From positions 4,402,001 through 4,466,000 of the forward strand of contig JBLDXI010000013.1 in NCBI GenBank assembly GCA_047495785.1: a DNA stretch of 64,000 nt, given 5' to 3'. The notes under the pieces are model-generated. The model saw only the letters and a list, made by a program, of their open reading frames with translations, was not told the DNA's origin and did no database searches. Numbering within the stretch: position 1 is the stretch's first letter; each line of letters begins with the position of its first letter. Origin of the DNA: Lepidodermella squamata (Eukaryota; Animalia; Gastrotricha). The position numbers and the translations under genes were made by a program. Positions 1 to 64,000 of this stretch are shown here, piece after piece.

Positions 1-2773
1 GGGCTCGCTCGACCTGTAACGATACGTCGCCGGTCTGTGAAGGACAGAGCAGATGAGATTATAGCTATTTTTGTTATTTTCATGCATACCCTCCCGTGCA
101 AGTGAAGCAAGTCTGACCAGCATCTATGAAAGTACCATTAGCGACAACGCTCATCCACCAGCCACCTCCCAAAAATGTCGAGACAGTGAAAGCGGTATAA
201 TAGCTGTAGGTTCCAGCAAGGACGGTACTGTACTGGGAAGGCAGGCACGATGCCTGCGAAAATACAACTCGGCATGAATTTGAAATTTGATGCAAGAAAA
301 TTGTTTCATACATCGTTATAGTTCTGCACGCATATCTTATATTTGTTAGCTTCATTGCTGATGAAACCGTTGTAGTAAAGAGCTTGATAAGAGCCAGCAG
401 ATCTGATTTGCTTGAAAAAATTCCATCGCTCTGTAGGACAACATTAATTTTCAAAGCTTTCATGCTAGTTGGCATTACGCATTATTTGAGTCCACGTTGT
501 TACGGCTGTAGAAGATGGCGCTAAAGCCTGAACAGCCATGTTAGCCGTCAGTGATCCAGTGTAGGTCCAGTAGAGCAACGGCTCCGTGCTAACTGGTGGG
601 TTGTAAACCTCGATCACCGCTGAAGTAAGGCTATCGAATCGAAACTATAATAGAACAAATGCTTTCCTATTTCGAATAGCTGGGTTATCTATAAAAACGT
701 TGCCTTCTTCAAGCCGGGGGTATTGCAGCCGCAAAGAATCAGTTTTTCGCTGGTTGGATCTTTGCAGACGCAAGTCGATCGTCGAGCGATCATCAATTGC
801 CCAGCGCGATGCGTGAAAGTGGCACATCTCGTGCTTGAGGTTTCGCTTTTTAAAACCAGCTGAGTCACGGAGCCACTCGCCATCAGTTGCACGCACCAAG
901 TTGAAGAGACAATGAGCGCGAAATCTGCGAAATCGTAATAAATAGGATTTGTTGCTTTTTACTTCGGAGGGGATATTCGTACTTGAACGGCTTTCCGGTT
1001 ACGTAATATTTGAAATTTTTTGGCCATAATAATGACTCCAAATATTTGAACCACTAAAACTGAGGTTTCAGCACTAAATTGTTCATAGTCTTTGAGATTC
1101 CAGCATTTTCGTTTTTTGATCGATACTGATGCCCTCCCTCCCCGAACCTAGGATTTAACTACCTGGTCCCCTAAGCTACGTAGAAAAAATATCGATGTTG
1201 GGTTCCGAAGTGGCTGATATCGGAAAAATCACTGATTTGTAAAATCGATACTTGGAATCGATATCGACTCTGCAGGCGGAAGTATAACTCGTAAATAGAC
1301 CATTTTTTGCGCAAAATTCCCGAACATGAAGAACTAGCAATTAGGCATGATAACAAAAAAAATCGAGATTCCAGAGAAGACATGAAACTCGAAAAAGCAT
1401 ATTTCAGAGAAATCTAGCTCTGGAATCTCAAATTTGGTGCTGATGGAACTATAAAATTAGAGTGCGCACTTAGCTTACCCTATTATAATCTGATTTTCAA
1501 ACCGAATAAGATTCCTATCAAAGAGGCTGATATCATGATCAAATTTGCTGGCAAAAACCTGAAATTTTAGGGAAGGATACCTGAAAGGCCCCGAACCTTC
1601 CTTATAACACAATTTTTGAAAATAGCGACTGACTCCTGTTTTGCCGGCAAACTTGATTAGACCAAAAGTTATTTTATCCCAGTTTTATACGTGTGAGATA
1701 TGATTCTTGCTCAGTTTTCTCAGAATATAACGTAAACCGGAAGCCGTTCAAGTAAGAATATTAAAAAATGAGAAAACCCTTTTTACTTACCTCCTGATGT
1801 CAGCTGGTTACCGATGTCTAAGCCAATAAATTTAGTCGCATTAGTCTTCGACGCGAAACCTGATACATAACGGAAGAATTGTTGGTAAAAAATACTAAAA
1901 CCAGTTTTAATGTGACCCTGTTTGTAATCCTGCCAGTCCATGCTCGAAAAATCCAAATCGGCATACGCTAAATACCGATAGATCTACTTCAACTTAGTCA
2001 CGGTTAAAAGGGAGAATTTACCCAAACGGCGGAAGAAAACCATACCCACTGTAAATTAAAAAACAGAATACATTGTCATTTTTATATCATTTCCAGTTAC
2101 GATCTGTTTCTCCGGTAGTAAGAACCCTGGAAATATAAATTTTTTGAGATGTTTGGGATTTCCAATTCGAAAATCCCAGTTTTACCCATTTCTGAGATGA
2201 AGTGTGGCATTCGGTGCTCGATAAGCGCATTCTGTTGCGAAGGGCCTCGAGCCGATGTCAAGTTGAAAATTGTAATTTCCCGGACCTTTGCCAGTTCTTG
2301 AAGCTGTAGTACAATCTAAGACGTACAAAATCATTACCAAAATTCGAACGCTCGGTGGAAAAAACTACTTACCCCTGTAGGTGTTCAGCTTACACGGCAA
2401 TGGTTCGCCAAAGACACGCTGAGAACGAAATCGAAGTTCAAAATTTAGTGGGTTTTTAATTATTTCTCACGGAATGATAGTAGTACCAGCCTTGCCTATA
2501 CTCGATACCTTCCCAAAGCTCGTTAGCGTGGCCATAGTTGAGCAAGCAAGTTGAATTGGGCGGGAAATAGGAGAAGGATCGGCACATGTTATTTGCAGTT
2601 TGGTCGCATAGGTAAGCGCATCTCTGCGTGTCGATTCCTGCGATTTGCCGGAACGAATCCGAGGCGATTAGGCGAAAATTGATGCCGCAATTTCGTGGCA
2701 AAAAATAGTCGCCATTGCCATGTGTCGGAGCGGCTAAGCCCAAGACGAGGAAAAACGCCAGTTGCCGTTGCAT
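1..2773 (-). CDS. Secreted PAN/Apple-domain + divergent fibrinogen-related domain (FReD) protein, multi-exon, 3' end runs off the window
   Basis: Signal peptide and PAN cysteine pattern (CAYLC...CRSFSY...CLL) in exon 2773-2471. GT-AG exons 2418-2373, 2315-2186, 2126-2101, 2048-2022, 1967-1917 and 1859-1791 splice in frame. They give RDC..GNY..PFATEC..GMVFFRRL..DFSSMDWQDYKQGFA..FIGLDIGNQLTSG, matching FReD hallmarks (RDC; W.VFQRR; DF...W..YK.GFG; LGLD....LT). GGGWW occurs near 150-170. Exons below 924 are less certain. Confidence 0.75.
973..1762. mobile_element. MITE-like insertion with ~40-bp terminal inverted repeats in an intron of the PAN-FReD gene
   Basis: atattcgtacttgaacggctttccggttacgtaatatt (~973-1010) is the near reverse complement of aatataacgtaaaccggaagccgttcaagtaagaatat (~1724-1761). 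Confidence 0.6.
1037..1420 (+). repeat. Dispersed repeat family, copy A
   Basis: Colinear similarity with 5123-5507 (e.g. ccctaagctacg..gaaaaa..atcgatgttgggttcc, atcgatacttggaatcgatatcg). A partial inverted copy lies at ~10040-10092. Confidence 0.8.
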
Positions 2774-3419
2774 TTTTCGCAGCCTTGGTCAAATCATTTA
2801 TTTCACTGTCGGGAAAGGTTTCTCTAGGGGGAATTCGACGGCAGCTTGCAAAGAATCGCTCGTTCTTTTGATTGGCAGGCGAAAAAAACAAAAACATCGG
2901 CACTAATTTTTCGAAGAAGCGCAACGGCGTTTATGGCTACGGTATTGATCTAGAAGTATCAAGTTAGCTGTTTATCAGCGGAAATCAAATATTGCCCGCA
3001 TATTTAATTAATGAAAATAACGTTCCATTTAGACTGTGATGATTTTGGTAGTTTAGCGAGAATGGAAAATCTTATCCTCGATTTAAGACTAATCAATGCA
3101 ACGTAGTTGGCGCAAATTCGACTCAGTCATTTCATTTTTTTTCAATAAAAAGGAAAAAGGGAAAGGGAAATGCGCAATATTTGCGTTTTTTGAGCAAAAC
3201 TTAACCCTGAATGTGCCGCGTGGACTTTGATCGGACTCCAGTTGATAGCCCTTGATTACAGCAATCGATTGATATATGATGATCCATATTGAACCTCACG
3301 GTTTGACCACTATGACAATTGAAAATATCGCTTATAACGCGTATAATTACTACAATCTCAATTTTTCATCGAACTAAAAAACAAATAAATACTTTTTTCA
3401 ACCGTTGTAAACCACCGTG

Positions 3420-3545
3420 TGATTTGTTGCATATATCAGATTTTTTTCCAATTTTGCTAATTTTCGCAGCTCTGCGTAGTGACAACTGCTTCGTTTGCAC
3501 CTTGTTAATGGCATTTCGCAGGTCTTCTGCAGGAACTTTGTTTAG
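3420..3545 (-). mobile_element. Remnant of a pipsqueak-type HTH (pogo/Tigger-like transposase N-terminus)
   Basis: The translation EDLRNAINKVQTKQLSLRRAAKISKI fits the HTH_psq pattern (EDL..AI..V....S.R.AA...I). No downstream DDE domain is visible. Confidence 0.5.
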
Positions 3546-3932
3546 GTATATCAAATTCTCTATGTGCGAACAAATTTTCAGCCCCAACCGTTCAAAGGTG
3601 AGCGTCTGGCAAGGGGGTCCCAAAACTCCTTTCTGAGAGATCGATCTTTGGCGATTTTTTCAAAAATTGATGGTATATGAGAAAGTGTTGAGAAATTCGG
3701 TACCGCTTAAAAGCCCGAGAAGGGAAATAATTTTCACTAAAATTTGCCAATTTTTTATCAGTTTTGCGCAAATGGATAAGGAACCAAAGCTCATAGGGCC
3801 AAAGCTCATAGTTTCCAAATTTAGGATGTCCAGATTTCAGGCTCATTGCGGTATAATGATACCTCGTTTTTGAATTGGAAACAGTCGATTCCAATTCCAC
3901 TTCAATCCTGTGAATATTTTTGTATTATTCAG

Positions 3933-4747
3933 GGAAAAAGCCGAGTGTCATGAGCCGATCGATGTCTATTCAAGAGTTCATGGCGTTTATCAGGTTTCTA
4001 AAGAGTCGACCGCTAAACCCTGCACGACCACCTTCGAATGTTTATTCGCCGATGACAAATCATCAGTCGTAAAATGTGAGGGGAAAAAAATTGAAATCGA
4101 AACAGACTTTACCGTGATTTTTCATATAGGTCATCCATTAACTGGCAGAACTCATCAAATTCGCGTCCACCTTCAATATTTGGGTCATCCAATCATCAAT
4201 GACCCAATTTACCACAATACGTGTTGGGGGCCGAATTTCGGAAAAAGCGGCGACTATGGCGGCTTTGCGAAAGAAGACATTCTAAATGCGATGGGCGAAA
4301 CGTTTAGTATGAGGAAATGGGTGGACGACGACGGGGATGGCGGGGTCGCTTTGCCTTTCATGCCTCCTGTATCAGGGCCGGAACCGGTGATTTTTCGGGG
4401 AATTTTCCGAATTTTCCCGATTTTATCTGTTTTTTTTTATTCGAAGGTTCCGACCGATGTCACCTCGCCTTATTACGACCACAACTGCGGCTATTGTCAG
4501 TTTATGTTCAAAGACCCTGGTCGAAGTGAATTGTTGTTGTTTCTTCACGCTTTGAAATATGAGGTGAGGCAAAAAATCATTTCGAAAAAGTTCGAAATTT
4601 CAATTTTTTCGATCTTTCCAGGGACCAGATTTTTGTTTCGAAACTCCGCTGCCGTACTGGGCCAAGCCGGATTTTGTTCTCGATGAAGATGATGATGTGA
4701 CGATCCGTGAAGCTAAGGCTAAGCAAAATGCTGTGAAAAGCCAATAA
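3933..4747 (+). CDS. RPUSD2: RluA-family RNA pseudouridine synthase (RPUSD2-like), 3' exons only
   Basis: Exons 3933-4075, 4130-4386, 4447-4563 and 4622-4747 give CHPLTGRTHQIRVHLQYLGHPIINDPIY...LFLHALKYEGPDFCFETPLPYWA. The catalytic HRLD exon was not found in the window. Confidence 0.85.
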
Positions 4748-5122
4748 ATATCCGTTTTTTTATTTTCCGGAAAATAAAATGAGACCATTTTTGAACAGAC
4801 TTGTGTCTTGTTACCTGACAGAAAAAGTAAGAAAAATAAGGAGAGAACGTTTCAAGGTAAACTGCGGATTTTTTCGAACTAGAAGCTGCGACCAAATATC
4901 AAATATCGAACTATTAGGAAAACGAAAACTTTCCAGGTCAAATCAAAATTGCGGGTTTGATATTTCTCGAAATATTTGTCTAGAATGAATCTCAGAATTC
5001 CCACATGCACTCAATTTACCTGCAAGGACCGCAAATTTCTTCCCAGCTCATATTGCCTAATGTTGAGCTAATCAGCGAGTCGGTGAGCAAAGACTGCACA
5101 ATTTTTTTGAAATATTTATGGG

Positions 5123-5507
5123 TCCAAATATTTGCACCACTATAAAAATGTGGTTCCAGCACTAAATTAAGGAGTCCTGGTCTTTGCTATTTCGGCGTTT
5201 TCGTTTTTTGATCGAAACTGATGCCCTCTCTGAACCTAGGCTATTTTTTATTTTAACATTGTGCCCTAAGCTACGCGGAAAAATTATCGATGTTGGGTTC
5301 CAAGACGGCTGATATCGAGAAAATCACTGATGTTTAATATCGATACTTGGAATCGATATCGGCTCTACAAAAGGAAGTATAATTCGTAACCTGACCGCTC
5401 ATAGCGCAAATTACGCGAAATATGAAGGTCTATCAGTTGGGCATGATAACACAAAATTTGAGATTATAGTGGAGACTCGAAAAACTATATCTTTGGGAAA
5501 TCTAGTC
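5123..5507 (+). repeat. Dispersed repeat family, copy B
   Basis: Colinear with 1037-1420. Confidence 0.8.
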
Positions 5508-6202
5508 TCAACTTTAGTCCTGGAACCGTTAATTTACGGTGCGCACCTGGCTCACCCAGCATTTTCTGCTCTTTCATAGATTTTTTTCAAAGAGACAATT
5601 TTTTCATAGATTTACCCGAGCAGGCCTATTAGGGATCTCCGTAGAACCTTTTACCGATAGGGAAACTGGGTTGTTAATAGAGACTGGGGATTATCGTATT
5701 CAGAGGCTTATCGGCATTCGGTCAAAGGTCAAAGTCTGCTTAAAATATGTCTACAATTAGAATAAAATTTGAAGAAGCTTCCATTGAAAAATGTAGGGTT
5801 CGTTTGATCGATACTCGATAAATTAATGGGGCTTCGAAATCATCCGGCTTCTATGCATTTTTGACCGAAATTCGGAGAGCTCATTGGCGGATCTAGGAAA
5901 GTAAGGTTCGTTTAGACATGACGTTATTAAACCTAAAACCCAAGTAATTGAATTTGTTTTAGGCATTACCCCGAGTTGAAAGTGCGTTTCGTAGGGTCGG
6001 CCCCGTGACAGAATTACAATGTACAAAATGATTAAATAATTTACACGCGTCCATTCACGAGAACGCGCTTGCGCAATAAAAACACGCGCCCGACTTTTTC
6101 GCGCGTAAAAAAATCTCAGACTTTCTACTACCTATATTGGCCGTATCAATCAAACGTGAAATTGTATTTTTAATTTTAATTTTAAATTAAACAGCTCTTC
6201 AA

Positions 6203-9200
6203 ATGTTCACGCTTTGGAAGAGCTTCTTCATTCTAGCGCTGGTCTCTGTCGAGACTTTGACCGATTCATTGCCATCGGTGAAAGTGTCCCCCGACTGCTG
6301 CGAGCCTGATCTCGTTTTCATCCTCCAGCAAACCTGCTTCTCGAGCACTGACCTCGACGTCTACCTGAAGCCGTTTATGATCAATGCGATCGCGGCCGCT
6401 GATTACCTGCCCTGTAACGACGTCCGTGGTGCCGTTGTCGAGTACGGCGCTGAGCCGCTGGTCCGCTTTAAGCTGGACGACTACCGCCCGACGTCGGCTC
6501 TCATCGGCAAAATCGCTCGATTCCAGCTGTCGGAGAACCTCGGCGATCCTGCTCGCATGGCCCTCGCCCTGGAAGCGGCTCGCGATGAAGTGCTGACCCC
6601 TGAATATGGCTACCGTCCCAATTCTCCAACTCACGTCATCGTTGTCGTATGTCCTGTTTTAAATTTTATTAAATTAAATTTTTTTAAATTTTTTCAAATT
6701 TTAATGAAAATTTAGAAATTAAATTAAAATCGGGACGTGATTTATATTTTTAGGCTGACACTGATCCGGTCGATTTCGAGCGTGCTATGCAAGCTTCGAA
6801 GGATGTTCAAAAGTTGGCGACCGTCGTCATTGTTGGTGTCGGAAACAGCTACAGCCGCGACAAGTTCCGCGCTCTCGCCACCTCGGACAAGTTCTACTTC
6901 CACGTATTTCAAGAAATTTTGTCATTTTTCAGCGGATTGAAAGTTATTTTTTTCATAGATTAAAGATGCCGAGGGCTTGGCTCACGTTTGCGATCTCCTG
7001 AAAGGCGACTTCTGCCCGACAACCACGACAACATTACGTAATTTTTATGATTAATTTGAGAATTAATTAATGTATTTAACTCGATATTTACAGCCACGAC
7101 AAGTAAGAACTGAATACCCATTTGGTGACTCAATTTTTATGAAAAATTACAGCCACCACGACTACTACGACTACAACTACGACTACAACCCCTAAAACAA
7201 GTAAGCTATTTTTGAAAATAAAATTTAGAAATATGATGAAATATTTTTTAGCGACTACTCCTACCACGACAACGACAACAACCACCGTGCCAGAGACTAG
7301 TGAGTATTTAAATAAAGTTAGTTCTGTACCTAGATTTTGTGCTCCAGCGACTACTGAGGCAACCACGACTGAGGCGACTACCACCGAGGCGACTACTACT
7401 GAGGCGACTACAACTACTACTACCCCCGAGACGAGTGGGAATTTTCCAAATATTTAGCATAAACATCTTAATTTCTCTATACATCTCTAGCCACAACGTC
7501 GACAACTACGACTACAACGACAACAACAACTCCCACTACGAGTAATTTTATGAATTTTTCAATCGTACAGATAATATTATTCAATTAATATTATATCAAG
7601 CCACCACTACAACGACAACACCTCCGCCGAGTGAGAAACCATTTTTCGGAATTTTTTGGATTTTTTGCAATTTTCAAAACTTACAGCGACTACGACTGAG
7701 ACTACGACTCAAGAAACAAGTAATTTTCAGATGGTTTTGAAATGGAAAATAGTATGCTTTTTGTAATTTCAGCGACCGAGGCTACTACCACGCCTACAAC
7801 GAGTAAAATTGTCAGGAAATGCCGTTAATTTCTTAAAATAATTGCGTTAGCCACGACCCCAACTACCACTACAACTACGACCCCAACTACGACTACTACT
7901 ACGACTCCGACTACCACAACCGAGTCAAGTAATATTCGAAGAAATATTTCAGGAATAAATAATTTGCATTCGACTCTTCATTATAGCGACTACGCCCACG
8001 ACAACGACGACTACCACCACCGAAGCGAGTAATATTTGAGATTGTAATTGAAAATCGGAATACTAATTTACTCTCTCCCTTTTAGCTACTACACCAACGA
8101 CAACTACTACCACTGAAGCCAGTAAGATTGGAGATTGCAATTGAACAACTTAAACTTGTAATTGGCGCTCCTTTTTAGCGACTACCCCAACGACAACTAC
8201 GACTACCACCACTGAAGCTAGTAATTACTTGACTTCTCATTTTCTTGGTTGAAATTTTACATACTTTTTCTATTTTAGCGACGACTCCGACAACCAGTAA
8301 TTCGAATGTATTTTCCTTCAAATTCTGAGACTGTTTATCCTTCAGCTACTACGACCACCACTACGACAACGACCCCTGAAACCAGTAATTCATAGATATT
8401 TTTAATGTGGAAAAGTTGCATTTTTTCTTGAATTTCAGCGACTACTGAGGCTACTACCACTCCAACCACGAGTAAGATTGCCAGGTAGCAATTGCGATTG
8501 GTTTGAGCCGAAAAATGATTTATTTAGCTACGACTCCTGAAACAACAACCACCACAACCGAAGCGACGACTACCACCACTACGACTGAAGCGACGACGAC
8601 TCCAACGACTACAACTGAAGCTAGTGAGTTTCGCATTCAGTGTATATTATAGTAACAATCTTCCTTTTCTATAGCAACGACTCCGACTACAAGTATTTGC
8701 GGTTCGAAGTTATTTTTCAGTCAACTGATTATTTTTGCTCGACAGCTACAACTCCGACTACTACAACTACGACTACGCCAACAAGTAAGTTCAAAGATTG
8801 TCTTTAGCCAGTTGACAATTTTTCCCGTTTTTCCATTGATTTTTTGGGATTTTATAATGTAATTTATGACTTGTTCAGCCACTACTACTACAACGCCGAC
8901 GACTACAACAAGTAAATATTTTATAATTAAAAATAATAGTTAAATAATTTTTTTTATTTTTAGCCACAACGCCAACTACCAGTAAGCTTCCGAGTGAAGA
9001 GATTTACACCTTTGCCGAAAATATTCATGCTGATCAATATCTCATAAAATCTTCCTTTCAGCCACAACTTCAACTACCACGCCCACTAGTGATTTCCACT
9101 TTCATTTAATTTTTAATTATTGAGTTGAATGATCGCTATATTTTAACAGCTACCACCACCATTACTGAAGCAACGACAACGACAACCAGTAAGAAAATGA

Positions 9201-11636
9201 GAAATTTAGATGGTACCTGTTCAAATTTCTTCTCACCTAGCCCCAACTACCACCCAGGCTACATCCACTGCTAGTTCAAGTAAGTTTTATTCATCCAAGG
9301 CCTTATAATGAATGTCTAACAAAACTGAAATTTGAACAGCTCTGCCTAACCCGACAACTCCGGCAGACAGTAAGAAAGCCTTATTACGCCCTTATTTTCT
9401 TTCAAAAAACTTTTGTTGCAGCTACCTCCACGCCAAGTAAATTTCGTTCTACCTTTCTAGCCCAGCTACGAAACAAGCGAAAGCCAGAGCTTTTGAAGTT
9501 TAGCGAAAAATCGGTAAAATCGAAATTAGGGGGTCGCGTGAGCTTTTTTGATGATTCGATTGATAATTATAATTATTTTTTAATTGGTTGTTGTATTTTT
9601 GCTATCTGAACAGCGACTACAACGGAGACTCAGCCAACGACAGTGCCCCCGCCGACTGACCTGTGCATGGCTTGTGCTCACCGTCGCAACCACAAGGACC
9701 ACTATGCTGATCCGACCGACTGCCACTTCTTCTACCAGTGCTTCTACTTCAACGAAACGTACGCTATCGGCATCCGCCGCCCATGCCCGCCGCACACTTT
9801 CTGGCATGAAGAAGTCCTTGGGGCAAGTTTTTCATAGAATATAAAATAAATTTCCGAATAAATGATCACAATTTCAAATTTAATTACCGCTTTATATGGG
9901 CAATCAGATTGAAAAATAATTAATTTAATTTAATTCGATTTCAATTTTAATTTTAATTTTTTGTTGAGTTTGCCCAAACTTTAGGGTTACAGCCTTGGAG
10001 ATCTAAAAAAATGGTTTTTCGAATTTCACGTTTTCCGTGCCGTTATCGATTTCAAGTATCGATTTTACAAATCAGTGATTTTTCCGATATTGAGAGTCTA
10101 TGGAGGGAACTCAGAGGCTTAGTCGGTATCATTTATCAACCAGGTAAAGAAGACAATTCGAGAGATTAAAATTCGTGAAAATTTGAAAATTTAAAAGTTT
10201 AGAACCCATTTTTCTGAAAATATATTTACTCGATTTAAATTCCTAAATTTCGAGGTTTTTCTTTAAAGTAATCCGTATGTGAACTTTTTCATTGTAACAG
10301 TGCCTGCTCGAGGGCGAAGTTCCGTGCACGGACATTTGCCGCAGCTTGGACTCTGTCGACGAGAAGAACTGCTACGGCGTCGCCGGGTCTTGCAACCAAT
10401 ACTTCGTATGCTCGAACACAGCCAGCCACGCCTTCTGCTGCCCGCCGAACACGCGCTTCAACAACGAAACTTGCGGCTGCGACGACGACCTGGAATGCAC
10501 GGCTCAATGCGTCCTGCCCGACAAGCCGCTGACGACCGAATTCCCGCCGGTCAAGGTGAACGACACGGTTTGCATCGACTCGTTCGGAACTACCCTCAGC
10601 AGCATCCCTGGCGAGCCGACCTACTACCTGGTCGTCGATAATTCTGACCCTGAAAAGGTTACCTACCAGCGCATGGCTTGCCCGTCCGAAACCACGTTCA
10701 ACGTCGATCTTTGCCGATGTGACGGTGAGGGCACCGTGACGTCGCCGGCCAACCCGAACCAATGCGTTTTGTGGATGCCGTTCGAGACGGATTTCAAGGA
10801 CCACTCTGTCTACAAGTTCACAACCTTCGCTTATGGAGACGGCAGCATGGACGCTAACGTTTCAGCCCACTCGAACACGACCGGCTCTTACCAATTCACG
10901 ATGGGCCGCATCGAAATTCCAGGCCTCAAGACGTTCGACTTCCAAGACAGCGCCACGTTCTGCCTGTTCTTCCGTTGCGAGAGCAGTAACGATACGGCGA
11001 ATGGTAACTACTCATGCGTGCTGCCAGGTGGTTTGTTGTCGAACAACAACGACTCGGCTCTCGTCGATTTCACGGTGCTGTTTGCGACGAATGGCGACAA
11101 CGGCAATTTCGATGCGCGTGTCCGTTTCTGGCACCCGTCCAGCAACAACTGGGTCGCGTCGAACGCCACGGTCACGGATGGCTGGAACCAGGCTTGCCTC
11201 ACCTACAACGGATCTCACGTCATCACCTACGTCAACAACGTAATTTTAAAATTTAAATTTTTTTAATTCATTTTCAAATTTCAAAAAAAAATTTAAATTT
11301 AAAATTTAATTTTTTTTTCATTTTTCTAAATTATTATTTGTTAACATGTTAAAAAATGTAAATATAGTTTTCTTTAGGAATTTCAGATTTTGAAAAAATT
11401 GAATTGAAATTTTTATTTTTTTGCAGAATGTTACCAATGTCTTCGAGACTGAAGGATCGTTCGCTATTGGCCACTGCCCGTACACGCTCGGCAACGACCA
11501 GTACTACGGCAGCTTCGCAGGCCACATGGACGACGTGCTCATCTGCCCGTTCCCGTTCACCGCCGAGGAAGTCAGCTACCACTACTCGGCTAACTATCAA
11601 TACTTCGTCCAGAGTGGCTACATCCCAGCAAATTAA
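6203..11636 (+). CDS. Secreted VWA + Thr-rich mucin spacer + ~3x chitin-binding (CBM14) + LamG/ConA-like protein (Pif/BMSP-like architecture), 31 coding exons
   Basis: Signal peptide, then VWA exons 6203-6646, 6754-6903 and 6959-7037 (DLVFIL..VRGAVVEY..ALEAARDEVL..GYRPN..VIVV..VIVGVG). Next come 25 micro-exons (7094-9436), CBM14/LamG exons 9614-9822 and 10301-11239 (YADPTDCHFFYQC..CPPHTFW; CPPNTRFN..C; CPSETTFN..C), and last exon 11427-11636 (FAGHMDDV). Confidence 0.9.
7094..9436 (+). other. Array of 25 symmetric phase-1 micro-exons encoding a 326-aa Thr/Pro/Glu-rich mucin spacer
   Basis: Exons: 7094-7102, 7153-7200, 7252-7299, 7348-7434, 7491-7541, 7601-7630, 7687-7719, 7773-7802, 7851-7928, 7987-8028, 8086-8121, 8179-8220, 8279-8296, 8346-8384, 8439-8471, 8528-8623, 8675-8692, 8746-8784, 8879-8911, 8964-8981, 9062-9088, 9150-9188, 9241-9279, 9340-9369, 9422-9436. 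Each has the form AG|C...A|GT and a length divisible by 3. Confidence 0.9.
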
Positions 11637-11810
11637 TCTAACATTTATTTCGTGAAGAACTTTGATTTTGAATCATTATTATTATTATTTATCGAATGAC
11701 CCAATTAGAGGACACATTTTTATCGAGTGTTCTTGATGATCTATTGAAATAAAAACTTGAGTTATGCAATTAAAATGCGGAGTTCAGTCTGGTTACCAAT
11801 TATTTCGCTG

Positions 11811-11822
11811 GGGTATAAAAAC
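11811..11822 (+). promoter_or_regulatory. TATA box of the second CBM14/LamG gene
   Basis: gggTATAAAA about 70 nt upstream of ATG 11885, with a TCA-type initiator-like sequence about 30 nt downstream. Confidence 0.6.
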
Positions 11823-11884
11823 CGCAAAGAGCCGGCATGATATTCATCAAATTCATCCAATCATTTCTCTCAATATAATATACA

Positions 11885-14011
11885 ATGAGAATTTCAGCGA
11901 CTTTATTGCTTTTGGGTTCAGCTTTCGTACTCGGAGCTGTTTTGGCGATGGATACAGCTGCCGAGTCGAAGACTCTAGTCAGGCGAGCCCTCAGCGAAAG
12001 TACCGAGAGTGACTCGAGCGAAAGCGGCCAAGTCGCTCCGAATTTGCTTCAACGCAAGCCTTACAAGCCGACGAAGAAGACTACAACCAGAACTACCACA
12101 ATTATGACCTCAACCCTTGTCCAAGGTTCGTTGAGAAATTGAAGTGTTTTTTGTGAAATTACGAAGTTTTTTATAGGCACCCTACCGACTACCACCCGCC
12201 GAACCACGAGGCAAACCACTACTAGGCGGCCAACGACCACGACTCGCCGCACGACTACCCGTGCTACTACCCGAATTCAGTGAGCTGGAAAATTTGAGAC
12301 AAATTTCAAAAATTAGGTTATTTCTTTCAGGAACACTCCTCCGCAACCGACTACACCCCGCAAGACCACCCACCGCCCTAAGACTACTCACCGTCCGAAG
12401 ACTACAACCACGACTGTCCGAATTTCGAACCCGATCCCCACCCCTGAGTAAGTGTCAAAAATTGAAGGTTATTTCGCATAATTTTTCGCAATTTTTTCCA
12501 ATTTTAGGGATGTTTGCATGAGCTGCGCAATGAGGCGTAACCAAAAGGACTACTACGCCAACCCGGCCGATTGCCACACCTTCTACCACTGCTTCTTCTA
12601 CAACGAAACTACAGCCTATGGCATCCTCCAATCATGCCCGCCCGGCACCTTCTGGAGCGATGACGTCCTGTCCTGCCTGCCCGAAGGCCGAACTCCGTGT
12701 TTCGACCTGTGCCAGAACGACACGGTTGCTGCTGGCGGCTGCTACGGTTCGCCGACCAACTGCGCGGAATTCTACATCTGCTCCAACGGTGGTAGCGCCC
12801 CGTTCTGCTGCCCGCCTAACACCCGTTTCGAACAGGCCACTTGCACCTGCATCGCCGATGACACCTGCCTTGATATCTGCACCCTGCCTACCCCGATTCC
12901 GACAACTGTCGCCTCACCGACCCAGATCAACGCTACCAGTAAGTACTTTTCATCCACCCTAAATTTATTAAATAAAAAATTCTCTGAATTTAAATAGCTT
13001 GCGTCGATTCGTTTGGAGTCACCCTGGGCGCTATTGCCGGTAGCCCTGGCCAGTTCTTAATTTTGGACTTCTCCGACCCGGAGAATCCCGGCCAACACGT
13101 GACCTCATGCGCCCCTGGCACCCAGTTCGACGTCTCAGTCTGCCGTTGCGATATCGAAATCTCGCTCCCCGTCCTACCTGTTGGTCGCCAGTGCTCGCTG
13201 TGGCTGCCCTTCGACACCGACCTCGAAGATCGTTCGATTGAGAAATTCAACACCTACCCGATTGGTAACGCCATTTTGGACACCACCGTCGCTGCCCATG
13301 GTACTGGCTCGCTCTACGTCAATGGTGGTCACCTTGAAATTCCTGGCCTCAAGAACTACGACTGGCAACGCGAAGGCTCCTGGTGCCTCTCTTTCAGGTT
13401 AATTTTTTATTATGAATTTTTCAAAAATTCCCAAAATATTTTTTAATTTTTTTTTTATTAATTTAAAATGAATTTAAAATTTCGTAAAATATGGATATTT
13501 TTTGAATATTTTTAGGTGTGAATTCGGAACCAATCCTCCCTACACCTGCACGAACAACGCCGGCCTTTTCTCGAACAACAACAACGCTTCAATGACCGAT
13601 TACTCCATCATCATGTCGACCCAGCCCACCGATAACTTCGCCGGCCGCATGCGATTCCGCGCCCCTGCTGGCAGCGCCACGGTCACCAGCGCCCTGAACC
13701 CGGCCACCACCGGCTGGAACCAAGTTTGCATGATCTACAACGGTGCCACGATTCAGACCTACATCAACGGTTCTCCTTCGACTTCGGTGCCAGCTAGCGG
13801 CTCTGTCGCCATTGGCCACTGCCCGTACGTTGTCGGTTCTGACCAGACTTTCGGCGATTTCATCGGTCACATCGACGACGTCCTGGCTTGCCCGTTCGCC
13901 CTGACCCCGGAGGAGGTCACCGCTCACTACCAGGGCAACACTGGTTTCATGAGCGCCCAGGGCATGCTGCCGAGTGGTCTGGGCCTAGTCCACTCATACA
14001 TTCATCACTAA
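11885..14011 (+). CDS. Secreted basic Thr/Arg-rich spacer + ~3x CBM14 + LamG protein; tandem paralogue of 6203-11636 lacking VWA
   Basis: Exons 11885-12125, 12177-12279, 12331-12447, 12508-12938, 12998-13397 and 13516-14011 splice in frame. The protein aligns colinearly with the upstream gene (YANPADCHTFYHCF, CCPPNTRF, LWLPFDTD, LEIPGLK, AIGHCPY, FIGHIDDV). Confidence 0.9.
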
Positions 14012-14447
14012 ACGAGCATTTCTGCTCAAAGAACTTGAGAATAATTTCTTTGATTTTGCAAGATAATTTATGGTATAAAATTGATGATTATATTGGAAGA
14101 TAAATAAAGCGATAATTGAATCATGAGTTTTGTAATTAAAAATAATAATATGTTGAGCATTCTAGCGTATATATCGCATAAAATAGAATGTGGAAAAGTG
14201 TTTAACCTACGTCAAATTTTAGCTTTCAGGTTTATCGAACAGAACTCGCTTAAGAAAGGTGCCAATGAATAGCTCACGAAATGCCAATTCACATCAATAA
14301 AATCCATTTTCGGACATGAAATGACAGGCAAAGCCAAAGGGAAAATTTGAATAATTTCCATTCTTGGTAGAACTTCGGTGACTGCTCAATTGAAGCCCCA
14401 TGATCAAAATGAAAATAATATGCAATTTTCCGATTGCCCTTCCTCTA

Positions 14448-14560
14448 CAGCGTGTCCCAAAAGTTGCGCAACAAATTTGGCAACTTTTTGTAGGAAATTC
14501 AAATAATTTCAATTCAAATAATTAGATTCTAAATTACTCCCATGAATGTCCCTGACTTGT
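14448..14560. mobile_element. Truncated copy of the Tc1/mariner-type MITE family (CAGCGTGTCCCA end)
   Basis: ta|cagcgtgtcccaaaagttgcgc matches the ends of the elements at 40217-40593 and 61544-61910. Confidence 0.6.
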
Positions 14561-14830
14561 ATCGCCAAAAATATTTAGTTTATAAAAGTTTTAGAGGCTC
14601 GGCATTCAGATCTGAATTCAGCTTTTCCAGTTTTTCCTCGCGACAGTTTTTGCAGTACAAAAATCACGCACTCCGCCTGTATAAGTCTGGGCGCATTGGA
14701 CAAATTCGGCCGGTTTGATTGAATTTCAATACACATAAAGGTCACATAAAATAATCGAGAATCAACCGGGTGGTTAGGGAGCACCCAGGCGACAAAAGAG
14801 CACCCTTTTAGGGTGTCTCATCCTATAAGT

Positions 14831-14997
14831 ACAGCGAATAGCGTCACAATTGACGCGGATTTTCTCGCTTGATGATAATTCAGAGCATTTTTAGAAAAAG
14901 GCTATTTTTATAGGCAACTTAGATGGCAGGCCACACAAGCCGGTCCAGAAAAAATCATCAAGCGAGAAGATCCGCTATATTGTGAAGCTATTGCTGT
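14831..14997. repeat. Short foldback element (~45-bp inverted arms)
   Basis: acagcgaatagcgtcacaattgacgcggattttctcgcttgatgat pairs with atcatcaagcgagaagatccgctatattgtgaagctattgctgt. Confidence 0.7.
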
Positions 14998-16129
14998 GAA
15001 TTGGCACATTAAAAAATTGAGTTCAAAATATCTCAACTTGTAAAAAATTACTGACATTTAAATACAAATTTAAAAAGTTCCAAGGTATGCAAGGTAACGA
15101 TTAAGGCTACGGCAAATGCATCATCCCCACAGTAAATGTGTATGGTAAAACCCGCAATCTATGGCTATATTTTAGCGAATATTTACAATAATAAAACTAT
15201 CCATATAAACCGCAAGTTGTAGTAAGGACTAAGGACGGCAAGCATGGCGGCGTGTTTGCAATGATGATAGATAATTCGTGCACTCGCCATCAATTTTTCG
15301 CGCCTGCTCAAGCTGCTATACTGGACATTAAACACGGCATGAATCACCAACGATGCCGCTCTATTACCGATATAGCTACACCGCGCTTCGAAGTTTTCAT
15401 TCGGCACCACATGTCCCATTTTCCTGTTCTATTTCGGTCATCTTCATTATTTATTCAGTCATCAGTGTTCGTTTTATCATCATCTTGTTGTAATAATTTT
15501 AATAATCATTATTTTTATACCAATTCTCGACGCAGAGGGAACAAGAACAACAAACAATAATCATTAGGTATATACATTGTCATATCGGAGCAACTTTGAA
15601 TATAACACATAAGAAGAGGACTTGAGTAGTAAAAAACGAAAATCCGGTGTTGGTATTATTTTTCTCATTTTAATTCAGGTATCACGTTAAGTAATTTATG
15701 CGACCTATAATATTGACTTGAAAGGACTTCATTCGGAAAGAAGATGCGAAGAACAAGCGATGAGAAGCAAAAAAAATAAGAACTGTTCTAGATTGACACT
15801 TAATAAACGATATTTTTTTATAGAAAAAATGACGCAAGGGCTACGATTTTGTCATACATTATTACCGGCTCAAAACTTTCATTTACAAATTATTTTTAGG
15901 CGGAAAAATCATGTCAACGGTTTTTCATGTTAATTTTAGGAAAAATATAACTATTTTCTGTTTCGGTTCATTTTTATTTCATAATTGGCCATTTGACAAC
16001 ATTTTAAACAAACAAATCAAGCATTTCATTTTTTATTATCGATATCCAATCCTTAATATTATTACTATTTTTTTATCATTAGTACGGGTCGGTCGAATGA
16101 TTGCTTGGACCTAGGGTTAGACGTAGTTT

Positions 16130-19100
16130 TCAGGCTAGATAGTGGTACAAACTGGCGTTCTCCTTGTCGCGCTCCATGTACTCGCGCTCGATGAGGCTCT
16201 CGATGCGCTTCTTCACGTCGGCCGCCTTCAGCGAGAACTGCAGCTGGCTGTACAGCTCGGCGAGCAGCTGGTTGTGCGGCAGCGACTTGCGCATCTTCAT
16301 TATGCGCACGATCGCCGCGTCGATTTGGTACTGCCGGTCCTGGAACACCCGCTCCTCTGTTTCTTCTTGCTCCTCGGGCTATAGAAAAAAAAATTCAAAA
16401 AATTGACGAAGCAGTAAAATATTTATTATTCAAAATTATTCAGATGTCCAACTAGCGGAATCGGTTTCTTTCGAAAAAGATAAATGGCGCATGGTTGTTG
16501 TAGGAGATTGAACTCTCTACTCGATTGAAAATTATGAATTCTATACAAAAAGCAGAATCCTCGACTGTGGGGGTGGGTGAGGATCATTCTTCGCCTGCCT
16601 TCGCCCTCTTCAAAACCGGAAACGTTACACGACACTCAGTCCCGAAGAGGAAAAATAAAACGATTATTATAATTATACATATGTATAGAAAAATAATCAG
16701 GTTTCCAATGCTCAAGCAATGATCGACTTTCCGGTTGGAAAATTATTTTGCGATTCTAATTTCTGATTCATTCAACTTTCCCAATGCAAGTTTCCCAATG
16801 CAAGTTTACCAATGTGTAAAACTCACTCCAGGTGAGCTATTATTACGCGTAAACAAGCGGCTCACGTCTTAGAGAAAACAACACGCGACAAACAGGGCGC
16901 GCGGGAGGTCGTAAAGCTGATTAACCACTTGTTACTTATCATCCCCCTATAAAACTTGAAAACAGTTAACATATCATACTTATGACCCTGACGTAGAGCA
17001 TCCCGCTCTGAATTCGACTATTTTTGGGTTTTTCCTACTTTGCCAACCACGTGAAATTGTAGAAAATATTCGGCAAATACAGAATTATAGAGTAGTTTTG
17101 GGCTATCGAATTGACCTGGGTCATCGCTAGACTGAGAAACTGGCGATTTTTTATACCAAATTTGTCCAGGAAGCATAGTTAGATGTGTCGAATAAGAACC
17201 CAGAAGTGCCGGAGTTGGGTCGCAGCGGCCGAACATAGGACGTTGCCGAATTAGGGCATCTTATAGCAAATCAGGAGTTGAACAGAATTACTGCGCGAAG
17301 AGCGAGCGCGAATTCGGCGATGGCCGCGGCATAGCCCAACGCAAATTTATCAAAAACTGCAAGCCGAAGTCGGCCGAAATGCGACGCAATTAGGTTAACA
17401 CCGAGATTTTACCAAGACAGCGAACAACGGCGTGGAGGGCAATAACAGCCGCTACAACCGTGCCGCGCGTTGTTGTCACCTTGCATTTTGGCGGTTTTGT
17501 CACCTTATCATCACCATCGAAGATCATACAGATAGCGATTTGCTACTGCAAGAGGCCGGTCAGCAGATCAAGAAGCATACGGCGAGATACCGCTATCGAC
17601 GCCGCTATCAAGAAAATTACGGCGAAATACTCGAAGAAGCGCGCGGCTCTTATTAACGACGATGATGGCTGTTAAAAACTTAGCATTGAATACGCTTATT
17701 CGTTTTGAGTACTATTTTCATGACATGAATCGTCTAGTATAATCGCCATAATAAGGTTAATGAATAGCGCAATAAAATGACAAATGACACGATGCAAGCT
17801 TCCCCAATAATAAGCAATTTTGTTACTAATGGTTCTGGGTAAACTTGAATAAAATCTGCAGATTGGGAAGCGGATTAGAAGGAAATGCGGGCGTAACGGC
17901 TCAATTGCATTTTGGAGTGAGTTTTACACATTGGTAAACTTGCATTGGGAAACTTGCATTGGGAAAGTTGAAGACACCTAATTTCTGATTGGCAAATGGT
18001 AAAATTAGAAAACGTAATAATAATTATTTAAATATTCAATTAAATTATTTAAAAATTCAATGTCGCAATATTCCACTAATTGAGGCACAAGTGCAGGATC
18101 TGCATAACTTCACAGCAGCAAATCTAAAATTTACCGATTTCCACGGTAAATTTCGAAATTCCCCGAAAATTTCCCGGCAGCCCGGATCTGCACCCAGATG
18201 CTGCACTCCTGAATTGAGGCTGCGAGTAAAAAATAACTTTGAAGTACCTACCGGGGAGCGGTACAATTTTGACAACTCCCAACGCTTTTTTCTAAATAAA
18301 AAATAAAAAAAATCAGGGTTTTTGGATCCGGTAAATCTGATGACACCGTTAGAAACCCCTTCACCTGGCGCCATAGAGAACGAAGTGATCAGAGGGGACA
18401 CTTGCACATGCGTACTGGCAACGCATTAATTTTAATTATTTTTCAAAAAGTGCACCTTAAAAGATGCAAAACTGGTTTTACTTTTGAACAGTTAAAATCT
18501 CCATTGTCTTGATCGGCGTTTTTTTTTAATTTTCATTCAGCCATCAAAAATTTGCACCCTATTGGATTTCGATGCCGATTAGTAGAAATGTGAGCCAATT
18601 CTTCCTCTCTATAATCAGTATCTATAATCTCCATAATATCGTGAAAAAATCAGCGCTTGGGCAAAATCGTGAGATTTTGATGTCGCCTTCAAAATCAACG
18701 AACGAGGAGTCGAAAGATAACAAAAATAGGTTGCTAGCAATCAGGGTTGCTGAGAAAATTGTGTTCAAAGTTCAAGGGTGAAAGATTGCTATAATGGGTG
18801 ATTATTTCTCAAAAAATATATCCTCAGATTGTTTGATGCCATCGTGTTCAGCGTTCAAAATTAGACCCTCATCCGACAGTTTAAAACCACAAGGTAGTCG
18901 CACACCTTGCGAAAAATGAAAGTTAAGTCAGCGCTGTCCTCATTCAGGACAAACTGAATCCAGAAATAAATCTTTTGTTCTAGAAGTTTGAAGTTTTTAC
19001 AACTGCAAGAGAACATTACGCTCGCAATGATCAGATTTTTTCTTAAATTTTAAATTCATACTTGTGCTTGGGTAAGTAGCTTCGACCCATTATCAAACAC

Positions 19101-22100
19101 AAGCGAATTTCACCTGGTATGGTCATGAGTGTATGATATCTTCGATTTTCGTGAGAATTAACACCGATCGATAGTGCTGACTTGAGTAATTCCTTCAACT
19201 CTCACTTCTGTCCCGAATATACTCTACCCGCATTCCAACATGTTTGAATAATAGTAATAGGTATGGAAGAGTAGGTGAAATTATAGTGTTGCATGATCAC
19301 TGGTGGCGATGAATCACCGCGCAAAATTGAGAAAAGAAATTATTTTTCCGGCCGAATTCGACTTTTTTAAACAATCTTCAATTGCTCTGAAAGTTCGCTC
19401 GAGCCTGAAATGAGCCTTGGAGGAATTACAAAGTAAACACATTAAATCACCCTATATTCCTCAATTCCTCAGTGGGAGTTTGATAATGGGTCAAAGATAT
19501 CCACCCGACGCAGATATGAATTTGAAATTAGAGAAAACATCTCCTGATAATTGCGAACATCATGTTCTCTAGCAGCTGTTAAAATTCTGAATTTTTAGCT
19601 GAATTTTTTGCGGAATTATTCTATAGCAGTGCTTCTCAACCTTCATTTTTCGGGCCGCATGCGCATGGCCGCAGCCCGATTTTGTGCGGCCCGGCACTCA
19701 CCTAAGTAACTTGCATTGGTTGCGGCCCGCAAGCCTTGTTAACAATCATTTTTAAATAGCTGCAAGGTCCAAGCGATGCCCGGAAGTCCAACTACAGGGT
19801 TCCTATGGATCATCATTATTTCAATGCATTTTTAGCCCATTTTCGGGTTTAAAATGCCCAAAAAAGCGTCAGCTAAAGCTTGCTTCGCTCGCGAATTGAT
19901 TTTCAAGTATTTTTTATGCCGCAAAATTTTTCGAGGCCGAGGGTGACAAATTATAACGCCAACACAAAAATCCTGGCTACCCTACTGAGCTTAACGCAGT
20001 TTATACCATTAATAAAGCCACTCATTCCCTTATTCGTTCATTTACGCTAATCAATTTTTTCAAATGCCCTCAAGGCCCGTTCTTGAACATTTTGCGTAAA
20101 TAAATTCCAGTTATGATTTTCTAGTTTTTTTTTGCGATGAGCGGAAATGACATTGCTAGCTCATAAAAATTGCTCATAAAACTTGATACTTATTTGATAA
20201 TTCCTAATACATACTCAATACCTACTCATGAATGCCCAATTTTTGTTAAATTTTTTGTTTCAAATTTTTCATGGCAATAAACTTAGCGACTAAACAGCAA
20301 CAATATCTGTCGAGGCCCGCTGTGTTCTTGCAATACAGTGGTAGCGGCCCGCCGGCGAGGGCCCAGGCCATGCGGCCCGCAGGGATGGAAAATGAGTTAG
20401 AAAATGGCCCACTACGGAAAAAGGTTGAGAAGCACTGTTCAATAGTTTGCCTAAAATTAGGACAGTGCTGACCGGGCTACCATTTTTTACCAGGTAAGCC
20501 AAGTTTAGGTCCCAAACTGTCGAATGAGGTCTCTTCAGCCTTACTGTTGAACGGTGAACACGATGGCCTAAAAAAGCAGGGGTAAAATTTTCTGTTTGGT
20601 CATCAGACGAAAAAATCACTAATTTCGAAAAATGCGAGCTTAGAAAGTTCAGTTTTATCAAGAATCTACCCTGTTCTTTCTGGGAATAAGGCGACGATTA
20701 TATGACGATGACACAGCCATATGCTTGATTTGCGATAGGTAGCTGAACAGAATGTGGAATGTTTTGGGACAAGAATGACGAAAATTCTGCATCAACACAC
20801 ACCAAATGCCTTTAAGCTTACGGCTTGAGGGCTTTTCGACCGTTCTGGTGAAATTTTGAACCAAGGAGATGCATCCAATATAAAGCAGCAACGGCGTCGC
20901 GCAAAGCAACTGAATTCGCAGGTGAAAATCGAAGAATAATTGAAAAATGCTTATTGGTTTTCTCCAAATTAATATTATTTTCACATTGGCTGATGTCAAA
21001 TTTCAGACCAAGATAATTATTTGGATAGATCGAATCGCTATATAATAACAATCGACGAATGTGTGAATAGGCCGGGACTTTCAAAGGTAAATTCAGGGCA
21101 AAATTCTTCCATATCATTTCGAATTCAACGAGGCATCTTTAGTTAGAATGCCAAGTTTTTAGCAAACAGATCTCTCTTGATAGCTTCAAAGCAAATGCCT
21201 ACCAAGGCCTGATTTCTTATTTTGCTAGAACTGGATTTCAGCTGAAGGAATATGAAAAAAAATTCGCGTTTTGGAGAAGGTGAAATTTCTCAATTGCTCA
21301 GTAAACTATGCGCTCTAATCTTACTGATCATGGGGCAAGAAAATATGTTTTTTTCCAGAGGTTATAACTTAGTTTATGACGCCGTTCGCAACTGTCAAAA
21401 AAATCAGAAAACGCAGAGAGGACATCTGATAATATTTCTTGTACTTCCAATAGCCCAGGGGCATTCCAATCTTCCCTAAGGATGACGTAAATACGGAGAA
21501 ATTGAAGCATTTTCAAAAGTTACAAAAATTACTAAAAATCCTTCTTAATGGAAAAACACTTAACTTAATTCGTTTCCATTGCGAATCCGCACGTGTCACT
21601 TCTGATCACTTCGTTCTCTACGCAAAAACCTGGTGAATTTGACGACAATTTTGTGGTCTCGAAAATATCTGAAAATCTGCGTTCTCCATAAACTTCGCTC
21701 TGCAGTGGTGGTTACGAAAAAATTACGAGAAAATTGTTCTCGCTGTTTACTATAGGCAAAATCCTGTATGAGAAACCTTTAAAAATTAATAAAGAGTGAA
21801 CCGCTCGTTATAATTAAGTAATCTTTACACTGTTCGATAGAGCATTTTCAACTCATGCCTCATGCCTCATGTTTAAGAATTAGAAGCGAAAATATGATTC
21901 TCATATAATTCCGCCTCTTAATTTGATTTTCGGGCGTTGATGGCACTGATAATACCTGATAATACCTTGAAGTTTCCAAAATCGAAAATCCGATCCAAAA
22001 TTAAATTTCCAGGGCTAGTTGATTCAAAATTCCCGATTCTAGTAAAAAATTCAGAAATGATTCAGCAACTTTGAAAAATTCAATTTTGATCCGAATTTCT

Positions 22101-24559
22101 CCATTATTGCGACATTTTACAGCTGTTTGAGCAAAATTAGCGAATTTTTCAAATTAAATTATAAGAATATTGCTTCAAAATGACGAAAGCGCCCAAGTTC
22201 AGGCCAATTTAGAATGATAATCCAAGGTTGGCTGATAGAGGAAAGCCTCATTATAAGCGTAAAACTGACCGTTTCTTTGAGCTGAATCTGGTTGATTTTA
22301 ATTTTGAACAGCTTGTGCTTGAACTGCGCATTGAATTCAAACCGATCGTTGTCCTCGACATCCTTCGACGCCGGGTTCTTCGTCAAAACCCGACACTTGC
22401 CACAGGCCAACGACTGGAGCGTGCGTTTCAGCTCAATATCCACAATGCCCGTCCGCTGGGCGATTTCTCGATACGACAACTCATCCGCATCATTGAATAA
22501 AAGTAGACACAGGGTTTGAAATAGCGAAACCTCGAGTTCTTTCCGAACATTGGCCTCAAATTCAGCGCGAACAACGCAATGTCCCATAGTTGATTGCCAT
22601 TGCAAACGACGGCCAGAGTTTTTCGAGCAGTAGAACCGCTGAAAAGTCTCCTGCAAATCCGCCATTTCAACGGGCAAATTAACCGGAACTGGTACACAGG
22701 GTGGCCAATGGCCCATTGTTAACACAGTTACGGTCATTTCAATCTGCGAATTTGGCGAGATTGATGACACGTGTTGCTTGAAAGAGTGCATAAGATCACG
22801 CGAAACTTCAATATCTTTGAACATGCCCTCGAGTTTACTCGTAAAAGCCCCGCCGCATTCTTGCTTCAACCGCAGCAACATCGCCCGTTCAGCATCATCA
22901 GACGCCGATCGACCAACCAACAACCGCTTAGCCAGGTCTTTCTTGTAAAACGCTTCGAAAACGTCCTTGCCATGAATGAATCTGAACAGCATTAAGGCTT
23001 TATCCATAATTCGTTCTAGATCTTCCTCCGTTAGCTCGCGATTACCAGCCTTCAATTTCTGGTCAATATATTTCGCAATTAATTCGGCCGGTTTGTTGGC
23101 CCGGCGGTTTATGCAGTTTTCGAATGCGTCTCGAACAGCGTTATGGTACAGCTGGTTATTTTCGAAAGACTTAGTCTGAATTTCATCGATGCGGTCTTTG
23201 AAATCCAGCAAATTTTGCACCATATCTTTGTCCTTTTCTGGGTCATTCGATGGATTCGACACAATCTGCCACCCGATTTTCTTAATGTATTCAACAAACG
23301 CGACTCTTAGGTCTTTCAACCCGGTCGGGGCTTTTCTCATCAAACGGTAAAGCAAGGCGAGGTCGTTGATTTTATGATCTGCCAACATTGAGTCCAGCCC
23401 TTTAGTCAGGATCGTTTGAACGTGATCTGTAATGAGTAACTGCTCAACTAAGGCTAATAGCGGGCTGCGAGTTATGAAGTCTAGATAAGTCGTGGCTCGA
23501 TGAGATTCTTCTTGAAGTCGCCGATTGACGTGCTGCAGGTAGTCTGGCACTTCCATCTCACTGATGGATTTACTGCTCTCCATCGTATAGACTTGTCTGG
23601 TTTCGTCGAGGAATCGTTTCTCAAACAGGCTTGAGTAAACGCCGAGGGTTACAAGCATTTTCAGCAGAGTTCGCAGCAGTTGGCGATCGACAACATCACC
23701 GGCTCGATCGCGTGATATTAGCTCAAATAGCCCGTTTAATAGCCGAGCTTGAAGATCGGTATTTTCAATGACGTGTTCGCGGAAAGACAGCAGGCCAAAA
23801 TCCCAGATTGGAAGAAGTCCTGTACTTCGAGGCACGAAAGTTCGGTCGAGGAACAGAAATATACTGCGAATCATCAGCATGCGATCACAATGCGCATTCC
23901 AGCATTGATGCATCCGCTTGAGAAACTGCTCACCATCACAGCATTGGTCGGAGAATTCCTTCGTATAGGCCGAGATGAGCATACTGAAATGCAAATAATA
24001 TAAATAGAGCAAATTCATTAGGTTTGCATTGAGCTTACTCGCAAGACTTCCGAAGTTCTTCGTAAACGAAGGAGCCGTAGTTTTGAGAGACCAGATTTTC
24101 AACCATTTGATACAGCTGTTCATTTGTGAAGTTGCTGGTTTGCTGTGTGAATATTGCTGTGACAGCATTGTGTAGGCTATTCCAGGACTCGACGTGGAAA
24201 CCCTCTGGTAGTAATGGTTTTTCTACAGATAAAAGTTGAAATATTAACATACAGCTATGACAACAGCATCTAGTAATACCTTTGAGATTTTTTACTACCA
24301 GCTTTTTTGTCGGATTGATTGTCTTTTTGCCAGCGAATTGGTTGCTAAAACCATTCGATCGTTTGGGAGCACCGACGTCAGCTCGTGGCTGAAGCGGTAA
24401 AGAATCGGGGACGGATGAAAGAGCTTTCTTAGATTCTGAAGCCATGTTGCCGATGAATTCGTCAGGTGGCGATACAGATCGCTTTCTGTTACAATTCTCT
24501 GTACGACTAGAAGGCCTTTTGGTCCGACGCCTTATAACTTCTTCACCATCATCTGACAT
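16130..24559 (-). CDS. CUL4: Cullin-4
   Basis: Exons 24559-24280, 24222-24039, 23983-22270 and 16378-16130. Motifs [41 protein letters not shown] and the neddylation domain [12 protein letters not shown]...YHYLA. Confidence 0.97.
16771..17972 (+). mobile_element. Internally deleted Mutator-like (MULE) element in the last CUL4 intron
   Basis: Perfect 60-bp TIRs (16771-16830 / 17913-17972) and a flanking direct repeat ctaatttctgatt (16756-16768, 17978-17990). The internal peptide [15 protein letters not shown]...[11 protein letters not shown] (~17410-17510) resembles the MULE TNN..EG.N...H..IW.FI C-terminal catalytic segment. Confidence 0.8.
18790..20600. mobile_element. Old foldback element with long diverged inverted arms, interrupted by a hAT MITE
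   Basis: ~18990-19110 pairs with ~19478-19600 (gacccattatcaaac / gtttgataatgggtc), and ~18838-18950 pairs with ~20445-20570 (gccatcgtgttca / tgaacacgatggc). Boundaries are approximate. Confidence 0.55.
19627..20437. mobile_element. hAT-superfamily MITE
   Basis: TIRs CAGTGCTTCTCAACCT / AGGTTGAGAAGCACTG, 8-bp target duplication ttctatag / ttcaatag (7/8 match), and subterminal gcggccc repeats. Confidence 0.85.
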
Positions 24560-25969
24560 CTGCAGTCTAAGAAACAAGTGGATAATAAAATATAAGCAAT
24601 AACCAGGTAACAAGACAAAATGTATGACGATTAAGATCGGGAATTAGATCTAGCTGACACATAGTTTCCAGGAGCATTGAGGGATGGGGACAAAGACAGA
24701 GAAAATGACTCATCAATGGCCTCATGGGACATAGGTCGAGATTCCGTTAACGAGAGGGACAAGGGGCTCCTTTACTTTTGGGTAGGGATTGATAAAATCA
24801 CTATTATCACTAATATATTAGTGAACTGTTGAGGGCGGAAGTCGGAAACGTGCCCGGCATATCCGAGCCCGAAGAGCAATGACCACAGGCGCAGTTATCG
24901 AGGTCCACACTATGGCCAGATTTGGAGGTCCACTCTAGGACAGCCCAAGTCCGGCTGCCCGGGTGCCGAGTGCTGTGCGCCCAAGTTCTCAACAATAGCA
25001 CTGGTTCCATTGTTCACCGCCGTGCTCAGGCCAACACTTCGGATGGTGTGCAGTGAAGCGATATTTTCGAATTCGTCCAATTTGCAGTGAACGTCGCTTA
25101 CAGGCTTGTGTTAGAAAATGGTAGACGGGCCGGCCCGAACGCGCAAGACGCACGGACCGAAATCGGGGTTGGATCCCAACAGATCGCTAATGTAATAGTG
25201 AAAATAGTGATTTATCAACCCCCACCAAAAGTAAATGAGTGCCACAAGGGGTATGTTCCAGGCTCTTTTTTCACAAGGGCATAGGAAATTGAGTGGGAAA
25301 GATGAATGATTGCCTGATTCGTGATTCTCAAGAGGAATAGTCCAGAAGAAATGTTCACACTTCGCGAGATTCGCTCCAAAAGGTTTCACGGTGGACTACA
25401 AAGCGGGGCTGCAGATATAGACAAGAAAAATAATCCCGCGCAAATCGAGCCATTTATAATTGAAGGTAAAAATTGATGTTTTTAAAATAATATTTAATAT
25501 AAATATTTAATATTTTTTACAAAAACTACATTTGTCCTAGATACGAAACTCATTTACTTGGCAACAGCCAGACAGCATTAAGTAATGCTGAAAGCAGAAT
25601 ACGTGGACGATTTCGTCTACACGTAGAAGATGTAACTCGCCACCTTACCTCGGCGCGCCCATCTGCGTCTGTTGGATGGAAGACCGCCTTAGTGCGAATC
25701 CAAAGCAAATATACATTGATACATATCATTCTAAAAGCTCTCGACAAACGGACTGATCTTATGTTCACGTAGTTAAGTAGTTTGCATGTTGCGTTTATTA
25801 GGCAAATTGCCTTCTCCTTACACGAAATACGAAATACGAGTATTCTAGTTGTCTAAACGTTTGTTTATCTGCTGTGAATTCAGCGTTTTAAACGGCGTTG
25901 ACCTGATCCAATTTATTCTGCCCTAATCCAATGGCCGATTATTTTTTTGTTTAGGTTGATTAACCGAAA

Positions 25970-28900
25970 ATGTCGATTGCTGTGGCTCAGCCTAAGCACA
26001 TTTTCGGTCTTAAAGTTGACGTCAGCAGCAATGTTCATTATCAAGATGAGCACACCGTCGTTTACCCAGCTGGCGCTTATTGTGTCATTTACAATCTCGA
26101 CACAAAGCAGCAGAAGTTTATCGCTGGATCAGAGAAGTGCCAAGGCTTTACTGCAATGGCTGTCGCGCCGAATAGGCGATATGTAGCTCTTGCTGAGCGA
26201 ACCTCAGAGCGACCTTGCGTTGTCATTTATGACTTGACTACTCTGAAGAAGAAGAAAATGCTGTCCTGCGCTGACATAATGGCTCAAGAATTCGTCAGCA
26301 TCACATTCTCACCGGATTCAAAATACTTACTGGCCCAGAGTGGCTCTCCGGATTGGGTTTTAGTGTTCTGGACCTGGGAAAAAGCTAGGCTGATGGCTCA
26401 GACGAAAACAGCCTTGCAACAAGTTGCCACAATGATTGGCCAGGTAAGGATACAAATATAGGCATAACTTTTTATTCTGTTGTAAACGCGTTGTTTCTCA
26501 TCATGAAAATTGCGCAATTGCTAACGCTATTAATCAAATATATAGCAACAGCAGCATCCTACATTCACACAGTTTCCTAAAGAGGTTTGTGGGTAGCGGT
26601 TTTCAGTTTCTTCTCTATTTACCCGCATTGAACTTTATACCAATTAACTTGCGAGCCATATTCCTTATTTTCAATCCCGAAATTTCATTTGCCATGGAAC
26701 TATGGCGATATTTCTAGCTTGAATTGTAGATCATTTGGTTGCTATATATCTTCTCTGATTATAGTGCGCCTTCAATCCTCATGACAATACTCAAGTATCT
26801 ATTGCTGGTGAAGCTGTATTCCGGATTTACCGCTACACTGAAGGCCAGTTGAAGCCACATTACTCACAGCGTGCTGAAGGCCGCACCTACACAAGTCATT
26901 GCTGGCTCGGAAACGATCTGATTGTTTGCGGCACTGACAATGGCCGGCTTCACGTGTTCGAAGACGGCGAGCTGAAGACTGAAATCGAAGTTCTGGACCC
27001 ACAGCAGAAAGAAAAACTTCTAGCTGATAAGTAAGTTTAGCAAGCGTTAGATTGCTTTCCCACACAATCCCCATTTGCATGCCTTAACGCACTTCCTCGG
27101 GTCAAAAAAAATAGGCGAATTTTTACAACACCGGGTCAAAGTGCCATGGATACATACTCGGTCGTGAGCTCGGCCGTACCACAGTACAGAACTACGTATG
27201 ATACTAACCGTGTTGATTGTTTTTCAACCCGATTCGCCGTCAGAAGAAAATTATATAGCCGCGGAATGTGTGATTAACCTAACGATGACGTGAACGTTTT
27301 TTAACCCCATTTAGCTAGCTGGAAAATTGTAACTCGATTTAAATTGTTGTTTTTCTTTCTCTAGGCAATTGGAAACTCCCGGAGCTAGTGATATGTCAGC
27401 GACTGGGCAGAGATACAACTCGATTTCAGTCTACGCCCTCGTTCCAACATCAAAAGGCTTCATATGCGCATGTGGCGGAGCTCGAGCCCACGTTTTCGAC
27501 CGAGACGAGAAGTCGATGTTCAAAAAAGTGAAAGAATTCATCGTCCGCCCGCGCGATTCCGGCTCATCGGAAGTTGCTCGCATCGAAACTGAAATTCTCA
27601 TCTCACTATCAGTTAGCCCGTCTGAGGAGAACGTGATCGCGACCTCAAATCTCCATCAAATGTACATCGCCTCAATGTCATCGACTGATTGGAGTAAAGG
27701 CAGTGACATTGGCTATTTCGAGGTCTTGGGCCAGACCTTCCACAACAGACAAGTCACCGGGGTTGATGTCTGTATTCGCAAACCATTAGTCGCGACTTGC
27801 TCCACCGATCGAACTATCCGAGTCTGGAACTATGACACATGCAGCCTGGAAATTTACAAAGAGTTTGCCGAAGAGGCGTACTCAGTCGCGTTACATCCCA
27901 GCGGGTTGTACCTATTAGTCGGATTTTCGGATAAATTGAAACTCATGAACATTTTGATTGACGATATTCGAACGTTTAAAGAATTTCCGATTCGATCTTG
28001 CTCCGAGTGCCTGTTCAGCAATGGCGGTCACATGTTTGCCGTTGTTCAGAATAATTTGATCCAAATCTACTCGTCGATGACGTTTGAAGTTCTGAAAAAT
28101 CTCCAGGGCCATAACGGTAAGGTCAAGGCAGTTTCTTGGACATCAGACGATACCAGACTCATGTCCTGCGGGGCTGATGGGGCTGTTTACGAGTGGGACG
28201 TTGTCAATGGCAAGCGGGCTAATGAATGCATTTTGAGGACCTGCTCCTATGCCGGCGTTGCCGTTGCCCCGGATAACAAGACAACGTATGGCGTTGGTAC
28301 GGATCGTAAATTGAAGGAAATCGCCGATAGCCAGGTGTTGCGTGAGGTTGATTTGGGCGATATGATGCCGACACAAGTTGCCATGTCGCATTCTGGCAAA
28401 ATGTTGTTCACTTCGTCGATGAATGGCGCGCTGCGGTGTGTCAAATTTCCGCTGTCTATGGCTGGCGAGTGGCAGGATCACGTCGCTCATACTGCCCAGA
28501 TTTCAAAGGTAATTTCATTTACCTTCGTTACAGAAAATGGGGAAATATCATGAAAATTGCCCATAATTAGGCAGCATTTTCATTCCTAATTATCAGGACG
28601 TTCACTCAAAAGAAGAAAGAGAAAAACCTCGAGATTTCAATGAAAAATACTAACTCTTACCCGATTTGCATGAGAAATTGGTAGCCGATGAAAATCAACG
28701 AGTAAAGATAAATTTTCAAGTAAAACTTTTATTGCAAAAAATTCGAAAATTCGAATTGAATTTTTTTTCGAAACATGCCCAATTTGCCATAATTAACGTA
28801 GCTAGTAAAAGTTCCAGAAACTTGAAAATGCTCAAAATTAATAAAAATTTGTTTGAACAAGTATAAATGGTATTGAATGAAAATTGAAATATTGAAGCGA

Positions 28901-31900
28901 AATTGAATGATTTAGTTCGCAAATTCAATCGTTTCAAGAATGGCTGATTCTGGACCTTGAGATTTACGTCAATGCAGGATTTTGAAAATTAGATGAAGGC
29001 AAACATGTGAGAAAAAGAATACTGAAATTTCGATCCCTTCAATTGATTGCACATCCGGAAATTCGCTGCGTTTTCAAGTGGAAAAAATGTAAAATTCTCA
29101 ATAATATAGATCGAGTGAGGTAAAAACTGTCGCCCAAAATGATAAAAGTTCGCCCCAGTTGTGTCGCCCAAAAATAAAGTCGCCCTCATTGCATGATCGC
29201 CGCACTACTAATTATAGTATATTGCCTGCTTAGTAAGCCTTTTTTATTTCGTTGGCACGATTCGTGAAAATCGATAGAAATATTGATTTTTTGAAATTTT
29301 TCAAAATTTACTAAAATTCTCAATTTTATCTGTCAATTGGCGATTATTCCGGATCCAAAATTGTCAATCAATCCGTAGTTGAATACTTCTGAATTTAAAG
29401 TTTAACGATTGCTTTGAAAAGGGAAGTGCGTCATTTTCACCCAAGACACCTTGGCCTAACGTAACTTTTCGACCCAACGACATGTTGACCTACGACACGC
29501 TGTCCCAACCGTCATCTTGGCCCAACTATTCCCACAATAATTTATTTATTTGAAAAACAGATGGCGACATCTTGACCCAAGACATATCGACCCATATTAA
29601 GGTCGAAAAATACATTTTAATTTTAATGTTGATCATGCCACAGAGCAGTGTGCCACCAGTCCCATTAAACTGGTTTATACTCCCATAAAAATTTAAGTGG
29701 GAAGTTATAGGACGGTGAAACCTCTTTCAGTGGGAACGACCCAGGTCGCGGGCCCTTTTTTCGTAGGTCGCCTGATGATTCTTAAGCTTCAAAATAATAA
29801 AGACTTGATACTGATGAAATCGGTAGGGGTCGTAGCCTGGTAAGAATGTTATTTTGAGGTAGCCATAGTTCATTTGTCGAGAGCCCTGCAATAAACCTTG
29901 AACCGCGCGAGCTTAATCTCCTTTATGTTACTCACAATTGATACCCACCGCTGCTCAACGAGCTACTCAGCTAGGTGTTCAGCGCGTGCAGCGGAAAGTT
30001 ACTCCGACACCAGAAGCGCCTGACTCTCGCGATATGAACGAGTTGCGCGCCGCAACCAGCGGCGAAAGTAAAGAATTTTGGGTCGAAATGTCGATTTAAT
30101 CTCCATTTTACGTAGGGTGGCGCTGTGTATAGTGTCACTTCAAGAGTATAAAATCGTCATCGCGAAAGTGGAAGAGCGCACACAAAAAGCAGTTATCCAT
30201 CCTTGGGGCAATACTAATCTTCCACTTCCTCCCAGAATCCAGAACCCCTTCTCCCGCTTCAACGGTAACCGTATAGCATGCGGAATACCCGCAGTCAAAA
30301 ACCAGCGGCGAGTCATAGGGGAGTCAGCTGGCAACTGTCTAGGACGAAATGCCCCATCATCAGAAGCGATTTGAAAATCCGCGGCTACGACCCCGCCGTA
30401 AATAAAAGGAACGCAACACATTTGTTGCGCCGATTTTCATTATTTCTGTTGCTATCCAATCGAATGCTAGTGTAAAAGCGACTTCTTGGCACTTTCGAAT
30501 GGTATAAAATTCATAGAAATCGGCGATAGAATGGCGAGGGAATGGAGATAACGGCATAGAAACCGACGGTAAATTAGTTCAGTTAGTTTTTTCTCTGATT
30601 TTGAATTTTTTTCTCATAAAATTCTATGCACGATATTTCAGCTATTCTGATACATTTGAATGAATATTGAAATTTTGAATAAACTTAGGTTCCAAATGTC
30701 GTTTGGGCCAAGGTGTCGCGGATTTTAAATAAAACGTATAAAAATACAGTTATTTTGGGGCGAAATGTCGATTAGTACAAAATGTCTTGGGTCAAATTGT
30801 CGCGATCTCGATTTTTGCCAAGATGTTACGTTGAGCCAAGGTATCGTGGGTCAAGATTTCGTACACCCTTGAAAAGCATAAGCTAAGCTGTAGAAGCTGT
30901 AGATGCTTTTGCACTACAAATATATTTCTATTTCTGATTGTTCATAGTAATTAAGTCTTCTCAGTACTATTAGATATTGCGCAATCGCCGCTAGCAATCA
31001 AAATGCCAAATGACATTTAATTTTTTTGGGAAACTCGAGTTCCAATTTGAAGGCCATTGTAGGTTTGAAGGTAGTTATTGATGGCATTGAAGGTAATAAA
31101 TATTAAAGTATCGGCTTAACATTTACAAAAAAATTCGATAATTTATTGACAATCATGCCAAACAAAAAGATCCCTTTCCTGTTCGAGAAGAAAACATTGA
31201 AAAATACTTTCCAAACTCGATTACGTCGCCCGCTTGATCTTGATGTGGCTTTCACTTTGTTGATGAGAATGCTCAGTTGAATTCATGATTTTTCGGTCTC
31301 AGGTTTTAAGCTGAAGAGATCAAGGTGGAAAATCCGCGGTGAAAATCGAAAAATTATGGCCGCCGAATTTCTTGATTAGGCTTCTAATTGTTGTCCGCGG
31401 ACCATTATTTGCATTATTTTTTCTGTGTTATTTACCGTATTTGCTCCTGTAGCAGCCCGGGCTACTAAAATATCGAAATTCGAAATTTTTCGGGCGACTA
31501 GCTCATTTTTCCAGCATTTTTCATGTCTTCGAACTGGCTTGACCTCTCATCCCTAGACTGCTATTAGGGATAGGCGATTATAAATTGGGCACTACTTATT
31601 GGAACAGACATGGTAATTTATTTTGATTACATTGCTCAAGCACAGTCAAGCTTTTTGTATCGACGGTTTTTCTGTTTTCCCAAAATCACTGCAATTAATG
31701 ACAATTGCAATTGAGGTTTCCCAGAAAGGTGAGTGACCAATTTTCCCGAATTTTTTTATCGCCCTAAATTATGTAAAAAATGTTTTGGTACCTTCAATAG
31801 GAAAACTTGCATGTATAGCTCGAAAACAGAAACTAACAGTCCACAGAAATTAATTTTTTGTATCAACGGTATTTTCACTGTTTTGTCCCCAAATACCTAG

Positions 31901-34900
31901 CTGCACTTATTTACTAGAGATTTGCCTGAGAGATGGAAAAGCCGTCAATCAAAGCACAGAGAATCCGACCGATTTTTTTCGAATTTTTCCATCGTTCTGA
32001 ATAATGCAAGAAAATACAGTGCAGAATCGTTATAAGGAACGGGGTGGTATATAACGAACTTTTTTGTAACGAACAAAAATTGCTGGCTCGTGCCGAACTA
32101 GGCTATTTTGCATGTGAAAAACATTTGTTGTAACGAACATTTTTTGATAACGAACTTTCTCTATAGCGAACGCCGCGAGGTGACCCGCTCGCGCGTCATC
32201 ATGGGCTTTTTACCATCGTTATTACCAACCTGAAAATGTTAGGAATATTTTTTGAATTTTTATCTGAAATTAGGGCCAAGAATGCCAAATCAGAAATTCC
32301 CGAGGGGGAAAATTCTTCATCCGATGAATCCTATCATGAATTTAATTCACAGCACACACGTAACCGCTTGTTCGCTCACGTTAATTGTTTGAGTGACACG
32401 CGCGAGTCCACTTCCGCTCATTGCCGCCCCGCTTTTACCCCAGCGCCGCGTCGAGCGATTACCGCCCGGCTTTGTCCACCACACACAACGGCCGGCTGCA
32501 AACCACAAGCTTCTGTTAGAATATGCCCATACCTAGTTTTAACGCGCGATGAATAATAACGTCAAATGGGTGCGTTCTGTAAAAATAAGGCCTATGCCAT
32601 TCAAGAGAGCGCCTCGAGTTACCTTCTAAACATTATTATTTGCCAGCGCAGTCGCAGTTCCGGAATTAATCAATCATAATTGCAAAAATGAGTTGTTTTG
32701 TTTTTATCTCAGTTTTTCCCGCGCGGCTTATTGACAAAAAACGGTGAGTCGTACCGAAAAGTGAATTCGATCGCTAGATAGCCCGTGAAATTTAGCACTA
32801 GGAACGGCGAGTTAATTTTGCCAGGATGCTTCCCCATTGTCGCTAAAAAATTGAGGAATACTGCAAAATTGAAAATTTTCAAGTGTTAAGGTGGATCGAA
32901 ACAAGTTATACCGCGCCTATTATATCTAAAGAACTACGAGTGCTACGACAATGAGCTTACTCTCGTTCGATTCGTCTTGAAATTCTACGTCGGCCAGTGT
33001 GATTGTTTCGTGCACACAAAGCAGGGAAATGCGTTTTAAATTTGACAGAAACCGACTGAGAGTGAACGCGTGTGCGCCGCCGGCTCGCTAAAAATAGGCT
33101 GAAAACGTGATTTACCGCGCTTCTCATATTACAACAACCATGAGGGCTGCGATAACGGGCTTGGTCCCTAAATATTCAGCGGACAAATTGCTACATTATA
33201 CGTGTATTCACACAGGAGCGCTATCAGGGTAAAGTGTCCAAAAATGTGACGAAAGTCGGAAAAATCAAAATTTTTATTTTCACTAAAAATTGCTAAAATC
33301 AGAGAAAAATTTGCGAGTCTCGCGGCGGTTTTAGTACCATAAAATGAGTCATAAATAAAAATGCCAGGTCTATTACCAAATAATTTCCTAAGTTATAGCG
33401 CGCGCCTTTAATTCCGCTGTTATCGTATTTATAGGGAAATTCGTGAAAGAAAACAGGTGACAGGGCAACGGGGAGGACTGCTTATAAAAGTAGGCCAAAA
33501 ATTAGAATATTGGAACAAAATTTATATCGTTTTGTTGAGAAAATAGAGGCGCATTTAACGAAATTTTCATTCGAAAAAACGGAAAATTTTTAAATCGCCG
33601 AATTGTGTAGGAAAAAACAGCATGTTAATGCATGTCATATGACAATAGCCCGCTATTGTTTAATGTGCGCCATTGTTCTCAATACGACGCGGAAAACGTC
33701 GAAATCGACTTTTCGCCTGCCCGTGGTTATAGCTCACACAATTCCACGCACTCACTCGCACTTTCCACGGCTTTCGGTCGCGATTCGGTTGCGCAACCGC
33801 TCGCGCACGACTTTCCATTGAAACCGCGCGGTTTCTGTCGTTTTCCACGGCTTTCTACGACTATCCACAGTTATCCACGGCTTTTCATGAAATCCTTCCG
33901 CTTTCCAAAATGACGCTTAATTCGGCCTCATTCCTTATTGAATCATGAATATTTCATCCTGATCTGGGTCATCGGATCGGATCACAGTGCCGAAAATGAA
34001 GAAGAAATTCAAGAAATTCAAGAAAATTCCAAAGCCAACTAAAGCAACCTCGGTTGTAGTGAACCGTGTAGCGTCAATATCTTCCCGACGTTTTTTGAAA
34101 CCGGCTACTTTTGCGCATTCGATGTTTCCGCTCAGATATAAATTATAGAACATATATTTATCCTAATTATTCATTTGAAATTTGCACCCCGACTTTTGTT
34201 TAACGTCAATTTTCGTGATTTTATATTTTTTCAATACGGCATTTCCCTTCCGACAGTTGTTCATTAAAAATAATTATTAATTCGAAATGATTTTTCATAA
34301 TTTCCATGTCGCCAAACACTTGCGCACTTATTGCCGCGAGGTTATTGCAATCGAGTTGGAAGTTATTAGGTCTTGGGAACTAGCCCGACGAAATCGCGGG
34401 TGATTGCTCCACGTCCAAAGAAGTAGTTCAGCTCCCTTCGCAACGCGTTGTGGCTACATTCAGCCTACACCAGAAAAAAATCAACCTAATCGGCTTTTAG
34501 CTTGTGAATTCCCCTCAATTAGGGCCTTGGGAGTATCCTAATACACCGATTTTCAAAATGTATCTGAGTTCTTGCTCAAAAATGACCCCAATTCATCTAC
34601 CGAAAGCATGAAATCTGTGTTGGTATCTGAAATTATGCTTTCGGTAAATGAATTGGGGTGATTATTACTGGTATAAGGATGAGCGCTCTCGCAGAACTTC
34701 GACTCTCGGCCAATCGTCATCTGATGACCCATGACGAGATCCTTGATCCATTACTTGCTGCCAGTTACAGTCATGCAGGGAAGATAAGGTCGGTAGACCG
34801 TAGTGAACTATTGCTATAGCGAACGTTTTTTTCTTGCATTACTTATAAGAGTTCGTTATAACGATTCTGCACTGTAGTTGTTAGTTTCGAAGCCCGTAAA

Positions 34901-37900
34901 AATTTGAAAGTTAACATCTGAGAAAACACGAGTTTGAGTATTGCGCAATCAATTCTTTGTCTTAATTAATGACGCACATGGGTGTAAGACATCTTGACAT
35001 CTTGCGGTTAGAGTCCGTTAAAATGTAGAATATAGTCCTGAGTCTTGCCTTTCAAATGACACATGAAACATGAAAAACGGATAAGTATGCGAGGAATGGC
35101 CCAACTTCTTCGCAGGCATGTCCCGCGACCCAAAATAAAATGCTAACTTTTCACCAAGTAGGTATTTTTTGCTGAAAAGAAGCGGAAAAGATAGAGCGCC
35201 ATCGATTTAGTAATGCTGTTATGTTCAAACCGTTTTAAACGAAAATTTTGATCAGGAAATGCTTTAGAAAACCCATTTTGTCCCGGCTAATTTTGGACAG
35301 CTTCAAACTAGAAAGAATTTAAAAAGATGCCAATCGACCTTGACATTTTTTAAATTCCATATCTCAGTGAGAACAGCACCAGCTGCGTTGGGAGCACAAT
35401 TCACGATCGAGGGTTCGAATCCCTCTCTTGCATTTTTTTTAATATTTTATTTACTTTAAATCTGCTCTCAAATTTTATCTCGCTTTAATGTGAACTTTGG
35501 CCCCAATCTAAATATTCACACTGAGCTGTCCGAAACTCCAGTTGTAGTACGAAATTAGCCGGATCGTTTTCCTTCAATACCTGTAGAGGGAACATTATTT
35601 GTTTACCGGAGTTGATGCTAGACTATGCAGTTATTCAAGGCGCATCTTTTTACATAAGGCGCGTAAAAATTGTCCACCTCAAAGAATGAAGCCCGAAAAA
35701 CACTTTTTGTCCGAAATAAGACCAGCTTACGGTATATCGCACTTGAGCTCCATTTCATTAAACGAAAAGAGATAAATTGAGAAGAACGATACGATGACCA
35801 ACGGGTTAAGTTTGTCGCGTGCGGGAATAGCCGCTCCTATTATTTGTCGATTACGCAACGCCGAAGCCATTCGGAAATTTCCGCTATTTTTCTTGTCATG
35901 CGGAAAATTCCGCGATTTATCAAATCTGGACTCGTGCGCAAAATTCCCATCACTCATTATTCTGTGCGAAAATAATAGGTACGTGCGCAAAATTCCACTG
36001 AACGAATATACCGTGCAGATCTACCAGTTAACTAGTTTTTGATGTACAAAAATACCCGCAAATGCACTGGCCTCGCGTTTGGCGCGCCATTGCGTTTGCG
36101 GCTGAATTCTATCCCTGGTGTGAGAAGCGAGTCCGCCTCCCATCTCCCATCCTCGTCCTCTTACAGCCACATAAGCGAACGGTTGTGTCTCAATGGTGGC
36201 TCAAATGTTGTAGTCGCCTCCTCAGAAAGGCAGTCCAGGCTCCCCGGGTACGACGTACGACACTTTTAGAACCCTTGTTTTGCGCGTTACAGCTAGACTA
36301 AGATTAAATAGCCTAATTAAATGGACCAGATTTTAATTTATAGCTTATAGCGGTAACGTTTACACTAAAAATAACCGCTAGACTACCTTAGCTAGGTACT
36401 ATATACGGCTTTTTTGGTGCGACCCAATTGTTGCTATGGTTAAAATTTTCCGCGACCACAACGCGCACCATGCAGTTTTTGGAAATCACGAAAATAAATG
36501 TAGGCCCCAAAACGCCAAAAACGAAAATTAAGCCGTATACAGTATATGATATAGCATTTGATGTTAGCATTTTGGCCTTGAGACTTCAAATCAAATTATT
36601 TCAAGACCCATCGGGCTGCTACCCTCAAGGTCTTATTCGAACAGTTTATAGTTTATATGAAAAATGAGCTGAAAGCCGCCCAAGTTGAATAAATGATTCG
36701 GTGGTTTAACCAGTCAGGGCGACTTTGTTTATTAGAGGGCGCGCCTCTTCAAAACGAGGGCGCGCTATTATTAAATGAGGGCTGCGATGAAACGAGGGCG
36801 AACTTTTACCTTTTGGGGCGGCAGATTTTATTTTACCGATTTAAATCCAATTTTTTTATAATTTTTTTACGGAACACTTTAAAATTCCTGCTTCTAGAGA
36901 AATTGAATTGCCCGTTTGCTGATGAATATCAATGTTATCTGTTTTTCAGATGAAAATTACAACAGACGACCGTTGCTTGATAACCGTCTCGGAAGATTCG
37001 ACAGTGCTCATCTGGAAAGTTCAAGATCGCGAAGGCCGCGGTCGAGAGCGTGAAACCGCATGGGCCGAAGAAATTCTCGTCACGAAAGCCGATCTGGAGG
37101 AGAAAAACCAAACCATCCAAGAACTGCGACTTCGCGTGCACGAACTCGAGAAAGAGAACGAGTACCAACTGCGCCTCAAGGACATGAATTATAACGAGAA
37201 AATTAAGGAATTAACGGAGAAATTCATTCAAGAAATGGAGGCGTTAAAGACTAAGAACCAAGTGTTGAAAATCGACAAGGAGAAGGGCGATGCGAAGCAT
37301 GAGGAAGAACTGTCTGACGTAGTCGCGAAGCACGAGAAGGAGCTCCAAGACCTCGAGGCGGCGAATAACCAAAAGTTAACGCTAGAATACAGCCGTTATG
37401 AAGAACTTCAGAAGAAGACGCAGAAAATGCAGGAAGAAAATGAGCGTGAAAAAATGGAGTTGGAAGAGTCGAAGGAGAGCGCGTTGGAAGAGTTGACTGA
37501 GCAGTACGAGACTCGCCTCAAGAAAATGCAGCTTGAACTCGAGCAAGTTCGCGATGAGTTGCGGCAGCAGGGCAAAGAACACGAGGAGACAAAGGGGCAA
37601 ATCGAGGAGGATGCGGATCGTGAGATTTTGGACTTGAAAACGAAGTACGAGCGGCGTTTGAAGGAAGAACGCGAGCAGAATTCACGTCTCAAGGGCGAAA
37701 CTGGAATTATGCGGAAAAAGTTCCAGTCGCAGCAGAAAGATATCGATGATTTGAAGGAGGAGATCAATAAGTACAAGAACGAGGAGGCGAAATTGAATAA
37801 TATCATCAAAAGCCTCGAGAAGGACATTGCTGGTCTTAAAAAAGAGGTGCAAGAGCGAGATGAGACGATTCAAGATAAAGAGCGGCGAATTTATGATTTG

Positions 37901-39446
37901 AAGAAGAAGAATCAGGAGCTTGAGAAGTTTAAATTCGTGTTGGATTACAAGATCAAGGAGTTGAAGAAGCAGATCGAGCCGCGTGAGGAAGAAATTCGGC
38001 GCATGAAAGAGCAAATTCAGGAGATGGAGACTGAGTTGGAGCGATTTCACAAGACGAATACGCAACTTGAGCTCGATATCAAAGAACTCAAGCTGAAGTT
38101 GAAATCCACAGAGGAAGAGGTGAGAAATGATCAATTTCGTCCTAATATATTTTACCCAAATTCTTCTTAAATCTACCAAGGCTTATTTGAAAATACCATG
38201 GAAATAAGTTATCCGAGAAAAACAAGAAAAATTCAGATTCCCGAGTTAAATTTGCCCCAAATTCGATTTTTGAAAATTCCAGAAAATATTAGGAAATCAT
38301 GTGAAAATTTAACTTTTTAGTTTACTCATTCCCGTATTCGGTGGTAAGGAATTTTGGAAGAATTTAAGAAATTGAAAATTGAGAGCTGGGAATTCTAATG
38401 GGTAATTGATGATTCACCAAGTTAAATTAGGAATATTATGCTAAAAAATGTCCTCGAATATTTTCCGCAATCCTAGGAATTTGCGATCAATTTTGTAATT
38501 TCACATAAATTACAACATTTTCGAAATCGAAATTTTTAGCCTGTTTGAATTTCGAACAACTTATCGAATATTGTCAAAATTTCGAAATTGTTGAAAATTC
38601 TTTCTCGTTTAGTAATTTTCCAAAACCACTTCCTAGATTTCAGCTAATCGCGGTGGGAAAACATTTCCGAAGTTGTCCAATTCACCGATTTATTTTAATC
38701 ATTTTCGCAAATATTCAAAAATAATCAAAAATAACAACTAATATAACAGAAATTCTCGATTTTAAGTTTTTATAATTTAATTTCCCTTTATCCAGGTGAA
38801 ACGAGAACGGCAGCAAAAACAAGATTGGCATACGGTTAACAAGCGATTCCAGACCGATTTACATAACACAGCGAATTTGATCCAAGAACCGGCTCTCCTC
38901 AAAGAATCGGTACGCCAACTCTACTCGAAGTACTGCACGGAAGCAGCGGCTGAAAACGCGACAGTCGACGCCGATATTCAAAACGAATGGGCGAGGCAGC
39001 GGGAGCATCTCGAAAAAACAATCGGATCGCTGCGGAAAAAACTCAAAAAAGACTCAGACCGGCATCGAACCGAATATTACCGAATTATGCAGGAGAATAT
39101 GACGCTGATTCAAGAAATCAACGACTTGAGGACTGAGTTGAAAATGTCGCGAACTAGGGTGAACAATTTGGAGGCAGCGATGGGGCTGAAGCGGAAAACT
39201 GGCCCGGATATTGCTGCGCTGGCTCAGGCGTTGCAAGCGACGAATAAAACCGCCGTTATGGAGTTGGAACTCAACGAGAAGGCGAAAGTTGTCGACATGC
39301 TGACGGACCAACTGCGCCGGTCACGCATCGGTGAGTTGGCGCAGATTCGTGCCGGCTCTGCGCAGGGTTCAGCCCGCTTGCCGCCGCTTGGCATCGGCGC
39401 CAACGGGCCGGAGAGTTCGTTTGAAATCGAACACATGGGCGAGTAA
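25970..39446 (+). CDS. CFAP57: Cilia- and flagella-associated protein 57 (WDR65): WD40 repeats + long coiled coil
   Basis: Exons 25970-26443, 26765-27030, 27365-28508, 36950-38119 and 38796-39446. Motifs [73 protein letters not shown] and [17 protein letters not shown]. Confidence 0.95.
29421..30868. mobile_element. Non-autonomous TIR element (MULE-like) with internally repetitive inverted ends
   Basis: Left end gggaagtgcg...cacccaagacaccttggcctaacgtaac and right end gttacgttgagccaaggtatcgtggg...acaccc, with direct repeat ttgaaaa(g) on both flanks. Confidence 0.65.
32017..34874. mobile_element. Tc1/mariner (pogo/Tigger-like) non-autonomous element, probably with internal insertions
   Basis: TA|CAGTGCAGAATCGTTATAA ... 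TTATAACGATTCTGCACTG|TA, with subterminal taacgaac repeats. Confidence 0.8.
35359..35440 (+). pseudogene. tRNA-derived fragment / SINE-head-like sequence
   Basis: Perfect T-arm GAGGG-TTCGAAT-CCCTC (B box), degenerate A box atatctcagtgag and a downstream T run. There is no canonical acceptor stem or anticodon arm. Confidence 0.4.
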
Positions 39447-40216
39447 CGCGAAATGTTGTTTTATTTTTATGATTTTTTCCTCGAATTTATTTGTTCGTAG
39501 AGTGATGAAGATTTAATTTCAAATTATGAGCTTGTGATATTTATTGATGTTTATAAATACCATTATTATATAATGATACGCGCCCTTCATTTGCTGTAAT
39601 AAATGAGGAGAATGATCTCGGAAAAACTTGACAATTTTTTAACCATGGAGATGTCTCAAAATCTGAAGAGATTTTCGTATTTTGTGCTCTTTCATTTTTT
39701 GTTCGAAATTAAAGCCAAAATGTTTCAAAGAAACCTAAATTTGCTGTACAACAACTGGATTTGTGTTATTATCGCACTGGAAATATTCATTTTCATGACC
39801 TTTTCTTTTGAATCGATCTTCGATGCAGGTTCATTTCAGCAATCGAACACAAACAGATCATCGCGAAATACTCATTTTCCTGTCGTCCTATGAAAATTAG
39901 GGGTGCTACTGTTTTTTGAAGCAGTTGGAAGCAGTTGAAGCAGTTGGACTATAAAGACATTGAAGAGATTTCCAAGGCTTACGATTCTACGCCTCGAAAC
40001 TTCCATGGGTTTTTTACCGTATGATACAGCCTGGAAGAAGATCAATCTAAGGAGACGCATTATTTCTAATATGATTAGGTTTCCGTAGAACTTCTACCGA
40101 AAAATATATAATTTTCAAAATAGCTTCACCCATGGTTAAAAAATACTGAAGATATGACACTCACGCTCATGCCCTGTTATGTGAAAAATGAAATCAGGCG
40201 ACCTTTGGACCCTATA

Positions 40217-40593
40217 CAGCGTGTCCCATAAGTAACGCAAGCAAAGAAAATACACGGAAAAGGGTTCAGAAACTCTAAAATGAGAGAAGTCACATCTCGT
40301 GGCCAGAAAAAGTTCAGAAAATTTCAAAAAATCACGAGAATAGTAATCAAGCATGTCACTTGTTAATTGAAATTAAAAATTCCGGAGAAATTCGGTCACA
40401 CCGGGTAAAATACCGAAAATAACCGAACCAGTTACCATCGGAGTTTTCTTCGGTGAATTTGCCATTTCTTTGGTTAAATCGCGGATAAAAGATGGAATTT
40501 TCTCTGGGTGAGTTTAATTTTTTCAAATGAGTTGTAATTCCCACAAAAAGTTTCCGAATGAAAATATAGTTGCGCTACTTCTGGGACACGCTG
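40217..40593. mobile_element. Tc1/mariner-type MITE (~377 bp)
   Basis: TA|CAGCGTGTCCCA ... TGGGACACGCTG|TA, with a full-length inverted homologue at 61544-61910. Confidence 0.9.
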
Positions 40594-40905
40594 TAGGCTA
40601 TCCAACGATACCCTACTCATGGGATCTTTACCTTACCGTATTCGATTTTCGGTAAGCCCAATTTAAACTTGAATAACCAATTGTTTGTTTCAGCCTGGAT
40701 CGCCAAATTGAACTTCAGTTCCCATTCCGAATAATATCTTGCATTTTCCCTTAACAATTCTGCTCCGAGTTATACCTGGACAACGAAAAGCGCAAAAGAG
40801 ATATCAATCTTTCGCAGCCAAAATTTGAATTTATTTTCAACTTTAAATTTGTTCACATAAAATATGACTAAACGCCATGACTAAAATTAATGTTTTGGCA
40901 ATGTT

Positions 40906-43900
40906 TTAGCTCCACGCCTCGACAACAAATCGACCGGATTTCTCCATTTTTTCAATATACGCATCCGCTTGTTCGCAATTCTCGAGCAAATTTTCGCCGA
41001 CCAGCGCGTCTCGAATCGCTGATTTGACATTTTTCGGCATTTGCAACGCATTTCCAGCTATGCAAACGTGCGCGTGACGCCGCAGGATCCAGTCAGCGAT
41101 ATCGCCACGATTCGCCTCAATTCGATGCTGCACATAGACCTAAAAATTGAAATTCAAAAATTAAAAATAATTTTGCCAATTTTAGCTGAATGTATTTTTC
41201 CAACTTTCCAATTATTCTTTCCACATTTTAGAATTAGTAATTTTGAATTTGAATTTGAATCTGACGTCCGAGGCGGAAGGTTGTGAAATAAAATCTTGAT
41301 ATGCCAAAAAAGTTACCCGGCTTTACAATATTCTACAGAAATGAAAGGGCATTTGGCCTTAATCTCTGATTGCAATAACAGGGTCTCGGCAAAATTCTCA
41401 GCGTTCTGGAAACGCCGAACAAAACCTATTCAGATGACTTTCTTGGAATTGCGCCTATTTGCAAACATTTTTATGGAGAGCGCCGCTCTTTTTCAAAATG
41501 TAAAGACCTGAGGAATGCACTTGACGCTCATGAAACATGGCAACGTTATTAAATTCCGATTTATGTTTTGTGACTTGTGACAAAAGCGACAGCAGAAGCA
41601 ATGAAAGCCGCACACAGCGAACCGAAGGTACATACCGCCCTCGGTAATTTGATGAACAACTTGGCCAGAAAATACAAAAATGACGAAGCTTCGGAATAAT
41701 TATGGCATTGTTGAACAATCAATTGTCATTTAGATGTAACAGATTTTTCCAATTTCCTGTGAGCATAATCATACTAATCGATTCGATATTGAATTTCATA
41801 AAAATCGGGAATAAAATAAATGATAAAAAATGTAAAAATCGAATATTCTAGCCTTTTCGAGTCAAAATGTGTCAATCAAGAACGGATTTTTCTAGTTTTA
41901 TGTTTTCTGTAAAAATTGATCGTTACACACTTCTGATTCAATATGACTCAACATTCAGGACTAAGCGCATCTCCCGTGACTTTACAGCGACGCCTCTGGT
42001 TCCCGATTCGCGCGTCAAGGTCCTCACTATAGGCCGCCTAATGCCTCCTGAAGCCGCCATCTGATTTCCGCATTCCGCAACGATTAGATCTAGAACCTCG
42101 AGAGTAACTGATACTAAATTACTGGACGCTCTCATTCAGGGCTTTTTTTACTTGAAATCTCCCGTATTAAAATCGCGTTAATTCTCAGAAAGCTTTCAAC
42201 GTCCCAATGTTCTGTGATTTCTGCGGCAAATGCTGGGAATTTATCAAACTTCTCCGTCCTGTGGGCGTTTCATGCCATAGCAATTCTCAAAATATTCCAC
42301 GACACGCAACGTTGATTAGCTGAAGCAAGAGCATGCAACAAAGCAACACCAGAAACTATCAGTCAGCTGACAACTCAAAAATGGATAAAAGAAACAGAGG
42401 TTCGCGACTTGTATACATAACATACCGCGTGGTTCCTTATTTCCACACTTTACAGCATTTCTGTGAGCGAAAATCCGGAGTCCCTCAAGGCCAAAAAGTG
42501 ACGTTTTTGGTGTGGAAAAACTCGTTTCGAAGTATACGAATGCTTCGAAACGAGTTTGGCCGATGGCGGCGCACGCAAAGCTCCTGAATGCCAGTTGGAC
42601 CCTGCTAAAGTCGCCGCTATCTGGCGTTAGTTGCCCGCTATGATTTTATGATAATATGTTGATATTGTTCTTGCTACAGAACATGTAGTGCGGCCTGGCA
42701 CGCCAGGAAACCCTTCTCGCCAATTCACTAGTTATAAGCGACCGTTTTACGACTGCTACCTCGCTCAATAAACAGCTAATTCATAAATACGTCTTTTGTA
42801 TCACTACTACAAACACGTGGCCAAGGTGTTTGGGCTAACAGAATCCGACAAGCAGGCGCACCAGGCCATGCGCGCTTCAGTCTTAAATTGTTATCTGTGT
42901 TACTTTGAGTGAGCTCATCTCATATCTCATCATATTTCTTGAAATTTTTAACGTCTCCGGGGCCATCGTCTGATTGTATGCTCAAATTTCTCATAACCTG
43001 AATATTACCTGACTTAGATACACATTAATAAAAGAACAAGCAATGTAGTCGAACGACTTTTTGTCCAACTATTTGTTACGCACAGTGTATATTTCTACAG
43101 GCTTGTTTCAGGCCTAAATAGGCCGTTTGACAGGCTTGCAAAAGGCATGTAAAGAAAACCCGGCATAGGCCTAATTCATGCCTGGAATCTCCCGCCTGGG
43201 TGCCTTTTCAGCAAGGTTAGGGCCAAAGACTTTTGCAATTAACATCGTTTAAGCGCCGGTTGAAACAAATAAAAATGGGTGTTTTACACGAATCATCGCC
43301 TTCATAATGCCATGGGACGCAGTTATCTAATTGAACCGGTCGCTAGCCGGTGCTCAATTGGTTGAACATGCCAAGCGGACGGACATCAACAAAGATAAAG
43401 GTTGTGATTGCCCATAAAATAGGTGACGACACCCTCAGAAAACGAACCGTTGATAAGTTGAAGATATTTTTAGTTATAAAATATCAAATTGCACATTTTT
43501 GTGGAAAATATGATGTATCATTTTCCGATCAGTTCATTTTACTCACCTTATCAGGAGTGTCTCGCGAAAAAGCGACATCGAGTCGAATCGATTTATCAGC
43601 CTGGTACTGTTTGAGATCGTCGCCAAACAGAAAATCATGCTTCTCAAATCGACACCCGAAAAACAGCCACAAATTCTCATTATCCGCCCTCAATATATCA
43701 CTGCCGTAAACCGCGGCCAATTTCCGCCGATATTGAATGTAGGCCCGAAATGGGGCCAAACCAGTGCCGGGTCCAATCATTATCACAGGCGGGAAGGGTT
43801 CGGTGGACGGGGCTGGTCTCATCATCGGGAATCGCATCGTACTAGGCCGGATCCAAATTGGAACCGAAAAATCTTCCGCATCAGGTTTCGACTCAATTAA

Positions 43901-45151
43901 CCAGGTTGTGCATAGCCCTCTTCGTTGTTTCCGAATTTTCGTCTGAAATTTAACGATTGCTATCAATAACTCAATTTCTGCCCCGACTTGAACCTGGGAA
44001 GACGCGATCGAGAAAGCCCTAGCCCGAATAGGCGGTATCAACTCCAAAAACCAGGAGAATAACTCTTCCGTAGGTAATTCCCGCAAATTTTGCGTGGTTT
44101 GACGAAAATCTCTAAAAACTTCGACAATATTCCGTTTCGGCCTAATTACGTAATCCAACAAATCGTCGTAATTACTCGCCAATTCTTGCATTCTCTCCTT
44201 CTCCATTGAATCTCGAGCGAAACGGCTGAGCAAGTCGAAAAATGACCGCCCGGGAACGAATGATAAATTAAAATACCGCTTGACCAAATCTGAAATCGGT
44301 AAAATTACCGAATTTCGGGTTTTTTCGGTAATTTTCAATTTTTCGCTTAAATTAAGCTGGAATATTTCGGTAAATTCCTCGACTGAATCAGAAATATTCC
44401 CCGGTTGAATGAAACACGCATCTCCTGGGTAATACACGATATCTTTAGTTTTAAGGCGGACCAATCTCACATCTTGAAAGTGATCCGCAGAAGTGACTCG
44501 ATCACACGACGCCAGACTAGCCCGGGAAAAATCGCAAGGAAATTGAAGTAAAGTTTCCAATTGATTTTCTAATTTTTCGCCACTGTTTTCAGATTTTTCG
44601 ATATTAAATCGAAGTTTTGGTAACGAATCTTTTGAAATCGGTTGGATGCCCAATTTCTCGAATAACGAGGCCGTCCAAGGGTCGATGGCGGTATATAACC
44701 CGAATTTATCCTGTTCATCACTTAAACCGACTGGTATTAACGGTTTCGAATTCAGCACCATTTCAAAACGCCGATCGAGTTTTTTCGCCACGAAATTGAA
44801 TCGTTCATACGAGGAATCACCCAGGCCTAAAACTGCGAAATCCAGCTTCGAATACGGCCCGAAAAGCTTTTCGGGGTCGAAATTCTTCGACATGACAAAC
44901 CGCCAAAGAAATCGCATGTTATCAGGCGGGTCGCCATTTCCGGTTGTTGAGCACACAAAAATTACGATGCTATTTTTGGGCTTCGAGCTAGGTTCATGCC
45001 TCAAAAATTCGTCGCAGGAATAAAGTTGAACTCGGCTAGAATCGAACTGATCCAGTTGCCGGTGCAAATGCCGTGCAACGTCTTCAGCTGTTCCAGTTTG
45101 ACTGCCATACAACACCAAAATTTCGTCATAATTTACATTACTCGGCAACAT
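40906..45151 (-). CDS. NDOR1: NADPH-dependent diflavin oxidoreductase 1 (Tah18 orthologue)
   Basis: Exons 45151-43547 and 41139-40906. Motifs LYGSQTGTAED, STTGNGDPPDNM, GLGDSSY..FNFVAKKL, RAFSIASS, MIGPGTGLAPFR, KVYVQH, IAGNA..MP and C-terminal EAWS. No N-terminal membrane anchor. Confidence 0.93.
42684..42811 (+). mobile_element. Very short solo LTR (128 bp) in the NDOR1 intron
   Basis: TGTAGT...ACTACA termini, 4-bp target duplication AACA (42680-42683, 42812-42815), and an internal TTATAA followed by AATAAA. Confidence 0.65.
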
Positions 45152-45378
45152 TTTTCACCTAAAAAATTCAAGATTTTTACTCAAAGCCAAAAATCATAAC
45201 TTTTATTACAGGTTATAAAGGCAAAAATTGCAACTAATTAAATCGGAATGTAAAAATTAGCACAGTAAAATGTTGAAGCGCGTGAATTATAATAGGAAAG
45301 AACTGCGATCGTTTAATTTCGGATTGAATGTCACTGGAATAATTCTGTTCAGTCAAATTGCAGTTAATATTAATATAT

Positions 45379-47123
45379 TTAATGACGAGGAGCGTCGCCT
45401 TCCCAGTTCGCACTGGCCATAAAATTTTCAATTTCAGCAACAGTTCGCGGGACGTCCGTCAGCAGCTGCATGCCATTTTCTCGGACAACAACGTCGTCTT
45501 CGATGCGGACCCCTCCAAAACCGCGGAATTCATTCAGTCGTTCCTTGACAATCCATCGCGAAAATTTCGGGTCGGCCAACGCCTTGTCCAAAACTGGGTC
45601 AATAAAGTAACAACCCGGCTCGATTGTCAGAACCATATTCGGCTCGAGAACTCGCAGGGTGCGTAGGCTCTTCACGCCAGGGTCTTGCAAACGATTGCTG
45701 CCTTCAGGGTAGCCATTAACATCGTGGACGTCAAGCCCCATGAAGTGGCCCAAGCCGTGGGGCATGAAAACAGCTCCAAGGCGTGATTTGACCATCTCAT
45801 TCAGCTCGTCCTCATCAACAGCTGCGTGGTCGTGGCAGCTTTTCAAAATGCCACCCTTAGCCAGGGCAGATAGCACGTGTTTTTCAGCTAGATGGTGCAT
45901 GTCTAGCCAAGAGACGCCAGGTTTCGCGGCGGCTAGGACGGTTCGATTAGCGTCGAGCACGCCTTCGTAGACCAGGCGTTGTTTATCGGTGAATTTCCCG
46001 CTGACTGGGAATGTGCAAGTGATATCGGAGGCGTAGCAGAAATACTCGCCGCCCATATCGAACAAAGCAAGATCACCGGCTTGAATTTTGCGAGAGTTTG
46101 GCTCACCTGAAAAATTTAAATTAATTATTTTTCAAATTTTGAAATATGTTTGAAATTAATTCATTAATTAATTTAATTTTAATTTGATTAAACAAAAGTG
46201 ACGATTTTCACAATGTTTCCCAAGTTATCCCAAGTTATCTTCCTGTCTCCATTTCTGCCCTAAACTATAAAAAAATTCAAATTAATCACCAGCGTGGCCG
46301 TAATGGAGCACGGCAGCACAGCAGCCAGTTGCGCCGATGCAAGTGTAGGCACAATGGCGCATGCCTCCATTTGAATAGCAGTAGTGCTGGAACAAACTCT
46401 CAGCCTGGTACTCGTGCCATCCAGGTCGAACTTTGCGCATTAGCTCCTTATGAGCCTCCGAGCTGATTTTATTCGCATAATCAATTATTTTAATCTCATC
46501 TTCCGACTTGTGAACTCTGCACTCGGCGATTTCAGGGTGCAAAATCGTACGATTCACCTCGAACTGCTCGATTCCAGGGAAGTTAGCCGGGGCAGTGTGT
46601 GAGCCGCTGTCTGAATTTTTGCCATGCAGAACTAACAGCTTTTTAGCGCCCTTTTCATGCAGAACTTTCGCGATTTGGTCGGTATCAGACTCGTAGAAAT
46701 AGACTTCATCGACCCCGTAACGAGTCTTGAAATGCGTAGCGTCGTGAATTTTACCGAGCCAGATCTCGTAAGCCTCGGGTAGAAAAGGCGCGAATAAAAT
46801 TGACTTCCCACTCGCAACATCGATAGCGCCGTAAAAGTCAGCATCAATCACTCCGAAAGTCCAGAAAAAATACGATTCCTTGAGAGAGAAGAAATTCCTT
46901 TATTTGAATTTTTATTGCAATTTTTGCTATTATTTACTTGGCGAAAAACGACATCAGTATCACTGCAATATCGGCTTTGCTGTTTGCCACCCTGAAGGAC
47001 GACGAAAGAGCCATCAGGAACGTCCTGTCGCTTGCGAAGACAGCCCAAAAGCTTGCGCCGATTTTGGGCGTGCATTTCAAGCGGAATTCTCAGCGAATTT
47101 TCACCAAGCGAATAAAAAGCCAT
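45379..47123 (-). CDS. PEPD: Xaa-Pro dipeptidase (prolidase)
   Basis: Exons 47123-46938, 46878-46290 and 46106-45379. Motifs [57 protein letters not shown] and GGVRIEDD. Confidence 0.97.
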
Positions 47124-47897
47124 GATTCAATACCAAGTTTAGGAATAAATTAGTAAGCCACACCTAAAAATATGGAGATGGGAAAATTAAAAGCTTTTGT
47201 AAATATTGCACCAAGAGATAAGCCGTTTGACCCTTTTGTTATCGCCAGATAAATTTCGAATGCGACACCGAGCAAGTTGATAACATAGATTTTCATGATC
47301 GTTGTTTCCCAAAATTTAATTACACTGGCCGCGTTAGTATTGGAAAAAGCAAAAATTTCAGCAAAATTTGCACTTTCTTTATTATAATATCATATATGAA
47401 AAAATTAAGCAACAACGGGAAAGAAGAAAAAGCTATCACCATCTTTTTTGTATTTCCAGCCGCGGCGACATTAATATTTTACATAATTATACATCATCAC
47501 CATTATCGTCAACAAATTACTGATAGATCAGGTAAGGGAATGCAAGTTTCCTCGTTAGATGCTTTCTGTGCAATTATATGAGCTAAATTTGTCAGTAAAA
47601 TAAAACAATTGAAACAACTAAAATGCTACAAAATTTAAAGACAGTGCACGCTTTTTGGTATTTTTTGTTGTCTTGAAACACAAATTCTGCGGTGCAGAAA
47701 CAGGAAGATTGCTTGTTAGGAGGGTGAGCACTTTGAAAGGCGTTTCTCAACACACGCACTTGAAAAAATAGACACGAGCAAACAAAGCACGGACGACCAA
47801 CCGGTTTTGAAGCAGCTGCTATCATAGCTTCAGTCAACAACGGGGATGTATATATACAGTTCATAAATTATTATTTCAACAACTACACCGGTCAAGT

Positions 47898-49700
47898 TCA
47901 AACCTGTTTCATGCGGTGTTGGGGTAGGAAACGCGGTAGTAGGTCGTCTTTCTCGAGTCCGAAGCACCTAGTTAAGAACCGGCCGGCGCTACAAACCACG
48001 CGGCTGCTGATCAGAAGACCGAAAAATAGCAACGCCAGACAAATTAAGGCGATTGCCGTGAAAGAAATCGGAGCTGAAGACCTCGCGCTGCCGCTAGTTA
48101 CCGGCATATCCATTGGAATTATCATATCAGACGCGTAGTGACGAATAAGGAATGCTGAAACCGCCTCTTCGTCCCATTTTGACGCGCCATTTTCGAATTT
48201 GTAACATTCTGCACACATTATTTTACTCGGAAATTGAATTTTCGGAAATTTCGGGTCTTCCGAGATCGCGCCGACTAACCGCTCGTTCGCTTTGTTATGC
48301 GCACGCCAAATCAACATATGGCTCTCGCTATTGGGTGTTCGTGAAAAATCGCGAGTTGCGTTCAAAAAATGTTCAGCGCATTCTCGGCAACCGAAAAAGT
48401 GTTGAATGTACCCCCGAATTGCGGGAATTACAGTTACGTCACGATTTGCGCCAGTTTGCACTGCAGCTTTTGCTGTCATCACGTGAAATAACGTCCATAA
48501 CGAGCAGGGATAGCCGCGATATTGCGGTTTCGAGCCTTTGCAGTGCTTCCAAGGTTTGTTATTCGGCATACCGCTTTTCTTGACAAATTGCAGCCAATCG
48601 TGGGCGGATAGTTCAGCCGGTGTTTCTTTATCTTTGAGGACATCTCTTAGAAATTTCAGCGAATCGATAATATTGTTAGTAGGGAATGATGCGTATTTGA
48701 TTAAAACCTCCAAAAATTCGCGTAATTCGGCTATTTTAGTAGCTGAGATCATGGCGTTTAACGCGACTTCGTTCATCATAATATAACTAACAGCGCCGTA
48801 GAGATCGTCTTCAGGCAACCACGCCGAATCACTTATGACGTAAGCAGCCGATTTCGTAGTAGGTGGGGAGGTCAATTCGAGAACTAACGAGAAGAAAAAC
48901 TTGTAGATTGAATCACGGCCTGTCCGGATAATTTTAACGCCTCGCTTCTTTGAAGCGTCCAGCTCGATCAAAACTGGCAACTCCAACTTCGCAGGTAACG
49001 AGGTAATATGTAAAAAGGTCGACAGTTGCTCGCGAGCTTCTTCGTCTTTGAGAAACACGTATTTCACATTCAATTTGTCTGCTTCATTCAATGAAGCTGT
49101 GTCTAAAACCATAGATGCACCTATTGAATTGTTATCTTCGGTTTCCGCTATTAATAACGATTGCTTTTTCGAAGATTCCCAAAGAGAATCGTCCAACTTT
49201 GAGGGTAATACGTATTTAGCGACTTCAGGTAATTCAGGTCCATAGGTGCTGTTGTTAGCCAGAGTAGTAACGGCTTGGGCAATGCCTCGCACAATTTCCT
49301 CCACCTTCATCGCAGCGAGAAATCCGAAATCGTGATGAGTGCTACGGCCTAGCACCGCCGGCCAGTACAGCCTAACCGTTGGATAACCAGTAACGTCATA
49401 TCGCCGGCACGCATCGACATTTTCAGGATCACCGCAGTCTAGAGCAGCGACTTTGACGATAGGAGACCACTTCTGAGCAGCTTCAACGACCTTCAACCAT
49501 TTTGGTACAAAGTTTTGGCAGGTGCCGCACCAATGCGCGTAGAATTGAGTCAGCCAAATGTTTTTCGCGTCGCTTTTCAATAGAACGTCGTCGATTGTGT
49601 TGGCACTGAGCAATTTGATTCCCGTTACATTTTCGTACAATATTGCGTTGCTGAAGTTGAATAGCAAAGCAAATAGTGCAAAGACGTAAAGCTTTTCCAT
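47898..49700 (-). CDS. QSOX: Quiescin sulfhydryl oxidase, intronless
   Basis: Signal peptide, thioredoxin WCGTC, CKGS...RGYPCSLWTLFH, Erv GCRECAEHF, HNKANERL, EDPKFPKIQFP and a C-terminal TM helix. Confidence 0.96.
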   Translation of the reverse strand: MEKLYVFALFALLFNFSNAILYENVTGIKLLSANTIDDVLLKSDAKNIWLTQFYAHWCGTCQNFVPKWLKVVEAAQKWSPIVKVAALDCGDPENVDACRRYDVTGYPTVRLYWPAVLGRSTHHDFGFLAAMKVEEIVRGIAQAVTTLANNSTYGPELPEVAKYVLPSKLDDSLWESSKKQSLLIAETEDNNSIGASMVLDTASLNEADKLNVKYVFLKDEEAREQLSTFLHITSLPAKLELPVLIELDASKKRGVKIIRTGRDSIYKFFFSLVLELTSPPTTKSAAYVISDSAWLPEDDLYGAVSYIMMNEVALNAMISATKIAELREFLEVLIKYASFPTNNIIDSLKFLRDVLKDKETPAELSAHDWLQFVKKSGMPNNKPWKHCKGSKPQYRGYPCSLWTLFHVMTAKAAVQTGANRDVTVIPAIRGYIQHFFGCRECAEHFLNATRDFSRTPNSESHMLIWRAHNKANERLVGAISEDPKFPKIQFPSKIMCAECYKFENGASKWDEEAVSAFLIRHYASDMIIPMDMPVTSGSARSSAPISFTAIALICLALLFFGLLISSRVVCSAGRFLTRCFGLEKDDLLPRFLPQHRMKQV

Positions 49701-49897
49701 CGGCGACTTCTAAGAAATTGACATAACTTTCTAAAACAAAAAGACAATTTAGGGTTCCATCTTTAATTTCACAAAGAAAAGGTGATTTTTTCGGCAGTAA
49801 CTATTACATTCAATAAGAGCTGAAGCCTCAATTGATCGGCTATAAACGGTTTCGGTCACTAGAGGATGCGATCGTTCAAATGGTTTAATCAGTCAGT

Positions 49898-50257
49898 TTA
49901 CTTGAACTTTTTCGTTCTGATATTCGAGGTATTGTCAATGCGGAAGTTCTCGGGTTTTTCAAGACGCTGGCTTTCAGCGACGGTTTTAACAATTACAAAT
50001 ACTTCGTCGCTTGATTTTCCGGTTAAATCGAAGCTCCGTTCCATTCCAGATTCGTAACGCGCCCATAACTTAGGCTGGACATTGAAAGCTTCGCGAACCA
50101 AGATTGGAACCTGGGGGTTCTGTTTCTTGACGTCACCATAATATTTCTCCACAAATTGGCGAGCACCCTGGCTTGCAACAGCTTTCTGACATAGGTGAAG
50201 ACGTAATTCTTTTAGCGATTTGACGCATTGAACAACTCGGCCAGCAGGGGTAGCCAT
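49898..50257 (-). CDS. NDUFA2: NADH dehydrogenase 1 alpha subcomplex subunit 2 (B8)
   Basis: LKELRLHLCQ...SQGARQFV...KKQNPQVPILVRE...PKLWARYESG. Confidence 0.93.
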   Translation of the reverse strand: MATPAGRVVQCVKSLKELRLHLCQKAVASQGARQFVEKYYGDVKKQNPQVPILVREAFNVQPKLWARYESGMERSFDLTGKSSDEVFVIVKTVAESQRLEKPENFRIDNTSNIRTKKFK

Positions 50258-51240
50258 TTTTATTAAGTCTAGAGAGGAATGTAGAATAAAATAGTAACTT
50301 TAAGCGATAGTGTTAGAGAAAAATGTAAAAGTCTTGGAAACGAGCGAATAACTCATTACCACTTCTCATGACAGTTACTTCTTAACCTTTGGTTTGATGT
50401 CACCGATTACAATAAAAAAAGAAACAGATCACGCGCATTGTGGCCGAGAACTAGGATGCACAAGCTGCGAGCTCCAAGGAAATTTACAAGTTTTGCTATA
50501 ACAATCGATAATCGCGGAGCTACTAGCGAGAAACAACAGCAATAGAAACTGCCCGCTGTTTTAGAAGTTGCAACGTGTAGGGGCAGGGGCGGTCGGCGGT
50601 TGTGCTTAATTGAGTCTTGAGAGGCGCTAGCGACTCACTTGTAGCTTGTAGCCGCCGTACACGCAGTGTTGCCAAGGCTAAGGGCGTCTTAAAATTGGTA
50701 CTTGATTACTTAGAACGTGAAAGATGAAAGGAAGGTCTTAACCCACCCTGGAGGTTCCGGTAAAATTAACGACCGCAATGAAACATTGAAGCTGCTTCAG
50801 TTTGCTCTACACGAAGTGAAAAATTCCCCAGGTCTAAAACTGATTGCGAGAAATCAAGTCCAAAGTTACTAGAAAGGTATGAGTTTCAAGTTTCAAGTTT
50901 CAAGTGTCCCTCTCAGCGTGGTTTTTCAGCTTTTCAGCGGCTCATTTTCGGATTCTTCGGAGATTTCTCGCGCAAGGATTTTCTATTTTTGTAGTTATTT
51001 TGCTTTAGACTGATATATTTTGCCAGATCGAACAAAATGTTATCATTGAATTCTTTTTAACTAAAGCACTTGGAACAGATTACAATTATTGAAAAATATC
51101 GGTTAGTCATTCTAACGGAGGGTGTCAAGCTGCCAAATCTTTTGGGTGTCTCATCGTCGACCTCAGCTCCAATCCAAGTTCTCTCACCGCTTCGCTCTTT
51201 CGGACTTTGTCAGTCATCAACAGACGCGTAAGATATCACG

Positions 51241-51904
51241 ATGGTAATGCTTCTTGATAAAATGTTTCAAGCCATGTCTCAAGTAAAAGTTATGTTTTGC
51301 AGTTAGTCCTCGTCTTGGGAGATTTACACATTCCATACCGATGCGCAGCTCTACCCGCTAAATTCAAAGAGTTGCTTGTTCCGGGAAAAATTCAGCACAT
51401 TCTTTGTACAGGCAATCTATGTACGAAAGAAATAATCGATTACTTGAAAAGCTTAGCTCCTGACCTGCACACTGTTAAAGGAGATTTCGACGAGTCATCT
51501 CATGTAGAACAAAAAATTGTGACGGTTGGTCAGGTTCGTATCGGTCTCTGTCATGGACATCAGATAGTTCCTTGGGGCGATCCTGAAAGCCTTGCCCATG
51601 TTCAGCGCCAAATGGATGTCGATATTCTAATTTACGGTCACACCCACAAGCAAGAAGCTTATGAAAAGTACGGCAAGTATTTCCTCAATCCCGGTTCCGC
51701 CACGGGAGCGTACAGTTCTCTCGAAAAGTGAGTTCTTGTTTGATTTTGCACCAGCGGGACCTACTATTCATGCTATCTATTTACAGCGAGACTGTGCCGT
51801 CTTTTGCTCTTCTTGATGTGCAACAGTCGACTGTTACGTGTTATTTGTATCAGCTCATCAATAACAAAGTCGAGGTCAAGAAAACGGAATACAAGAAGAA
51901 TTGA
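51241..51904 (+). CDS. VPS29: Retromer subunit VPS29
   Basis: ATG-only first coding segment 51241-51243 followed by GT, then exons 51303-51727 and 51787-51904. [12 protein letters not shown]...GHTH...NPGSATGAY. Confidence 0.97.
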
Positions 51905-52143
51905 GATCCCTCTTTTAACGGCCGCCATCGAGTGCAAATGCTTATAGTTCTTTCTGCTCCGAGAGTAACTTTGATTGTGTTATGTATGTTGTGAAAATCG
52001 CATGTCCCAAGTGGAGCGTTACGCTTTTATAAATCTTATCTTAAATATCGAAAGATATATCATTGATTTACGGACGATTTTTGAATTGAACAAAACTGAT
52101 TGATTTAATTTCTCTTTAATTTTAGGTTTATTAATAATTTGTG

Positions 52144-54304
52144 ATGACACAACGTTCCTGGAAGTTACGTAAGTGCTTTCATAGCGATTTCATAGCAATC
52201 TTTCATCTTTCTTTGTCATTGTACAGAGGAATTCGTTGCGCATGGTGGAGCGGTGACATGTGCGTGCCTCGGATCTGCCAACGCTAAGCTGTTGGCCACC
52301 GGCGGCGAGGATAATCGCATTAATATATACACGGTCGACAAGCCATCATGTATTGTCGCGCTTTCTGGACACAATGCACCAGTTGAGAGCGTGCGATTCA
52401 GTCCTCATGACAACATTATATCCGGCGGATCGCGGTCAGGTGTTATAAAACTGTGGTCTCTCGATCAGATGAAACTGCTTCGTGCATTGAGCGGTCACGC
52501 CTCATCAGTTTACAGCATAGATTTCCACCCGTTCGCTGATTACATCGCCACGGGCTCGGCAGATACAGCCGTTAAATTGTTTGACATTCGCAAAAAGAGT
52601 TGCCTAATGACGTATAAAGCTCATAAAGACGCTGTTAGGTGCGTTCGATTTACACCAGACGGTCATTACATCATAAGTGGTGGAGAGGATTACTCAATTC
52701 GTGTGTGGGATATGCGTCAAGGCCGGCAATTGGTTGCGCTGAACGAACACTCCGGTGCAGTGAACTGTTTCGAGTTCCACCCGCATGAAATGCTACTAGC
52801 TAGCGGTGCATCTGACAGGACTGTTCGTTTTTGGGATGTTGATAAGTTCCGGTTTGCAGACGCTACAGATCCTCGTGCTTCAACTAGCGATATTAGAGGG
52901 CTGGCTTTCCACCCAGAAGGGTTGTGCGTTTACGCTGGTATTGACGGCGGCGTTCGGGTATTTTCATGGGAACCGGCCGGCGGCCTCGATTCGTTAACTT
53001 TCACCGGTGTCAGTGGTAGAATGGCTGATATCAGGGTAAATCCAGTCAGTTCGCAGCTGATTTGCGTATCGATGACGAGTCAGACTCAAGTAGTAACCCA
53101 CGCGATTGATTACACGTTATTAGCACCGGTTGCCGACCGACCGTCCGGCCGAACTCCAGACCGGCCAACAACATCTAGACGTAGTTACTCAACCAGTGGC
53201 GATCGGCCACTGACCAGCTGCAATCGAACTAGTCGATTGGACGACGCACCTGGTTCGGCGGTGGGTGCGCAAGACCCGGCAGATGCAGTCGATATTAAAA
53301 ATCTAGATGATTACCGAGCTTTATTCAATCAACCACCACAACCCCAGCAAATAGTCACACCCGGTCCGCCCCGGTTACCGCTGATAATACCCGAAAATAA
53401 CGGTCACCCTGAAGTCACGCCGAGGAGACCTGGCCCTAACCAGGGCTTCCCGCCTGTCCAAAATCACAATAACCCCATCGTCCCAACTCCAGCGGTCGGG
53501 AATTTAACCCATCGAATCGGTGTAGTGGATTTGAAAGATTTCACACCACCAGCTGCTCCGCCGCCTGCCATTCAGGCTGAAATCGATGAGGAGCTGTTTT
53601 GTGCCGAAACAACACAGGGCCATGCGACTGTGGCTCAGGTTACAACGCGGCGGTTGAATGCTCTACGGCACGTTTCTTCAGTGTGGTTCAATCGCGGACC
53701 GAAAGGCGCGGTGGAATTCGCTATTCAAACGAAAGACCCGGCTGTTTTGGTCGATCTTCTAGCAACTTTATCAAAAAGAAGGTAAGATGAAAATTCGTTG
53801 AAAATAATGAAAATCAGAAAGAAAAGTAATGAAGACATTTCCTGAATTTTAAGCTCCAAGAATTAATTGAAAATAAATTGAGAAATGAATTTCAACTTGA
53901 ATATTTTTTCATTTCAGTTCTTTCTGGGATTTGGATCTCTGCTGTTTGGTATTACCCCAGCTTTCTAGTTTGGTATCCAGTAAATACGACGAGTGAGTTT
54001 CATCGATTCTAAAATATTTGATATTTTTTTCAAAAATATTGTGACCGAAATTAGTTATGTGGAACGGGCGTGTACGGTGATTCGGTTGATTTGGACCACA
54101 TTCGAACCTGTAATCCGCTCGACACTAGCATCTCCAAACGTAGGTGTAGACATCGCGCGCGAAGAGCGGCTGAATAAAGCAACGGCATGCCATCGCGAGC
54201 TGCAGAAAATTCGGGACATTGTGGCAAAGCAAGGCGAGGCGCGATCGGGTACCTTCGGCCGAAAACTGCAAGAAATCGCCGTTTTACTGCGGACTCTCGA
54301 CTGA
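52144..54304 (+). CDS. KATNB1: Katanin p80 WD40 subunit B1
   Basis: Exons 52144-52168, 52227-53781, 53918-53992 and 54055-54304. WKLQEFVAH, WD40 repeats (FHPHEMLLASGASDRTVRFWD), and the con80 domain (WDLDLC..VLP, GVDIAREERL.K). Confidence 0.95.
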
Positions 54305-56024
54305 GAATTTAAATAACTACAGAAAAATCGAATGATAATGTGGACCAAATATTTCAATAAATGCTTACTCTATATATAGTCATTCTTTTTACTAACTTAC
54401 TACAAGAGACATCAATCTCAAACCTCGCAACATTTTCTACGTTTAATTCAGTTTTTTTGTGTTTCGAACCCGGGTGAGTCCGAATTACCCTATTCATCAG
54501 TTCGGAACTGTGTAGTAGCGCGACAACAATCGTAGAAAAAATGCGTCGGATAACACTTGTGATGATAATCTGCTGCAAGCCTGAATTTCAACTATATGTT
54601 ATTTGACCCTTATCGAACTAACAAAACTAGCCTTAAATTGTAACAGTTTACAAAGAAAGAACCTGTGATAAATTCTATTAATCATTCAATTACTTGTATC
54701 GCTCTGTTATTATGCATTAAATTCTTCCGTGCACACCGCATAAAATGAAATCCATCATTTTTATTATATTAAAACAAATCGCCAATCACCCCGTTGAAGT
54801 GATATTACGACTATTATACATGCCAATAATAATAATTTTTCCTCCCATTCTTGTTGTAATGATTTAAAGTTGTTTCGCTTGATGAGAAAAAATTCAAAAT
54901 TTTTCGTTTTGTTAATAATTGTTGGTTGATCAATCACGCCAATATTTGCTGCTTTTGATTTTTATGTGGTCACTTTGTGTCGAAAATGCTGCTGCTTCTT
55001 TAGCCTTATATTCGAGAAATATACATGATAAAAAAGTATATACGCAATATTATTATTAAACTCGACTCGTAAAAACACAAAATATTTGCAATTTTTTTCC
55101 AAGAATAAATTGATGATGATATGGCAGTGCTCGTTGTGTAGAGCTGTGAAGACATGAAATTTTCTATTGCATGCTGTGTTTATTGTGTTTATCTGCTTCT
55201 TTTTCTATCCACCCAAATAGATTTTGGTTGTGAAAAGTGAGAATTAATATTATTATTATTATTGAATCTTAACAGCTCCATGTGCCTTTTGAGGAAAGAA
55301 AAACGGGTGTTGACGCGCTATTTCCTATACAATTTTTAGCCTAAAAAGTGATATATATTGCTAACACATTTCGAGATATATACTTATATTATCGCTGATT
55401 TTTTCCGTGTAAAATTTGCATGATGGACCAATCAATCATTCACTGCTATGTTTATAGATGAAAAATTACTAACAAAGCACAAAAAGGTGTTCTATCTGTT
55501 AACCTGTAAAGCCCGTGTTTTTTCAAACCGCATCTACAGCTTCCTGTTATATATTGAATCAAGCGTTGTTTTTTCTATAAAAAACCTGTAGATTTCTATG
55601 ATATTGATTTATGCCTTGAATTATCTTTTGTTTCAAACTATTCCTAATCTCGTTTATGTATAGCGATAGTGCTTTAGTTGACCGATATAATTGATGAAAA
55701 AAATAGCAACGATTTATATAGTCCGCCTTAATCGTTTAAAAATTAGCGGACATATATAGACGATCTCCTGAGAGTATAATAATTTCGCCCACAAATAATC
55801 AGCGGAGAACGGCAGCAGAAAATAAAAGGCTCGACTGAAAGAAATTGCGTTTTTATTGAATTAATTCAATTTTAATTAGTCAGTTTAACAGATAAATAAA
55901 ACAAAGAAAACAACAACAAAAGCAGAAGATGAAATGGGATGAAAAAGCATAATTATACGAAAATTATTTCAATTATATTTGACCGGGTTTCAAGACCAGC
56001 TCCATTGTAGAGGAATTGACGGCA

Positions 56025-57313
56025 TTATGCAGCAAATGGGTCCCAATTGTTGCGACCTTGTAACGTGAAAATATGCTAAAACATTGCGGAAATACCGATG
56101 AATAGCGTACCTCCAGCGTATCCGGTGACCAATTCGTTGGAAATACCCGGGGCTCGTTGGAGCTTCTTAGTACGTTGCGCTTTCAGTTCCATTTGCCGCT
56201 TGGCCTCGGCTACTTTTTCCAAATATTTCTGATGCCGATCAACTGCGAACAAAATAACAGTAAATAATAAATACTTGTTTCTAGCTAACACTGAATGTGA
56301 TCGTCATGTTACACATTTTTTCCTCTATACATGAAGCTTAAATGAGTAGAAACCCTGGCGGATTTTGAAAGGAGTATGGCAATCGATTTCCGGTTTCTTT
56401 AGCCTGTCAAGTCGATCGATGAGCCATGACTCACCGCCACTTCTATTTTTAGCCACAGGCTGTGACTTGGCTCCCTTTGCGACCAAAATACAATATGCGG
56501 GAATATTCGGCTCTCCACAAAAATTTAACGATAATTTAGTTACTGAGCCTGAAGTCTTGGATTGAATTATTAGCTGGAAGTTCTGCTCAATTGCCGCAGA
56601 ATAAAAGTTTGCTGCCTAAATGATGCCGCTAAAAAATGACAAAAGACTCGGTAAACACCGTTGGAATAAGAAACCGAAACCACAGGTGCTCTGATAACAG
56701 TTTAGCTAGCTATCTCAGCTAGTCAACATTTTTTGATAGTAGGTGGTAAAAAATAATGTGACGCACTTTTCACACGACAGAAAATGCAGATGACGGCGAT
56801 TCCAACAATAATGACAGCAGCCATGACACCGACCCTAAAAAAACCGTATCATGAAAATCTACCTTATAATGGCAATCTAATATGATTATTACCCCATTCC
56901 CAGCCCGACAATCATATCCTGCTTGTCTTGTTTCTCCCATTCCGCCTGTTTCACGAAATATACGTGACACCCTGTAAATGGGAAACGAATTTTTTTACGA
57001 TAGTAGCAGCAGGTATGGTGATTGGTCCGGCTTCGGTCGTATTCTGCGCCGCACCCGTGGTCGTAGCCGCTTGAGTTGTGGTCGCCGCAGCTGTTGTACC
57101 CGCCGCAGCCGCTGCTGTAGTCGCGGCTGCTGCGGTGGTCCCGGCTGCTGCTGCTGTGTTCGCTGCTGCCGTTGTCGCTGCGGCCGTGGTCGCAGCTGCT
57201 GCTGTAGTAGCGGCCACTGTGGTCGTTTCTTGGGCCTCAATTCGGCCGCAATTTTGAACGAGGCCGAATATGACGATCAAACCAGGCAAAATTCGACACC
57301 TGCGTAACATCAT
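56025..57313 (-). CDS. Type I single-pass membrane protein with Ala/Thr-rich mucin-like ectodomain, unknown family
   Basis: Predicted exons 57313-56999, ~56945-56893, ~56834-56766, ~56242-56111 and ~56056-56025. Signal peptide, (TTAAA)n tract, TM segment MIVGLGMGVGVMAAVIIVGIAVICIFC, and a basic tail ending NNWDPFAA. Confidence 0.75.
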
Positions 57314-57630
57314 TCTATTCACCTTTATCACATCGATAGAAAATAAGATGCTGTGGCGCATTTTTTCGCTCTTGGAGAAAAAACCCGAAAAAATCGATGC
57401 GCTAACACGAATGGTTGCTACCTTAAATTCGATTTTCTTTTACCACTGCGCTTTCTCAATTCACCCTTTGATCGGCATTGGCGGTGTGAATGCGACGCAA
57501 AAAACACAAAGATGATTCGTCAAAATCAATTTTATTGAACTCTTTTCTTTGTAACTTGCAAACAACGTGTAAAAAGTTACGCGAACGTGTTGATTCGACT
57601 TGGCAGGTGATCACAAGTTATCGTTGATAT

Positions 57631-60600
57631 TTAAACAGCTTTCTTCTTGAAAGCAAACGCCAGATACACAGCTGAAACATTAAAAAAAATCAAATTAAAT
57701 TCAAATAATTTCAAAACTTGAATTATTTAAAAAATTCGAAATTTAAATTTTAAATTTTAAATTTTTTTGGAAAATTCAAACTTTGAAACTTACTTGCAAC
57801 GTCCCATTGACTTTTCGAGACAGTTCCAATCGGCCAAACCGAGTCGCGGCTTTCAGTCGATCGGCTATTTAAATAATTGACGATGTGCTGCAAATCGTCG
57901 ACGCCAGGCGGGGCGGGTGGGGCGTTCAGAGATTCGACGCCTCGCATGCGGTCAAGCAAATCCAACGCCTCTTTATCCGCTAGGTGGCATTTGAGGAAAA
58001 CGTCGAAATTCATACACAGCTTGAGTTCGAGGCCGTGCCGTTCGGCTAGGAGTTTGCAAAGCGGCCAGTAGACGAGAAATTCGGGGCAGTTCACAGCGCC
58101 GTCGAGGTAAAAGTCGTACGTACATCCAAAGAGGGCTGGGACTGAATTTTTGTCGAAACTGTCCGGAAACTTTATCCGATAAGCGTCGTTGCCGAATTCG
58201 TTATTTTTCGACTCTCGAAGCCGTTTCCTAAAAAAATAGAAGAATTCAAGAGTTGAACAAAAATTCGATCAATCAAATCAAATTATTCGACTTCGGGTAA
58301 TTAGTTCCTATTCAAATATTCAAGGCTATTCGTGACCTGCGATTCACTATAGCTAAGAACTAGAAACGCGCAACATGAATGGGTTCAAGGCAGGGTGCGG
58401 CAAGGGTTTTTCCGCGAGCTTCAGTTACACCTGACTCAGATAATATACGGCATTTCACCTTCATCGCATTGAATGATTCATCGCCAAAATGAATATTCGT
58501 CAGCTAAATTCGCTCATGTCGAAGAAACGCCAGAAATCGCCTGAAAAGCTTCAAAAAAGCGAAGCGCCGATGCGACGAAAATTGCTGTGAAACGCGCCGC
58601 TAAAACTAGGACAAAGCCGGCAGTGCAGCCGGTCGACACTTCGATCGTGCACAGCCGAGACACCGCCCCGCCGAAATCAAAGAATTCATAGGCAAGTGGA
58701 GCTTTCGACAAAGTAGACCAGCCTCGTCTAATCATTCGAACAATGGTAATTATGCCATGTGAAACTAAAATTGCACGCCAAAATACGTCGAGGACTACTT
58801 CGATTCTATCTACCTATGGCTGAAAGATTAGTATCAAGGCTACGATCAAAAATGCTAGTGCAGCTGTTAGACCGATTGTCTTGGCTACAGTGGCCGGTTT
58901 TGAAATTATATCAAGAGATTATAAGCGGAATCTCCGCAACCCAGCTGAGCTGAATCCAGTGATTTAACACCGCCGGCGTGGCAGCAGAGTATGATGGTAG
59001 AAAATACGGCGCCATTCTCATGGGAATTTGGTTTGTAAAAACTTTCAAGCGAGCTCAGAAGAAACTTTCGAGTCTTGGTTTGACGAAATTACAGCGATTT
59101 CTGATGACTTATCGAAACTCGATTTTGGCATCTGGCTAAGGGGATTATAGCCAATAGACTAGAACATTCTAATTATGGACTATTCTGTAAAGCTATATAA
59201 GCAGTGAATGTTGATTTTCATTCAATTGGTTCGCTGCTAGCTAACAAACTACTTCTTTGAGTTATTCAAACACTACAGCTACGAGCCCGTCCGATGTGGA
59301 ATACCTCTTCAGTTCCACTCACGCTGCTCATCGTCGTAAAACAACGGTTCAATCTACTTTTTTAATTAATTTTTCATGTATTTCGCTAATTCCTTGTTGA
59401 ATTTTGATTCGCATCTCGTCTCTTTCATGTCAAGAAAGGGGCCAACGTTGAACCCGAGCAAATCGGCGCTTGGATATACCTGCCTGCGGTACCGCAAATG
59501 ACCAAAATTCTCGCAGAGAATGTCGAATATGCAGCGAATTTTGCAAAATCCAAGCTATTGAAAATGGTACTGTCTATCAATAGCAGAAATGCAAAAGAGC
59601 TTCAGCAAATAAGCTTCTACTTGCAGAAAATGTGACCTGTTGTGCAAATACTTTTTCAGAAGTTTCATCGAGTCTCGCCTACGAACTATGGAATAGATCC
59701 GAATCGCCGTCGAAGTTATTTTGGGACAAAACACTGCAGCGGGAAGGACTAAATTGCATGTGCTGGGACAGCGCTTTCTCGATATTCAGTGCATTATTTT
59801 TTCACTTCAGATGTTCCAAGATTGAACTTCAATCTTAGTGGTCACAGATCGGTGTTTGTCGATCTGAAAGCCTACGGCAAACATGATGTGGTGAACCTTA
59901 ACGCTGAGATGTTTCGATTGCTTCGTCGGCATGCTATTTCCCCGAAACTACGAAATGCGAGGACGTTACTAGCGAGTAACAGTAAAAGCGAGTACAAGCG
60001 ATTTGGGATTACTCATCACGTTCTTATTCTTTCTCATTCTGATACCACTCAGCATGAATGAACTTTGATACTCTTGTCTTTCTTTTTCTGATTTCTTTCT
60101 TTTGATCTGGGTTTGACTTTGGAAAGTTTATCATCACCGTTAGTGTCATCCTTGCAAATTGCGATGATGCCCTACGCTTGCTACCATCCAGTGGCTTTCT
60201 TAATTCCTTCCTATCCCGATAATGCGATACTTTTCCTAAACTACGAAAAATTTCTTTTCTCCTTGATCCGAAATATCGTAATTTCATCAGATGTGCCAAA
60301 TGTGTTATGCTGTGAATCAAGTTCGGCCATAATTATCTTGCAAGCAAACGATGGCAGACCGGAAAGGTTGAGGTACACACGGTATCGAGCGCCCGCAGGA
60401 CGGCGCCAGTTTCGAAGCCAGAAACTGTTGAAAGCAGGCGACGGTTTGATGACATAATAAATGTCGAACATCAACAGACGATGGCTCTGATGCGCTGCGA
60501 GCAGGAAACTGGCATGGAACTCGCCGTCGTGGCGAAGTTTAGGTACTACTCAGCTATGTCGGCCGTCGCGGAGCGCTTGATAGACTACGAATTTTCTTGT

Positions 60601-62715
60601 CATACGTAGCCTTTCGTGCCTTATCTGAATTCGAATGAATCACCTTTGTCAGATAATTGAGTTGCTGACAAAACAGTTAATTTAACTTACACTGTCATGA
60701 CGAGACCCACTCGCCTTTCTAACATCGTCTTTTGCGGCGTTAAGCCTTCTGCCAGTGTAACGATTAGTTATTGCTGTGATTCATGATATTGTTGTTCATG
60801 TTTGTTTGGCATTTGGCCATTGTAGTATCAGCTCATTCATAACTTGGCTTCTATTGCGTTTCCCTCATTAGTCATAGCTGTGGCCTATAATAAGGCGTAG
60901 ATGTATCATTTTCAGTATTCTGGTTATTTTTAATGAAACAATAAAGCATCTCCGGCTTGAAACATTGACTCTTCATGACAGCCAGTCGACTCAAGGCTTC
61001 TAAAGCCTCCAAGAAAACTATCTCACGAATTACTCGTCGATCTACGGGAACGTGTCTTTCAGCAGCGCACAGATGTATTCGTTATTTACAACGAATTCGA
61101 GTTCAGAGATCAGAGATAACTTCGAACTCTCCAGGCAGACAGTCGAGTCGCTTGAAGATCTACTACACGACAATCTGCAGTCCAGGCGTACGCTTCGCAA
61201 TTAGGCATTAACCACCACGCAAATGTTGCTCATCGGACTTCGCTTTTACGCTTCAAAGGGTATTCAGCAAGATTGTTATCAAGAATCATTCAGGAGAATT
61301 CAGCTCTGAAATGATTCATCTGTACGCGCTATTGGTAATCTTAAAATAAGGCTTAATCCGAGCTTCAATCATGGTTAAGCCACATTCATCCAACCTAGAT
61401 GTGCAATCTTTGGTAGCCCCTAACCCTTCAGTTTCCAGAGGAAAAATCTCAGAAAAAATGATGATGCTCGGCAAGAATTAACACTGGAAGACGCTGGAAA
61501 ATCTAGCATGCTTCGATAATTTTCGTTGAGCCAATAGCGATTACAGCGTATCCCAGAAGTTGCGCATCTATTTGTTAATTTGGTAACTTTTGTATGAAAT
61601 TCAAGTAATTTAATGAAATTGAACCTACCGAGAGAATAATCCATACTTTTTTCGCGATTTAACCGAAGAAATTTAAAAATTTACCGGAAAAAACCCGGAA
61701 AACCCCGTAACTGGTTCGGTAATTTTCAGTATGGACCAAATTTCTCTGGGCTTAACATTAACAAGCGACATACTTAATTACTATTCTCGTGGTTTTTTGA
61801 ATATTTCTAAACATTTTCTAGCCATGAGCAGCGACTTTGTTTCTTATTTTAGAGTTTCTGAGCCCTATTTCGTGTATTTTCTTTGCGTGCGTTACTTATG
61901 GGACACGCTGTATGGGGATATTTCGGAAATAGAAATCGAGTGAATTTTTGAAACTTGAAACTTTTAAAATTAAAATTTGAAACCTAAGGCTGATGTGCAA
62001 TTGTTTCTTCTGAAACTTACATAATACGGCACGCATTCGGAATCGTGCCAATGAAATAGCCGCCCGGTTTCAGGTATTCAGCCGCATTTCTGAACATCTG
62101 ATCAGCACGTTCGGGCGTTTCAAACGAGTAGTGAAACGAAAACTGGCACGAAACCAAGTGAAACTCAAACGGCCAAAGCACGTCGCCGGTATTCGCCGAA
62201 GTCGCTTTTTCCAGCACGTTTTCTTTCGCGCAATCAGCAACAATGAACGAGGCGTCGAAAGTACCGCGACGGCTGCTTTTCCGCTTGTGGTCTTGATACC
62301 GAGACTGGCACTCTTCGACAGATTTAGCGGCCAAATCTGCAAACATCACGTGCTTCACCTCGTGTTTCGCCCATTTTTGCAAATCGCCGCCTTTACCACA
62401 CTTGGAAAATGGAAAAAAAATATTAAAAAAATAACCCAAAAAGAAAAATATTCCATACAGCTAAATCAAAGACGAAAATGCGTTTCGTATCATCAGGAAA
62501 GGATTCTCTTGACCGTAATACAAATTTAGCTGCGAAAAAATAAGATGTACATATTTTTCAATTTATAAATTATTTTTCGTACATATTAAAACAGCTTTCA
62601 ACCAGTTATTAAAATTTCGAAGTTGTAAAATCGGGCTACTATGTCGGTTAGCAAGTCCTATACTCTGCCGGTTATTGTAATGTTCAGATACGATCGATTC
62701 ACCAACAAGAGACAT
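57631..62715 (-). CDS. RNMT: mRNA cap guanine-N7 methyltransferase
   Basis: Exons 62715-~62583, ~62529-62459, ~62401-62021, 58227-57794 and 57671-57631. Motifs VSEHYN, SPILQLRNFNNWLKAVLI, DLACGKGGDLQKW, SCQFSFHYSFE, LKPGGYFIGTIP, CPEFLV and VYLAFAFKK. Confidence 0.96.
61544..61910. mobile_element. Tc1/mariner-type MITE, second full copy (in RNMT intron)
   Basis: TA|CAGCGTATCCCA ... TGGGACACGCTG|TA, inverted relative to 40217-40593. Confidence 0.9.
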
Positions 62716-62828
62716 AATATAACTAAAATCGGAAAAAAATCAAAATTAAACTTAATTAAAATCACATAACTTTATTTCACGATCTAATCGTTCAATTGAA
62801 AATCAACATTTTTATTCGAGAAAATTAA

Positions 62829-64000
62829 TTAATTAGCAGGTGGAAGCTGGATTTTCTCGCCGGGTTTGAAAGGCGGCATGCCCAGATAAGGGCACGAAGA
62901 GCATCGAAAAGCATCGCCAAGATAGCACTAAAAAAATTACAGAATAATATGAATAATTGATCAAGATTTACGCTAAAATTACATTTCCACACGCCGATTT
63001 CGGTTGATCAGCAGCTTTTTCGCCCTTTTCGAGCTCCTCTGCCAAACCACAGGTACAATTTTTGCAAGCTCGCTTTTTCCCACCGTCAGAAGTTCCACAA
63101 TCAAATTCTATTGAACAGAAAATTATTTCTTGATAGAAATTGAGGGTTGAAAATCGAACTTTTGTCGATTTCAGAGGCAGCTGGAGTTGGTTTCTTGCGA
63201 TCTTCAGCGGTTAACAGGGTATCAGTATCGATCAAATCGTCATCGTTCAGCGTCCAAACGTTGCCATTTGATGTCGCCGTTCCGGTTTGACCATCGACAA
63301 AACCAAAAGCCCGGCTCCATGGTTGATCGGGAACTTTAGCCTCTGAAAATTCGCAAAAATGTATTTTCGTCCAATATCGATAATAAGGCTATTCCTACTC
63401 CCACGTAAAAACTACGGCGCAATAATCAAATTAGGGTCCTGCAAGCCGAAATGTCAAGTTTGACAAGGCAATTGTACATTTTCAATTAGACAAATTGTGA
63501 GATATAGCGCATTCGTATTAAAATATTGCGCTTTTTTTAGGTCTCGTCTAGTCCCTTTTAGGTTATAGAAATTGTCCTTACTTCCAAGGCGAGCACCGGA
63601 TCCAATCGCAACGCCAGGCTTTTCAGCCAATATAAAATCAGAGTTTGTCAATGCATCGACCTTAAATCCATTCAGCATCATTTTCGAAGCAATTTGGTTA
63701 GAATCATCGCCTTTCCTAATCAATAAATGACCTCCAGGTGCCAATAGCTCGTAACACCGAGCCACTAAATCATCCCCCAAGGTGAAAGAAGTCGGATAAC
63801 CAGCCAAAATGGCGTGAAGAGTTTCGTTTTGGAGGAACGCTTTCATAATAAAATCTTTGTTTTCGAATGAAACGTGGCATGGCAGTTGGTCACAGGCCGT
63901 TTTCAAGTCGCCAAGCTTCGCCTGGTCAGCAGATTGTTGATCAGCTGCAGCAGCCGACCATATAACTAACAGCTTTTGATTGGCTTGAATTTTCGCCAAG
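62829..64000 (-). CDS. CIAPIN1: Anamorsin (CIAPIN1/Dre2), start codon just outside the window
   Basis: Exons 64000-63582, ~63342-63160, ~63107-62983 and ~62927-62829. Methyltransferase-like N-domain, [26 protein letters not shown] and [31 protein letters not shown]. Confidence 0.96.

Follow-up and report, generated by a model that had tools for sequence, protein, structure and literature searches.

A 25-exon array of short symmetric cassettes, which encodes the threonine-rich linker of a Pif-like gene in the Lepidodermella squamata DNA analysed here (a stretch of 64,000 nt, referred to as the window), is carried in full by the dominant transcript in two different RNA studies, and its splicing is probably mostly constitutive. 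We consider it probable that this is an intron-bearing tandem array, the length of which shifts by allele and over evolution. This symmetric micro-exon array looks as if made for combinatorial splicing, and the fact that it is spliced in full in the data at hand is a caution against inferring skipping from symmetry.

The gene is described by a 31-exon model that runs on the forward strand from the ATG at 6203 to the stop at 11636 as a single open frame of 1002 amino acids, with the layout signal peptide–VWA–poly-Thr–CBM14–LamG. The features of this gene and of its neighbour in the window are as follows.

6203..6646, + strand: exon 1, encoding the signal peptide and most of the VWA domain, in which the MIDAS motif is degenerate (Pfam VWA, E 5.8e-08; RNA joint 6646>6754)
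6754..6903, + strand: exon 2, encoding the remainder of the VWA domain, phase 0-0 (gene model; RNA joints)
6959..7037, + strand: exon 3, encoding the end of the VWA domain and the start of the linker, last base C, phase 1 (gene model; RNA joints)
7094..9436, + strand: 25 symmetric phase-1 cassettes (9-96 nt, 978 nt summed), encoding a mucin-type linker of 326 amino acids with 75% Thr (exon walk; RNA joints and the letters between them)
7687..7906, + strand: duplicated block, cassettes 7-9 with their introns, which matches cassettes 14-16 (8352-8586) at 69% identity (blastn)
7886..8224, + strand: tandem exon+intron units of ~93 bp, cassettes 10-12, with 71% identity between the introns that precede cassettes 11 and 12 (TRF, blastn, intron comparison)
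8439..8471, + strand: cassette 15 (33 nt), with a 24-nt in-frame replacement at partial depth in both RNA runs, a probable allele (RNA contigs)
9614..9822, + strand: constant exon, encoding the end of the linker and the first CBM14, followed by a GC-AG intron (Pfam CBM_14, E 1.9e-05; RNA)
10301..11239, + strand: exon encoding the second CBM14, a CBM-like Cys repeat and the N-terminal part of the LamG/ConA-like domain (Pfam; homologues at 29-46% identity)
11427..11636, + strand: last exon, encoding the remaining LamG and the stop (gene model; RNA joint 11239>11427)
11885..14011, + strand: tandem paralogue of 595 amino acids, without a VWA domain (local comparison)

The first-pass annotation had proposed the 25 exons with their lengths, phase, terminal bases and junction residues, and all of this was confirmed by an exon walk and by translation. 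Walking the proposed lengths from 7094 gave a GT..AG intron at each step, with AG directly before and GT directly after each of the 25 exons. All 25 lengths are divisible by 3, and all 25 exons have C as the first base and A as the last. The 26 array introns are without exception phase 1 in the 31-exon model, and 23 of them are 48-61 nt long, the remaining three being 80, 94 and 177 nt. The last base of exon 6959-7037 is C, which makes the first junction codon CCN (Pro); the downstream constant exon starts with C at 9614, and the other 25 junction codons all encode Thr and are all split as A|C. Any subset of the cassettes keeps the reading frame, as had been stated, and the domain context that was given for the array was also right, as was phase 0 for the introns of the globular domains (four of four, including the GC-AG intron at 9823-10300). 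A|C had also been set against the usual AG|G context: A|C holds at all 25 Thr junctions of the array and the -1 base of its donors is always A, which is a weak exonic context, but AG|G is no rule here either, as it is found in only about 2 of the 10 other introns of the locus. If phases were independent, the chance of a uniform phase would be (1/3)^25, or ~1e-12, but independence does not hold for these exons, some of which came from duplication. Given phase 1 and a region with 75% Thr, the chance of 25 Thr junctions would be ~7e-4 if they were independent, which points to descent or sequence bias. A second chain of Thr micro-exons was not found within the 64,000-nt window.

Pfam scans were run exon by exon. 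The VWA match (PF00092) was above the cut-off, and the two CBM14 matches that follow it scored 25.1 and 21.1 bits, with the cut-off at 22.1. The partial LamG exon matched Laminin_G_3 below the cut-off (E 0.0026), and the full-length homologue P0001 (46% identity) showed a clear Laminin_G_3 match. Thr makes up 256 of the 350 linker residues, and the linker is mildly acidic, with one basic residue; its four Thr codons are well mixed (88/58/53/45). This Thr content suggests that the linker is probably O-glycosylated. Judging from the domains, the protein is most likely secreted and anchored to chitin via CBM14, together with LamG, with the VWA domain at the tip of a glycosylated rod. Such a Thr rod of ~350 residues would keep the VWA head away from the CBM14/LamG chitin-binding foot. 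The tandem paralogue is 45% identical to the main gene over the CBM-LamG region. Its Thr/Lys/Arg linker is basic and contains only three introns, which are non-symmetric and of phases 1, 2 and 2. At 12939-12997, a small Thr hinge of the paralogue is interrupted by a separate phase-1 A|C intron.

Three sequencing runs contain the stretch; contig sets X1 and X3 have the behaviour of spliced RNA and X2 that of DNA, and the runs under the one species label include an RNA run from 2014 and a DNA run from 2024. X1 and X3 are assembled contigs from two different studies, probably of whole adults, and rare isoforms are dropped in the assembly. The joints considered are the best-supported 15 of 32. All RNA joints among these match the predicted boundaries, in the spliced contigs of both studies, and all of them link neighbouring cassettes in order; no exon-skip joint is present among them in the main contigs of X1 and X3. 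The idea of a tunable spacer, put forward in the first-pass annotation, finds no support in these joints. One X1 contig of 548 nt, which spans exon 1 to cassette 7, equals exactly 21+150+79+9+48+48+87+51+30+25 nt, and one X3 contig fits the length of the all-inclusive model to the base. Loose contig ends join cassette 2 to 3, 12 to 13 to 14, 19 to 20 and 22 to 23, and the 9-, 15- and 18-nt cassettes are present in the main contigs of both studies. Three joints (7719>7773, 8981>9062 and 9088>9150) were not directly seen among the joints listed. As for the remaining 17 less-supported joints, we infer that 15 to 16 are explicable as expected canonical joints, together with three joints from the DNA run. 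Three candidate cassette skips (7037>7149, 8623>8742 and 9369>9614) were rejected, as the letters between the two sides turned out to be cassettes 1, 17 and 25, respectively. A candidate skip from cassette 12 to 16, at an X3 loose end at 8220, was rejected as well, as this end reads cassette 13 with one substitution and then cassette 14.

Variation in length was observed inside the cassettes. In X1 and X3, the 33 nt of cassette 15 are replaced by a 24-nt in-frame sequence, and this form has depths of 53 and 43 in the two RNA runs, compared with 74-98 and 62-80 for its neighbours. A search of genomic positions 8385-8527 showed that the 24-nt exon is absent there. In the DNA run, the reference form of cassette 15 is covered with roughly half the depth (37). 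This run also carries, inside cassette 2, a deletion of 6 nt at 7176, and it has many substitutions, some of which are common to the RNA runs. The 24-nt cassette 15 is probably a second allele, seen in the RNA contigs only. The in-frame length variants (−6 nt in cassette 2 and the 24-nt cassette 15) fall within cassettes, and the observed length variation looks inherited rather than splice-switched.

In an exhaustive search, marine and freshwater metagenomes yielded a family of homologues with 29-46% identity. A related marine animal with a compact genome has five VWA-linker-CBM14 genes (L002, L004, L005, L006 and L010), and linker introns are found in none of the five, which indicates that the array was gained specifically in this lineage or gene. 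Two phase-0 intron positions of the main gene (at the end of the VWA domain and inside LamG) recur in L005, and the Thr-rich linker of L005, of ~185 amino acids, lies in one exon, within an uninterrupted Thr-rich frame of 604 nt; a gap of Ns in L005 appears to be an overlap artefact, with the same peptide on either side. This shows that long ACN linkers can persist without introns. Searches with P0009 and with a profile returned metagenome relatives only, a word-index protein search with exon 10301-11239 gave no match, the ESM Atlas gave weak LamG leads only, and two JGI metagenome scans for orthologues from close species yielded zero loci. Molluscan homologues were not retrieved by any of the sequence searches, the exhaustive search included; P0009 had a structural neighbour at a low TM, a molluscan VWA+CBM14 cluster.

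How, then, did the symmetry arise? The first-pass annotation had linked it to possible exon skipping, but duplication of exon+intron units in ACN-rich DNA is sufficient. Introns were compared after removal of the splice signals, and 125 comparisons among control introns gave no pair above z 3. Kinship was evident for introns 11 and 12 (z 6.1, 71% identity) and for introns 8/15 and 9/16 (z 4.1 and 4.2); the latter two pairs are adjacent and lie on either side of cassettes 8 and 15, which are near-identical. The blastn matches between 7687-7906 and 8352-8586 (69%) and between 7886-8125 and 7989-8224 (70%) span both exons and introns, and TRF reported a repeat unit of 93 bp. Duplication is demonstrated in this way for about 6 of the 26 introns, and about 20 show no mutual similarity. 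Uniform phase 1 and A|C junctions are expected without any skipping, because copies of exon+intron units inherit the phase and the junction letters. We propose that a phase-1 intron was gained in the rod within the lineage and that tandem duplication of exon+intron units followed; within exons, indels of Thr or EAT units would also have contributed to the growth of the rod. Only symmetric units could be duplicated or lost in frame, and every cassette would have received phase 1 together with an A|C (Thr) junction. The main mRNA would then contain all cassettes, with a length that differs by allele and through evolution, like an intron-bearing VNTR, and the symmetry would render occasional mis-splicing of the 9- to 18-nt exons harmless.

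It is unlikely, in our opinion, that regulated or stochastic skipping produces a ladder of spacer lengths in one animal, which would make the array a molecular ruler. None of the 25 cassettes disturbs the frame, the junction residue is fixed, the exonic donor context is weak, with A always at -1, and precedents exist in the schistosome MEGs, SmPoMuc and frog FIM-C.1; however, skip joints are absent among the joints listed for two RNA sets, in which the main contigs contain even the cassettes of 9, 15 and 18 nt. Moreover, introns of ~50 nt should favour intron-definition and constitutive splicing. Minor or stage-specific skipping may still occur, as contigs conceal rare isoforms. More doubtful still is a controlled skipping in cells or stages outside both contig sets (e.g., egg, juvenile or gland), in which the distance between the VWA domain and the chitin anchor would be set by splicing and several Pif-like paralogues would behave alike.

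Another possibility is that many introns have separate origins, through intronisation of, or insertion into, DNA that codes for Thr/Ser/Ala; as the main origin this seems quite improbable. A Ser codon gives A|GT, and an A-ending codon followed by an Ala codon gives AG|C, so that phase-1 A|C introns could result, and the paralogue does have its own separate intron of this kind. The lack of mutual similarity among ~20 of the 26 introns would also fit, but this is weak evidence for intronisation, because short introns lose similarity fast. On the other hand, the lengths of only 9 of the 26 introns are multiples of 3, and the array introns are AT-rich and contain no ACN remnant. We find it very improbable that the introns are retained for breaking up an unstable ACN repeat, with slippage or unequal crossing-over limited as a result. 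Although the linker is 75% Thr and in-frame indels occur within cassettes, the Thr codons are well mixed, a relative has ~185 amino acids of similar linker in one exon, and the array itself grew by duplication. The first-pass annotation had offered, as its fallback, constitutive splicing with introns that break up the ACN repeat; the order kept in RNA agrees with the former, but the need to break the repeat is weakened by the one-exon Thr linker of the relative. As an intron-bearing tandem array, the gene presents a lineage-specific proliferation of introns within a mucin linker that relatives encode in a single exon. If regulated skipping were true, the array would offer an extracellular-matrix spacer that is set by splicing and can be tested directly.

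Mucin domains divided over many exons are already known (Muc13, SmPoMuc and FIM-C.1), and it is the arrangement in a Pif-like gene that we have not found described. The PTS domain of chicken Muc13 is, as here, divided over many short exons, and length control by splicing was proposed for it in 2006 (PMC1552070). The Muc13 exons are near-identical repeats of 20 amino acids in a transmembrane SEA mucin, whereas here diverged cassettes of 3-32 codons belong to a predicted secreted chitin-binding protein. The gene shares with such multi-exon PTS mucins a Thr/Ser/Pro-rich domain over many short exons, but not one near-identical repeat unit per exon, as its cassettes range from 9 to 96 nt, are diverged, and have only local duplications that can be recognised. 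SmPoMuc (PMC2576457) and the MEGs (PMC5825161) also have short exons in secreted mucin-like proteins, and the short symmetric exons of MEGs recur in the predicted secreted protein studied here. In SmPoMuc a 27-bp exon is repeated along with its introns (PMC2576457), in units of ~1 kb that are >94% identical, whereas the units here are ~100 bp and diverged. About 75-80% of the MEG coding region lies in exons of 6-36 bp (PMC5825161), a share that is not reached here, since the whole array accounts for 978 of 3009 nt (33% of the CDS) and 12 of the 25 cassettes are longer than 36 nt. SmPoMuc and the MEGs show extensive transcript variation, whereas variation of such extent was not seen here in the main contigs of X1 and X3. 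Xenopus FIM-C.1 (PMC7177656) has, like this gene, Thr-rich mucin segments between cysteine-rich binding modules, but these modules are TFF instead of CBM14, and it is reported to be polymorphic via alternative splicing, which was not observed here. Literature searches on chitin synthase in Gastrotricha and on spliced peritrophin mucins returned nothing.

The overall architecture is that of molluscan Pif/BMSP proteins of the PifN subfamily (PMC11291548). PifN has poly-Thr between VWA and CB and a complete LG domain (PMC11291548), and both proteins have a signal peptide, one VWA domain, a long poly-Thr insert before the chitin-binding domains, CBM14 repeats and LamG. A linker split into micro-exons was not found for Pif genes in our literature search. 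In contrast to PifN, the protein described here comes from a probably non-mineralising, microscopic animal, and it has no acidic/basic insert of the Pif80 type. The likeness is one of domain layout, as molluscan sequences were unmatched in our searches, and on that layout the gene may work like a Pif-type matrix protein. The presence of a PifN-type VWA/poly-Thr/chitin-binding/LamG protein in such an animal bears on the role that this architecture may have had before the shell.

Two introns of the cassette array in the PifN-like gene, 7201-7251 and 7300-7347, have lengths that are multiples of 3 and contain no stop codon, and therefore retention of either would add 16-17 residues in frame. No retention of these two introns was seen in RNA. 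The features that bear on the rest of this gene and its surroundings are as follows.

6160-6194 (+): AT-rich tract with CAG at its end, 8 nt upstream of the PifN-like start codon
9823-10300: GC-AG intron of the PifN-like gene
11885-14011 (+): VWA-less tandem paralogue whose Thr/Lys/Arg linker is basic
16170-16380 (-): final exon of a cullin gene
16771-16830 and 17913-17972: pair of perfect inverted repeats, each 60 bp long with 14-bp tandem units inside, flanking about 1.1 kb
L006 1135-4403 (metagenome locus, related marine species): VWA-CBM gene adjoining a bestrophin gene
L009 693-3123 (metagenome locus, same relative): further CBM-LamG homologue, then exons with a trypsin domain

The AT-rich tract is possibly a 5' UTR intron or a trans-splice acceptor. 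One RNA contig carries 44 extra nucleotides upstream at this 5' end, which could not be placed on the window because the tract region is masked. RNA contigs stopping at 9821 indirectly support the GC-AG intron. Within this intron lies part of a repeat of very high copy number, whose depth in the DNA run reaches 40,000 and which is akin to elements at 1014-1480 and 5100-5557. The element bounded by the inverted repeats is probably a DNA transposon, and the cullin gene is presumably cullin-4-like.

As the VWA domain lacks the D-x-S-x-S metal-binding motif (6300-6340, +), it is probably metal independent; in the VWA domains of relatives the motif is just partly retained. The trypsin-domain exons that follow the CBM-LamG homologue suggest a protease fusion. 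In the tandem paralogue, a short Thr hinge is split by its own separate phase-1 A|C intron (12939-12997), and the linker is basic, whereas that of the PifN-like gene is acidic.
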